Source: Spizellomyces punctatus DAOM BR117
Lineage: Eukaryota
Reading direction: 5' to 3' (one strand)
Assembly: GCA_000182565.2 (NCBI GenBank)
Contig: KQ257457.1
Length of the DNA: 64,000 bases
In this document: piece by piece, positions 1 to 64,000 of the stretch
Position numbering within the stretch: position 1 is the stretch's first letter
How the letters are laid out: each line of letters begins with the position of its first letter
Notes under the pieces: generated by a model
Seen by the model: only the letters and a program-made list of their open reading frames with translations
Database searches by the model: none
What the model was told of the DNA's origin: nothing
Translations under genes and position numbers: made by a program

Positions 1-12
1 ACAAGTTCCAGT

Positions 13-414
13 CTACATCCTACCACCTCCCTCCATCTGGTCTGCATTTCCTGTCTGAGCCACTCTTTTCTTTTCAAAATCCTCCTGCAGAGCCTCCACT
101 GTCAAGCGTGCACTTCTCAGCGCTTCCATCCGCTCAGTGTAAGTCCCCAGCATTTGATCTGCGATCCTCCGAGCCTTTGCATCTTCGCTTTGTGCTTGAG
201 CGGCCTCAGAACCTTTGGGTACAATGCCGTGGGTTGCTTTCTCAGTTTTCTGCGTCAAGTCGCTTGCAATTTCATGGATATGCTGGGAGACGGCGATGGC
301 TTCGGCTCGCTCCTTGTTGTAACCTGCCCCTTGTAGCACATCCTGCATCGATGGATGCACTGTGAAGGCATCTCTTTTGGCGGCTTTATAGTCGGGGTCG
401 TTGGGCTTTGGCAT
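13..414 (-). CDS. Hypothetical protein (133 aa, charged/helical)
   Basis: Single ATG-initiated ORF with protein-like composition; no recognised motif. Confidence 0.5.
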   Translation of the reverse strand: MPKPNDPDYKAAKRDAFTVHPSMQDVLQGAGYNKERAEAIAVSQHIHEIASDLTQKTEKATHGIVPKGSEAAQAQSEDAKARRIADQMLGTYTERMEALRSARLTVEALQEDFEKKRVAQTGNADQMEGGGRM

Positions 415-635
415 CCCAAGTTAATTCGATTTTAGATAGGACTGCTTTGCAATGTTACGAGTAGGACTGCTATTTGAGAGTACCACTTTTGTATTTTTTA
501 CGTAACATTAGCCATCATAGGAGAAACGCGTTCGATCAAGATTACGAAATTCAACCACGGATATTACACACAAGAACTCGCACTGCCAGAATTCACCTCC
601 CTTCTCTACTCAAGTACTCGGAACCCTCTATGCAC

Positions 636-2049
636 TCATTGCGGAAATTCCTTTGCTAATCCAAGGTCGGCCCAATATCTCTTCACAAAAAGATCCTTAC
701 TTTTCAACATCTTTACCACCCAATCCCCCCAAACGCCTAGCAATTGAGCAACACCTCCGTTACGTCCTATTGACACAACTGCGAGGACGGATGTGCTTGG
801 CTTGTACGCTGCAAGTTTTGCATCAGGTCCAGACTCTGCAGACAAAGTTCAGATTCAGAGCGACTTTCAAAATTCAGCAAAGCCGCAGCAAGTTCACTTA
901 CTGATCAACTTTAGAATGTTATCGGCAGCAAGTTCGGCTTGTGGCTTTGCAAGATATGCCAGCTTCATATCAGCATTTGTGACATCACCGGCTGCAAAGA
1001 TGTGTGGGAAAGCATCATTGTCGAGTTGAAGGGTCGGCCGCACTTTAAGTTGTCCCTTTGCATCAATCAGGTCTTCACTCAGCGATTGGACCAAGTGAGA
1101 GTTGAACAATGAGTTGCCGGTAGCTAGTAATATCACGTCGGCATTGATTTCACGACCCTTGTTGGTTTTGACAAAAGTTTCTCCAACGTGCCATCCTTTC
1201 TGCGTTGGATCGGGAAAGAGCGCTTTCAACCCTTCGACCTTCTCGCCAAGGACGACATTAACCTTGCGTTGCTGGAGCGTTGATAGCAAACGCGCTTTAA
1301 ACTTGTCCGAATAAGGTCCATTCATGAGGGTTGTGCTGGCGTGCACCAAGGTCACTTTCTTTTCGGGGTAATCAGTAGCCACTTCCCCTGCGATCTCGAT
1401 TCCGACTGGACCGCCACCCACAATCAGAACGCTCTTTGCTTCTTTTATGGCTGTTGCAATTTCCTGGAGCTCGGCAATACTCTCGGTACGTGCGTCCTTA
1501 CTGCTTTTACTTGGACTACATAGCGGTATCCGGTGACTATTATTAGCAAGTTTTTGGCTGGACGCATGATACGATCACATACCTAGGATAAGAGGAGCCA
1601 GTCGCAATAACCAGATAATCGAAAGGGACATTGCTTCCTCCAGCCAGAACTACATGGTTAGGATGAATGGCGACAACGGTTCCTTGCACTATTTTTCCGT
1701 TCGAGGAAGTGAAAATCTTGGAATATGGTATGAAAAGCTTTTCTGCAAAAGATGGTTCAACGAGCGCACGGAAAGATCCTCTAACAAAGGCATCTGATGA
1801 GTGTCGAATAGATTAACACCGATGAACGGATCTCTTACAGGTTATGCTGGAAATAATCTTCCTTGGTAATAAGTGTAAGATCAACATTTTCCTGATGCCC
1901 GAGCCCGGCATTCAGGCGCATGGCTATAGAGATCCATGGTGAATACTATGAGATCATCATCATTCCATGTATGAGAGTACCAGTTACCTACCAGCTGCCA
2001 CACCGGCATAGCGTCCTCCAATGACGACAACCTTTTTTGTTGAGAGCAT
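636..2049 (-). CDS. AIFM2/AMID/FSP1-like FAD-dependent pyridine nucleotide-disulfide oxidoreductase (multi-exon)
   Basis: Exon 1 MLSTKKVVVIGGRYAGVAA (FAD fingerprint); YLVIATGS; IVGGGPVGIEIAGE (NADH site); IFAAGDV; C-terminal VSIGRNGGVAQL...KSKDLF; GT-AG introns between segments. Confidence 0.85.
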
Positions 2050-2697
2050 CGTTCACGTAATGAAAGTAAATGTGCTTGTATATTGTACAAATAATATTGT
2101 AATGCTGGACAGAATGGAATAGTGCGATGAGGACGACATGTTTTGTCTCTGAACGATTGTCGTTTTAAAAAGAAAACAAGTGTTCATCATTTCGGAGACC
2201 GGCATCGCGTGGCTTGGCCGGATGAGCTAACGTAATCTTCGGAGGTGTGTGATTCCAAAGCAGTTTTGAAATCTTCTTCATAAATGTCCGTGACCCTGGA
2301 ACAGGGATCGGATTTCGGTTCGGACCTATGTCCTGCATTGAAATGTTTACGGATGACTTTATTAATGTGCGAATGATTTAGGATTCTAACGCTTTCAAGT
2401 CTCAGAACACTGCAAGATGGAATTTCGAATACGTCAAAAAAGGGCTGGGGGCATGTCTACCAGGTTTGGCGCGCCAATGTAAACCATGCTTTTCGCTCAT
2501 TGCGACCATCACCAGTTACCTTCATAAGCGTTTTTATTGGTGAAAAAACTCTAAACATATCTAGGCTACAGTGTGTCCGTCTACAAAATCCAAACCAAAA
2601 GAGAACGTGTTCTAAAAAGAACAAAAATGAACTATACAATACACACAAATGATGGACTAAGAGAATATACAAGAAGAAAGTTTCATGAATCGACCCA

Positions 2698-5580
2698 TCA
2701 CACTGAAAGAGTTGACACGCTCTCCCGCTTCTGCTCCTCGGCAAGCATACTGTCCAACAAGTTGATTGCTGAATTGATCGTTGCGCGATTGGATGATGTT
2801 CGCGGCAGCGAATGGCTTCGGATTTCATCCGAGTGTCGGTGATAGTTGGATGGTAAGGAAGGAACTGGAGCGGAGATGGATTGGTGTGGGAAGGACACAT
2901 TTGGTGTCGACGCTCTTCGCATTACGGCTCTTGGATGGGGTAATATCCCCGACTGGATGGTGTGTCGCCAGGGATTGAATTGATCTTCCAACGACGTTTT
3001 GGGCGGAACCGGGGGAAGTGGAGCAGTTGGTGGCGGGGATGCTGGTGACATTGGGTCCGGACTCAGCTTGCTAGTCAAAAGTAGACGCGCAGATGAGGTC
3101 GAAACGCCTGAATCCTCCCTCTTCAACGTAATGGGACTCTTTTCAGATTCTGCACTCTTTGGCCTCCCCAATGATGCTTTTTTGGGACTTAGCTCCTTGG
3201 AAAACGCATCGACAACCCCAAACCATTGCATGTCATCGCACCAAAAGTACCAAACCTTCGCCCCACTCTTGACGGAAAATCCAAAACCTGCTCGTGAGCC
3301 CCTTCCTCGTCCTTCCTCCGTAATTTTGACTTCTGTGCCAACTCCGACGTACAAAACATCACTCGCGTCCTTATCCTTGATCGGGTCTGGGACACGCGGC
3401 TCATGATACAGGTAGAGAAACCCAGGAGTCAGCACGCAATATCGGCGTTTCCATGAGCGAATAAAGTTTTGTGGGGGATGCTTTGTCGTATGGAGAAATC
3501 CAGAGAAGATGATTTGATGTGAAGCTTGCTCAACAGGATTGATCGCGGACAACACTTTCGGAGTGACCGTAGCTGGAGCGGATGAGTTAAGCGAAAACCG
3601 CCTGATGGCTTTGCTATTCTTGATGGCTTCATCGACAGATTTGGATATCCTGTTCAATGTCCCCGTAGAACTGAAGCGCTTGGTCCTCTCCAGTGTACCT
3701 CCCAAAATAATGGACGTCCTCGCAGCGCTTTTCGAGCTGCCATTCTCGTCATCCATGCCCAAAACTTTCATGGCCTTCTGATTTACTAACAATTTGTTGT
3801 CCGCTTCATCATCAGCGAGTATTCCAAGCGTCTTAAGAGCCTTTGTGTTTGACCGTGGTGGGGTTGGGCTCGTCTCTAAGGTGATGGAAGACAAGGGAGC
3901 TTTGGGCGATGACTTGGGGTGCGGTTGTGGTCGGTCCAGCGACTCGCCGCTGATTGAGGCGATTTTGATATTACCTGCATCATCGTCCATGCCCAGTATT
4001 TTCATTGCCTTTTGATTGACCACTATTCCTGAACCAGCTTCCCTTTCAGATATAATCCCGAGCGTCTTAAGAGCCTTTGTATTTGATCTCGGCGGGGTTG
4101 GTATTGTCTCTGATGCGACGGGAGAAACCGGGGATTTGGGTGATGGCTTCGGGGGCGGCTGTGGTGCGTCAAGTGATTCTTCACTCACTGTAACCGTTTC
4201 AATACCAGACGATTCCGTCCCCTCCTGATTGGCTGCCATAGCAGATTTTGCAAGCATATTAGGCATGTTTGCATCGTCACTAGTTGCAGTGGAATTCGCC
4301 TCTGGAGCGACAGGAGACCAAGGCGTGTCCGGCAGCGGCTTGCTGACCCTTTTCGGACGCTCCAAAGAACCACCAATTATGAAAGACTCCGTTTTTGACC
4401 TTCTGAGGGTTCTAATGTTCATCCTTGTTGGAGACTTGTCGAGAGCCGAGTCATCGCTCATCCCTAAAATGCGCATCGCCTTTTCATTGATTGCAATTCC
4501 ATGATCAGCATCAGTAATGATACCAAGGGTCTTTAGAGCTTTCGAATTTGAACGGGGCGGAGTGGGAAACGAGGTAATCAATGGCGACGAAATGGGAGAC
4601 ACTGCCTCGGTACTGCTCTGTGAAGATGGAAGTTGGAGAGCTGCCATTTCTGACGGGCTCGATGGCGGAGTTGGCAGTGGCGCAAGTGGGGGAGCAGTTT
4701 GATGAGCTTGATGATCTACGGGTTGAGACAGCGGTGATCGCACAGATCCCGCACTTTGCTCTTCTGAAGCGGTAAGCTCTGTGGACTTGTCTTCCACAAT
4801 AGGAGGTAATGGTGCGGAGGGCGGGGGATGCGTAGGTTCATTTTTCTCATCTTCGAAAAAGATGCGATGTATAGGTACCGGGGATGAGGGTGGAGTTTCA
4901 TCTTCCGCTATGGTGGGTAGTGTGCGTCCGTGTCTGCCGACAATTCCATCCCCTTGATGATACTGCATCGTTCTGCCGACTGCCTCCGCATCAGCTGCCG
5001 CGCTGCCACTCTTTTGAGTCGTATCCTCAGGTTCCACGTCCTCCACCAATGTGCTGGTACGACTATTGCAAGTCGTAAAGGAAGACCGATTCGACTCGGA
5101 ATCTTCCTCGACAACGGGTCCAGCTGTTGCCAACTTTGCCTTGATAGCTTTGAGTTCTTCCAACGTTGCACATAGAGTTTGCAAATGTGCCAAAGATGTG
5201 GTGCGAAGGTAGACAGGGGCGAAAAGTGATACTTCGGGAGTCAGCGGGGACATGGCAGAGTCACCACCGACGTGGGTTTCAATTACATTCTCTTCGTTGT
5301 CGTCCTCAGGAATGGTTGGGAGACCAAGATACGCGTCCAGCAACGACGAGCATGACTGTACACGATGGAGTTCTGACTCTGGAGTAGTACTGTCGCCTTT
5401 GGTTTCGGTGATTACAAGGTCCGGAGCGGTTGACATTACTTGGTCAACAAGTGTTTCTAAAGTATCAACTTCCTCTGAGAGAGGCTCCATTTTGGTGGTG
5501 CCAGCATCACCTTTTGTCGTCGATCGATCCTCCTCTCCTAGCTGCTGTCTGTCTTGCAGCTGCTCTCTTTGCTCTGACAT
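2698..5580 (-). CDS. Large low-complexity Pro/Ser-rich protein with C-terminal PH domain
   Basis: Intronless ~960-aa ORF (first ATG at 5580); PH-like FSGFLH...SWKRRYCVLTPGFLYLY...FGFSV...WYFWCDDMQW. Confidence 0.75.
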   Translation of the reverse strand: MSEQREQLQDRQQLGEEDRSTTKGDAGTTKMEPLSEEVDTLETLVDQVMSTAPDLVITETKGDSTTPESELHRVQSCSSLLDAYLGLPTIPEDDNEENVIETHVGGDSAMSPLTPEVSLFAPVYLRTTSLAHLQTLCATLEELKAIKAKLATAGPVVEEDSESNRSSFTTCNSRTSTLVEDVEPEDTTQKSGSAAADAEAVGRTMQYHQGDGIVGRHGRTLPTIAEDETPPSSPVPIHRIFFEDEKNEPTHPPPSAPLPPIVEDKSTELTASEEQSAGSVRSPLSQPVDHQAHQTAPPLAPLPTPPSSPSEMAALQLPSSQSSTEAVSPISSPLITSFPTPPRSNSKALKTLGIITDADHGIAINEKAMRILGMSDDSALDKSPTRMNIRTLRRSKTESFIIGGSLERPKRVSKPLPDTPWSPVAPEANSTATSDDANMPNMLAKSAMAANQEGTESSGIETVTVSEESLDAPQPPPKPSPKSPVSPVASETIPTPPRSNTKALKTLGIISEREAGSGIVVNQKAMKILGMDDDAGNIKIASISGESLDRPQPHPKSSPKAPLSSITLETSPTPPRSNTKALKTLGILADDEADNKLLVNQKAMKVLGMDDENGSSKSAARTSIILGGTLERTKRFSSTGTLNRISKSVDEAIKNSKAIRRFSLNSSAPATVTPKVLSAINPVEQASHQIIFSGFLHTTKHPPQNFIRSWKRRYCVLTPGFLYLYHEPRVPDPIKDKDASDVLYVGVGTEVKITEEGRGRGSRAGFGFSVKSGAKVWYFWCDDMQWFGVVDAFSKELSPKKASLGRPKSAESEKSPITLKREDSGVSTSSARLLLTSKLSPDPMSPASPPPTAPLPPVPPKTSLEDQFNPWRHTIQSGILPHPRAVMRRASTPNVSFPHQSISAPVPSLPSNYHRHSDEIRSHSLPRTSSNRATINSAINLLDSMLAEEQKRESVSTLSV
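3744..4566 (-). repeat. Three intragenic ~40-aa repeats (PTPPRSNxKALKTLGI...KAMxxLGMxDD)
   Basis: Visible in translation at approximately 4450-4566, 3978-4101 and 3744-3867. Confidence 0.85.
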
Positions 5581-6239
5581 GCGGATCAGCTCAATGTTTG
5601 TTGCATTTCCTAAAGTTTTCTTCAACGAAGTCCAATGCTACAAGTGTGAAATTTGGGTCCCAAGTGTGACCAATCTTTCGTGTACAGCTGTGAATGTTGC
5701 ACTGTGCCGCTCTTTGTCCGAATGAGTAAACGCACTTTAAATAATTGGTCCAAAAGTGACAAGAAAATCATGTGGGATATATATGTTTATGCTGTGCTTT
5801 AAAGGAAGTTGCAATTTCCACCATTCAAGATGTGAAGAGGTGTGGCAAATGTCTCGCTGGTGCTGTCGCTGATTAGGGGCTTCCATGCACTAGCCAAAGA
5901 TTGAACACTGCTGGACAAAGTGTGAACAAGGTCTATTTGTGGGATGTCAGGTCCACCAGCAGCATGACAATGACAGAAGTCCTCTTCACAAACGGTTCCT
6001 CTCTTACCAAGTTAAATTACCTCTTCCATGGTACAGGCAGAACAGATGTAACTGAACTGAGATTGTCCAGTATGAGGACCCTGCTATCATCGGAAAGTGA
6101 AAAATAAAGGGAATGAAGGTCACCATGTGCGCCGCTACATGTAAGTTTAGTACATAGAGTACATAGCGTGCTCGCGGGGCTCTCCTCTGTTCCTGTGAAG
6201 CCAAGGCAAGCAATTCTCTTGCATCAAATGTAATACTAC

Positions 6240-7074
6240 AGGTTTGAAGGATCGGATCTCGTTATTGAGCTGTTCCAAAGCAATCGTTTGGAATTTAAAA
6301 AGAATTATCGCTATGACAAGAAGACGGAATCTCTTTTGGACGCAGTTGTCAAAACCAAGGAGACTTTGAACGATTACGACTGGAACTCACAGCTGCAGCA
6401 ACGATCGCGGGTGCGAACGCACAACATACGTAAACGCATGAATGCATGCCACATACGCCTTTTGTCCAAGTCAACGGAGAAAGGTGGTTGAACCGCATAG
6501 GACTGGCAAATCGCAACATATCTTCCTTTGCGTGGGGTTGACTGTAGTGGCATTCGAGATGCAGAGAGCAATGGGACTGGATCAGAGAAGCACTACATTC
6601 AAAGCGGCTTCATTCAGACGATAATAAAGTGACGCTAAACAGATGGCTTCTCGATGAGGGACATTATTGTTGACGGCAAATGCATCACTGTTTCGATCGA
6701 CCAGTTTCAGGCTAAAGTTTTCCCTGCATTTGCAATGACGGTGCATGTCGTTCAAGGGTAAACGACAAAAGGTAGTTACTCTTTTAAGAACCCTGGGACT
6801 GGAACAATCAAATGCTGTACCCAGCGTTAAGCAGATGCACAAAACTGGAAGCAGATATACAATAAAAAAGGACGAATCCGAAAGTTTTTCAGAACAAGAT
6901 TGGAACAATTTGGCGGAACGACTGAAGACAAACGTTGAGATATTTACGGATATACATGGAAACAGTTTATACGCAGTGCAAAGTTACCGAACGGATATAC
7001 ATAACAATTCAGAATTGCACTATCGAACAGATCAATCATGTAAGCAATGTGCGAGTCCTGGTAGCGTCGCTTGA
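6240..7074 (+). pseudogene. Fragmented ORF relics of unknown family, possibly a decayed mobile element
   Basis: Consecutive short protein-like ORFs (6288-6491, 6745-7074) broken by stops/frameshifts; no family recognised. Confidence 0.25.
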
Positions 7075-7336
7075 TGTGTCGATATACTCTCAACGCCGAC
7101 TGAAAGCCGGTCGACGGATTGTAGTAGACATTTTTTATTGTCGCTTTCAGTATTTTGAACCTCCATTTTTTTGACTGCCACGGCGGGACATCCGCAGACA
7201 CCCCTGCACATATCACTGGCTTTTATTAAGACAATGATATGTTCATCGCGGTATATCAATAACTCGCATCGAATATTTGATCGGACAGAACACAGCGGTT
7301 AACACAACGGTTTGAATCTCATGTTACATATTTACT

Positions 7337-7359
7337 CTAACCCTAACCCTAACCCTAAC
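7337..7359. repeat. Interstitial telomeric repeat (CCCTAA/TTAGGG), ~3.8 units
   Basis: ctaaccctaaccctaaccctaac. Confidence 0.85.
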
Positions 7360-8041
7360 TGCTGATCTCGAACCCGATCTTAACGAAGACGAAACGGGAA
7401 TTCTAGACTCGCTAATTGGATTTTCCCGATTATCTTATCCATCTGTATAACAACTTTCACTTCTGCCCTTTCACTTTCCAATCCCTCTGGTATTGGGGAT
7501 GCCTCATGATCTGTGATCCTTTTCCAAACAGGATGCATAGTACATGTATTCCCACCATGAGTTCCGGCTTGTGCAAAAACTTGCCCACCACAAGTTCGCC
7601 CAGGAAATGTTCACCATTTGGAAAGTGCGTTTTGACAATTTCGTGTCAGTTTCCCTGTCAGTATACCTAGCACAGAAAATCAAATTAAGCAGCAGTCAAG
7701 ACGCAACTCACCCTCCTCAGGAAAGTGTAGCCCGATAGTGAGCTGAATGTCTCCACCAGATCTCTGCAGACGCTGGTTGCGCACGACGTGAGTCTGGGTG
7801 GAACAGCCTCTAGCGCAGGTCTTGGTGGTAGTAGCAAATATTTAAATGAGAACTGTGAAGACTGAAGTGGAGAAAGGTTCACATGGTCGAGTCCTACGGT
7901 ATCATGCACTATCATTATTCCTTAATGTACAAAGACTGTAATCACAAAGTTTAGGTGAAGGAAGCATATTCCTCTCCCCCCAACTGCGATTGTTCGGAAG
8001 GTTTTAGGGTCTGCCTTCTTCAAAGTAGCCGGTGATGTAGG

Positions 8042-8151
8042 CATCGCGAATCAGTTCTATCCAAAACAAAACTTTGTAAGTTTTCTTCACCAAAAGCCCA
8101 ATGCATTAGTGTGAAATTTGGTTGAGTGTGACCAATCTTACGTGTACAGCT
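8042..8151 (-). repeat. Diverged copy of the 5' leader/start region of the PH-domain gene (5578-5689)
   Basis: aagttttcttca...ccaatgc...agtgtgaaatttgg...agtgtgaccaatctt.cgtgtacagct is shared in direct orientation; ATG at an equivalent position. Confidence 0.7.
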
Positions 8152-8373
8152 TTAAAGCTTTGTAAGTCCATGAAGACTCAGAGGATACGTGTTTCTTCAG
8201 GTATGGAATATATAAAATTATGGGTCAAGGGGCCTCATCAGCACGAGATAATATTTGATACAACCGCAAATCTTAAGCTAAAAAAGGAACTACAATAAGC
8301 TACAAGCACAAGTACATTCGCCACGGGGTAGTGTAAGCAAAAGAGTACCCATATCACTACAATCTTACAAATC

Positions 8374-11300
8374 TTAACTGACGAGATGCATTGAAGCCTC
8401 GTCCTTTTCAAGAAACGGCTCCTCATCCCAATCACCTGGAACGAACTTAATACCACCGCAATCGCACTTGTTGGCGATTTCTACACCTTCCTCAATCATT
8501 TGCAAGACATTTTCTGCCAGTGCCCGGCGGGCTGCTTTTCGCGATGGGCCATAGTCCATCGCAATCACATTTTCATGCATGATCAAGTTTGCTACGAAAA
8601 GACCTTCTTCCAGATCATGCTTGGTGGGGACTCGCCACTTGTCGCAGCCCAGGACACTGCGCATATACATAGCCATCTCGCGGAATGGATGACGTCCAAC
8701 TAGCTGTGGTTGAATGTACTCATTGACCCAAGGTAACCAGAAGCGATCCAGAAACCCCCAGGCAACCTCCACATCGTAACCGCCGTCCTGGAAAATTGCC
8801 CCAAGGATTGCTTCAAACAAATCTGACACCGCCTTGGGAGTTTCAATATTGATCCAGTATTGCATCTCTGCTTCCAATTCTCGCTGTAATTTGGCTCTGG
8901 CTCCTTTACCCTCAGGAAGATGTGTAATAGACTCTAACTTGTTCTGTCGCGCTTCAGCCCCTTCAACATGCTGTTGCGCCGCCTCGTACAAGTCCGTACA
9001 GTACTCTCCTATTGCCTGGGCGAGCGGAACCGACGAAGCCTCGATGAAGGTGTGGAGCCCCAAATTCGCAGAAACACACGCTAAAAATGAGTTGTTTACG
9101 GCCGCATCCTTGAGATCACTCAACCGACCCGGTGGTAAGTCCGGGTAGGTATAGAAAAAGTATCGCACTGCCAGAAGGCCAAGTACGGCATCACCTAACA
9201 AATGAAGAAACCAGTTTTGACATACAGTGTAGATGTTTACTCAGCTTCTACCATGACTTACCGAGGAACTCTAATCTTTGGTAATTCAAAACATTTGGAT
9301 CTTTCGAACTAGGATGCGTGAGCGCCTCCATCAGTAACATCGGATCCTTGAATTGATAATGAATGAGATCTTGCAGAGACTGCAATTTGGCCATCTTGGC
9401 AGCAGTAAGAGGATTTGACTTTGGTCGTTGTTCTGAGATCTGTTGTTGGGCTTTTATATAACCAGCCCAATCAATCAAAAAAGCGTCGCTGTAAATGTTA
9501 CGGAGAGCTTGCGCCGCGCCCTTCACCCCACTGCAATCAAGACAGGCACCCAATATGGATTCCACGGTGTCAGCAATTTGTTTGTCAGACAGCAGCTGAG
9601 ATCCAGTCTCGGGGTTCTCGTCCGTTTTGTTCACCTCCTTTTTGGCATTCTCTTCGAGCTTTTCAAGTTTCATTGGCGCCCATTCGGTTCTTTGAAATGA
9701 TTGAGGAGTATAGTAACGGTACATTTAAGAATTAAATTTGAATGTTACCTTGAAAGTTTTGTCCCAACAATGTACCCAGGAATGCCATGTTTCCAACCTC
9801 TGACGAATAGCTTGTAGTTCGACAACAAGCTATGTGTCATCATCGTCATTACTCCTTCTCCGCGATGAGGATACAGGACGTAGATATGTAACGTAATGGC
9901 GAGCTTGAGAAATGCGTCGCCAAGAGTCTCGTACCGCTCATAGTTGGTTTGCAATGTAGCGGAGGGTGCAGAAAGGGCGGTTATGAGCTGCGGCAGGGCA
10001 GCTGGGAGACTCAACTTTTCTTGCAGCTCGCTTGTTCGGCAGGCTAGTTCGACGTAATAAAGAATCGACGGTAAAATTACCGCCGCTTTGATCGTGTTTT
10101 GGTCGATAGGGTATATTTGACAATACTAAAGAATGTGAACTTGTCAATAAAGTGGCCAGTCAGACGTTATGAGACTAGCAATACCTGAGGAAGCAGAAAA
10201 ACATCTTGATCTCTTTTGGCTTCGACACTTTCGTTCTCCGCAATATTGTGGTACGCCAACATATTGAACTTTCGCGTGACGAGCCTCGCACGAATAACAG
10301 GCTGGTCGGGCTTGATCAATCTCCTGTTCTTGATCAACTGGTAGTAATCCGCCGCGCATTTAAACTTGTCATCCCCAAATGGCACTGGGTCAAAGGGTCC
10401 TTTGTCAGCGCATAATTCCAAAGCACGAAATTTTCTGCCCCAGTGTCTCATATCAACCACTACACGATCGACAACATCCGGCTTGTAAAGAAGGCTCTGA
10501 AACTTCTCGGGATCGAAACTCTCAACGGATGCAGTCGCCTTCCAGTCAATCAGCTCTGATGCTTTGAATAATTGAAAATCCACTGGGCGCGATCCCGGGC
10601 GAATTCGAAGCGGCACGACCAGGAAAGCGTAATCTTCATCTTCTTTGAATAAGGTGTGCTTCAACATTGGTGATAAAACACAATGATTGTATGCCCGCGC
10701 CCAGCGATATTGTTCCAACGTCATCTTAAGTGGTTTGGGGGATGCTTGAATGCGGACAGTCACTTCCGCCAAGTTAGGCCAAAGGGAAAACTCCATAGGC
10801 GATATAGGTAGACCGGAAACTGTAAGAAAACCAAGAGGGTTCGACATTGGAGGGTCGTGAAGTGCTTTCACTTCAATAACATTTAGGTAACCCGAGACAT
10901 AATCATTCGTTAAGTCCCATGGTTGGTGAAGAATTTGAGGCTGTTTAACTATAAGCTCAAAATAAGTATGGAGGGACAAACCAACAGGGCTCAATTCAAT
11001 TGCATGCTCTCACTTCTGAAAAATCGCTTGTTCCTCTTAGATTTAAGTGTGTTTAAACCTTTTTGGAGCTCCTCTCGTAGTTGACCCTCCTCATCATGTC
11101 TTGACTTAAAGAGTATGTCCCCTCGGGCAGGTCGAAGAGTGTCATTGAGATACCTGCGCTGATGCAATAGTTTGACGGCTTCCCACGCTGAATGTGTAAT
11201 CTCGTGTCATGGAACCCTCCTAGCAGACCAGAAAATCATATTACGTTGACCTACCGGCATGTCTAAAGGCCAGCGCTTTGGATCGCATGGGCCGACCAAC

Positions 11301-13736
11301 CGTAAGCCTAATCTCTGGCGGCACACAGTTTGGGAGAGTGACACTGGCCTATGAACACGGATAACTGTAAGAATCCTCGGCCAGACGATCCATTTCGGAA
11401 AGATAACCTACTTGAAAACGCTCGTCCCCCGTGCTGGCGAGATGCGTTAAGGCGTATTCAGGCCGCGAATGAACAAACTGATCGCACAGTTGAACGGTGC
11501 AGAATTCTTCGACTAGCTGCAATGCTGATGTAAGGGTAGCTTTAGCTCCTGTGTTCTCCACCGTATATGTGTATGGTGAGGTTTGCAATGGCTCCTCCTC
11601 ATCATTCAGAGCATATGATGTTGGAATGTTGTTTTCGTGGCTCACTAGCGCAGTCCGAATCTCGCTCTCGCGGATGCGCAACTCCCGTAAATGTAAAAGA
11701 TGCTCCCAATTGTCTTCTTCGCACATCAATATAAACCTGGAATCTGGGGCCCGTGCTCGCCCACGGCTCTGAAAGGGTTAGAGTTTTTTCAATGAAGACA
11801 GTTCGACAGGTGGATGGCGTGCCATTGCATGTACCTGAATGAAGTTCACCAAGTTCATACTCTCCTTGCCCATATCGAATCGTATCACAAGCTTGCAAAC
11901 CCTGATGTCCAGGCCCTCCTCTGCTACCTATGTGGAATGTGAATTCAGATGCTTGTGCTCGTTTGGGGATACAACATATCCGTACCTTGGTCGCAACCAG
12001 CAAGTTGATCCGATTGTGTCCAAACTCCTGCACAATGTTTTGTTGAGCGGTTACTCTCATGGCGGTTTGCAGGACATCGGCATTGTCGCCGCCGTGACCA
12101 ACGAGCACATCTACTCTGAGGAAATCTTTGAGTCGATCGATACTGCACAGAATGTCACGTAACCGTTCGGCTGTTTCTCGTCTTTGCACAAACACGATCC
12201 CAGAAAATACATGATCATCTCGGTATTGCTCCAGGATTTCGATGAGCTTCACAACCTTCGGGGACAGCTCGGATAACGCCGGCGAATCAGCCGGCCCGGC
12301 CACTCTAAGCTCTTCCAGCAACTGTCGGCGTATATCTTCAGTCTGCATAAGCCGGCGGACCTTGCTGGTCATAATCCCGTCCGCTAACATTGCTCTGTCC
12401 GCCTTCTTTTGCAAAGTGTATATGGCCGCCAATATGGATCGAGCACAAGCCCAGGAGCCGAGTTGTTTGAGAATATAGATGCCGTCCTTGAGAACCTTTG
12501 TTAAGTTGGCGTCGGCCGGCATCATCGACGACCATCCCTTAACGATTTCATATGCGCGAGGATATGTGGCGATCTCGTCGTTCTGGGGATATTCGATCTT
12601 TTCAGGCTTCGCGCGAGCTGCATACCTCAATGACTTTTCTTCACTCATTACTGTTACCGCTCGACAGTCGAGAATTTTCTGGAGATTTCTGTTATTGAGA
12701 AAACACAATAAGCAGGGGAAAATATGACAGCTGTGGACGACTATAGAGCTCGTACTCAATGGCGATGAGCGCATGGCTGTCTGAATTTACAGGTGATGCT
12801 GTTAATCCAAGGATGCGTGGCCGAGCATTTGATGGCAAACAAGAAACATGCTCCTTCATAAGAACAGCATATGCTACAGATGCAAGAAAATTTTAGAGAA
12901 ATCCCCGTACCCATATGGCATAACTAAAACGACCCAATTACGATGATCGCCGAGTGCATGATGAGCCTCGTCAAACACAATCAAGCAAATCTGAGATTTT
13001 CAGGATTATTTAGTCATCAAACCCGGATCTTATAACCTTCTTACTTGATCAATGTTTATAAAAGCATGAATCAAAGCTTCGACAAGCGTCTGAGGTGTGG
13101 CACATAAGACGTCATTTTCTTTGAGGATTTTCTCCCAATCAGACTGTTTCTATTATTGCATGCTTGGATTTATGGCTGTCCAGTGGAAAGTGGAACTTAT
13201 TAAGTGGACGTACCTCGTTAAGTAGTTCTCCACATATTGGCACTACATTCCCTGCGATCTGATGACGGAGATACTCCTGTTGCTGAAATACAAGTGGAAC
13301 TGTGGGGACAAGAAAGGCGACCACCCTTTTCTATTTTGGATTTTTCTTCATTGTAATTGCATGTACCACCATTTGTGTGCTGCAGTCTTTAACCTACCTT
13401 CCCACCAGCGAGACGAGACGCATGCTCGACCTCCACCATGTGTTTAATGAGTAAGCCTGCGATAAGAGTCTTCCCCATTCCAGTATCCATTACAGCAATG
13501 ATATTACTATCTTTAGCCATCTCAAACAACTGCTGCTGATAGTCTCTGGCCACATCTGGCACAGTGTTAACCTCCTTAACGCTGAACTTGGCCGCGGCTT
13601 TCAACTCCCGGATGGTTTGTCGTGCTTTCTTCTGTTTTGTTTGTGTGGGCGTGATCGGCGGTTTCAAACCACTAGTTACCATGCGATAATGAGAGACAAA
13701 AGCCCTCTGCTGTGGAGGAGGTGCAGTTGGAATCAT
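8374..13736 (-). CDS. DCL: Dicer-like RNase III (helicase, dimerisation domain, PAZ-like region, RNase IIIa/IIIb, dsRBD)
   Basis: MDTGMGKT (Walker A), [24 protein letters not shown]; RNase III signatures [12 protein letters not shown] and QRLEFL|GDAVL with ADTVESILG and [10 protein letters not shown]; start uncertain (13682 or 13736). Confidence 0.93.
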
Positions 13737-14085
13737 CTTGCCCCAGATCTCCAAAAGCTTTCTGACAGCGTGAGAAGATAACCTGAAGCTTGCTGCTTAC
13801 TTGATTTCAGTCCACGTGATACACTGCTTTTGACACTGCAGCGTGACTCGAGGACTCGTTGGCAGATCTGCAGCATGCTGTCTGCTTAATCCGTAACACA
13901 ACTTCTGCCCTCCTCACCGACAGGTTTCCTTGAGCATTAGACCTCGTACTTTGTCTCGCTCTTGGATTTAGCCACCTGTACTTGCATGCCGGGGGCTCCC
14001 GCGTTGGCTTTGCTGAGGTTCGGTGGCCTGACATATTGAGGGTTGCAAGCAGGGTCATTAAATGGCGTTCTTTTCATCACTGTAG

Positions 14086-17000
14086 CTCGACAGCTGAGCT
14101 TGAAAAGAAACTACGACAGCTTCTGAAGGTCAAAGGATCAGGGCCTTTCCAGGAAGATGTGCAGACAGTGCGCAGCAGGCTAAGGGGGGAATTGCAGGAT
14201 GTCATTTTGCTTGACTATGACCTGGCTGCTACCAACGATGCCGAAGCAAACCTTTGGAAGCTAGTGCATTACAAAACTATTGAAGAGTTTCGCAAGAAGC
14301 TTAAGGAGGTACTCTTCCTGAGTTTAGTACGTTAATCGCAATCTTTGCAGGAACTTAATTTTCCCCCTCCTTTTGCAGGCTACATCCCGTGCACGGCGGG
14401 CAGGGCGCTCCATTTCCGCGGAAGACCGTAAAGAGCTGCGTGTACTTACGTCTTCTTTCCGGAACTTCCTCGCTGATGCGACGGCTTTCTATCTCCGCTT
14501 CATATGGCGGTTAACCCATCACTTCAGTTTGCACACCGTGGAGCTGATTGTGTTGAAGAAACTAGATTTTGACCTTCCGGGAGAAAGTAGGTTACCTGCT
14601 GGATGTATATGGCAGAATGATGAACACCAATAACCCGATGCCCTTTTAAGACCCCGATGCTCTTCCACACAGTCAAATAACCCCTGAGCTTCAGCAAAGG
14701 GCGATTGCTACTTGCCATCGCAGCCTTATATATCTCGGTGATCTTGGTAATTTGGATGTAGTCCGTGCTTTTATAGGCAGAGATCTTGTCATTCATGCGG
14801 TGTTAATTGTAGCGCGGTATCGCGAAATTCATGCGGATCGAAAGGAGAAGAACTGGTTGCCCGCCAAAATGTTTTACAATATCGCAATTCGCTTGATTCC
14901 CAGCAATGGCAATCCTTTTAATCAACTTGCTGTGATTAACACATATGCTGGAAATGTGCTTGGTGCTGTTGAATGTTATTTTCGCAGGTACTTGTTTCCT
15001 CGTTCGTCACTATCACATTTTGTCATTTTGTGACAGTGATTCACCATCAATCTGCGTTAGCTTGGTTATTCAGCAACCGTTTTCGACAGCGCAAGATAAT
15101 CTCACGATACTATTCGAGAAGGTGCAAAAGAGAACCCTGACAGAGCAACGCGAGGTTTCTGATCCGAACGACCACGACTCTTTTGCTGAAGAGTTCATAG
15201 CCTTACACGGAGAGGTCATGGGAGTGAATAAAAGGTATGAAATTAGGAACCTTCATCTTCATTGTTAGATGTCTGACGATAATTCGGTTTTGCTCCAGTT
15301 TGGATGGTCTTCGACTCCGAGAACAAGCGTGGTTGAGCCACTTTCATCGCCTACTGATGGATACTTCATTCAATCGCGAGACGCTTATGAGGCTCTTTGT
15401 TGTCAACATGGCGGTTGGGCACATACTCCGCAGCCGCATGCAGGCTGATATAACTGAATCGCTTTCTCCAGCGTCGGTAGCGGCGACCAGAAGTTTACAA
15501 GCACAAAAGCTGGACGAGATAATTGTTTTTACTATCGACATGTTTCGAATGCTGCTCGAAACAACCCTGGAGCATTTGCAACCCTGCGAGCGCAACAGTA
15601 GTAGTGGACGATCCTTGGGAGCTGAGAATTCAGAATTTGATGGAGCGCTTGCAGTAATCAAGATTGTGTCGAGATGGTTGAAGAACCAATGGATGAGATT
15701 CGCCACGCTGTTGGCTGAAAAAAAAGACCTCTGGACTGTTTACGCGGCGTTTTTGACCGCGGTTTCTAGGATGGTTGAAAAAGATGCACTTCTTGAACAA
15801 GACCAGCTTCCCTTTTTAAGGGAAGATGAGGATCTCGAAGGGTTCCTTCCACTCCAACCCGATGTTATTCCTTCAAATAGGGCCACGTATCCCGTGCATT
15901 CGTTTGGAGATCATTTGGAACAGAGGAGACGTAGCTTATCTGCAGAGGCTGAGACGCGTGCTCGTTTGATTTCCATACTCCGGACTAGTCTCTTTTTCAC
16001 GGATGTAGAGGTAGGGTTTGAGGACTTTCGCTCGCATCGGGCAGGATAGCGTGAAAGCTAATCCACAATTCTCACAGCAAGCTCCTCTTTTTCTGAGGAC
16101 GGAGACACAGAATTCTGAAGAGACGTGGGTGTTCTCCGCGTCCTTTCCTGGTCGTACAGCATCATCTTGGACCACTTCTAGCGGTGCTAGCGGTTCGCTT
16201 TCTTCGTCGAAATCGATAGGATCAGCGACCGGGTTGCAACATCCGGAGATATCGGACGATGATGAGGACATTTTGATGTTTACACCACATCAGATACGCG
16301 AGGCCATTTCATCCTTCCCGGAACAGGTCATGGAAACTCCCCATGGACTTCCAGATTTCTTTCCTTCGGGCCCAATGGACCCATTGGGCGAGGCAGCAAG
16401 TATTCTTGTGCCGATCTCAAAGGGTACTGGGCAAGAACTTGCTCAAGGGAACACCCTCCATGGATACAAGCGTCCATTGGTCAGTATTTCCGGTGTAATT
16501 GCTCAGTACTGAACATGTGTGTTTTAATATCAATTCTGAACAGCAAGAGCTCAACTACTCGAAACCTATGGCAGTCCCGGGCGAGAGAGGAAAAACTGCC
16601 TTTGCGTCTGCTTCGCCTGATTCCAATGGAGTATTTGGAACAAGTGCGGACGCAGTCAACACCATGGCCTTTTTAGGCCTGGGAAGCCCATTGTGGAATA
16701 AAAGTAGACCCTCGCCAGACGCTACGGTGCATGAGGCGGCACGAGAAGCAGATTCAGGGGCGCCTGCATTTGTGCCGTGGAGCTCGTCATTGAGTACTGC
16801 TAGTACAGGCGGTTCCGCAGTACCGCGTCCAGCGTCATCTGCTTTGTCGAGTGGTCCACACATCAGGTACCGTAGCGACGTTTTCAGTTGTATCCCGGAT
16901 TGGACCCTAAAAATTTGCTTTGCAGTCTGACCTCCACAAATCCACTCTCTGCTCTACCCGCACTTGGAATGGGTACTTCAAGGCTGCCCAACACGACCGC

Positions 17001-17361
17001 AATGCCGAATTCGCCATTTGGCCTGGATCCATCTCCCAGTAGTTTATCTTCGCAGTGGAATGGAGAGTATAATTTCCCATTTGGCGGACCGATGGGGGCG
17101 TCAAAACCGTCTCCCCAAGGTACAGCCAATATAGGTCAACCGCTGCCACCGCTGGGAGATTCTATGCTGAGTTGGCTGGGCTCAGTCACTGATGCATTTG
17201 CCACGCCTCCTATGCAAGGAGTTAATACAAGCTGGTTGCATACGTCGCCCTTTGACGCATCAATCTCCCCAGTGTCACACACCCGTGAGAATCGGCAACT
17301 GGCGCTCGGCCTCTTTGCGTCAACATCGAGCCATGGAAAGGGAAAGGAGGAAACCGCATAG
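14086..17361 (+). CDS. EST1/SMG7(Ebs1)-like NMD/telomerase-associated protein; no PIN domain seen
   Basis: EANLWKLVHYKTIEEFRK; CHRSLIYLGDL|ARYRE; PSNGNPFNQLAVI; LREDEDLEGFLPL; low-complexity C-terminus. True start is upstream of 14086 and uncertain. Confidence 0.8.
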
Positions 17362-17408
17362 CGGTAACTGGATCGTATGAGTATCGTGAAATTTATCGAC
17401 GTTCCTCC

Positions 17409-18955
17409 TCAGCAACGTAAGCCATAACGCTGTGCGAGCATCCCATTCGCAACCGGAAGTTCTGCCGTTAAGATGTGCTTTGCAAACTTCGTGTCCTCCG
17501 CTTGTATGGACGCGATATCTAGTTCGACTGGTATGTCAAAGATAGCATTTGCTTCGATCGTCTCCCATACTTCACGGCGACGTCCTCGATGGAATTCTCC
17601 ATGGATCGTTGGCAAGGGCTCCACGCCCCTGTAGTTGAATGCTGAGGGAAGATCAGGGGTCCTTTCCATACGACAGGGCCGTCTTGCGGATGGTCGCCTT
17701 TTGCATTATCCTGTGGAATGAAACCCCGTATATTGCTAGCATTTCAGTGTCTCAATAGACAAGATTACGTTGACCTTCTATTTGTTCTAGTGTATTGACA
17801 TGATTAAACTGCGTGCCCTGCTCAGCATTACTAGCCGTCTCCATCTATCCACACATCCCATCTGTCTGCGTCATCTAGCCGTCCTGGTTACAAATGTTGA
17901 TGCTCCTCTCAATGTTCGCGTGTACGCTTGCCCATAAAGCTGTGTAACTTGTGTCTTTCTTCGTGGATGATGGGCGAATGGACAGTTTTCTTTGAGCTTT
18001 GTGCACCAAAAACAATACCAGAAACGTAATACATGAGAAGCTTGACCTTCACAGCATAGAGTCGGAAACATTGCTTACCAATGGTGAAGAATGCCATCCA
18101 TATTCCTGAGCAGAGGTGATTGGAGATGCGTACTTTGCTGGAGGCGGTCGATTGCAGCGTTGTACATATCGATTGCATTCAGCTGCCATAAGGGGAGCAA
18201 CACATTATTATGAGTAGCAGAGGTCCACGTATTACATGGCGTCCATCATACCGTCGACCGCCTCTCTCTGCCGTTCCTGAACATGCGAGTTTTGCGGGTT
18301 TTCCGTCAGGACGATGTCTGGGCAAGGTAAGATACCACTGTCTTTGCGATACAATAAAGAGAATTCGCTTACTTTTAACAAGTCCAGGTGTAATAATAAA
18401 CCTTTCTTGTGGTCTGGTACATCTGTCAAATTTCCGTATCGTTTCTTTGAAGACTGCATCGACATGGCTTGTCACGAGTCCTGTCGGATGTCCCTTTGCG
18501 GTCATGAATGATATGTGAGGGTTAACTGAGCTGCCAAAGTTGGCAGCGCTTGCAGACGGGGACATTCGTCGAGGCATTTCGAGATGGTAATCGGTAGGTT
18601 TTTGGCAGTTGCTGTTGAAGCATGGAAGTCAGTCGCTGGACTGGGATTGTCGGACATTTCTTTATGACTGTGCCGCTTTCGTATGTTATCACATCATGAT
18701 GGCAACATTTTCACCAAAGTGGCAGCTAATGTTGGCCATTAGGAGGTTTCGTTCAAGCGAGCCATGGGATGAAGCGATGAGGAAGCGAAGAGTATGGAGG
18801 AGACGGAGGATGGTCAGCTTGTAGCCCCGCTGCTTAGTCTCGCGTTGTCGCAAGATTGTGGTACGGAACGACGAGAGCTTAGGAAGAAGGTTGATTGTCA
18901 ACTTGTGGATAGCCGCTACATGGTCCTTGGGATTGGCCAACGAATTCTTAAACAT
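17409..18955 (-). pseudogene. Possible fragmented/unknown gene
   Basis: Chain of co-oriented short ORFs (18689-18955, 18179-18577, 17909-18178, 17409-17669); no motif recognised. Confidence 0.2.
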
Positions 18956-19003
18956 ATCACTAATAGATCCTATATTCTAATGCTTCAAATACATTACTCA
19001 GGC

Positions 19004-19477
19004 TTATGAGCCAAGAATTACGCTAGTGTCCCCGACCGCCCATAGGTTATACACAAGAACATTTTTCATTTTCCACTCATTTCCAACTCTAACAACTGTC
19101 GCCTCGTATCTGTTCATCAAGGTAATATGCTTTACAGACTCTGCTTTAGGCCCTTCACCGCCAGGGTAATGCTCCGACTCGATGAGGCACGTCAGTTTCC
19201 CTTCATCCCCATGCAGATCAGTCTGAATGTTTGTTATCGTGTGGGAGGTGTCCAATGGACCAATCGTCGGAAGCATGACTGCTAGAATGGTGGGGAGTCC
19301 AGGCATGACCGGGAAAGAAATGCCAATTCTTGTGGCGGCTGGTGTAAAATCGAGTGTTGCGTCTTCGGTGAATGCAGAGGAGAGGGAGGCACTGTCATTT
19401 GCATCCAAACCATGGGCATAGCGGTGGATTGCGGTGGTAATTTGATGGTGGTCCAGTAGATCTTGCAGGCTTGCCAT
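19004..19477 (-). CDS. SnoaL-like / NTF2-fold protein
   Basis: LQDLLDHHQITTAIHRYAHGLD...AFTEDATLDF...TSHTITN...RYEATVVRVGNEWKM; intronless. Confidence 0.8.
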   Translation of the reverse strand: MASLQDLLDHHQITTAIHRYAHGLDANDSASLSSAFTEDATLDFTPAATRIGISFPVMPGLPTILAVMLPTIGPLDTSHTITNIQTDLHGDEGKLTCLIESEHYPGGEGPKAESVKHITLMNRYEATVVRVGNEWKMKNVLVYNLWAVGDTSVILGS

Positions 19478-20100
19478 GATGATGCTTTCCCTTTGCAGCT
19501 GGCGCTCCTTTTGATGAGCTGCTTTATATGCCTGTCACCTATATCCAACCCATCGGATGTCGCCACCAACGCAAAATATTAAATTAACCTCTTACGCTGT
19601 CTCACGGACTTACGACTCAGCCGCAAACAGTTGGGGATAGCACGTTTATTAGGGCTGAAGTTTCTTTCCTCTGCTTTTATTCCTCCAAGCCAAAGGATGA
19701 GCGTCACACAAGCGGTAGGCCATCAACGTTTCGGAGATGATACTCAGCTTGGTACCTCCGTCGCGTTCACCCACTCGTTACAAACTGCCATTTACTTTGA
19801 GCGACAAACATGTAATCGCATGGTAGAAAACACACTAAACAGAACATGACCAAAATTAAAATCCTATGACGTTCATATTGAAATAAAGCTTTCACGAGTA
19901 CAATATTTCTGCAAAAGGTGCGAAGGATAGCTACTTCGATTCCAAAAGGCAGTCCATCCCATACCCCAAGCCCGCACTCTCAATTTTCTAAATAATGGTT
20001 TTTTTCTAGATTGAGTGGAACAACACATCTCCATCGACTCCAGGTCAAACAGAGAGACATAATCCAGATAAAGAAACGGAAGGGTGATCATGGTCCATGA

Positions 20101-21960
20101 CTATTTGAAAAGACCTTTATTCTTCTTTCCCTTTTCCGGCGTTCCAGGTCGACCCGACTCCAATCTCCGTTTCTTTTCCTCAAGTTCTAGTCGCTGCTTC
20201 TCAAGCTGTTCCTTCATTTCCCGGTGACGAGCATAGAGCTGAAGACGCAAAATGAGCAGATTAACTTTCCATACCCTTTCAATTTCACTCTTCCAAAAGA
20301 TAGGGCACTACACATACTTCTTCCTCGGACTGCTTCAATTTTGCTTCTTTCTCTGCAACCTTTTGCTGGAATACTGCTTTCATCTCCGCTTCCATCTTTG
20401 CCATCTTTTGCTCATGTGCAAGCTTCTCCTCCTCGAACTTTGAGAGAGGGCTGAATGAAGCAAAAGTGAGCAACGTGCTCTTCATTCTCAACGCTTCATG
20501 AGAATATTAGGAACCTACTTGAGAGCACTGCCATCGGATGAGACCTCGTATCCGCCCCGCGCCAGCTTGCTAATGCGGTAGCTCTCGTACAGGACTTCAT
20601 TAGTGTATTCCTTCAACTCCTCCATATGTGTCCTTCAAGTTGATAATCGCACATAATCAGCGTCATCATCTGCAGTAAGACTAACTTATCTGTACTCCTG
20701 TCCATACCTGACCAGCATCTGTCGCAACTTGACAAAGTCGCAGTGATCTTCATTGTCGACTTCGATAACACCCCATGGATACTTCCTTCCACGGACTTTT
20801 TTTCCACCAACGTCCACCTCCTTGTCACTACCAACAATGGCAAACGGAATCCGAGACTTTAAAGAATATAAGATCAGATTGGACTGACAAGTTAAAGGCG
20901 GGTTGCTGCCGGACACTTACAATGATGTCCTTGTTCTCTTGGACAGTTTCCGGATCATCGTTGTCGTACATGGGCGGCTGGTATATTTGAATCTTATTAT
21001 AAGCAATATCTTCCAAAATCCGGGCTTTGAAGGCTTTGATTTCATCTTCAGTCAGCGTATCGGATTTTGCAATGACAGGAATGAGGTTCACACGGCCGGC
21101 CAATTGTTTCATAAACTCAATATCGAGCGGCTTCAGACTATTGGTTTCCGAACAAAGGTTGCAATGAGACAAGAGGAATAGATAGATACGAAGGAAGGGG
21201 TGACACATACGAGTGGCCAGTTGGCGCAATGAAGTATAAACAAGCATGTACGCGGGTGTCCACGATTCTCTTACGGTTCACACGGTTCTCCTGCTCGAGG
21301 TAAGCGTCGTATCGCGCCTCGATGTTTTCCAAAATCGGGCGCCAGCTCTCCTCATTATTTACAAAATCACCGAACCCGGGAGTGTCAATGACGGTAAGCT
21401 TCAATTTCACACCATTTTCCTCGATATCTGTTTTTTATCGAATAAATGTGAGATTTACTTTCTTAAATATCCTTACGGTGTGTCCAAACATACCGGCGCT
21501 GATGGTCTGAATTTCTACAGTTTTGGGACTTTCGTGTGTGGGTTCCTTGTTCTCCTTATTTGGATAGAGAGAAGTGTTGAAAAGAGTATTGACAAGCGTA
21601 CTTTTGCCGAGACCCGATTCGCCTGCAATCATCAAAATATGTCAGTGTTCTGATATAGTCTGCCTGATCACAGGAGAAGCAACATACCAACGACCATCAG
21701 GGTAAACTGGAATCCCTTCTTGACGGATTTTCGGTGAACCTGGTTGGGCAGGTTATGGAAACCCACATATCCAGCAAGTTTCTTTTTTACGATTGGGATC
21801 TGTAATGCCTTCTTAGCCAATAGTCGACAATGAGAAAATGGAATTTAAAGAATACTCACAGAAACGACGTCTGGAACAACACGTCGCGAAAGAAGCAATT
21901 GGAAAAAGACGAATATCAGTTACAGTTCACGCAAGCCATAAGTCTCAACTCCCATAGCAA
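20101..21960 (-). CDS. CDC3: Septin, Cdc3/SEPT7 group (multi-exon)
   Basis: [64 protein letters not shown], coiled-coil tail ending KGLFK*; start uncertain. Confidence 0.9.
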
Positions 21961-24360
21961 TGACCGCTATCCAACGACTAGTCATGTATGCGCAGCCTTT
22001 GGCGTAGCACCCTTCGCACGTTAGAAAGGAACCATCCCTTCGTGCATGATTTCTGCTGCCCGCACCGGAGACACCCAAAATGGTCGGGTGTGGGCTGCTC
22101 TGCTGGCGATACTTTGACCCTTTCCACTTTGCTACTAACCAGCCATTTCGAGAATGAAAGCGTGTCGCTGAAGATGTACGTCTGAGGAGTAGGTCAACAC
22201 TGGTTAGCGAACACGAAATGTCTAGGACCACGTCCTCAAGAAGCGCGGACAACGACGAAAAGAGCAGAATCCCAACGCGGCGCGATACCTGATGCGGCGA
22301 GTAATCAAATCCTCAATGTGCGCGGGTCGGAACAACGGGCAGGACTCTCTAGCAAAGATGAGACAAAGGGTGTCAGCTCGCGCGATCCTAGGCGAGTACG
22401 AACGGTGGGAAACGGCAGAGTTGGCGTTCAAAAGGCGTGACCATTCCGTCGGTTGTCGCACATGTGCACGTGACCACACGTTGGGCTCTTGTTTTATTAG
22501 CTGTCTGTAGTTGAGATTATCATTGGATTTTTACTTTTGGATTGGGAGCTTTGAGGCATTGTGATGTATTTTATTGGGATGTCAAGTATACACTGGCAAA
22601 ACGTTATCAAAAGACAACAACCCATGGGACTGCTTCATCTGAGATGCGATTACCAATCGGAATTGAAAGGACAACCGCGGCTCTGATTGATAGGGATCTT
22701 CATCAGTAAGCATGGGTAACATAACGACGGCGTTGCAAATTGCCAACAGCGCAAGAAATGCAAGATCTAGTCAACTGTCAGCCCATCGATGGTCATTTTA
22801 TTCCATTTGTGTTCGCATGTGGAAGAGTTCATCTATGTGCAAGGAGATTACTCCTTATGTCATCAAATGATTGGCTGTAAATCGTTGGCGGATGCGCCAC
22901 ATGTCCGAAGGACTGGACTGGAGATTGATTTCGCATGAGCTATAAACAACTTGGTGAGCTCGTCCAGCGCATATATGTATATGAGAGAGAGTACAGTAGA
23001 GTCCCACATCGATGGCATGAAATCCGAATGAACATCGTCGATCGCGGTTTCACGCATCAGAGATCGCCGAGCAGGATTTCTGCCTTTTCGTCGAACGCCA
23101 TGGTCTCTCCAACTTGTCTTAATACCATTCCTGCACCGTTAATCACTGGGAACCCCAATTGATAGGGTATAATGCATTGATTCAAACCTTCATCCGGAAG
23201 GGAGGCAGTCGACCATATTAATGCTGTTGAGGATTCGACATGTCTTGTCAGAAACTAAGACAAAACAATTGCACATTGAAACATCAGCATCTGATTCTGA
23301 GTCCGACCACACAAACCATCCCAGACACTTTTTTCTCATTCTTCCTATACCATTATGCACTCATTGGTGGTGTTCGGGGGAGCACCTTCTACGACATGTC
23401 AGACATGTGTGCGGACAGCAATATGATGGGCTTGTTCTTCCAGGGCGCCTCCGATTTTCGCTGATCTGCTGGTCATCAATTTAACGATCGTTTTACCAAA
23501 TTTGTAGGTTGTGGTGATCGAAAGATTACATAAGGATTCCAAAGTTAAATGCTCCCGGGTCTGTATTTGACCAAACCGTTCCATTTCAACCACTTTCTTA
23601 CACCGCAGCCGACATTACTCTGTATGGAGTGAGTCGATGATGTGAATATCTCGGGGATTCCCGTGGACCGCATATTGAGATAGTTACCAGATCTTTGTTT
23701 TGGATGTATCTGAAGACAGATGTTGCAGGTTGGACGGGAGAGTGACATGCTGCGTCCCCTGTAGATCTTCTCCCATTTGCTCGTTCAAGAGGCCTTGCTT
23801 GACGGATTGATGAAATCTCCTGCAACAGGTGCAGAGGACGCAAGCGACATCACCGGTCCCCTACCTCCAGCACAGGCTTCGGTACCCCACCGAGTTTACC
23901 TCAAATTGATATTTGGAGCTCACCCGAGCACAATCACCCGTTCAATTGATCTAACCATTAATATAGCTATGGAAACCCATACTATGAAGATCTCGATGTC
24001 GGAAATAAAACATATCATGAGGTAATTATGACGGTATATGGAAAAGCATGCTTGCCAGCATGTCCTATCGAATATTGTGATTCAACAGCTGGATCACATT
24101 ACGCATCATGAGCCTATCTGTCGATCGCGGTTTGATGGATTACGATTAACAGATACATAAACATACATTCCGTTTAAAGGATGAAAACTTTGAGTTTGAG
24201 ACCATCGACATCAATTGAGTGCAGCATAACAATCTAACGACGGCCTCGGCAACGAGATCCTATCGAAGAAGGCTGTCACCATGGACTCCAATTGAGGGGC
24301 ACAGCAAACCCGCTTGTACAGCGTGTTGACTCTCGCTTTGGAAGCATTGCCGAGCAGAAC

Positions 24361-25843
24361 ATGTCCTCTTTATGGCCGCCTCCACTCGCTGCTCGCTCAG
24401 CTCCTGTATTTCACGAAAGCGGGCTTTCTGGAGACGATGCCGTTAGGGCCACCAACGACGACGCCGCTATTAGCAGACTGTAAAACCACGTCGCCTGCTT
24501 TCGAACTCGTCCCACTGCTAACCTTTGGCTTGTATAGTGCGGCTGTCAACCAAGGTTATCTTTCTGATCCCTACGCCAAGCATTTTGTTCGCCGACCGCA
24601 GCGTCGACCTCCAGTTATAAATCGAGGTGAGGTTTACGCGATTTCTCGTCCCCATCTGACCATGATCTTAAAAAAAGCGGGCTATTCTCTCTTTCCTTCC
24701 GGTCAGGATATCAGGATCCTACACTCGTTCTAAAGCTCTCGATACCCTTGTTCAACAATTTCTAAAAAGCGGCGATGGATCTCCGAAGACAAAGCAGATT
24801 GTTTCATTGGGTGCTGGGTCTGATACGCGGTGGTTCTTGCTGAAGGTGATTGGTTATGTATGTTCTGTCTGCTAGGAAACGCTAGTTTAAGTATGGTTGC
24901 ATGTAGGCCCAAGACTTGCATCCAGCTCGTTATTATGAGATCGACTTTCCTGAGATAACAGGAAGGAAGGCGCAGATCATCAAGAAGAATAACGAAATGA
25001 CGGAGCTTTTAGGCGAACACCTTTTGAGTAAGCGTCTTGTATGCAGGACTCCCTTTAGTAGTGCTACAGCCGCTTACTATTCATCCAGCATCCGGTGGAA
25101 CAGAACTTCATAGCGACAATTATCACCTTATCCCTGGCGATCTCCGGAATTTTTCAACCGAGATCTTGCCGCGTATTGCCTCTCTTGGGTTTGACAAAAG
25201 GTACAAGCTCATATTATCATCCCTCACTTTGTTACGAGGTTAAAATTTCTCTCTCCTCAATAGTCTTCCAACCCTTTTCCTTTCCGAGTGCGTCCTTATA
25301 TATATGTCCCCTCGCGACTCTGCGAATCTTGTACAAAGTGCGGCAGAAAGTATCGAATCAGGTGTGTTTGTAACTTACGAACAGATCTTACCTGATGATC
25401 CCTTCGGTGTCACAATGTTGCAAAATTTGAAAGTAAGGGTAATGTACCGTGCAACAAGATTGGCGATACATTCTAACTGGCTCCGATAGATGCGCGGGAT
25501 TGAATTGCTGGGCATCCGAGCTCACCCGAGTCTACAGAGTCAACGGGATAGATATTTGATCGCAGGCTGGGATGAAGCAGGTGCCGTAGATATGAATATG
25601 TTTTGGGAGCGGATATTGGACTCGGACGAACGTACCAGGTGAGTACATAACATCATAATCCAGCTCAATCCAACAGGTACCAATGTGATTATCATGTGCA
25701 GAGTATCCGCGTTGGAGATTTTTGATGAGGTAGAGGAGTGGAGATTACTTTCGGGACATTATTGTGTGTCATGGGGAATCAAAACTCGCAAGGGCGCGGA
25801 TAATGGCTTAAAAAATGTAGGGTTGTGGGAACTGTCCTCTTGA
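24361..25843 (+). CDS. PPM1: Leucine carboxyl methyltransferase (PP2A methyltransferase)
   Basis: DDAVRATNDDAAISRL, RRPPVINRG, QIVSLGAGSDTR, YYEIDFP, FLSECVLIYM, YEQILPDDPFG, LEIFDEVEEW. Confidence 0.9.
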
Positions 25844-25946
25844 ACGGTTTAAGTGTACGCAACATGCATTGAATGAACTTTCATTTCTTCGCCATGGCGG
25901 AAATAATTGGAAACATTTATCTTATCTCTGTTTAAATGTTGCATAA

Positions 25947-27233
25947 TTATCCTTCTTGTACATCCAGTCCACCTTCTTTCCCTTCTTGTCGCAGAGAGGA
26001 AGTATGAGCTGGAGATGCTGAGCTGCTCTCGACATCGGGGTTTGTCTCAGTCCGTTGTGACGGTTGGAAAATATCTTCCTGTTTGCCCTGCGCATCTTGC
26101 GTAGATCCGGCATCTGGCGCATCTTGCTGCCCTTGCGATAGCCGGGAGTTATCACCTACAAGTTTTAAGCCCCTCTCGTTATCAATGAGGTCCTCATTCT
26201 GTTCGGCGACTTGAGCAACCTCTTCTGTCGTTGTAGACAATAGGGTCTTCGAATGATTCGATTCCACATTTGAATCCGATACGAACTCTGATGAATGGCT
26301 CGGCTTGTGCCTCTTGTTCTGCAAATCATCGGGCGGAAAATAGCGATCCATGAGTTCCAAGTAGGATTGGACATCAACGGACATGAAAAGACAGAACACT
26401 ATCTTGTCGACCTGGAGATCACAAATGAACAGTTAAAAGATGACAAGCGTCTAGAAATTTGCCAAACAGATCACTACTTTTTCAGCATTGCTGTCTGTTT
26501 CAAGCCATCTTCGGACGGTACCGAGCGCAACTTTGGCGGCTGGACGGTTTGGGTATCCATATATTCCAGTTGATATGCAAGGGAAGACAATAGTTCTCAA
26601 GCCATTCTCCACCAGAACCTCCAAGCATCTCTTATAGCAGCTTGCTAGAGCGGCACTATTTTCGCCGATTGGACCAACTGTGTGGATAACATGTCGTGCT
26701 GGGAGATCGTAACCGGCAGTAATTTTCGCGTCTCCAGTCTTGCATCCGCCGAGTGTTCGGCACTCGCGGAGGAGCCCTCGCCCTGCTGCACGGTGAATTG
26801 CTCCGTCCACTGCAGGCAAAGTTACACGGCATGCTTAATTAAACTCGACCGGACAGTTTTTACCTCCTCCACCTCCCAGCAATGATTTGTTTGCTGCATT
26901 TACAATCGCATCAACTTCGATCGTCGTAATGTCTCCCTTCCTTTGGGCGAGGGGCACATCGTCAGCCGTTTGATTCTCCGCGGGACATACAACGCCACCA
27001 TTACTCGGTCTCGTTTACCATAATAAAATCTTGTCCTTTAAGCGAGCATCAGCCGCATATTCGCCCTCTGCACGCTTGGACCGTTTCTCGCCCACCTTTA
27101 AATCCCCCGGGCGGAGCCTCGAGCAAGCGTCGTTGTGAGTGAAGGTCGTCATTCTGCGTGAAGAACGACAACACGAGGGAGAAGCGACGCGGTGGATCAA
27201 AGAAAAAGACTGGCGACAGATGTTGGGTAGCAT
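25947..27233 (-). CDS. Macrodomain protein (MacroD/O-acetyl-ADP-ribose deacetylase type)
   Basis: [53 protein letters not shown]. Confidence 0.9.
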
Positions 27234-27677
27234 GAAGGTTCAAGTGCAGAGACTCGTATCATCATCACGTAATATATAGTATGACTGTGCCACACCATGC
27301 TTCCATGACAACCATACTGCCACACGAATTTATCATCTGCAATTTATCATCTGACCCATTATCGGTGCGTGTGACCCGAACCCAGGATAGGGCACAAGTG
27401 GGCGCTTTGCTGAGAAAGAGACCTCCAACCATTTTTTGTAACAAGCTAATCTGGTCATCATTGGTGATTACTTTGACTACCCTACGGCACTGCCTGGCCT
27501 TTACAGATGACAACGATTGTCAGCCTAAAATTGGACACCTTACATATTTTTGACGGGGGAGCTGAGCCGGCCGCGAACTGCAGGGGGCGGGGCGGAAGGG
27601 TCGCTGATGACATGCGTCAAGTTGGGACGCTGTGCAATTTTGACAACTATGGATTATCAGACACCAGCACTCTGGCA

Positions 27678-29762
27678 ATGGATAAAGCTCGTACTCTCGC
27701 TACGCTCCCGCCGGAGCTCCTGACCGAAGTGTTCCATTGCCTTGATACCAAGTCCCTCCGCGCTGTTGCTACCACATGTCGTGCTCTCAGAAGAACGGCG
27801 GTACCTGTCCTTTGGGCGAATCCCATTATCCCTTCCCAACCTCCCATAACTCTGGAACGACTTATACAACAATATGGGGTTCATATTCGGTCGCTTTCCT
27901 TTCCAGACCCGACGTATATCGACCTTGTTTCTGTAGCACCTTACCTATGCGGCCTCCTGAGGATTGATCTCGGCGGATGTGCGCCATTCACCGTCGGGGA
28001 TCAGCAAGTCATGAGTCTTATCGCATGTTGCCCGTTACTAGTTGCAATTGATTTGAGGGACTGTATCGATATAACCGATGCAACATTGTTTGCATTGGCA
28101 AAGCATCCCAATGTAAAGTTTTTGGAAGAGCTATCCCTTGCTCGCTGCTGCGAGGTTACGGATGCTGGAATTGCTGCCATCGTCAGGGCAGCCAACGGGT
28201 TGAAGACGCTCAATGTGACTTGCGTTCCCTGTCTTAGCGAAACTGCTCTCCACCATGTCGCGAAGGAGTGTAGCAATCTAAGAGTTTTGATCGCTCGGGA
28301 TTCCGACGCAGTCTCTGATGAAGTCTTGCTGGAGCTTGCTTCTGGATGCCCGAAACTGACGCAGCTAGATGTGGACGAATGTTTAGGTGTCACGGAGAAA
28401 GGGTTACTGCAATTCGCACAAGTTCGCCAGGACCGGCTCGACGAAGCTCAAAAGTTTGGTTTACCGGACGTTGCCGGATCACTCTCGCTGTTGAAGCTAA
28501 ACGGAACCGCAAGTGATGCGATCACGGATCATTCTCTCATTGCCCTACTCCCGCCAATCGACTCCAAGCGCGCTGGTACATCCATTTGCCGTCCACGGTT
28601 GGACACCCTCGAGCTGGCCTTCGCACGCCACATAACGGCCACGACCTTCACACATCTTGCAAAGAATTACGCACATCAACTTACCCGCCTGAACCTCAGT
28701 AACGCCACCATCAGTGACATGCTCTCCACTGCGTCGCGAACCTTGTCTGACTTTCTAAGCGTTCAACCCCATATCCGACATCTGAACCTTATGGGAGCAG
28801 TGGAATTGGTTGACGATGCGAGCTGTCAAGTGATAGGCCAGACGCTTACAGAACTTGAAACCCTGGATCTGTCAGAATGTCGTCAGCTCACGGATGAAGG
28901 GACGGTTACGATTGCGAGAGGGTGCACCAAGTTGATTGACGTGAACCTCAAAGGATGTACAGAACTGGGCGATGCCACTGTCCGTGCCTTCGTGGAAGAT
29001 GGCTCAGCAGCCCTTCGCGTCCTAAATGTGGGACTATGTAGCAGAGTGACAGATGAGTCTGTAGGGTCTCTAGCGTCACTATATACCAAACCCGGCGGAG
29101 GTTTACATACACTCAAACTATCCGGATGCTTTAACCTGACCGATGCGGCTCTTGAACAATTCATCAACCTCGCACCTACTCCAAAATCCACACCACATCC
29201 TCTAATGCCCCTTTCCCTCCTCTGTCTTTCCGGCTGCTACCATATTACCGACAATTCTCTCGCCCGCCTAACGCCACACCTCCACTCCCTTGAAAGCATC
29301 AACTTCTATTCCTGCGAAGGTGTGACGGATGCGACGGTTAAAGTTATTGCTGAACATTGTCCGCGGCTTCAGTCTCTTGTTATGTCAAAGTGTCGAATCA
29401 CGGATGAGGGGTTCGAAGCTATCGGACAAAGATGCAGTCGACTGCATACGCTCTATGCGGGGTTTTTGAGTGGGGACGGGCCTAGTAATTCGGGTATAAG
29501 TAGTGTTCTTGGTGGGTGCAAGGAATTGAAACTTTTGGATATCAGTCGATGCGAGAAGATATCTGATTTGGCGTTTGGCGGAGACGGGATGTTACAAGTC
29601 CAAGTTTTGATGGTGCGATGTTGTCCCAGAGTTACATTCACAGGCTTGGCGGGATTCGTGGAGCGATGTCCGCGGTTGCAGAAGGTTGATATTACTGGGT
29701 GCTGTGGTATTTCGGTGGAGGAAAAGAACCAGTTGAAGGAGCTGGTGGATGGGAGGTGGTAA
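27678..29762 (+). CDS. F-box / cysteine-containing LRR protein
   Basis: LATLPPELLTEVFHCLD F-box followed by many LxLxxCxxITD repeats; intronless; ORF is open from 27507. Confidence 0.9.
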   Translation: MDKARTLATLPPELLTEVFHCLDTKSLRAVATTCRALRRTAVPVLWANPIIPSQPPITLERLIQQYGVHIRSLSFPDPTYIDLVSVAPYLCGLLRIDLGGCAPFTVGDQQVMSLIACCPLLVAIDLRDCIDITDATLFALAKHPNVKFLEELSLARCCEVTDAGIAAIVRAANGLKTLNVTCVPCLSETALHHVAKECSNLRVLIARDSDAVSDEVLLELASGCPKLTQLDVDECLGVTEKGLLQFAQVRQDRLDEAQKFGLPDVAGSLSLLKLNGTASDAITDHSLIALLPPIDSKRAGTSICRPRLDTLELAFARHITATTFTHLAKNYAHQLTRLNLSNATISDMLSTASRTLSDFLSVQPHIRHLNLMGAVELVDDASCQVIGQTLTELETLDLSECRQLTDEGTVTIARGCTKLIDVNLKGCTELGDATVRAFVEDGSAALRVLNVGLCSRVTDESVGSLASLYTKPGGGLHTLKLSGCFNLTDAALEQFINLAPTPKSTPHPLMPLSLLCLSGCYHITDNSLARLTPHLHSLESINFYSCEGVTDATVKVIAEHCPRLQSLVMSKCRITDEGFEAIGQRCSRLHTLYAGFLSGDGPSNSGISSVLGGCKELKLLDISRCEKISDLAFGGDGMLQVQVLMVRCCPRVTFTGLAGFVERCPRLQKVDITGCCGISVEEKNQLKELVDGRW

Positions 29763-30171
29763 TGTACATATTTAAATATTTAGTTTACTTTTGTCGTGTT
29801 GGTTTTCTGTGTGAAATATATTGGCTTTGGTAATGTAACCCTGATCAAATTCCAATCTTGATGTGATTCCTTCTCTTTCAGATCACCGTTGGTATATATT
29901 CAAAATTACAGGAGGCAACCTGATACCACCTACACACTTATAATAAAGGACATTAAGTGTTCATGAGACACCCCCGCTCCAACCGTTCAAACCACCACTT
30001 TCCACAATCCCCATGTTCAAATCCTCTACCCAAAGGGCTACTTCCATGCAGTCCTTTCCTGTAAAAAGCTGCGGATTCTGCGAGACGAGGACTTTTGTCC
30101 TCGCTGCGAGTTTGAAGATGTCCATTGGAGAGACTTGGAGAGTATAATTGATGCCCTTTAGAAACTGCTCA

Positions 30172-30507
30172 TCACCATTTGCAATGAGATCTCAGAATAT
30201 CAAAAGAAACAAATTGCTGCAAAACGCCAATTACCTCCCGCTCCATCTCTCTTGCCACCCTTCCTCGTCCGCACATCATCTCACCATCCGCTTCAGCTCC
30301 GTAGACTTTCCACGCCAGCACAAAAGCGGTCTTGAACAACCTCACCTCCACGCCCTCCTCGCCACTTGCCTCCGGAAATACCTCGCGGAGACGTGAAATG
30401 TATGTCGCTGCTATCAGGACGAGGGGGAAGCGAGCAGGATAGGGTGCAAGTTTGAGAAGGTTGTCAAGGAAAGTCGTGTAACAGGTAAAATGGCATTCAG
30501 GCGGCAT
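30172..30507 (-). CDS. Small divergent cyclin-box-like protein (Pcl-like); 3' end uncertain
   Basis: LIAATYISRL...RLFKTAFVLAWK...MEREVIGVL resembles cyclin N-terminal helices. Confidence 0.45.
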   Translation of the reverse strand: MPPECHFTCYTTFLDNLLKLAPYPARFPLVLIAATYISRLREVFPEASGEEGVEVRLFKTAFVLAWKVYGAEADGEMMCGRGRVAREMEREVIGVLQQFVSFDILRSHCKW

Positions 30508-31003
30508 TGGAATGCCCCATGTTTTGTAGGTGAGGAGGGCAGCAAGGGTGGGGAGCGGCTGATGGAGAGCGTGTTAGGCAAAGAGTGAGGCAAAAAGAAG
30601 GAGCGACTGAGACAACCTTAGCGCTTGTTAGTGACGGCCGGTAGTTGAAGCGTTTTAAAGGAGGAAGATTGTGAGACTGTCCAGTAACTTCCCGCTCGGT
30701 CGAGGTAGAAAAATGCATTATATTGGCGAGTTATATGTACTATTTTAAAGGAAAACCAAAAATGAACGAAAATAGCTGGTTCAAGAGATCATGTCAGTGT
30801 CATGTCCGAATGGAAAAGGGTCTTTTTGCATCTTCAAGAAAACGACATGCTAAGCGTTTCGTCGAGGTGGCTATGCAATTCATATGTATTACATCATCCA
30901 TTTGCCAAAATCTTTAGTGTGGAGGTGATTGAAAATGGCACTAGAACTCATTATTATCCGGATTAATCCGGTTAGTCATATCGCACCCCCTCTATCGCCC
31001 AAA

Positions 31004-31085
31004 GCGGTGAGGCATGCAGCGGTGTGGCATGCTAAATGTTTTTTTTTTTAAACTGCGGTGAGGCGCATGCGGAAGGTCTATAAAA
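31004..31085 (+). promoter_or_regulatory. Triplicated GCGGTG(A/T)GG(CG)CATGC-like motif followed by TATAAAA
   Basis: Copies at 31004-31017, 31019-31032 and 31055-31070; TATAAAA at 31079-31085; pyrimidine-rich tract downstream. Confidence 0.5.
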
Positions 31086-32994
31086 GGGGGGCCTTTTGCT
31101 GTCTCTTCCCTCTTGTTCGTTATCCCTCGACTCGCAAGCATCTGCCCAACAAGTCTCAGTCCATCATGAGAATACTGCTCTGGTGCCGAGGACCTCGCCC
31201 TCCCGACAAAAACAACATAACCCCTTGCAAACGCTGCTACTACTATACTGCAACGATCGCAGGTATGCATTATCTTTGTATTTTCCTATGCGTATTCCGA
31301 GTCTAATTCTGGTTTAATTAGTATCTGAACATCCTCCGACTAAGAATTTAGGAATCAAGGGCTTAGTAGGATTTCTCTCGTGTGGTGGGCTTAGTTACCC
31401 GGTTAGAACAACCGTGACGTTATCGCATGTGTAATTGGGCCTAGTGGTAGTTAGCTTTTCACGTACCCCAGTTCAACCCAGGCTGGAACCTGTAGCGAGT
31501 TAGGATAGGGGTGGGACTCGTTTGCAGGATAGGTTATGAAGGGTTGGACAGGCTGGCTAATTGTAAATTAGAACCGGCTGTAGTGGATTGGAGGGAGAAT
31601 TTGTCCCTAGTGACATTTTCTACCACCTGCACACTATCATGGCCCCCTGAATCACTGCAATCCTTTCAAAAGCATGTTTGCAATAAAAAATAGAAGTAGT
31701 CTCAATAGCGCTTTGGAATTGAAGGGTTTTTGGAGTGTCGACCGCCCTTTCCATGTCCCGCTATACGATGCCTTGAGAGCGAAGAGGGAAGGTAAGGACG
31801 AATATTATCATCTGCTATTTCTCAAAACTGAGACGGTATGTTTAATTTCTTGAAGAACGTGCATATGCAAAGGCATGCAGACATGGCAAAGTGTGTGATT
31901 GATTACGTGAACATAATGTAGTCTTTGTCAGAACATGCCAATCTTCATTGCTTTCACCATGCATTCCCCATATATCTGCTTCATTACGAAAGACCTTGCA
32001 CGCACCCATCGCACAACCGTCGTAAATCGAGCCAGGGCAGCGAGAACGGCATGAAAGTGCCAAAGACCAGGTTAGTGTACTCTAGGTCATTCGCAAGTTG
32101 TTGCGAAAGGAGGTGATGGCGGCCGCCGTAGGTTTGCGTGGAGGTTCTTTTGCAGCCTTCATATTCTCTCCCGTCTTTCCCATAGAACCCCATCGAAAGG
32201 ACCATTCATATGCCAGTCATATGGCATACGGTATGAGAGTAGGAGTACAGACAGTGAGCCAGTATTTGAGATGTTTTGCGTCCTCTGAAGGCATGTCACA
32301 GGGAGTTGTTTGGTCTTCTGTAGTTTTGTGTTCAATCGTCCACTGCAAATATGCAGAGGGTAACAAACAGCAAATGCAATATCCATTCATCCTTCAAGCC
32401 TAAATGTCCCATTTGCACTTGATGGAATCTTTCAATGCTTGTTTTACCAGGGCAATGGACGCGCTGTCGCAAAGTTTCATGGCCGCCAGTCGTTGAATAC
32501 AACATGCTTCTCTGACCACAACCCCTCGCAAGATGACGGAAACTCACACAAGCTTCTAGCAAACACCAACAGGCTTGCACAACTTGCAACAACGTGCATC
32601 TTCATTGTTCAACGCGGGTTGCACTTGTGGTGAAGGTACACACAATTGGGAATTCCCTAGTGCCACAGCTGCTGTCCAACCAGACTCTACCATTTATCCG
32701 ACGACAGCTTCGACAGTTCTTCCTCTGATACATGCCTGTGTGAGTAACTCGCATTCCGCTTGCTGTCCTTCTTCCATCGGGCTGCAACGAATGACCTTTG
32801 CGGCGTTTGTGCATCCGTCAAGGTCCCCCTTCTGACGCGTCTGGTGCTTTAGGATAGACGAACAGTTGTAGTAAGTTGGGAATATGCTGTAGATAGAGAT
32901 AGATGTTTTAAGGCTTTTTTTTTACCAATGTGAGACTCGGACTTTTAACGCATTTGCTGCCCTCAATCAGATAGATAGATTTGCATTTCCAAAT

Positions 32995-35900
32995 ATGCTC
33001 GCTACTACACCTATTCCCACGCCCATCAAAGAGCCTTCGATATACGAAATTGAAAAGCCTTTTACCTCCAAACCATTCCATGTCGCTCCTCCTCTCCCTC
33101 CACCACAAGAAAATCTAGATGTTCGATCGTACAAGCACCTCCAATCCTTGATCAGACAGGCATTGAAGGAGGTTTATGTGGACGTGGATACATGGGAGAA
33201 AGTACTGACGGAAGTTGCGTTAGAAATTGCTCAGGATGTGCCGTTTGCCCTTGAGATCATTGGTCGACCGTCGTCAAACGGAATGGCTGATGATGGCAGC
33301 ACCAGTCTTCATCATGTCATCAAAGTGACGACCGAACCGTTTGGCATGCCGCAGGAGTCGCGCTACGTTCCTGGTCCCGCTGAGGGAGAGATCCCTCCTG
33401 AAGTGGTGGCCATAGAACCAAATATTTTGGAGCTTGGAGGAACTGTCGTACTCAAAGGCACGGCCAAAGATCTCCCCAAAATCGAGAAAGTAATGGAACT
33501 TGTCGTCTTTGTCGTTTGTAACCTAAAGTTAGAGATGTACTTGTTTCGCGATCATTTTGCTGTTAGACCTGATTCCGCTGAAGCGAATGCAGTGCATCGC
33601 TCGCCACCACCTCCGAGGCGAGTAGGGAGATCCTTATGGAACTGGATACGTGGAGAGAATAGAAGTGGACACGGAAGCAATCCGCGGTCAGCTTCCCCAG
33701 AGGGTGTCGTGGATGGAAGTAATCGGTTCGATAGGGCGATCAGACAAATCGAAAAGACGATTATCAGTGCATCACCGGACGTGATTTTTCCTCCACCGCA
33801 TCTGCTCCTCCGATTACGAGATGAGGAGGTCAACTTGTATCCCGTAAGAATGCTGGATCAAGACGGTCGACGGATATCGTACGGTCCCGATGACGTGGAC
33901 TTTCCTTCTGGAAGCGGATCAGGCAAATTTAATAGCTGGGGTTCCAACTCACCCGGGCGACGCTATTCGAGTGCGTCGACCAAGTCCACAAGCAGTAGAA
34001 CCTCCCATATCTCCGTGGACTCAAAGGCGGGTCTGGGATATCTGATGACCAACAACAATAGCATAAGTGGCGTGATGAGGCATCAGAGTGTCACTTTCGC
34101 TTATTCCTACTACTTTTCCGGTTCCAATATTCCTTGCCGTCCTCCAGAAATCCTGACAATCGAATACTATCAGAAATTGGGGCAACACTTTCAAGATAGA
34201 TCTTTAGGACAGTTTGTGGAACTTCTATGTAACAAGGCAAAAGGACTTTGTCCGGATGCCATGTGCGGAAAGCCGATGGGTCAACATGTTATCACCTATA
34301 CTCACAATCATGGACGTATTAGCGTAAGCGTTCGAGAGGCTCCTCAGCGACTGGGCTCGCCGCCCGAACCGGATCAAATTTACATGTGGACTGGGTGTCG
34401 GGAGTGCGAATCAACCACTGATATAGTTCCAATGTCCACGGGTACTTGGCATTACTCATTTGCGAAATATCTGGAACTCTTATACTACAACCCGTACTTT
34501 GTGTGTGGAACCGTATGTTCTCATATCCACACCAGAGAGAACGTTCGGCGATTTTTCCGGCTGCGGAACGAAATTGTCGTGTTCGAGTACGATTACATCG
34601 ATTTGTTTGAGATGAGGGTTCCAAAGATCCAAGTCAGTCCGGACTACTATTTTGATGAAGCTTCCGATGATGCGCACTATGGTGCTGATGATGATTTGGA
34701 GCCGTTCGGAGTTGATGGACATGCGATCTTAGAGCAAACTCGGGGCGAAATCACCACTTTCTATAATTCTGTCAAGGAATACATGCAGGGGTTGGCATTT
34801 GCGACAGGTTCTGCTTTAGTGGCCCAGAATGAGGGATCAGCTGAGCAAGTTCAGTGCCAGATCATGTTGGATGAATTGGGAAAGAAGTTTGAGCAGGATG
34901 AGCAACAGCTGCGGGAGGAGTTGAAAGCGAAAAAAGTAGCAGAAGTGAATAATGTGAGACGGGAGTTGTTGGCCAAGATGAAGGAGACAGTGAAGACACT
35001 TGTAGAATGGCAGAAACTGCATGCGCCTGGCCACAAGGAGCAACCAGAATGGTCATTGCCAGATTATTGCAGGTAAATGCAGTGGTCCGCCGCTGCCAGT
35101 CTGGCGCGGTTTCGGTCTAAAGGTGGCTTTCACGCGCGGGTGTCTCATGAAATCTTTTTCCATAGCATCCCTGGTCACAAGCCCAAGACAGGTCATGTCT
35201 ATCCCAACTCTTTTGTCATTGTTCGGGAGGACGAACCCACATCGATCATCGCTTTCACTCTTAGGTAAGTTCTTCTCATCGACCCACTACCGTTGTATTA
35301 TACTAACTGGCTGATCCCCATTAAAGTTCCAAAGACTATATTCAACATATTCGTAACCAACGACAGTACCCATTCGGCGTGGACCCTGAAAGCCCTCCAC
35401 CCATCCCACAATGGGAAAATGTCGGGGGTGATTGCGAGGTCAAAATGAAAGTTTTTTCCCATGAACAGACGCCGGGTGGTCCAAAGCAGCACATCAAATA
35501 CAGTAAGTAGTTGATCGCAGCAAGCGTACGTAGTCTTCCTCCATTAATGGTTGTACCACTTAAGAATTCAGGCAAGGAAAGCATAATTTTTCTTGTACGG
35601 TGTACTATGCCGCGCAGTTTGATGGGCTGAGACGAAAGTGCGGCATGAGCGCCATGTATGTACGGTCTTTGATGCGGTGTTCTGAATGGAATGCGTCAGG
35701 AGGAAAATCTCGAGCTGGCTTCTTCAAAACATGCGGTACGTGTCTATCTCTCTGTTTTTACATTGCGCGTTATTGCCGCAGCACATTTAACGTTAGGTGT
35801 CTGGTGTAGATGATCAGCTCGTCGTGAAGCAGTTGGCGTCCAAGTGGTCCAACCAGGAAAAGGCCGCGTTGATGAAGTTTGCGCCAGCGTATTTTGAGTA

Positions 35901-36806
35901 TATGAATAATTCCGACAAGGTTGAGTGACGTTCTGACATTAGATGTAAGTTTGATTATCTCACCTTTGAAAAATATTTTTTCTTTAGAACCCCACCATTC
36001 TCGTCAAGATATTTGGGTTTTACACACTCAAACACAAGAATCTACAGACGGGCACTGTAAAAAAGTTGGATGTGTTGGTTATGGAGCACCTGTTTGCAAA
36101 CGTCAACATTTCGCGCGTAAGCATTGGCTATTTTTTCCTGCAAGTGCATAAAGGTTGTCACTCATCCACCCGTTCTGGCGGAAACAGAAATTTGATCTTA
36201 AAGGCGTTCCGGATCGGCACATCGTCAGTAAAAAGGACGGTGAAAACGATGTGATGTGGGATGGTGACTGGGTCGATGGTGAGAACCCGGCCTGAACCTT
36301 TCATAGTCATTGAACATTTCGAATGTAATCATTCCATGTTAGGGCGTTACAAGCAACTTCTCCGACTCCATGCCCACTCCAAAAAGATAATCGCCGAATC
36401 TGTCTGGAATGACACCCAATTCCTTAGCGACGCCAACGTAATGGACTACTCGCTCCTCGTGGGCGTCAATGACGATAAAAAAGAACTCGTCGTGGGCATT
36501 GTTGACTTCATTGGTCCCTACACATGGTATAAGATCTTGGAAACGAGAGCCAAGACGACGCTCAATGCAGCGTTGAAGGGTGGCAAGGATGTGACAGTGC
36601 TTCCTCCGGACCAGTATAGAGACCGGTTTAGGAAGGCGATGGAGCAGAACTTTTTGATGGTTCCAGGTGAGCTCTTGACTGTGATAGAAGCGGGCTTCTC
36701 ATAAAAATGCCCCGGACTGAATGAGGTGCTTTATCTAGACAAATGGATTAAGATACCTGGACTAGAACAAGGTATCTCGAGTAAAAAGCTTCCATCCGTA
36801 TTGTGA
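32995..36806 (+). CDS. FAB1/PIKfyve-like phosphatidylinositol-3-phosphate 5-kinase lacking a FYVE domain
   Basis: Cys-rich region (HQSVTF...CRPP...YTHNHGRI...CRECES...YSFAKYLEL), VREDEPTSIIAFTL, ASGGKS, FDLKG, MDYSLLVG, GIVDFI, PPDQYRDRF. Confidence 0.85.
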
Positions 36807-37149
36807 TGTGGTCCGCGTCGAAGGTGAACGTATATAGCTGGCTGTTAATGTTGTTTAAGGTTATTTCCTATTTCTTCGTTTGATACCTGGAGGCGAATGA
36901 GGTTCTTTTCGCCCATCCTTCTTTAGTTTAGCTACAGTATGATTAGTGAATACGTAGAGGTGACTGCGGGCCTTCTTGTCTATATGGTATATTTAGGGTT
37001 GTGATACAACCAATAATACTACAATCGCGAAGCGACAAACAATAATGTGATGGGTAATCTATAGTGTATATTCTATCCCTCCCAAAAATGTAATAAATAA
37101 ACATCCAAGCCATTGGTTTCGAGGGAGTCCATCACCGTCGTAAAGGATA

Positions 37150-38253
37150 TTAGCGCCCAACCGGATCTGGCGAGTGTCGCCCCGTGCAATGACCCATCCT
37201 GATCTCAGCACCAGCTTCGATTTCAGGCAGCTTTCCCTGTTCATCGTGTGCAGCAGCCGTCAGAAGGAATTGCATATCGATGGTTGGTATATTGGAGTCA
37301 ATAAGATGTTCAAAGCATTTGACTGCGCCGTTCATGCCCAGTTGCTTGGCGGACACGCTTGTGAAAAAAGGTGCGAATCCAAATTGGAGCAAATGTTCTA
37401 GTATGCTCGCATCGTCTTTGCGCGCAATCTCTGTCAGGATCCTGTCGGCATGTTGCTCAACACTGAACCCGCCACTCAAAAGGAGAAGCATCATGTCCGT
37501 GTCGCCACGCCACAGGGCCTCTTCGAACGCAGTAGATATCTTCTTGTCTGCCAACGGTCCATACAACGCCTTTTCTTGAGCTGTCACAATCTTCTTATGC
37601 TCCATTTTGCGGTTGTACTTGAGGTTCGGGTTTGCGCCAGCTTGGAGCAGGATAGCGACCAATTCGAGATTACCTCGCGCAGCCGCTTCTGAGAGCGGTG
37701 TCGCACCCCAATATGTCGTGAAGGCCGTCTTTTCAGACACTTTCCAATAGGAGCAATCCGCATCCCAGTCTTCAAACCCACGAGGAAACGCACGGTCGTC
37801 GAGGGACCAATCTCGACAATCAACAAAGGCACCAGCATCCAAAAGCATGCGAACGGCTTGCCTGGCCTTCTTCCATCCACTGCCGGCTTTATCCGTACAA
37901 GCTGCATACCGTATCGCCCTCCAACCCCAGCATGCCTCCCCGTCACCGCTCGCCCGAGGCACACGTTTTAGGCCAACAGGGGCACCGAGACGGTCGAGGT
38001 GAATGACAAGTGATGCAAAAAAGGTCGGAGGACCAAAGCACTCCTTCAAGATGGCCTCATCTTCGCTCCTTGGTGCACGCACCAACTTCTCCGCCTGAAA
38101 CCGGGCAATATCGGATTCCGTGAAAAGGGCATACAAGCTTTTGCACGTCGTCCGGAATCGAGTAGTATCGGCTGTCGCGAGGTATTGAGGGATGCAAAGA
38201 AGGACCTCTGCGGGGAGAGAGTGAATGGGAGCGATGAAGTGGTCTTTTGCCAT
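37150..38253 (-). CDS. F-box-like / ankyrin-repeat protein (intronless; possible 3' frameshift)
   Basis: IHSLPAEVLLCIPQYL F-box-like start; GATPLSEAAARGNLELVAILLQAGANPN ankyrin repeat. Confidence 0.75.
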   Translation of the reverse strand: MAKDHFIAPIHSLPAEVLLCIPQYLATADTTRFRTTCKSLYALFTESDIARFQAEKLVRAPRSEDEAILKECFGPPTFFASLVIHLDRLGAPVGLKRVPRASGDGEACWGWRAIRYAACTDKAGSGWKKARQAVRMLLDAGAFVDCRDWSLDDRAFPRGFEDWDADCSYWKVSEKTAFTTYWGATPLSEAAARGNLELVAILLQAGANPNLKYNRKMEHKKIVTAQEKALYGPLADKKISTAFEEALWRGDTDMMLLLLSGGFSVEQHADRILTEIARKDDASILEHLLQFGFAPFFTSVSAKQLGMNGAVKCFEHLIDSNIPTIDMQFLLTAAAHDEQGKLPEIEAGAEIRMGHCTGRHSPDPVGR

Positions 38254-38671
38254 AATGTTTCTATTGTAAGATGACAGACGAAAGGGGGGAAATGCTCTAT
38301 CTAATCTATTTAAATGCAATGAACACCTCCTCTAAAAATAAATAAAAAAAAAAGTCGAGACAAAGAAACCCCTCCTGCCCTTCATCCAGTCTAGATTCTA
38401 AAAAAAAAAAAAAAGACGCCAAAAATAAAAAAAAGAAAGACACGCTCCGGGTCTCGTTACGTAATCATAGTGGGGAACGTGGTTGTACGACTTCACTTGT
38501 ACAGTCACGTTGGAGCGACAGTCATGCAAGCGGTTGTTTGAGTTATCGCCAAGATACTGGCCAGAGGTTGAGGTTAAAGCTAGATCGCGGCATGCAAATC
38601 TTTGGTGACGGTATGTACATGCAAAGTATTCCTTCCTATTGCCATCTTTGTGACTCGCACTCTCTGCAGCA

Positions 38672-39915
38672 ATGCCAGTACAGACGTCTACTCTGGAAAC
38701 TTCGGCCTCTTTGTCGTCACTGAATGAGCCACCTCTACTATTTCCACATTCGGGCAAAGGTACCCCATTCATTATCGGAGTCGCAGGTGGTGGAAGCAGC
38801 GGTAAAAAGACCGTATGTCAAATGATAATGGACCGGCTTTTGGAGAAGGACAAGAGTGTGGGAGTAAAAGTGGTTATCATTAGGTATGCGGGCTGTCTGA
38901 CTGAGATTCTATTCGTATTTGGGGTTTTCAACCTGTTCACCGCACCATTCGATAGAATGGAGGATTTTTATCGGGAGCTAAATCGGGAGGAAATGGAGTT
39001 GGCAAAGTCCGGTGACTATAATTTCGGTGTGTCTGACATTCACTCTTGCAAATTGCCAGAACGCTTAGCTAACAAAGCATCCGCTCAACGTCCAAGATCA
39101 CCCAAATGCAGTAGACTTTGGTTTAATGGAAGAGTGTTTAGAGGACATTTTGCACGGACGTCCAGTGGACATTCCACTTTATGATTTTCAAAATCACATT
39201 CGGTGCGGTTTTGTGTGTTCAACGATTCTTACTGGAGATCTGACAAAAACGGGCCTTCATCAGGTTACCAGAGACAATGCACATTGAGCGACCGGATGTA
39301 GTCATCTTCTCAGGAATCTATATGCTGTACAAGCGACGTGTGCGGGACGTGCTAAATCTAAAGGTTGCAGATCTGGTGACCAACTTCTCACAGAATGGTG
39401 CATTACTCACAAATGTAAACTCCCTTCCTGTACAGGTGTTTGTGGATGTTGACAGTGACGTACGACTGGCACGACAAGGTGGAGTATGCAATGTTCAATT
39501 CTGCTACTATAGATATTGTAGAGGCTTACACTTGATTGTCACCAGTTGTGCGCGACACTGAGGAGCGCTATCACAAACCGCTGGAGCAAGTACTACAGTA
39601 TTACGTGAAACATGTGAAGCCCTCCTTTGAGGATTTCATCCTTCCGGTAAGATCTTTATAACTACTGACTGGGGCAGACGCGAAAGTCGAACTAATCCCG
39701 CGCAGTCCAAAAAGTTTGCCGACGTCATCATCCCCCGTGGCCAGGAGAATACAGTGGCCATTGACCTCTTGACACAGCACATTGTCGATATCCTGGATGA
39801 GCGTGCATCACAAGCGAAGCAGACGCTGGAGGCCGCAGTTGAAGTGCGAACATCTACAACATCATTGGCCACACAAGTCGGGAATGTGGACAAATTTGGA
39901 TCTTTGCCCCAGTAG
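38672..39915 (+). CDS. Uridine-cytidine kinase-like protein (multi-exon)
   Basis: [70 protein letters not shown]. Confidence 0.85.
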
Positions 39916-40021
39916 GCTATACAGATGGTTAAGCAAGAAGGACGTACTATGTCATAGATTCAATGCAATTAGCCAATTTACTATCAATATGTACAGGAAG
40001 AATACGCAAATAAAATTAGAA

Positions 40022-41635
40022 TCAGATAGTGATCCCGTCGTTCCCCCCAGGATCCTCCAGCAACCGCACCTTCTTTGGTGGAGGATTTGCGGCACTTCCA
40101 TATATAGCAATCTCTTCACCCCAACCTGCTTGGCAATCCCACTCTGCAGTGATGTGTGCAGTGCCCCAGCCCTCTCCGTCGCTATCCCGAGAAGCCTTCC
40201 ATTTAGTGTCCTTCCAGGCGCTATCATCATCCCAGTCATCGTACGCAGGACTCCCGTAGCCCCAGTCTGCGTCCTCGGTTCCATCCTCCTCTGATTCATG
40301 TTCCTTCGGTATCTCAAAGAGGATCACCACTTTTCTTTCTTCATCATTCCAAATAAAACTCTCCTTGGCCGCCGACGACGTAAAGACCTCCTCAAGACGA
40401 CCCCGCGTCTTACATAATTGTCGTATTCGCAGTATGCTCCAATACCGTTCGAAAGGAAGACACCATGTCCCCACGGCAGGCCAAGAAAGCTTCGCAGCAA
40501 GTTGATCTCGTTTTGCATCTTCGATCATTGAATACCACTCGTTCCATATCAGTGGAAATGTTTTCTCCTTCAGTTCCTGGGTGATAGCCTCGCTACTAAA
40601 TCCGCTTTCGGTGAAGTAAGGGAATTCAATTTTTGCATAATGCTTGTATGGACTTTCCGAAAGGGCGGGACAGTCATCGAGACTACTGAGCGGCGAGTCA
40701 TAGTCGCAACGTTGACGAATGAAAATTGCCACTTGCGAACAGTGACCGACGGAGAGGTCGCCAGGTTTGGATGATAGGATACCAACTCCATCAAAGGAAA
40801 CGGTATAACCAAATTTCGTTGCGGCACTATTTGCCCTACCGCCATCTGTTAACACCTCATCAGATCTGCCATTGAGAGCGCAACGAACCAGCGTTGAAAT
40901 TCATCTCGTGTCCACTCAAACCGATGATCATAGTGACGGAAGCCTGCTTCCGGTGTACCCCATTTCAGATCCGGAAAGTTAACGTTGAAGTCGCCGTTTG
41001 GCGTAGTTACGACCATGATCCGCGGCCTGTAGCCCCCGAGCGTAACCGCGGGAAAGGCTGCCAATACAGGTGGGTCCAAGTGCTCGATTCTGTGAGAAAG
41101 TAAGATCAGAGTACATTGTTAAACTCAATTTCCTTAAGACAACTCACACTTCTACACTCGTAATCGCATCGAACCCGGTGAGACTCTTATCCAATTGATC
41201 AACCGAGCCTGAGCAGATGCAATGGATCTTAATAGGACATATTCAAAAACTATCGCAACTCCTCGAACGTAGTCGCACCCTCGTATAAATTGAACTCTAC
41301 GGGAAGCTCTCTAAGGTACTGCCTGTCATAGTCGGTAGGCGCACAATTAACAGAAGCGTAACGGAGGGATTCCCCGTCAATGTCAACCCCAGCCAGTTTA
41401 CTGAATGTAGGGTCATTGAGAAGGATTTCGAGAAGCGCCCCTTCTCCACACCCAAGATCTAGGACCTGGGTCAATGACAGTCAGCTGCCATTGAGGTGGA
41501 CAACTAGTAAATGAAAGCACGTACCGACTGCACTCCATTATTCTTCAATATATGTGAAACCAGTGCCCTCCTCTGAATCCATAGGGGTGGAGAGAATAGT
41601 TGAGCGCCGTCACATCCATCTCTGGAGGAGGCCAT
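40022..41635 (-). CDS. HEN1: HEN1 small-RNA 2'-O-methyltransferase (multi-exon)
   Basis: Exon 1 MASSRDGCDGAQLFSPPLWIQRR (FxPP motif); VLDLGCGEG; EV|IEHL; VTTPN; FRHYDHRFEWTRDEFQRW. Confidence 0.9.
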
Positions 41636-41736
41636 TTGAGAGCCGAAAGCTTGGACTGGAAAAATGTAGTACACCAGGTGGCTGGTAAATCAATTAACTT
41701 GTCATCACCGACAGTGCAGATTTTGCAGCAGCGATA

Positions 41737-41826
41737 TCTAATATGACTCTTTAGTGCGGAGCCGATGGGTATTGGCACTAGCACCCGCACCAGGGATTGA
41801 ACCGGCGACAACCGGTTCGGAAAAGG
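41737..41826 (-). ncRNA. Putative Fanzor omega-RNA: ~75-nt scaffold (41826-41752) plus ~15-nt flank-derived guide AAGAGTCATATTAGA
   Basis: Starts ~14 nt after the Fanzor stop. TTTTCCGAACCGGTTGTCGCCGGTTCAATCCCTGGTGCGGGTGCTAGTGCCAATACCCATCGGCTCCGCACTA contains stems GAACCGG/CCGGTTC and TGGTGCGG/CCGCACTA. It resembles the SpuFz1 omega-RNA as I recall it. Confidence 0.8.
41741..41753 (+). repeat. 13-bp direct repeat copy 1 (ATATGACTCTTTA), right junction of the Fanzor element
   Basis: Identical to 43714-43726. Confidence 0.9.
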
Positions 41827-43713
41827 TAATCTAACTAATCTACGCTACGGCTGGAACACCCCTGCTGAACACTTTTGGTCTACCGTGTCCATCCAACATT
41901 GATTGCACGATTGTCAGCATATTACAGGTTGCCAGCATATCTCGGTTCCAGTAGCGCATCGTCCAGGCTTGCTGCAAACAGTTAGGGTTGGTACAACCCA
42001 GCAATCCGTGGACTTTTTCCATCTTGCCTTCGCGACGGCGCCAAGGTCTTGAATGAGGTCGTTCTTTGAATTCTTTCTCGACAAACTCAGAGGATGAACA
42101 GCGAGGGCAAACAGATGAGGTCTTGTGTTCATCAAGAAGAAAACAATCAATGCGGTTGCGCTTAAAGAGGGTGCGCCAGCCTTTTGTCTTGGATGAGGTC
42201 TGAAATCTCGCAGTTCTACCGGCATCGCTCCAATCTCCCATCATAATGGTAAAGTTCCCAAACTTGTTGCGCAAGTTGGATATGAGGTTCGATTCACTCT
42301 TCTGACGGTTTATAAATGCATGCCACTTCCACCGTGTGTGGGCAGGGTGGGAGTAGAATTCCTTGCGACGATCCGAATCTGCGCGACGAACGAGAAGGTA
42401 GCGAGTAAAGTCCATGAGGTTCATCGTCTTGTGGCTTGGGATACGTGATTCTATGAGGTCAATGCCGCCGGTTTTCATCCGCTGCCGTTCTTTTGCAAAT
42501 CGACGGCTTCCAGTCTCCTTGCAGCGTTGATTGGCGGTGTAACGGAAGATGGTGCCCTTGTTGTCTTGGCAGTAGAGAATGTCGCGCTTGTTTGGATCGA
42601 TAACGACAATGTTCTCTTGACAAGCAGATAAGTTGTTTTCCACATACAGCGCCTTCACCTCAGCTGCTAGAGCCTTTGCTGACTTTTTCCCTCTGCCGCT
42701 GCGCTTTCCATACTTGTCAGCTTCAGGATGTTTCAAGTAAACTGACACCGAGGTTCCGTCCGTCGTGATCGAGCCTTCAAAACACATTCCACGACGAGAT
42801 CTAAAAGCCTTGTTCTGCAGATTACAGACGCGCAACCATAAATCGACCTTTTCGACAGTTTCCGCTTCTCGTCGCGTGATGCAAAGAAGGTGAGAGTAGA
42901 GGATGATGGTGTCGATTCGCACGTGACTTTGAATGAGCGAGCGACGAAGAGGTATGGCGCTAAACCGTCGAAATCCGTGATGCTCATAGAGTCGGGAGAG
43001 TTTGCAGTATGCAGGAAAGAAGGCGAGAGGGTCTACAGCAACCGAATATGCGAGTGGCTGGTCGTCAGAAAGGGGAATGCTAAGGGACCAAATCTCTTCT
43101 AGAAGTTCACTCTCTTCAGCAGTCAAGTCATCGAGCGACTCAGGCACGATATCAAAAAGGAAAATTGACTTCAAGTAGCGAAGACGAGCAAAGAAAGCGT
43201 TTCGCGCATCGCTTTTCAGTGGCAGTCGCTGCTTCTGTCTCTTCACATCAAGCCGCAGATTAATGTACCGGAGCAGCATCATCATGAAGTGTTCCTGGAC
43301 ATTGACCTTCAGATTCGTCATCATACTCGCTGTCAGATAATTGACTGATTGCTGCTCTTTTTGTACATTTGGATGAACGAAGCCGACGATGTTGCAGTAC
43401 CGTTGGATGTATGGCAACAAGGATTCGCGTAACGCCTTCTTCGCACCGGTTTTTGGTTGCCATGATTCACCTTTGTTGAGAAGATAGAGGATGGCTTCAA
43501 TTGTCTCTTGATTTACTGTGGGAAAGGTTGGTGCAGATAGGATGTAGAATTTGAGAGCGTGGGAAGCGTGGTCAGCAATTTGATGGATGATGGCAATGTA
43601 ATCTAGAAGACGCTGCCGGTAGGTCTCATTAGGCAAGAAAGCCTTTCCAAAGGACGTTTTGTTACAGGTATGTAAGGTGGGTTTGTCGAGTTTTTCGAGT
43701 TTTAAGGAAAAGC
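41752..43713 (-). mobile_element. Fanzor1 element (Spu-1-like), apparently left-end truncated, no transposase
   Basis: Intronless Fanzor ORF plus structured right end ending in TA; bounded by a direct repeat; interrupts a compact HEN1/AASDH divergent pair. Confidence 0.85.
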
Positions 43714-43723
43714 ATATGACTCT
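41840..43723 (-). CDS. Fz1: Fanzor1 RNA-guided DNA endonuclease (TnpB/Cas12 family); frame open for 627 codons but no in-frame ATG at the 5' end
   Basis: SITTDGTSVSV; RuvC-I VVIDPNKRD; MGDWS; RuvC-II LLDEHKTSSVCPRC; CTNPNC; RuvC-III WNRDMLATCNM. Upstream of 43636 the frame reads ...KLEKLDKPTLHTCNKTSFGKAFLPNETY. It closely resembles Spizellomyces SpuFz1 as I recall it. Confidence 0.93.
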   Translation of the reverse strand, partial: RVICFSLKLEKLDKPTLHTCNKTSFGKAFLPNETYRQRLLDYIAIIHQIADHASHALKFYILSAPTFPTVNQETIEAILYLLNKGESWQPKTGAKKALRESLLPYIQRYCNIVGFVHPNVQKEQQSVNYLTASMMTNLKVNVQEHFMMMLLRYINLRLDVKRQKQRLPLKSDARNAFFARLRYLKSIFLFDIVPESLDDLTAEESELLEEIWSLSIPLSDDQPLAYSVAVDPLAFFPAYCKLSRLYEHHGFRRFSAIPLRRSLIQSHVRIDTIILYSHLLCITRREAETVEKVDLWLRVCNLQNKAFRSRRGMCFEGSITTDGTSVSVYLKHPEADKYGKRSGRGKKSAKALAAEVKALYVENNLSACQENIVVIDPNKRDILYCQDNKGTIFRYTANQRCKETGSRRFAKERQRMKTGGIDLIESRIPSHKTMNLMDFTRYLLVRRADSDRRKEFYSHPAHTRWKWHAFINRQKSESNLISNLRNKFGNFTIMMGDWSDAGRTARFQTSSKTKGWRTLFKRNRIDCFLLDEHKTSSVCPRCSSSEFVEKEFKERPHSRPWRRREGKMEKVHGLLGCTNPNCLQQAWTMRYWNRDMLATCNMLTIVQSMLDGHGRPKVFSRGVPAVA

Positions 43724-43728
43724 TTATG
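43714..43728 (+). repeat. 13-bp direct repeat copy 2 (43714-43726) overlapping a minus-strand CATA (43728-43725)
   Basis: Minus strand reads CATA-AAGAGTCATAT-gcttttcc. Confidence 0.9.
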
Positions 43729-46700
43729 CAAAAATATTAACAAATGCGGGAATATGTCCGAATAATGTAGCGGTTATTGCGGAAGAAGAGACTACTGGCG
43801 ATGCACATCAGCGGCTTGTCAAGCTTACCTACCGGGATGTTGTCTCACAAGTTGAACAATTATCGTTAGAATTCAAGCGGTTTGGGGTGAGTGGACCAGA
43901 GACTGACGAGGGGCGACATTAAAATAACAGAACATCCAGATTCAACGCTTCAGCTATGTCGCAACGATAATGAGCAGCTCCTACTCACTTGTCATCACGC
44001 TATTAAGGTAAGCCTGGGCGGTCCTCTTCGTCAACTTGGTGGCAAAAATCCCTTATTCGTGCAGTCTTTTCCAGCTGGGTGCTACGTATTTCCCTTTATC
44101 TGCACACACTCGCTCGCTAATTCATAGCGCGGCTACGATACAACGGATGCCCAAGTTACGATATGTACTATGTAAACGTTCCACGGCGGAAGTAAGTCTT
44201 GATTGATCCTCATCGATTCGGCAAGTGTTTGATGTTGGCGTAGAGGGTCCCCAAGGAAATCGAGCGAGTACGCATTGAAAACGTCTTCTCACTTCCTGGA
44301 TACTGCCTTTTGGTGCGAGATGAAGTGATCAAAGGTACAGGAGTTCTCGAGTGTATTACTTGGGATCTAAAGTTTAATGAGCCTATTGGGCCAGACCATG
44401 AGGAAGCCTTTGAGTCAGTAAATCTCGCCTACATCATCCAAACTTCCGGAACTACCAGGAATGGAAGAGGCATGCCAGTTCGGGTGCCACATAAGTGTAT
44501 TGCCGGAAATATAACCGCCATAGGGTGCGTGCGATAGATCCGCGATTATCTGCCGAACGTATAGGACTAAATTCCTCATCAGCAAGCGTCTAAACGGAAA
44601 CTCTACTCCTATTGTGACCTTGCAAGTTTCCGCCCCGACGTTTGACCCATCTTTGGTAGAAATGCTACTTCCCTTAACCACGAAAGGCACCATTGTCATT
44701 CCTCTCCACGACACACTCTTGAATCCGCCAATGCTGTTCGATATGATTCGAAGAACTGCAGTGACCCATCTGTTCATGACTCCGTCGCTATTCATGCAAT
44801 TTGATTCGGCAGACCAATCAAAATTGCTGGCGGCTGAGACGACTGTCCGCGACATCATTCTTGGGGGAGAGCCATTCCCAATTAGTTTAGTGAACGAGCG
44901 AAGATCTTCACTGGTGAATTTGTGGAATATATATGGCACTACGGAGTGCTCCGTCTGGGCGACTTTACAAAAGGTCGATAAAACGCCGGTCAGCATTGGA
45001 GAGGCTTTAGACGATACAGAAATATGTGTGCCAAACATGCAGAGGAACACTGGCGAATTATGGATTGGAGGACCGAAGCGGATATGTTATGTAGGAGACG
45101 AAGTCAAAGGGGAAAGGTAGGACGCCAAAGCTACTTCGTTGATTCCAACATCTTACACGGAGCAGCCTTAGGCCTACTGGTGACCTTGTTCACATTGATT
45201 CTCTTACGAATGTAATGACCTATATGGGGCGAACGAGCAATTCAATTAAACGGCTAGGTTACCGAATAAATCTGGAAGTTATTGCAGGAGCGATTGATGT
45301 TGTTCCGGGGGTAGTTCGCAGCGAGTGAGTACCTGCTTCATCACACATTTTCAGAATATACTTAACCTTTGTAATGAATAGGGCCATCTATGTGGACCGT
45401 ACCCGGAGCTTTTGTCCTACTACTCTTGTAGCATTTGTGGTAGCCCAGTGCAGAGACCGGAACCCAGTGCAATTGAGACATGCTATTGGCCAGCTGCTCG
45501 AAAAAACCCTTCCTTTCTATGCGCGACCGGATTATGTATTTTTTATAGATGACATTCCCATGACCCACCATGGCAAGGTTCGTTGAGTCTCATTCGCTCT
45601 CAGTGTCGAATCAACTTACCAATCAGAAGCATAGACGGATAGGACTGCTCTTTTGAGGATCTGGGAGGACAGAAGGAGGGTAGTTCACGAGTCTGGTCCA
45701 AGTCAATCATTGTCCAGGACCGATGTAGAGCGTCACGTACTCACCACACTAGCAAACCAAGTACCCTCGAGCCCTCAAGGTCGCGATTGGTGGTTTTTGT
45801 CCGAAGGAGGAACTAGTATTGATGCAGCAAAAGTCACTGAGGACCTACTTCGCTGGATAGGTACCTCTTCGTTGAGCACCTGATACAGAAACAGCGTGTC
45901 TAATACTTTCCATCAGCACTATCAGCAGCAAAGAGAAATAAGCCCGATGTGGAGCTGGACATGATTCGTCCAATCCTCCTTACTCGCATTCTCCACAATG
46001 CGGCCAGCGAGGTGGTAGCATATGTTACTCAACTGCTGAATTCTGACGAACCTCTGTCATCCACCGTTCGAAAACGATCTCGCCCTTCTTCTGTAGGGGA
46101 TTCAATCACCTCATGCAGACAGCGTCAGTGTCTGGATGAGAGCGAAGATCGCGCTGGCATTCTCATCGTACGTCGTACAATGGAGGCTACAACACGCTCT
46201 CATGAACATCATGATCGACATCGAGAACTCCAGAAAAAACTCAAGCTTAGAGTTCAGTGGAAGGTCAATCTAGAGAAATGCGTGGATGCCTCCCCAGTTT
46301 TACTGATCAAAGCCGAGGATGAGCGGTTAGTGTGTTTCTGGTCTTCACTTCCTCCGAAATCATCTGATCTATCGCCGCTGTTCCAGGCAGGTTCTCATGA
46401 CTTATATCGGTTCCCATGCCGGTATTTTCAGTGCGATCGACGTGCTCACCGGAACATTGATTTGGCAAGCGCAAATACGAGGCAGGATTGAGAGTAGTGC
46501 GTGCGTCACACGTGATGGAAAGGTGGTTGTTGTCGGTAAGTCTTGCTTGCGAGGCCGTTCCAGCTAGGTGTCTAGTGGTAAATGTTTAGAGATAGGGTCC
46601 TACGATTTCCGAGTGTATGCTTTCAGTACGACGTCAGGAGCCATTATCGGGACTTATGCCACGGACGGTGAAGTCAAGAGTTCGCCTGTAACTGATAAAT

Positions 46701-47539
46701 GGAACCATATTTGGGTTGGGTCTCATGATGGCAACGTGTATTGTCTTCAAGTCAGTCCAGAGTCTGATGGACTAGTTTGTTTGTGGAAATATAGTATGGA
46801 TGCAGGTGTATTTGCGTCCTGTGTAGCCGACGACGCCAGAAGGTGCGAGCAGTTGGCGCTATGTGATCTGGCATACAATACTGATTTCCCGTAGCCGAAT
46901 ATTCGCATGCGCGCTTGGAGGCAAACTTGTATGCATCACAACATCATACTCGTCTGAGCCGACAGTCTCGTGGATCAGTAACAGCCCTACGAACAAACCG
47001 TTCTTCTCATCGCCGTCCATTGATCCTAAATCTGGAAATGTTATAGTCGGCTGTGTTGATGGAAGCATTTATTGTTTCGAAGAAGACGGTGGCAACTTGG
47101 TAAGTTGAATCAGTCAACATATCATGTGCGTTCAGCTTCATACCTAACACATGCCAACGCGCCGTAGGTTTGGAGTCACTCTACCGCTGGACCTGTCTTC
47201 TCGTCTCCATGCGTTAGCTCGTTGCTGGATGTACTTTTCATCGGTTCGCATGGATGTACGGTGACATGTCTAAACCTGACAACGGGTTTACCCCAATGGC
47301 AAGAACCTCTCCGCACTCCAGCGGCTGTATACGCTAGCCCGTTCTTATCATATGACGGAGTTGTAGTAGCCAGCATAGATGGTTGGATAGGAATTGTGAA
47401 TCCCCTAACGGGCAAACTGATTGCTGAGCATATGATTGGTGGAGGCGAGGGTATTTTTTCGAGCCCTGTATGCTACGAAAAGTGGATTGTGGTGGGAGCA
47501 AGAAACAACTTTGTATATGGAATATCGATTGACTCATAG
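43716..47539 (+). CDS. AASDH: AASDH/ACSF4-like beta-alanine-activating enzyme (adenylation + carrier + PQQ-repeat domains)
   Basis: AYIIQTSGTT, TFDPS, GGEP, NIYGTTE, TGDLV, IPMTHHGK, GGTSIDA (Ppant Ser), KCVDASP and repeated FSSP/IGSH PQQ blades. Confidence 0.88.
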
Positions 47540-47854
47540 TACAACATATCGGTAGTTGCGGGACTATTTTGATGAAGCTGTGCGTATGCAGCTGATATAT
47601 TACCAACGTCCTTGGATGTGAAGACAAGCCAACAAGGGTAAAGCACCGGACTATCTATGATGTCGCTAAATACCTGGTTCAGCAGACCGTTCAGGCGCAG
47701 GCGACATCGGCATTAGCGCTGGCAACGCGGACTCGTCGTGGATGCACCTAACCACAACCGATTGTAGCATAAAAAGAACTATCAGAATGTATTTGCGTAC
47801 TCTTCCTCGTTTCCAACATAGACAAACTGGGCTAAGGTATTCCACGAGCCTCAA

Positions 47855-49123
47855 TTAATTTTCACTGAAAGCGTATTTGGGGTTTAGGGCCCTTTTTTCT
47901 TCCTAGATAATTATAAGATAGGGACTGTCAAAAAAAGGGTATGTGGAGTAGCTAGGATTGCATACCACATACCACTGAAACATCGTTATCCGAGTACACC
48001 ATATAGATCGAGGCAGATCCAGCCTTACTCGTACTCATAGATGGTGTCACAGGGGATTCAGGTCCCGACACGGGAGGTGGGATAGTAGGTCCAGTAACAG
48101 CAGCAACTTCAGGGACAGCAGGTATGGCATCGCTGTAGCTTACTGCACCTGCCGGGGGTTCGCTGTATGCAGGTTGAGTCGGCGGAGGAGGCATAGGATG
48201 CATTGGTGGAGGCGGTGTCGGTCCTGCTGGTCTTGGGGGAAGCGGGGTTCCACCGACCGGCATAGGTGGCCGGGGTGGGCCCCAGTGCGGCCCCGGAGCA
48301 CCAAATGGAGGAGCACCGTACTGTGGTATACCTGCAGGAGGCATTCTATCCAAGAGGCGTCAGCACTAAGCGCATAATTATGACGAGAAGTTATTTATGA
48401 TAATTTACCCAGGTCGCGGGGAATATGGATAACCTCCACCCGGTGGCATGTAAGGTGCCGGTGGTGGCATACCGTAAGGCCCCGGCATTCCGTAAGGTGG
48501 CCCCCCGGCTTGGACGTGATATCCTGGAGCTGGTCCTGGAAATGGTCCCGCAGGAGGGGCGCCATACGGCGCAGGTGCCGGCGCTCCGTATGGTGCCATC
48601 TGCTGCTGTTGCTTGAAGGCCTCCATTTGCTGCTTGATTTGATCCGGCGTTAGCGCACTGACGTCTATCTTCGCTCGCTTGTTGCGCTGTCCGCCTCCTG
48701 ATACTTTGTCGTAGTGAGCTTGTAAATCTGCTTCTGGCACACCTTCCATTCCGAAAATTTCGATGTCTGTTGATTCTCGGCCAGGTAGAGCATTTGACAC
48801 ACTGAGAAGGAAACACCAAATAAGCAGCCGTTGAGCCTGTAGACTACCTGTCACAGAAAAACATACGTCATGCACTTCATTTTGTGAACCTGATCCATAT
48901 GCACCACCATTCCTCCTGCTGTGTTGAGCTTTTTGCCACACTCGGTACACTTGAAGTGCTTAATCCGCTGATGATCAAATAGGACCTTCTCATCCTCAAA
49001 TTCTCTATCGCAGTACCAGCACCAAGGCTTGAGTTCCTTTCTCTTTTTCTATGGAAAGGGGACACGTTACGTTGGTCAACCTTGCATAGCTGTTTGCAAG
49101 CTCGAACGAGTTACCTTGCCCAT
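47855..49123 (-). CDS. ZNF207: ZNF207/BuGZ-like zinc-finger protein
   Basis: [16 protein letters not shown]...[41 protein letters not shown], Pro-rich middle, [10 protein letters not shown]. Confidence 0.88.
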
Positions 49124-49409
49124 CGTTATAGCGCGTCCACCGAAAGCACACCAAGTCGGCGAATATCCAGACTATACTCTTTCAGTTAGCAACAAAACTC
49201 AAATTCCAATACATACGACAATCTCAGATCGCGCCATCTCACCTATTTTGCTCCAATGCGAACAAAACTGCTGAAGGAGCGAGTTCCTGGGATGGCAGGG
49301 GGACAAGGTAAACTGTGCCATCGTAGCGTGGCACAGACCATCACGTGAGCTAGGAATGCATGAAATGGACCTCTGCAGGATCGTCTCTCGAGAAAGAAAA
49401 CCAATAACC

Positions 49410-52400
49410 ATGGAAGAGTCATCGAACGGAAATGTGCACACCGGAGAGACGAAAGAGCCGGGGACGCCGCCGATTGCCATTGCGCCGACGGAAGAATTAC
49501 TAGATCTTGATGAGGAGCGGAAGCCGCTGACATCAGCGACAAGGAATGTATCTACTCCGTTAGCAGACGTACCACGTCCAGAGTCTGCTAGCGCTGGAAA
49601 GATGGACCGTCTTGAGAAACTTCGTATTAAGACTCAGAAAAATCCTTGGGATGCGGATTCTTGGCAAGCCATGCTTGCAGAGTCGCAACAGCGAGGTGAT
49701 GTGGATCTTATTCGGGAGACTTACGAGGTGCTACTCCGGCAGTTTCCCACTTCAGTAAGCAGTCAACCACCAGTGCCTTTCGAATCCAGTGTTTGCCGCT
49801 CAACTTCTCCCCCGCCTCTTCATAGGCAAGATACTGGATAGCATACGCTGAATTTGAGCAAAAGCAGCGTGCGTTCGATAGGATGGAAGCCATCTTTGAG
49901 CGCTGTCTCCGCTTGGTGCCATCTGTGGAATTGTGGAAATTCTATCTAACTCATGTGCGGCGGGTTCACACTGGGGCGGGTGGTCCTCCTGAAAAGAAGC
50001 AAGAAGCTCGGGCGAAGGTGTTGAAGGCGTATGAGTTCGTGCTTCAAAATGTTGGTGTCGATAAGGAAGCCGGGTTTATATGGAGCGACTATATTCAATT
50101 TATCAAAGCAGGAGAGGTAAGTTGGCGAATATTCCTATCTGTGCATGATCAAACTATTCTTTTCGGAAACATTGGGTCACCTATCGGTTCGCTTGTTGGT
50201 TTGTGCATATTTGGAAACAATATATCCTTGATTATCAATCCCCATTTTTTGGCTGTCCTACTTTCCATGTTTCTGCGGGATTATGGTGAAGATGTGTCCA
50301 CTCGCGATATTTGTATATGGCGTCTGTTCGGAAGGGTGGAATGCTTCTGATGAAGCCGTTGCTCTCAACGGTATCATACATCGCCCCGGGTTTCCTTAAG
50401 GATTGGTCTTTGCTCTATGATCAAAGAGTCTGCTTTGATGTTGGGTTTTATGAACTCAGGAAACCCGTCCTAATCCAGCAATTCGGCAGCATGATATTTT
50501 GTAACCAAACTTTTCCATTCAATTGCCCTTCCGCAGACATCCTCGATTTACGAAGACCAGCAGAAGATGGACTCACTGCGACGAGCATACCATCGAGCCA
50601 TTTGGATACCGTTAACGAACATTGAGCAGATTTGGAAAGACTACGATGCCTTCGAAAATGGCCTTAATAAGTTGACGGTATGGCACGACCCTGAATAGTG
50701 GAACCAGATTTAATTGCCATTCCTCATATTCTGCGGCAATCCACAGGCCAAAAAGTTTCTGTCCGAGAAGTCAGCGGGATACATGACGGCCCGCACCGCT
50801 CTACGGGAGGTGAAGAATCTATTAGATCCCATTGATAAAGCACAAAAGTTATGGATGGCCAAACCACCTTCATGGACTGAGAAGGAGCTACAAATTGTAC
50901 GTTAGTAAAGAGGATATTTTCGTTGAATGAAGTCACTAACCTTGTCGGGTCCAAGCTTGCCGCTTGGAAGAGATTGATTGCATGGGAACGATCAAACCCT
51001 CTTCGTCTCGATGACAGAGGAGCTTGGATTAATAGAGTCGTGTATGCGTACAAATCCGCCTTACTGATGTTGAGACATTATCCTGAGATATAGTAAGATG
51101 GTACGCGTGCATTGATTCGCAGAGCTTCTAAACTAAGAACGGTTCGTTCCGGATTTCAGTTACGACGCTGCGTCCTTTCTCAAGGAAGTGGGCAGAACGG
51201 ATGAAGCTGCCACGATGCTCCGATCAGGTATTGACACTCTTCCAACCAGGTATGGTCGATGAAGTGGTTTCTCGAACGGATACCCGTTAAACCTCAGATT
51301 GTAGTCTTCTCTTGAACCTTTCCTTCGCCGAGCTGGAGGAATCTCGTAAAAAGGATATGAACGAACTCCAAAAGATCTTCGATACCTTGATTTCGCACTT
51401 GGAACTGAGACTGGATGAGATCAACGCAAAGTACGACGCAGAAAGGGATAGGCTGATGGCCGGTATGAGCAAAGATGAAGAAGCCGGTGGGCCGGATGAC
51501 TGGGATGGGGAGAGAAGAGAACGAGAGAGAGAGAAACTGAAAGAAAAACAGAAGGAAGTTGAACAAAAAGTGGACGAGAGGCGAAAGAAGGAGTTGGAAA
51601 ATACCAAGAAGGCTCTTAGTCTTGTGTGGATAGTATATATGAGGACAGCTCGAAGGGCACAGGTTTGCAGCAGCTTGTGGAGTCAAGGGCATACACTATA
51701 TGCTGAAACCTTATCCCAAACAGAATGTCAAAGCATCTCGGGCAGTGTTTAGCAGAGCAAGAAAGTCAGCGCACTGCACATACCATATTTGGGTGGCGGG
51801 TGGTATGTCGTCCTTCTCGTACTCGTTTTGGGAAACTGGTTTTAGGTATACCCGCTGACGCACACTTCTGAGGGCAGCTTTAATGGAGTACTACAGCAAC
51901 AAAGACCGTGACGTTGCTGGAAGAATGTTTGAGGTCGGCCTGAAAACGTTCGCGCCGGCCGATGACCCACAGGCACCTGATTTCATCCTCAATTATCTGG
52001 ATTTTCTGATCAATCTGAATGACGAAAATAGTTGAGTGTCCGATTGCGAGATTGGCAGCAACGGATGACAATTTTGGGAAGCACCACGTTGACCAGATGA
52101 CTTCTTATATTCAGATACACGCGCGTTGTTCGAACGAGCTCTGTCGGCCCTACCATCAGCCCGTGCTAAGCCAATATGGGCCAAGTTCCTATCGTACGAG
52201 ATGTCATACGGGGACCTTGCGAATGTTTTAAAAATTGAGAAGCGTCGAGCTGATGCATATCCAACCGGTATGCGCGCTTTCTATTTCCGGCATTTGCACG
52301 CCGCGATGGTAACAGTTTTTGTTCCTATAGAGCAAAAGAACTCTTTGTCTTCTCTCTCAGACATAGCAGAGCGGTGGGGCTTCTTGGACATTGACCAGGT

Positions 52401-53490
52401 CGGAGAATTTGAGCTGGGACTGCCAGGTACAGGAGTCGAGGAAATCAAATTCAGAGATATGCAATGTATAAAGGCTCACTCGCAATGCAATCAGCCCAAC
52501 GCGCGTTCGAAAAGAAAACTCCGGGAATGACTGGACTACCTTTGTCTGCCACGAACCCGCTCTCTGGCATGCAAATGTCGAAATCTGAAGATCGGGCGGC
52601 TCAGCGAAAATTCCAAAGTTTAGAGCCAGTTCACCCAGAACGGTACCCAAGACCTGACCTGAATAAGTGGTCGTCCTATAAACCCGAGCCAGCTGCTTTG
52701 AAACCGCCAGCTGCATTTGGTGCTGGAGGATCCCCTGCTCCTACTGCCAGCCCCAGTCTAGCAGCTGGAGTGCCATCGCCTGCCCAGGTGACTGGAATTT
52801 CCGGATCGAGATTAGCGATGGTGCCAGAGGCCATCGCGACATTGATGTCGGTTCTCCCTCCCTCGTCCTTATACAATGGTATGTAACTGATTTCGATGAT
52901 GTTATCCATCTGGTCTCCCTTGACCTTTACTTGTTGCGCAGGACCTATCCTCCCAATTAATGATATTCTTGAACTATTCCGCCAAATACCTTTGCCCATC
53001 CCCTCGGTGCCTCCAAAAATGGTTCCACTCCAACCTAGTGTCCAGGGATCCAGTTCATCGGGTCCAACGTCTGATAGGCAATTGCCGCCGTTCGACCGGC
53101 AACGAGGGTACGGAGATCGCAACTATGGCAGGGATAGGACTAAGGATGAAAAGGGTGGTTCTAGAGGCAGAGGACGGGTAAGATGTTGTGTGTAAGGTGA
53201 ACTCCGTCGTAGGAGTCACCAACTGATGCTTTGACTTCTAGGGTGGGCGGTTTGATGGTGGACGGAGCAGCGTGAAACGCAGGGGAGGCTTTGACGAGGA
53301 TCAAGCATACGACGGTAAGCATGAAAAGGAAAGAGTGAGCCTTATGAATCACGGATGGTAATCATTCACATTTTCTGACCCATGTATTGAACTAGGGCCA
53401 ACGCACATCAATCGGCCACCCGAGAATGACATCTTCCGAGCTCGTCATCAGTTTAAACGTTTCCGGGAAAGTGCCGGATCTGATACATAG
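49410..53490 (+). CDS. RNA14: CstF-77/Rna14 cleavage-polyadenylation factor (HAT repeats)
   Basis: [85 protein letters not shown]. Confidence 0.92.
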
Positions 53491-53726
53491 TGCATTTATT
53501 TTAGCCAAATTGCCACTCCTCTATCATGCGTCTCGTAATTGCACGAATTTGGGATGGGCGTAAATGTCTATGAGCGCGGGACAGTGGATGCTATCGCCAT
53601 ATTTAGCAAACAATCACACATCTTAAAACAACAACTATTGTACAGAAAGAGAACGCCAGGGATATTTGCTAATCCTCCGTTCTCTTGGCAAAGCTAATAC
53701 GATATGGAATATTTATTACTTTGTTT

Positions 53727-54539
53727 CTATTGCTCCATTGTGTCCTCCAATTCCTCAAACTTTCCATCATACCAATGACATGTAATTTTGACTTGGAAAT
53801 CTGCTTGCTGAATGTAAAAGTGTTTCTAAAATTTGACGTGAGTCAAATAGGAGTATGTACGAAAAGGTGCTACCGATAAAACTTACCAACAATTGTGCCT
53901 GATCTGGAGTCAACACGTCACCTGCCTTACAGATTGTATATTCACTTCTCAGTGTCACAACCCCATTAACGAGCGATGTGGGCATTCCCAAAGCCCTCAA
54001 TTGGGGCTCCATATTGTGCGGAAACCCCTCTTCTCCTCGCATCACCTTCCCTTCTGGTAGTTGCACTGTTTCCGTCGCGACACACCCCGACCGAGCATAA
54101 TCTGCCTTAACATAATCATCAAAGAACTTCTTCACGTCCTCCGGTCCTTCATTAGAAAACAATAGCCCAACGTCTCCCACTAATCTCTCGGAAATAAGAT
54201 GCAATCCTTCTCGTTCCTCTTCCTCAGCCGTGGTCCCGAGCGCCTTGGCCATGACTTTATTTCTGCCAAAGAAGAAGCGGTCATTGGACCGTTCGGCACG
54301 GACATCTTTCAGGAAGGTGTTCCGCATATTTGCAACCGAAAAGACGTAGATGTGAGAGTGTGTTGTGAGAGCTGTATGTATGGATTCTACTAGGGCAGTT
54401 TTGTGTAGCCGCGTTTTCTTCTCAGTTTTCGCGAGGTGCACTAGTTATTCGTTCGGTGAGTTAGCTTCGCTAGTACCCCGTGTAAGCGGGAAAAGGGTGT
54501 GTGTGACTTACCGACTTTTGCGCGCTTTGACTTTGGCAT
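53727..54539 (-). CDS. MRT4: Ribosome assembly factor Mrt4
   Basis: MPKSKRAKV|VHLAKT, NMRN, FFFGRNKVMAKALG, HNMEPQLRALGMPT. Confidence 0.93.
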
Positions 54540-55327
54540 GTTGAGGGTGTGGTTAAACTGAAAGGTGAATTGCGAAGCGGAATGGAAAATAAACAAAATG
54601 CTGCAAGCGCAAGTGTGTTGCTGCAAACCCCACAATCGCTGCAAAAACAAAAATATTTCAGAAAGATTCACATTTCATCATAAATTGGAATTGTAAACGG
54701 GTGCCTAAGCATTCTGGCATATCATTCGAATGCGTTTTGTATGGCATTACATAATCTTTTCTGGGATCATTGGAATGTCAAATCATTCAACCTGATTTTT
54801 GAATGTGTTCATTCGTTCGTTCAAGCAGGGAGACTGGTAACCCTCCTTCATTCCTTGGATACCGAACCCTTCCCACGGCGTCGTCCATCAGCCCTATCCT
54901 CAAATAGAGGGTGTATTTCCTCCAGCCGGAAGTTACGATCGGATCGTATAGGCATTTACGTTTGGACGGACGGACTGCGTAGTGTGGAATAGCTGCCGAC
55001 CAACGTTGACCTGACGCTCACAGCAAGGACGGCTTCAACTCGATAAGCAAACTGTTCATATATACCGTTGAAGCGCTCTTATTTCTGCAAGTCCTTTGGG
55101 AATGTTCATGCCATTCCGAACCGCCACTCTTAATTGCAAGTAGAGCTATTTACAGTTCTCTTACTGGACGAGATATAAATAGGTCTCAGAGTCGTCCGCG
55201 ACAAGGACCTTCGATCGTTCCCTTGGGGTTTTACGCTTTGTAATAGCATCATTCTGACAGCGGTGCCTGTTTTGGAAAGTTCCGTCGGAGTCCAAGAAAA
55301 AGATAAAATTCCCCGGTATTGGTATTT

Positions 55328-55347
55328 CCCCCCCCCCCCCCCCCCCC
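55328..55347. repeat. C20 homopolymer (G20 on minus strand)
   Basis: Direct read. Confidence 0.9.
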
Positions 55348-55499
55348 ACCGTTCCCCGCCCATCATCAAGAAGATTGGTATCTGAATTCTCGCAGTCGTG
55401 CAATCAATATGAAGCAATTTGATCCCTTTGTCTCCCATCCTACAACCATACAACGTACCTGTTCTCTGCTACGTGCCAGCATTTGCGCTCTTTTCCGCC

Positions 55500-57825
55500 A
55501 TGCCTCACCATCAAAGTCCTTATGTGAAGACTCGACCGAGTATGGGTCAACCACGTCAAACCCCGCTTAATGAGACACTCCCGCAGCATCCCGGCAAGTC
55601 GGTAAATGTCCCAAGAGACCTGGTTGAAGCTGGTCTCCACACTAAATACACCAGCGCCGTCTTTGAACGTCGGATTGAATTCCGCGAGGTTCGAAAGCCG
55701 GATATTGTTCAAGATGCTCTCCGTCGAAAATATAAGCCCATCAATCTAGAACGTTGTCCAACGGAATTGAAAGTCTCAGCGGGCGGGCCCTCCTCAGTCG
55801 CTCTCAAGGTAGACGCGAAGGCTGATGGAGATCCGTTAGAACCTCCTCCTCGAGTTCTCTTCGACAAGCGGTTACTCCAGCACCAGTGGCTCAAATTTTG
55901 GGCGGCCGGTCCTGGCCTATACAACACCGGCACTTACTGTTATATGAATGCCGCTCTGCAGCCGCTCATCCACACTCGTCTGTTTGCTAACGCTTGTATC
56001 GACAAGCTGCATAGTAAAACCTGTAAGTCTCACCTTCATGGTGGATGCCGGCCAAAGACCGTCCTGCTGATACTGTACTCATCAATCTCGCAGGTCGAAT
56101 GTCAGGCGCTTGCTTTCTCTGCAAGCTCGAAGAGTATGTCATTCAGAATTGTGTCGCTGCAGAGGGTCGCTCAAGAAACGCCGTTCTGAATCCCACATAT
56201 TTCACAAAGAATATTAAATGTAAGTAGTTGCCAATCCGTACGCCCCTCTTGTCAATATAATCTAAAATCGATCTTTCAAGTGATCTGCCGGGACTTTAGA
56301 TATGGAAAGCAGGAAGATGCTCATGAGTTCCTGAGATGTCTGATGGACAAGTTTCAGGACTCTTGCCTTAAGGGCATGAAAAAGTAAGTCCATCACAGTG
56401 ACCATTTGGTTTACGTAGATGAGCTCACAGGACAATATTGTTGAGCAGCCTAGATCACCGAACAAAGACCACTACACTCATCCACCAAATATTTGGTGGT
56501 TATACCCGTTCACAAATACGATGTTCCCAGTGCCAATACAAGTCCAACACTTATGAGCCAATGTTGGACATGAGCTTGGAAGTCTGTTCATCCCTTCAAA
56601 AAGCCTTCGCATTACACACGAAAACGGAAAAACTTGACGGCGATAATAAATACAAATGTGACAGGTAAGGTTCGCGATGTTTCTGTTCGTTTGTCAGGTT
56701 CTGAATAATGACCGTATGTCAATTCGGCATGCTGGCAGATGTAAAAAGCTGGTCGATGCTCAGAAACGGATCTCCATTGAAGTAGCACCGGAAGTCTTGA
56801 CCGTTCAGCTGAAACGGTTTGACGTCTTTGGGAGGGGGAAAAATAACACCAAGGTTGAGTTCCCCGAGTACCTTGACCTCACGGCGTCCATGACCTCCAG
56901 ACAGGTATGTGCGTGTTGGGTGTGCAGAGCATCATACCAACCGGATGAAGCTCATCTGTCTATCCTGCAGCAACGGACGAGATACCAGCTTTATGCCATG
57001 ATTGCTCACCATGGCTCATCACCCAATCATGGACACTACACTGCCTTTGCCAAGGACCCCAACGGCACATGGCATTATTATGACGACGAGGATGTTACAC
57101 AGACCAAGTTAGAGTCCGTATTAGAAAAAAAGAGCCAAGCATATATGCTGTTTTACGCATTGCTGCATGAGGAGCAGGCACCCGAGGCAGGCGCAGCGGG
57201 GAAGACCAAGAGAGCAGAGAAAGAGCGGCCGGTCAGTAAACCTCAGCGCGACGACATGGGAGTGAAGATCAGCAGGGAAGAAGCAATGAAGAAGAGAAAG
57301 AAGACGGCGTCGCCTCCGGCGATCGCCAAGAATATATCAAAGGTTTCTCACGCTGAGCGGTCGTCGCCGCCGAAACCACAGGCACCAGCATCAATAGCAC
57401 CAACACCCGCAACATCAGTAACGACCTCAAACACCCCATCCACTATCCCATCGTCCGCACTCAAGCCCGCATCCTCACCAAAGCGGCGTCGCTCAACTGA
57501 TGAGGACGACAACTTGACGGTTCAGGACCTGGTCGACCCTGCAAAACCGTCATCCAAGCGCTCAAAGACCAGCCCTCCCCCGGCTGTTCCGGCGGACATT
57601 CCACATCCCATACCCCTTGATAACCAATATAACGCACCCATTGCTCAATGGGGCGGGCTGGACGTGCACATGGAGCGTGTCCGGCGGGACCGGGTGTTGG
57701 ACCTTTCGAAACCCAAATTGAAACGTCCAGCAAGGGACGAATTGGAGTATGATATAGGACGGGTAAAGAAGGTCAAGGTGAAGAAAGAGGGTAACGGGAC
57801 TTTTGGAATGAAGAGGGGCGTATAG
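55500..57825 (+). CDS. Ubiquitin-specific protease, USP36/42-like
   Basis: GLYNTGTYCYMNAALQ (Cys box), QEDAHEFLR, IHQIFGG, QLKRF, HHGSSPNHGHY, YYDDE, tail LEYDIGRVKKVK. Confidence 0.88.
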
Positions 57826-58144
57826 ATGGTGGAGCAAGAGCAATTTGTTGTCGGTAGTTTTTTTTATGTTTGTTTTGGTCCATCTGTCATTCAGTAGTAG
57901 TCAATAGTACACGCTCGGCGTCAAACCCATTCAAAAACGAGGTCAATTTTATTCATCGCGCATTTCACTGCACCCATTATAGGGTCATTTCAATCCATTA
58001 TAATATAACAGGCTCATGTTGGAAGTATCAAAGAGAAAGTGAATTCACCAAAACTTCACCAGCCCATTTTTCTTCAGTCTATGCACATTCTCCCACCATA
58101 CCCCCGTTCCTGTCGCTCTAGAATCCCCCTGTAGACGGATACTC

Positions 58145-59571
58145 TTACGCGAGTCCAGCGTCCTTCATAGCCTGTACAGATTTTGGATATTAATTGTAGG
58201 GCGACACATTTTTAACCATCGATAATGACACGGACCTTTTCCATATATACGCCAAGTTTTGCAGGAGAAGCAGATACGACAACGCCCGCCGCTTCCAAGG
58301 CAGCGACCTTGTCTTCTGCCTTACCCTTCCCACCCGCAATAATGGCACCAGCGTGACCTACAGAATTTGAGTAACATTAGGCCATGTCCTTGAGCGCGGT
58401 GTTCAACGTTCCAACATTCACACACCCATTCGCCGGCCGGGAGGAGCGGTACGTCCAGCAATGAACGAGACAACAGGCTTTGGCTGGTCACGCGACAAGT
58501 TGTGCTTTTTCAAGAACTCGGCAGCCTCCTCCTCAGCAGATCCACCAATCTCACCAATGAGGATAATGCCCTCTGTCTCCGGGTCGTTCAGGAACAGAGT
58601 CAAACAATCAACAAAGTTGGTTCCGTTGAATGGGTCACCACCAATACCGATGCAGAGAGATTGACCAAGACCAACAGCGGTGGTTTGCGCGACGGCTTCA
58701 TACGTTAGGGTACCCGATCGTGAAACAATACCAATCTTGCCCTTTTGGTGAATGTGGCCAGGCATAATGCCAATTTTGCATTCGCCAGGTTTGATGATTC
58801 CAGGACAGTTGGGACCGATGAGGCGCGTTTTATCCTGGTTTTTGAGGACCTTCATAACGCGGACCATGTCCTGTTGAGGAATACCCTCCGTGATAGCGAC
58901 AACTAATGGGATCTCAGCTTCGATGGCTTCAATGATGGCAGCGGCGGCACCAGGTGGTGGGACATAGATCACGGACGCGTCCGGCTTGGCTTCTTGCATG
59001 GCCTACACTAATGTAAGTCCAAGAGCTGTAGCCAAAGATATACAGGCTATGTCTCACCTCTTTGGCAGAAGCAAAAACAGGAAGACCCAAATGGGTGCTT
59101 CCAGCCTTTTTGGGGTTAACACCACCAATCAGGTTTGTGCCATACTCAAGAGCCTGTTTTGAGTGGAACGTGCCCTATCACATCACAAAGCTACAGTCAG
59201 CACGCCCGTTACATTTCCACTACCGCCCATTTCCAATGATTCACTAGAGCCCTCGGTTCGTTTCCTCACCTGCTTTCCAGTGAAACCCTGCGTGAGAACC
59301 TTCGTGTCCTTGTTGATAAGCATGTTCATTACGGTTTTGTCGTATACACCTGGCCCCGCGGACACAGTGTAGGAGCGAGCGAGAGCTAAAAAGGTAGTGG
59401 AAGCAAGGGAGTCAGCTTCGATTAACCAACAGCGCCAACCCATAGCTATTCAATCGTCTCGTTGGCAAGGCGATGCCTTCCAATGCCACAATTAACCGTA
59501 CGCGTCTTCATACCGGATTTCGACAACCGCATAGAGCGGACCATCATCCCGCAGGTTCTGATTCCGACCAT
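58145..59571 (-). CDS. LSC1: Succinyl-CoA ligase alpha subunit
   Basis: [62 protein letters not shown]. Confidence 0.95.
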
Positions 59572-60190
59572 TTTTGTTACGAACGGGAGAGTGGACTTGT
59601 GTTTAGCAAACAGGAAATGGACAGTGTGGAAAGCCTGTCCCTCGGTTGAAAATTGTGGCGGGATGAACTCGAGAACAGCCGCTGTTTCCTCGCACTTGCT
59701 GCACGCCAGCGGATTGGCGAGTTGTCATGGCAGCATCATTCGAATGTGGATATTCACGTGCAATTCTGTAGCACGTGACTTTTTTCAATTGGCTCCTTCT
59801 TTGCACAGCCCCTTCTGCCTCTCCGCTTTGTCAATCCCCCCTTCGCCACCCCACCACCCAACCACACCTTGGCCACAGCTACGCGCGCCCCGCCCTTACT
59901 CATCACCTTCTACCCATCTCACCTTCTCAACCATCTACTCTTTGTTGGTGTGTGGACCGGGCAAGACAGCAAGCAGGACGTGTTTGGTACGCTCTCTGTG
60001 AGTAAGGTTCATCAGCCACACGCTTCATCTGGTGCGGAAAGGGCCCTGGTGTTTCCGGCGGACGTCGGAAAGGTAAGGACGAAATGTGTTTTATTTCCTG
60101 TCTGCAGCCTTAGCTTACAGTCCCAGGACGCAACATTCTTGTAGACAACATTCTGATAACCTCCCGCACGAGAATATCATATATCCGAAC

Positions 60191-61941
60191 ATGGCTGTAT
60201 GTGAGAGGCGGAACTTTCGGGGCTTTTTCACTTGTACGCTGACGCACGCCGATCACTTATACTTGTGTTTTCCACAGGATACTTCAACGCACACCACGAC
60301 ATCTTCTTCGATAGAAGACGCAGTGTCTGCACAAGATATACAAAGACTTTCCGAGTCGCAACAGCCCCCCTCGCTATCTCCGAGCCAGCCAACTGCGGAG
60401 TCCCTTTCAACACAATCGGCTCCTTCATTGGCCTCTCCTGGTTCAACATCAGTTCCTGCTGCGCCTACCACTCCTGGACAAGGAAACGGGATGGGACTTC
60501 CCCCTCTGTTTGATAACATGAACTCTGCTCTGTTTATGAGAGCTGCCCAAGCCATTCAAGGATTGGCCGCCCAGGCATTCACTTCCCAGCCCTCCGGAAA
60601 CACCACCCCGCACATTCCGGTGCCCCACCCTCCTCTAACTAGTCCTGCTCCACAAGTGGATACCAATGCCGCCACAATAGATAAAGGCAAAGAAACTCCG
60701 CGACATGAAGGTGCACCAAGCAGTGAATCATCTCCGACTGCCAATCCTCTGACATCTGTTCACGACGAGGCTACTCGCATGCTTCTTGCACCATTTGCCA
60801 ATAACCCCGCGGCTGCAGCCAACAGCCTATTACTGTTGAGCAGTACCGCTGCTGCTGCCAACGGAGGGAAACCCCCAGAGAACGCACCCGCACCACCAAA
60901 TGGTGCTGCCGCCGCGGCGCAATTGGCGGCATTATACCCACAATTGGCTGCAGCTGCAGCTCTGGACCCTTTTGCAGCCGTCATGGCCCGTGCCCATTTG
61001 GCACTCGCTGGTGCGGCTGGCTTCCCACATTTCCCTTATCCTCTTCCAACGCAGCTCCTACATGACGCGGCCATGGCTGCAGCTGCAGCTGCATCCGACG
61101 CAGCGAAACACAATGAAAACAATAACTTACATTCGCCAAATTCGCCTAATCATGGCTCCAATCAATCAGACCCTGCAATGGCGGCTCTACAAAATGTAAC
61201 TCCCGGAAAAGATGGAAAATTTATATGTGAGATGTGCGATCGTAGTTTTAGCAGGTACGTGTTATTAGCATGTATATGAGTCAAAGCTGAACTCTCACGC
61301 TTGGGTCCTCTATCTAGGATGTACAACCTAAAATCCCACATACGGACACATCAGAACCACCGACCTTACATTTGCAATACTTGTGACTTGCGTTTCACCA
61401 GGTGCGTTACCACTTCGAGTGTGCAGGTGATATAGTCATTTTGCTGATCCGTCGATATACTATTAGAAATCATGACTTGAACCGACATTTGAAAACGCAT
61501 TCAAAGGAGAAACCCCATATTTGTGACTGCTGTGGCCGTAAATTCGCCAGGTAGCCTAGTTGTATTGACCCTGTGTGAAGAGAACTTTTGCTAATGCATT
61601 TTAACGACAGACGAGATGCTTTGAGACGACACGAAAGAATGGATGCGGAAGGCAAAAAAGTCCATTGCGTTGTCAGTGGCGGGTCGCAAGATTCACAAGC
61701 CAATGCCGCCGCTCATGCGGCCGCCGTCGCCCAAATGCTTCAGAACGGTCCCGTTCAAGAGGCGTTGCATGCTGCGTTAGTGGCTGCTCAAGGCGGAGGG
61801 TCGTCTGGACAGTCACCTTCGGCGCAAGCGCAGGTCCAGGCCGCAGCACAGGCAGCTATTGCTGCCGCTCAAGCTCAAGCTCATGCTCAAGCTCAGGCGC
61901 AAATGGTGCACGCGGCCGGGTCGTCGGCTAACAGGTCTTGA
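60191..61941 (+). CDS. C2H2 zinc-finger transcription factor (three fingers, Ala/Gln-rich)
   Basis: CEMCDRSFSR|MYNLKSHIRTH, RPYICNTCDLRFTR|NHDLNRHLKTH, EKPHICDCCGRKFAR|RDALRRH; likely ATG-GCT-gtatgt first coding exon. Confidence 0.85.
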
Positions 61942-62161
61942 GCAAGTCGGGGGCATTTTACTAGCTAATAGGCGACTACTGCTGCTTGTGGTGGATGAAA
62001 TGAAGTCATTGTATATAATGTCCGTTACAGAATATTTGTCATCATTTTTTTTTTTGCCTGATTTCCAAGATCTAACTATGATTTAGTTCCATATAATTAC
62101 ACTAGTTGGTCATACAAACCATGTAAACAAAATCCATTCAATGTTCATATCCCAACGTTAT

Positions 62162-64000
<1,839 letters not shown>

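Follow-up and report, generated by a model that had tools for sequence, protein, structure and literature searches.

Two copies of a 13-bp direct repeat, ATATGACTCTTTA, flank a minus-strand Spu-1 Fanzor1 element of Spizellomyces punctatus, and the question that this locus raises is how such a repeat came to lie there and what it has meant for the neighboring gene. The copies are found at 41741-41753 and 43714-43726 of the window, by which we mean the whole 64,000-nucleotide stretch that was analysed; they are 100% identical and their spacing is 1973. The repeat includes ATG ACT CTT TA, which is the annotated start of the host gene SPPG_04926. A first-pass annotation of this DNA had supposed a normal insertion followed by a duplication that rescued the start codon of this gene, and had gone on to propose that the resulting allele was selected and that the host gene might be repressed by an RNA-guided Fanzor. 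We will examine the repeat, the element and the gene in turn, and then the origins that can be proposed for the duplication.

The repeat and its surroundings

The left, promoter-side copy of the repeat (41741-41753) has CA before it and holds an orphan ATG at 41743-41745. It reads ATG ACT CTT TAG (MTL*, with the TAG at 41752-41754), and an in-frame stop is found 15 codons upstream with no intervening ATG. Its terminal TA (41752-41753) directly adjoins the right-end inverted repeat of the element, which begins GTGCGGAGCC at 41754. The right, gene-side copy (43714-43726) carries an ATG at 43716-43718 that opens an AASDH/ACSF4-type reading frame. There is a TA at the right end of the element and a CA-TA at the outer edge of the gene-side copy, with a duplication of 13 bp and not of 2 bp; at 2+11 nt, it is shorter than the 2+16 to 2+21 nt that correspond to the Fanzor cut distance. 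Another perfect repeat, of 12 nt, is present nearby (41697 and 43987) and has no evident meaning.

It is scarcely credible that the duplication is a chance repeat or an assembly artefact. With the left copy held fixed, the 13-mer was recovered in just 1 of 20,000 dinucleotide shuffles of 43300-44300, and the repeat meets the right-end inverted repeat to the base. Exact 13-mer pairs at 500-4000 bp spacing number 10 in the whole 64-kb window, the flank repeat included. In favor of an artefact, one could invoke the nearby 12-nt repeat and the fact that 0 among the 24 contig pieces listed (there are 444 others) crosses either junction, but the Fanzor and the AASDH-type genes are annotated on the same 1.43-Mb contig of the reference assembly.

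The element and its missing left end

The coding region of the element lies on the minus strand at 41840-43703, with a frame that runs uninterrupted between the junction and its stop at 41840-41842, and it encodes a Fanzor1 protein paralogous to SpuFz1, of which only a 493-aa product (P0039) is annotated. The match of this protein to the 8GKH chain is extensive (E=0, 1135 bits, 598 aa), and its identity to six full-length or near-full-length S. punctatus paralogues is 81-87%; one of the six, SPPG_07727, has 638 aa, the length stated for SpuFz1. The RuvC catalytic D/N/E/D residues are kept, as the equivalents of D383, N385, E541 and D606 are all present.

The right end of the element is that of a Spu-1. 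The omega-RNA scaffold (41752-41829, minus strand), which includes the right-end inverted repeat (41754-41781) and the flanking TA, forms two stems, the second with an 8-nt loop. Its predicted fold reaches -32.9 kcal/mol with a z of -2.90, and 0 of 200 shuffles were equally stable. The inverted repeat sits inside a 75-nt two-stem scaffold that is followed by a variable guide, and the available text of PMC10432273 likewise describes a scaffold of 75 nt with a 14-15-nt variable extension. Here, the predicted 15-nt guide template is the first flank beyond the right-end TA (41737-41751, minus strand), which reads AAGAGTCATATTAGA on that strand. Reads from other copies match the stretch 41752-41829 and depart from the sequence beyond it, with loose ends at 41752, 41781 and 41829, and 155 reads from other copies diverge exactly at 41752. 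In the RNA run, whose records are of at most 60 nt and of which about 6% was read, the minus-strand depth is 168 in the bin 41788-42034 and about 0-1.3 across the Fanzor body.

The scaffold is homologous to the right end of a ghost Spu-1 element (30915-31636, minus strand), i.e., an omega-RNA without Fanzor, which lies in the same window and serves as an internal control for the canonical structure. This ghost has both inverted repeats, with TA on both sides, and no ORF, whereas the element studied here has an ORF and a right end but no left end. When the element and the ghost were compared with the window by blastn, the sole match was the right end of the ghost (37 nt, 78%), and no further Spu-1 pieces were found in the window. 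Rfam gave 0 matches at E <= 1 over 41000-44500. A tRNA-like origin of the scaffold stretch GGTTCAATCC was rejected, as ARAGORN found 0 genes. In 3 metagenome loci (36-57% identical), the inverted repeats or flanks were not recognisable. The locus is presumably among the 'partial' loci of Saito et al. 2023, who reported 42 Fanzor and 134 ghost loci, and the main text of PMC10432273 does not describe it.

The premise of a normal insertion has to be given up at the left end, where the element is in fact 5'-truncated with filler at the junction. Its left inverted repeat and 5' leader are gone, as are the first seven or so Fanzor codons. The inverted repeat motif is exact only at 41754 and at position 30917 of the ghost, with 2 mismatches at the left end of the ghost (31622), and none of its 16 matches falls near 43.7 kb. 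The left-end 30-33-nt inverted repeat of Spu-1 is missing at this end, and an LE-internal motif derived from reads is absent from the element. Homology to full-length copies begins at about codon 8, and the 5' end of the frame has no in-frame ATG. Canonical proteins start MPPKKKQKLEKLDKPT, as seen in 14 of 17 S. punctatus Fanzor proteins; an internal start is found in only 3 of the 17 annotated ones, and 5' truncation is not visibly common among them.

Between the truncated frame and the gene-side copy of the repeat lies a filler of about 10 nt (43704-43713) that is not homologous to canonical copies, with CFSL in the window as against the canonical KKKQ. A 12-mer of this filler is unique within the window, and a loose end at 43699 comes from another copy. 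The filler also resembles the inverse complement of canonical codons 6-9 (9/10), a lead that comes from the loose end of one contig.

The host gene at the right flank

The gene at the right flank, SPPG_04926 (P0001), runs from 43716 to 47539 on the plus strand and encodes a protein of 1027 aa, whose N-terminus, MTLYAKILTNAG..., is given by exon 1 (43716-43886). The protein of the sister species opens MSLYAKILTNAG; the start is common to both species, and the two proteins are 82% identical (848/1039). According to Pfam, the protein combines an AMP-binding adenylation domain (AMP-binding, 3.4e-35, with a match that begins at residue 16, and AMP-binding_C, 1.8e-06) with a C-terminal ACSF4-type beta-propeller (Beta-prop_ACSF4, 2.3e-85), as expected of the AASDH/ACSF4 (beta-alanine-activating enzyme) type. 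A carrier (phosphopantetheine-binding) domain was looked for between the two, and at E <= 0.001 none of the PP-binding families was found; the protein alignment does show a conserved FLSEGGTS-like stretch, a candidate only.

What was first said of the start codon is borne out in part. The repeat does hold the start codon of AASDH, according to the annotation, to the AMP-binding match from residue 16 and to the comparison of N-termini with the sister species, which shares the annotated start. The orphan ATG at 41743 and the second ATG at 43716, which opens exon 1, are both as described, and a canonical TA insertion would indeed split codon 4 and leave the ATG on the promoter side. The idea that the duplication restores the gene holds for the ORF, which regains its ATG, but not for the promoter side, which is still displaced 1973 bp from the gene and carries a 3-codon orphan uORF. 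Expression was proposed as a check, and it gives a similarly divided answer: the 3' end of AASDH is transcribed, with a plus-strand depth of 171.7 at 47222-47468 in the RNA run, but the reads do not locate the start. RNA depth is concentrated at the 3' end, and the plus-strand depth is 0 at 43764-44010, in the 5' exon. Three other sequencing runs consist of low-depth contigs that are probably DNA, and no joint across the element is seen among those listed.

A possible origin in interrupted homing

From the sequence of this one locus, and with slightly less than even confidence, we read the 13-bp duplication as the scar of an aborted Fanzor 'cut-and-copy', i.e., of restorative homing that was not completed. 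A full-length element would first have entered the host sequence CA/TA/AAGAG..., in codon 4 of AASDH, by canonical insertion at the TA, and through such an insertion the flank that follows the right-end TA becomes the guide. An empty site, with CATA and a full guide match, would then have arisen, either on the sister chromatid after excision or as a naive allele; the model assumes precise excision or the presence of a naive allele in the same nucleus. Fanzor would have cut this empty site at its published positions, which on the non-target strand lie 16-17 nt past the TAM and on the target strand 20-21 nt past it. The TAM-distal end, with its uninterrupted homology to the right flank of the donor, could then invade and be copied leftwards via the flank, the TA and the right end, whereas the TAM-proximal end would carry a 16-21-nt non-homologous tail, so that the repair would be one-sided. 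Synthesis would have halted about 100-150 bp before the left end. End-joining, with some 10 nt of filler added, would have linked the nascent end to the TAM-proximal end, which would have been trimmed back to TA + 11 nt, perhaps because it was re-cut again and again until too short a match was left for efficient Fanzor cleavage. As a by-product, the host ORF would have regained its ATG, with 1.97 kb of antisense Fanzor between this ATG and the original promoter.

The product that this model predicts is the one that is seen: the right end and the omega-RNA are intact, the left end is gone, there is filler at the junction, and the direct repeat opens with TA, has CA before it and falls short of the cut distance. 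When the element and a single copy of the repeat are taken out, what is left is CATA followed by the 15-nt guide sequence, which is true by construction. As the element is 5'-truncated and carries filler, it is easier to account for the duplication as a mechanical result of copying than as a selected reversion, and under the aborted-copy model the preservation of the start codon would itself be a mechanical by-product. To our knowledge, Fanzor homing has been shown in no eukaryote, and a search of openly accessible literature found no prior statement of the abortive-homing idea. In the available text of PMC10432273, CA is conserved upstream of the left inverted repeat, the cuts fall after nt 16/17 and 20/21 and leave 5' overhangs, and no transposase is known for Spu-1. 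The 5' TSD belongs to the TAM and the 3' TSD to the scaffold, according to the parts of PMC13565253 available to us.

A break placed by other means could give a similar structure. In a one-ended transposition completed by end-joining, the right end would have integrated normally at CA-TA and the broken left end would have been joined to a break 13 bp away, with fill-in yielding the 13-bp duplication and Fanzor cleavage playing no part. This would likewise anchor the element at the canonical TA with CA upstream, filler and left-end loss are typical of end-joining, and neither a prior full-length insertion, nor an excision, nor a second allele would be necessary. We nevertheless find this origin unlikely, if well worth weighing, since it leaves unexplained why the second break falls within the 16-21-nt Fanzor cut distance and why the outcome lies on the duplication side and not on the deletion side. 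We also know of no Tc1/mariner-like TA elements with terminal truncations and long TSDs. The 7-19-bp TSDs that are anchored at the insertion motif in Chlamydomonas (PMC3627910, available text) would not be accounted for either.

A rearrangement after insertion, either by template switching or by a left-end deletion with a templated patch from the right flank, appears improbable to us. Junction filler and short duplications are hallmarks of template-switch repair, and to this extent the locus would fit. But a jump over 1.95 kb must then have picked up precisely the 11 nt found after the right-end TA and placed them precisely behind the left TA, and the need for such a jump makes this origin less parsimonious than a break inside the target. 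Other candidates were rejected on structural grounds. Retroposition by LINE machinery is at odds with a 3' end that stops exactly at the inverted repeat and TA, with no poly(A); fill-in of the 4-nt overhang left by Fanzor predicts 4 bp and not 13; and an ectopic donor with a chance-matching guide would put the matching bases on the TAM-proximal end, which is unable to prime copying of the element.

The residual target over the start codon

The duplication leaves a partial Fanzor target on the minus strand at 43714-43728. The CATA TAM is read from 43728 to 43725, the bases from 43724 to 43714 repeat without mismatch the 11 nt with which the guide opens just past the right-end TA (41741-41751, reverse-complemented), and 0 of the next 4 bases match. 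The first-pass description of a TAM and 11 guide nt followed by mismatches is therefore a direct reading of the site. What was built upon it fares less well. The TAM of SpuFz1 is CATA, and in human cells this enzyme was barely active when its guides had 10 nt and reached a plateau at 13 nt (PMC10432273, available text), while an 8-bp heteroduplex state is inactive and the full heteroduplex spans 15 bp (PMC11423790). At 11 nt, between the minimal length and the plateau, the match lies in the range of partial activity of SpuFz1, so one can conclude neither that the site escapes cutting nor that it is stably bound, and resistance to re-cutting is not established.

We consider it very improbable that the allele is a selected revertant that restored AASDH, evades re-cutting and is still bound by a Fanzor supplied in trans that represses the host gene. 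Some observations do suit this proposal: the reading frame, its own ATG included, is intact and conserved (82% identity with the sister species), the 3' end of AASDH is transcribed, the TAM and 11-nt match overlap the ATG, and full-length Fanzor paralogues are present in the genome. An allele that restores the ORF could also well be favored over the full insertion. However, selection is unsupported, as the mechanical account of the duplication has no need of it, and RNA-guided repression is unsupported as well. Besides the ambiguity of an 11-nt match, SpuFz1 is an active nuclease and the copy in the window keeps the catalytic residues, the Fanzor body has next to no minus-strand coverage, and 0 of the 12 reads crossing 41749 carry the base of this locus, a count that is uninformative in itself since only about 1 would be expected if some 150 loci were equally expressed.

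Implications

It is possible, and we put it forward with clear reserve, that the duplication, the lost left end and the filler together form a natural footprint of a Fanzor that cut its own empty site in its native host and whose copy-repair was aborted. This would be the first in-genome evidence of Fanzor-driven homing in a eukaryote, and the 11 nt that still match would indicate how short a match has to be for re-cutting to cease. Such events would also explain why the 'TSDs' of 5'-truncated Fanzor elements, e.g., Chlamydomonas CRe-1/2/3, vary in length, a long-standing puzzle, and why Fanzor remnants with only a right end are generally in excess. What the nuclease activity of Fanzor does biologically in eukaryotes is not known, according to the available text of PMC10432273. 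If the duplications of truncated copies begin at the TAM and do not exceed the cut distance, genomes would already record Fanzor cutting in vivo, and the homing hypothesis would then be testable through a simple genome survey. On the host side, a conserved gene may keep an intact ORF and yet a displaced promoter after such an event, with a TAM-plus-seed site remaining over its start codon.

Comparison with known systems

Abortive gap repair is familiar from the P element and from Ac/Ds, in which incomplete synthesis from the sister copy gives rise to defective elements, often with filler. In these systems, the breaks are at the ends of the element and both ends prime, so the products are internal deletions that keep the termini and have no extra duplication of the flank. 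At the present locus, in contrast, the element has lost a terminus and the flank has 11 additional duplicated bases, a combination that only a break within the flank is expected to give.

The likeness of the element to Spu-1 and SpuFz1 extends to the organism, the family, the right-end repeat, the two-stem scaffold, the right-end TA and the CA before the left TA (PMC3627910 and PMC10432273, as far as available). Spu-1 was described with 33-bp TIRs and putative TA TSDs (Bao & Jurka 2013, PMC3627910, available text). The window element differs from it by the absence of the left inverted repeat, the 5' leader and the start codon, by its filler of about 10 nt, and by its 13-bp flank duplication where the canonical one is TA only.

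In Chlamydomonas, the 5'-truncated Fanzor1 elements CRe-1/2/3 have 7-19-bp TSDs right after the insertion motif TTTT (PMC3627910, available text). They share with the window element the 5' truncation, the intact 3' end and variable, motif-anchored duplications in the range of the Fanzor cut distance. They are, however, of the Helitron2 type, another superfamily, for which the authors proposed one-ended rolling-circle transposition (PMC3627910, same text). In vitro, the CRe nuclease proved inactive, and it has no known TAM (PMC10530073, available text); a link between the CRe TSDs and Fanzor cleavage is absent from the portions of the texts that were searched.

The last comparison is with the restorative homing of TnpB/OMEGA systems, in which the guide is likewise the right flank, the empty site is a TAM with a guide match, and the cut triggers copying from the filled allele (PMC13565253, available parts). 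The words 'truncat', 'incomplete' and 'SDSA' are absent from the available text of this homing review. TnpB/OMEGA homing has been shown only in bacteria, and as a complete restoration (PMC13565253, available parts), whereas what we propose for the Spu-1 element at the start codon of AASDH would be its eukaryotic and aborted form.

A perfect repeat around a Spu-1 copy without its left end

At the start of SPPG_04926 of Spizellomyces punctatus DAOM BR117, a minus-strand Spu-1 Fanzor1 element that is truncated at its 5' end lies between the two copies of a perfect 13-nt direct repeat, ATATGACTCTTTA (41741-41753 and 43714-43726), recovered by a repeat search of the window. When the 1 kb around the other junction was put through 20,000 dinucleotide shuffles, with the left copy held fixed, the 13-mer arose once, and the whole window holds just 10 exact 13-mer pairs spaced 500-4000 bp apart, so the duplication seen in the first-pass annotation is real and not a product of chance; chance or artefact together would be a barely credible source. 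Other repeats were also encountered: a perfect 12-nt one, ACTTGTCATCAC, in the AASDH upstream region (41697-41708) and in exon 2 (43987-43998), which is probably due to chance (about 0.4 such pairs expected per 3.5 kb), a dispersed similarity of about 70 nt with exact 13-15-mers inside (5620-5690 and 8085-8150), and a 187-nt tandem-like duplicate of 73% identity (3746-3931 and 3980-4165).

The available excerpts of PMC3627910 and PMC10432273 describe Spu-1 as an element of about 2.1 kb with terminal inverted repeats of 30-33 nt and putative TA duplications. In the same portion of PMC10432273, the left repeat has a conserved CA before it, a 75-nt omega-RNA scaffold extends across the right repeat with 14-15 variable nt after it, and neither transposase nor excision is known. 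A complete ghost Spu-1 element, with omega-RNA and without Fanzor ORF (30915-31636, minus strand), which keeps an inverted repeat at each end and is bordered by TA on either side, served as our internal control for this canonical structure. A manual count gives 7 differences between its repeat and the Fanzor-type one over the first 28 positions, in agreement with the "seven positions" in the excerpt of PMC10432273. Its left flank reads GA/TA, as opposed to the conserved CA/TA, and its empty site would therefore be without a CATA TAM; AAGA opens the right flank of both elements.

The right end of the Fanzor element is canonical, with the repeat starting at 41754 and TA before it (41752-41753). 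The predicted fold of the 101 nt between 41835 and 41735 has two stems and, in the second of them, a loop of 8 nt (-32.9 kcal/mol, z -2.90), and RNA reads from other copies align over 41752-41829 and diverge outside. The ORF (41840-43636, minus strand) matches the solved SpuFz1 chain 8GKH over all of its own 598 residues (E=0), with every catalytic residue intact, and its annotated product, P0039, has only 493 aa, from an internal Met. RNA reads of the plus strand, with a depth of 149 at 41765, align over the right-end repeat (41754-41781) and from 41781 on share a different sequence; the best reading is that they come from transcripts that cross left inverted repeats of other copies. The copy (41840-43703) is at most 87% identical overall to any paralogue; residues distinctive of the paralogue P0048 (SPPG_09210) recur in its N-terminal third and residues in common with P0050 (SPPG_09012) in its middle, a mosaic that hints at gene conversion between Spu-1 copies.

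The element has no left end. Exact copies of the repeat motif stand at 41754 and 30917 alone, a copy with 2 mismatches stands at the left end of the ghost element (31622), and none of its 16 matches in the window lies near 43.7 kb. The sequence found 3' of the left repeat in other copies, taken from reads, has no match at the locus, and the sole occurrence of left-end-internal sequence with 3 mismatches is at 36782 (0.69 expected by chance). Alignment to paralogues begins at KLEKLDKPT, and the frame is open as far as a TAA in the flank with no ATG in frame. The N-terminus of full-length paralogues, MPPKKKQKLEKLDKPT, is seen in 14 of the 17 S. punctatus Fanzor proteins examined, and since the other 3 of the 17 start internally as annotated, truncation is not obviously frequent. 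Between the Fanzor homology and the repeat lies a filler of about 10 nt (43704-43713), unique in the window. On the minus strand it reads GCTTTTCCTT, which agrees at 9 of 10 positions with the inverse complement of what another copy has immediately before the truncation point, the comparison sequence being the loose end of one contig at 43699; the filler may be a patch templated by snap-back, or the match may be chance in a low-complexity stretch.

The start of the host gene and its expression

SPPG_04926 (43716-47539, plus strand) encodes a protein of 1027 aa, P0001, which begins MTLYAKILTNAG from the ATG at 43716. With AMP-binding from residue 16 and an ACSF4-type beta-propeller at 2.3e-85 (both Pfam), its sequence identifies it as an AASDH/ACSF4-type enzyme and leaves no space for an overlooked exon farther upstream. 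Its Spizellomyces 'palustris' orthologue, P0002, starts with MSLYAKILTNAG and shares 82% identity with it overall (848/1039), and remoter chytrid orthologues have N-termini of similar or greater length. The frame upstream of the left repeat copy reads W*IN*LVITDSADFAAAISNMTL*C, with a stop 15 codons 5' of the ATG and no further ATG in between, and this ATG at present opens an ORF of 3 codons. The first-pass annotation had correctly named both the AASDH start codon and its orphan copy. A divergent minus-strand neighbour (about 41250-41620) shows, by eye, a GxGxG-type methyltransferase-like motif in the ORF 41250..41474; its likely ATG lies about 125 bp from the orphan ATG, so that the insertion cut the AASDH ORF off from a bidirectional promoter region that is very compact.

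The RNA run X7 consists of records of at most 60 nt, of which about 6% were read. Its first mate appears to be in RNA sense, judging from two one-sided signals: the 3' end of AASDH is covered on the plus strand only, and the convergent neighbour has a spliced joint (CT..AC) on the minus strand only. Expression of AASDH is seen at its 3' end, where plus-strand depth reaches 171.7 (47222-47468); upstream of it plus-strand depth is at most 1.56, and 0 at 43764-44010. Plus-strand reads at 43517-43763 carry the bases of other copies at every diagnostic site (13/13 at 43595 and 6/6 at 43647, for example). At 41749, where the locus has C, all 12 crossing reads have A, and a further 155 cease to match from 41752; as there are roughly 150 loci, this one would be expected to supply only about a single read. 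The other runs, X1-X3, are contigs at low depth whose kind is not on record; among the 24 of their pieces that were listed (444 others were not), none spans either junction.

Origin of the duplication

The excerpt of PMC10432273 gives CATA as the TAM of SpuFz1, with cuts after nt 16/17 on the non-target strand and 20/21 on the target strand, and that of a 2026 review (PMC13565253) counts the 5' TSD in the TAM and places the 3' TSD inside the scaffold. A canonical insertion duplicates TA only. Here, the repeat copy on the element's left is CA/TA plus 11 nt of the present guide target: on the minus strand, CATA (43728->43725) is followed by 11 nt that equal the opening of the predicted guide (43724->43714, reverse complement of 41741-41751), and then by 0 of 4 matching bases, exactly as the first-pass annotation had it. 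That annotation saw in this a selected revertant, which restores the AASDH ATG, resists re-cutting and may still be bound, with possible RNA-guided repression. In human cells, guides of 10 nt give SpuFz1 no more than minimal activity, and the plateau is reached at 13 nt (PMC10432273, in the part available), and a heteroduplex of 8 bp is an inactive state, the full duplex having 15 bp (PMC11423790). An 11-nt match is thus an intermediate case, from which neither immunity nor stable non-cleaving binding follows; while the start codon, the orphan copy and the partial target stand, revertance with repression is very unlikely as a whole.

We tentatively prefer abortive homing, to which we give somewhat less than an even chance: Fanzor cut its own empty site and the copy-repair stopped short. 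A full-length element would originally have sat at the CA/TA site, and Fanzor would have cut an empty allele, either post-excision or naive, 16-21 nt past the TAM. The TAM-distal end would then prime copying of the right flank, the right end and the element, since it is the sole end with uninterrupted homology to the donor. Synthesis would halt short of the left end, and end-joining with filler would connect it to the TAM-proximal end still bearing the first target bases. Re-cutting of products with at least 13 matching bases would pare the survivors down to roughly the length seen here. All the structural features predicted by this model are present at the locus. Against the model count its basis in a single locus, the lack of any known transposase or excision for Spu-1, and the small share of S. 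punctatus Fanzor proteins (3 of 17) that start internally. The main rival, one-ended aberrant transposition joined by end-joining, accounts for the CA/TA anchoring and for the filler, but leaves both the bounded length and the direction of the duplication unexplained, and we consider it rather doubtful; other rearrangements are improbable.

Comparison with known systems

The Spu-1 element and the S. punctatus genome are an already-published model system. The portions of published texts examined do not describe a truncated element between 13-bp repeats at the start of AASDH, and nothing in the literature searched ties duplications of this kind to cleavage by Fanzor or TnpB. The chief value of the locus is that of a hypothesis open to test. 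Its nearest parallel is found in the available part of Bao & Jurka (PMC3627910), where the 5'-truncated CRe-1/2/3 have TSDs of 7-19 bp anchored after TTTT, which these authors ascribe to one-ended rolling-circle transposition.
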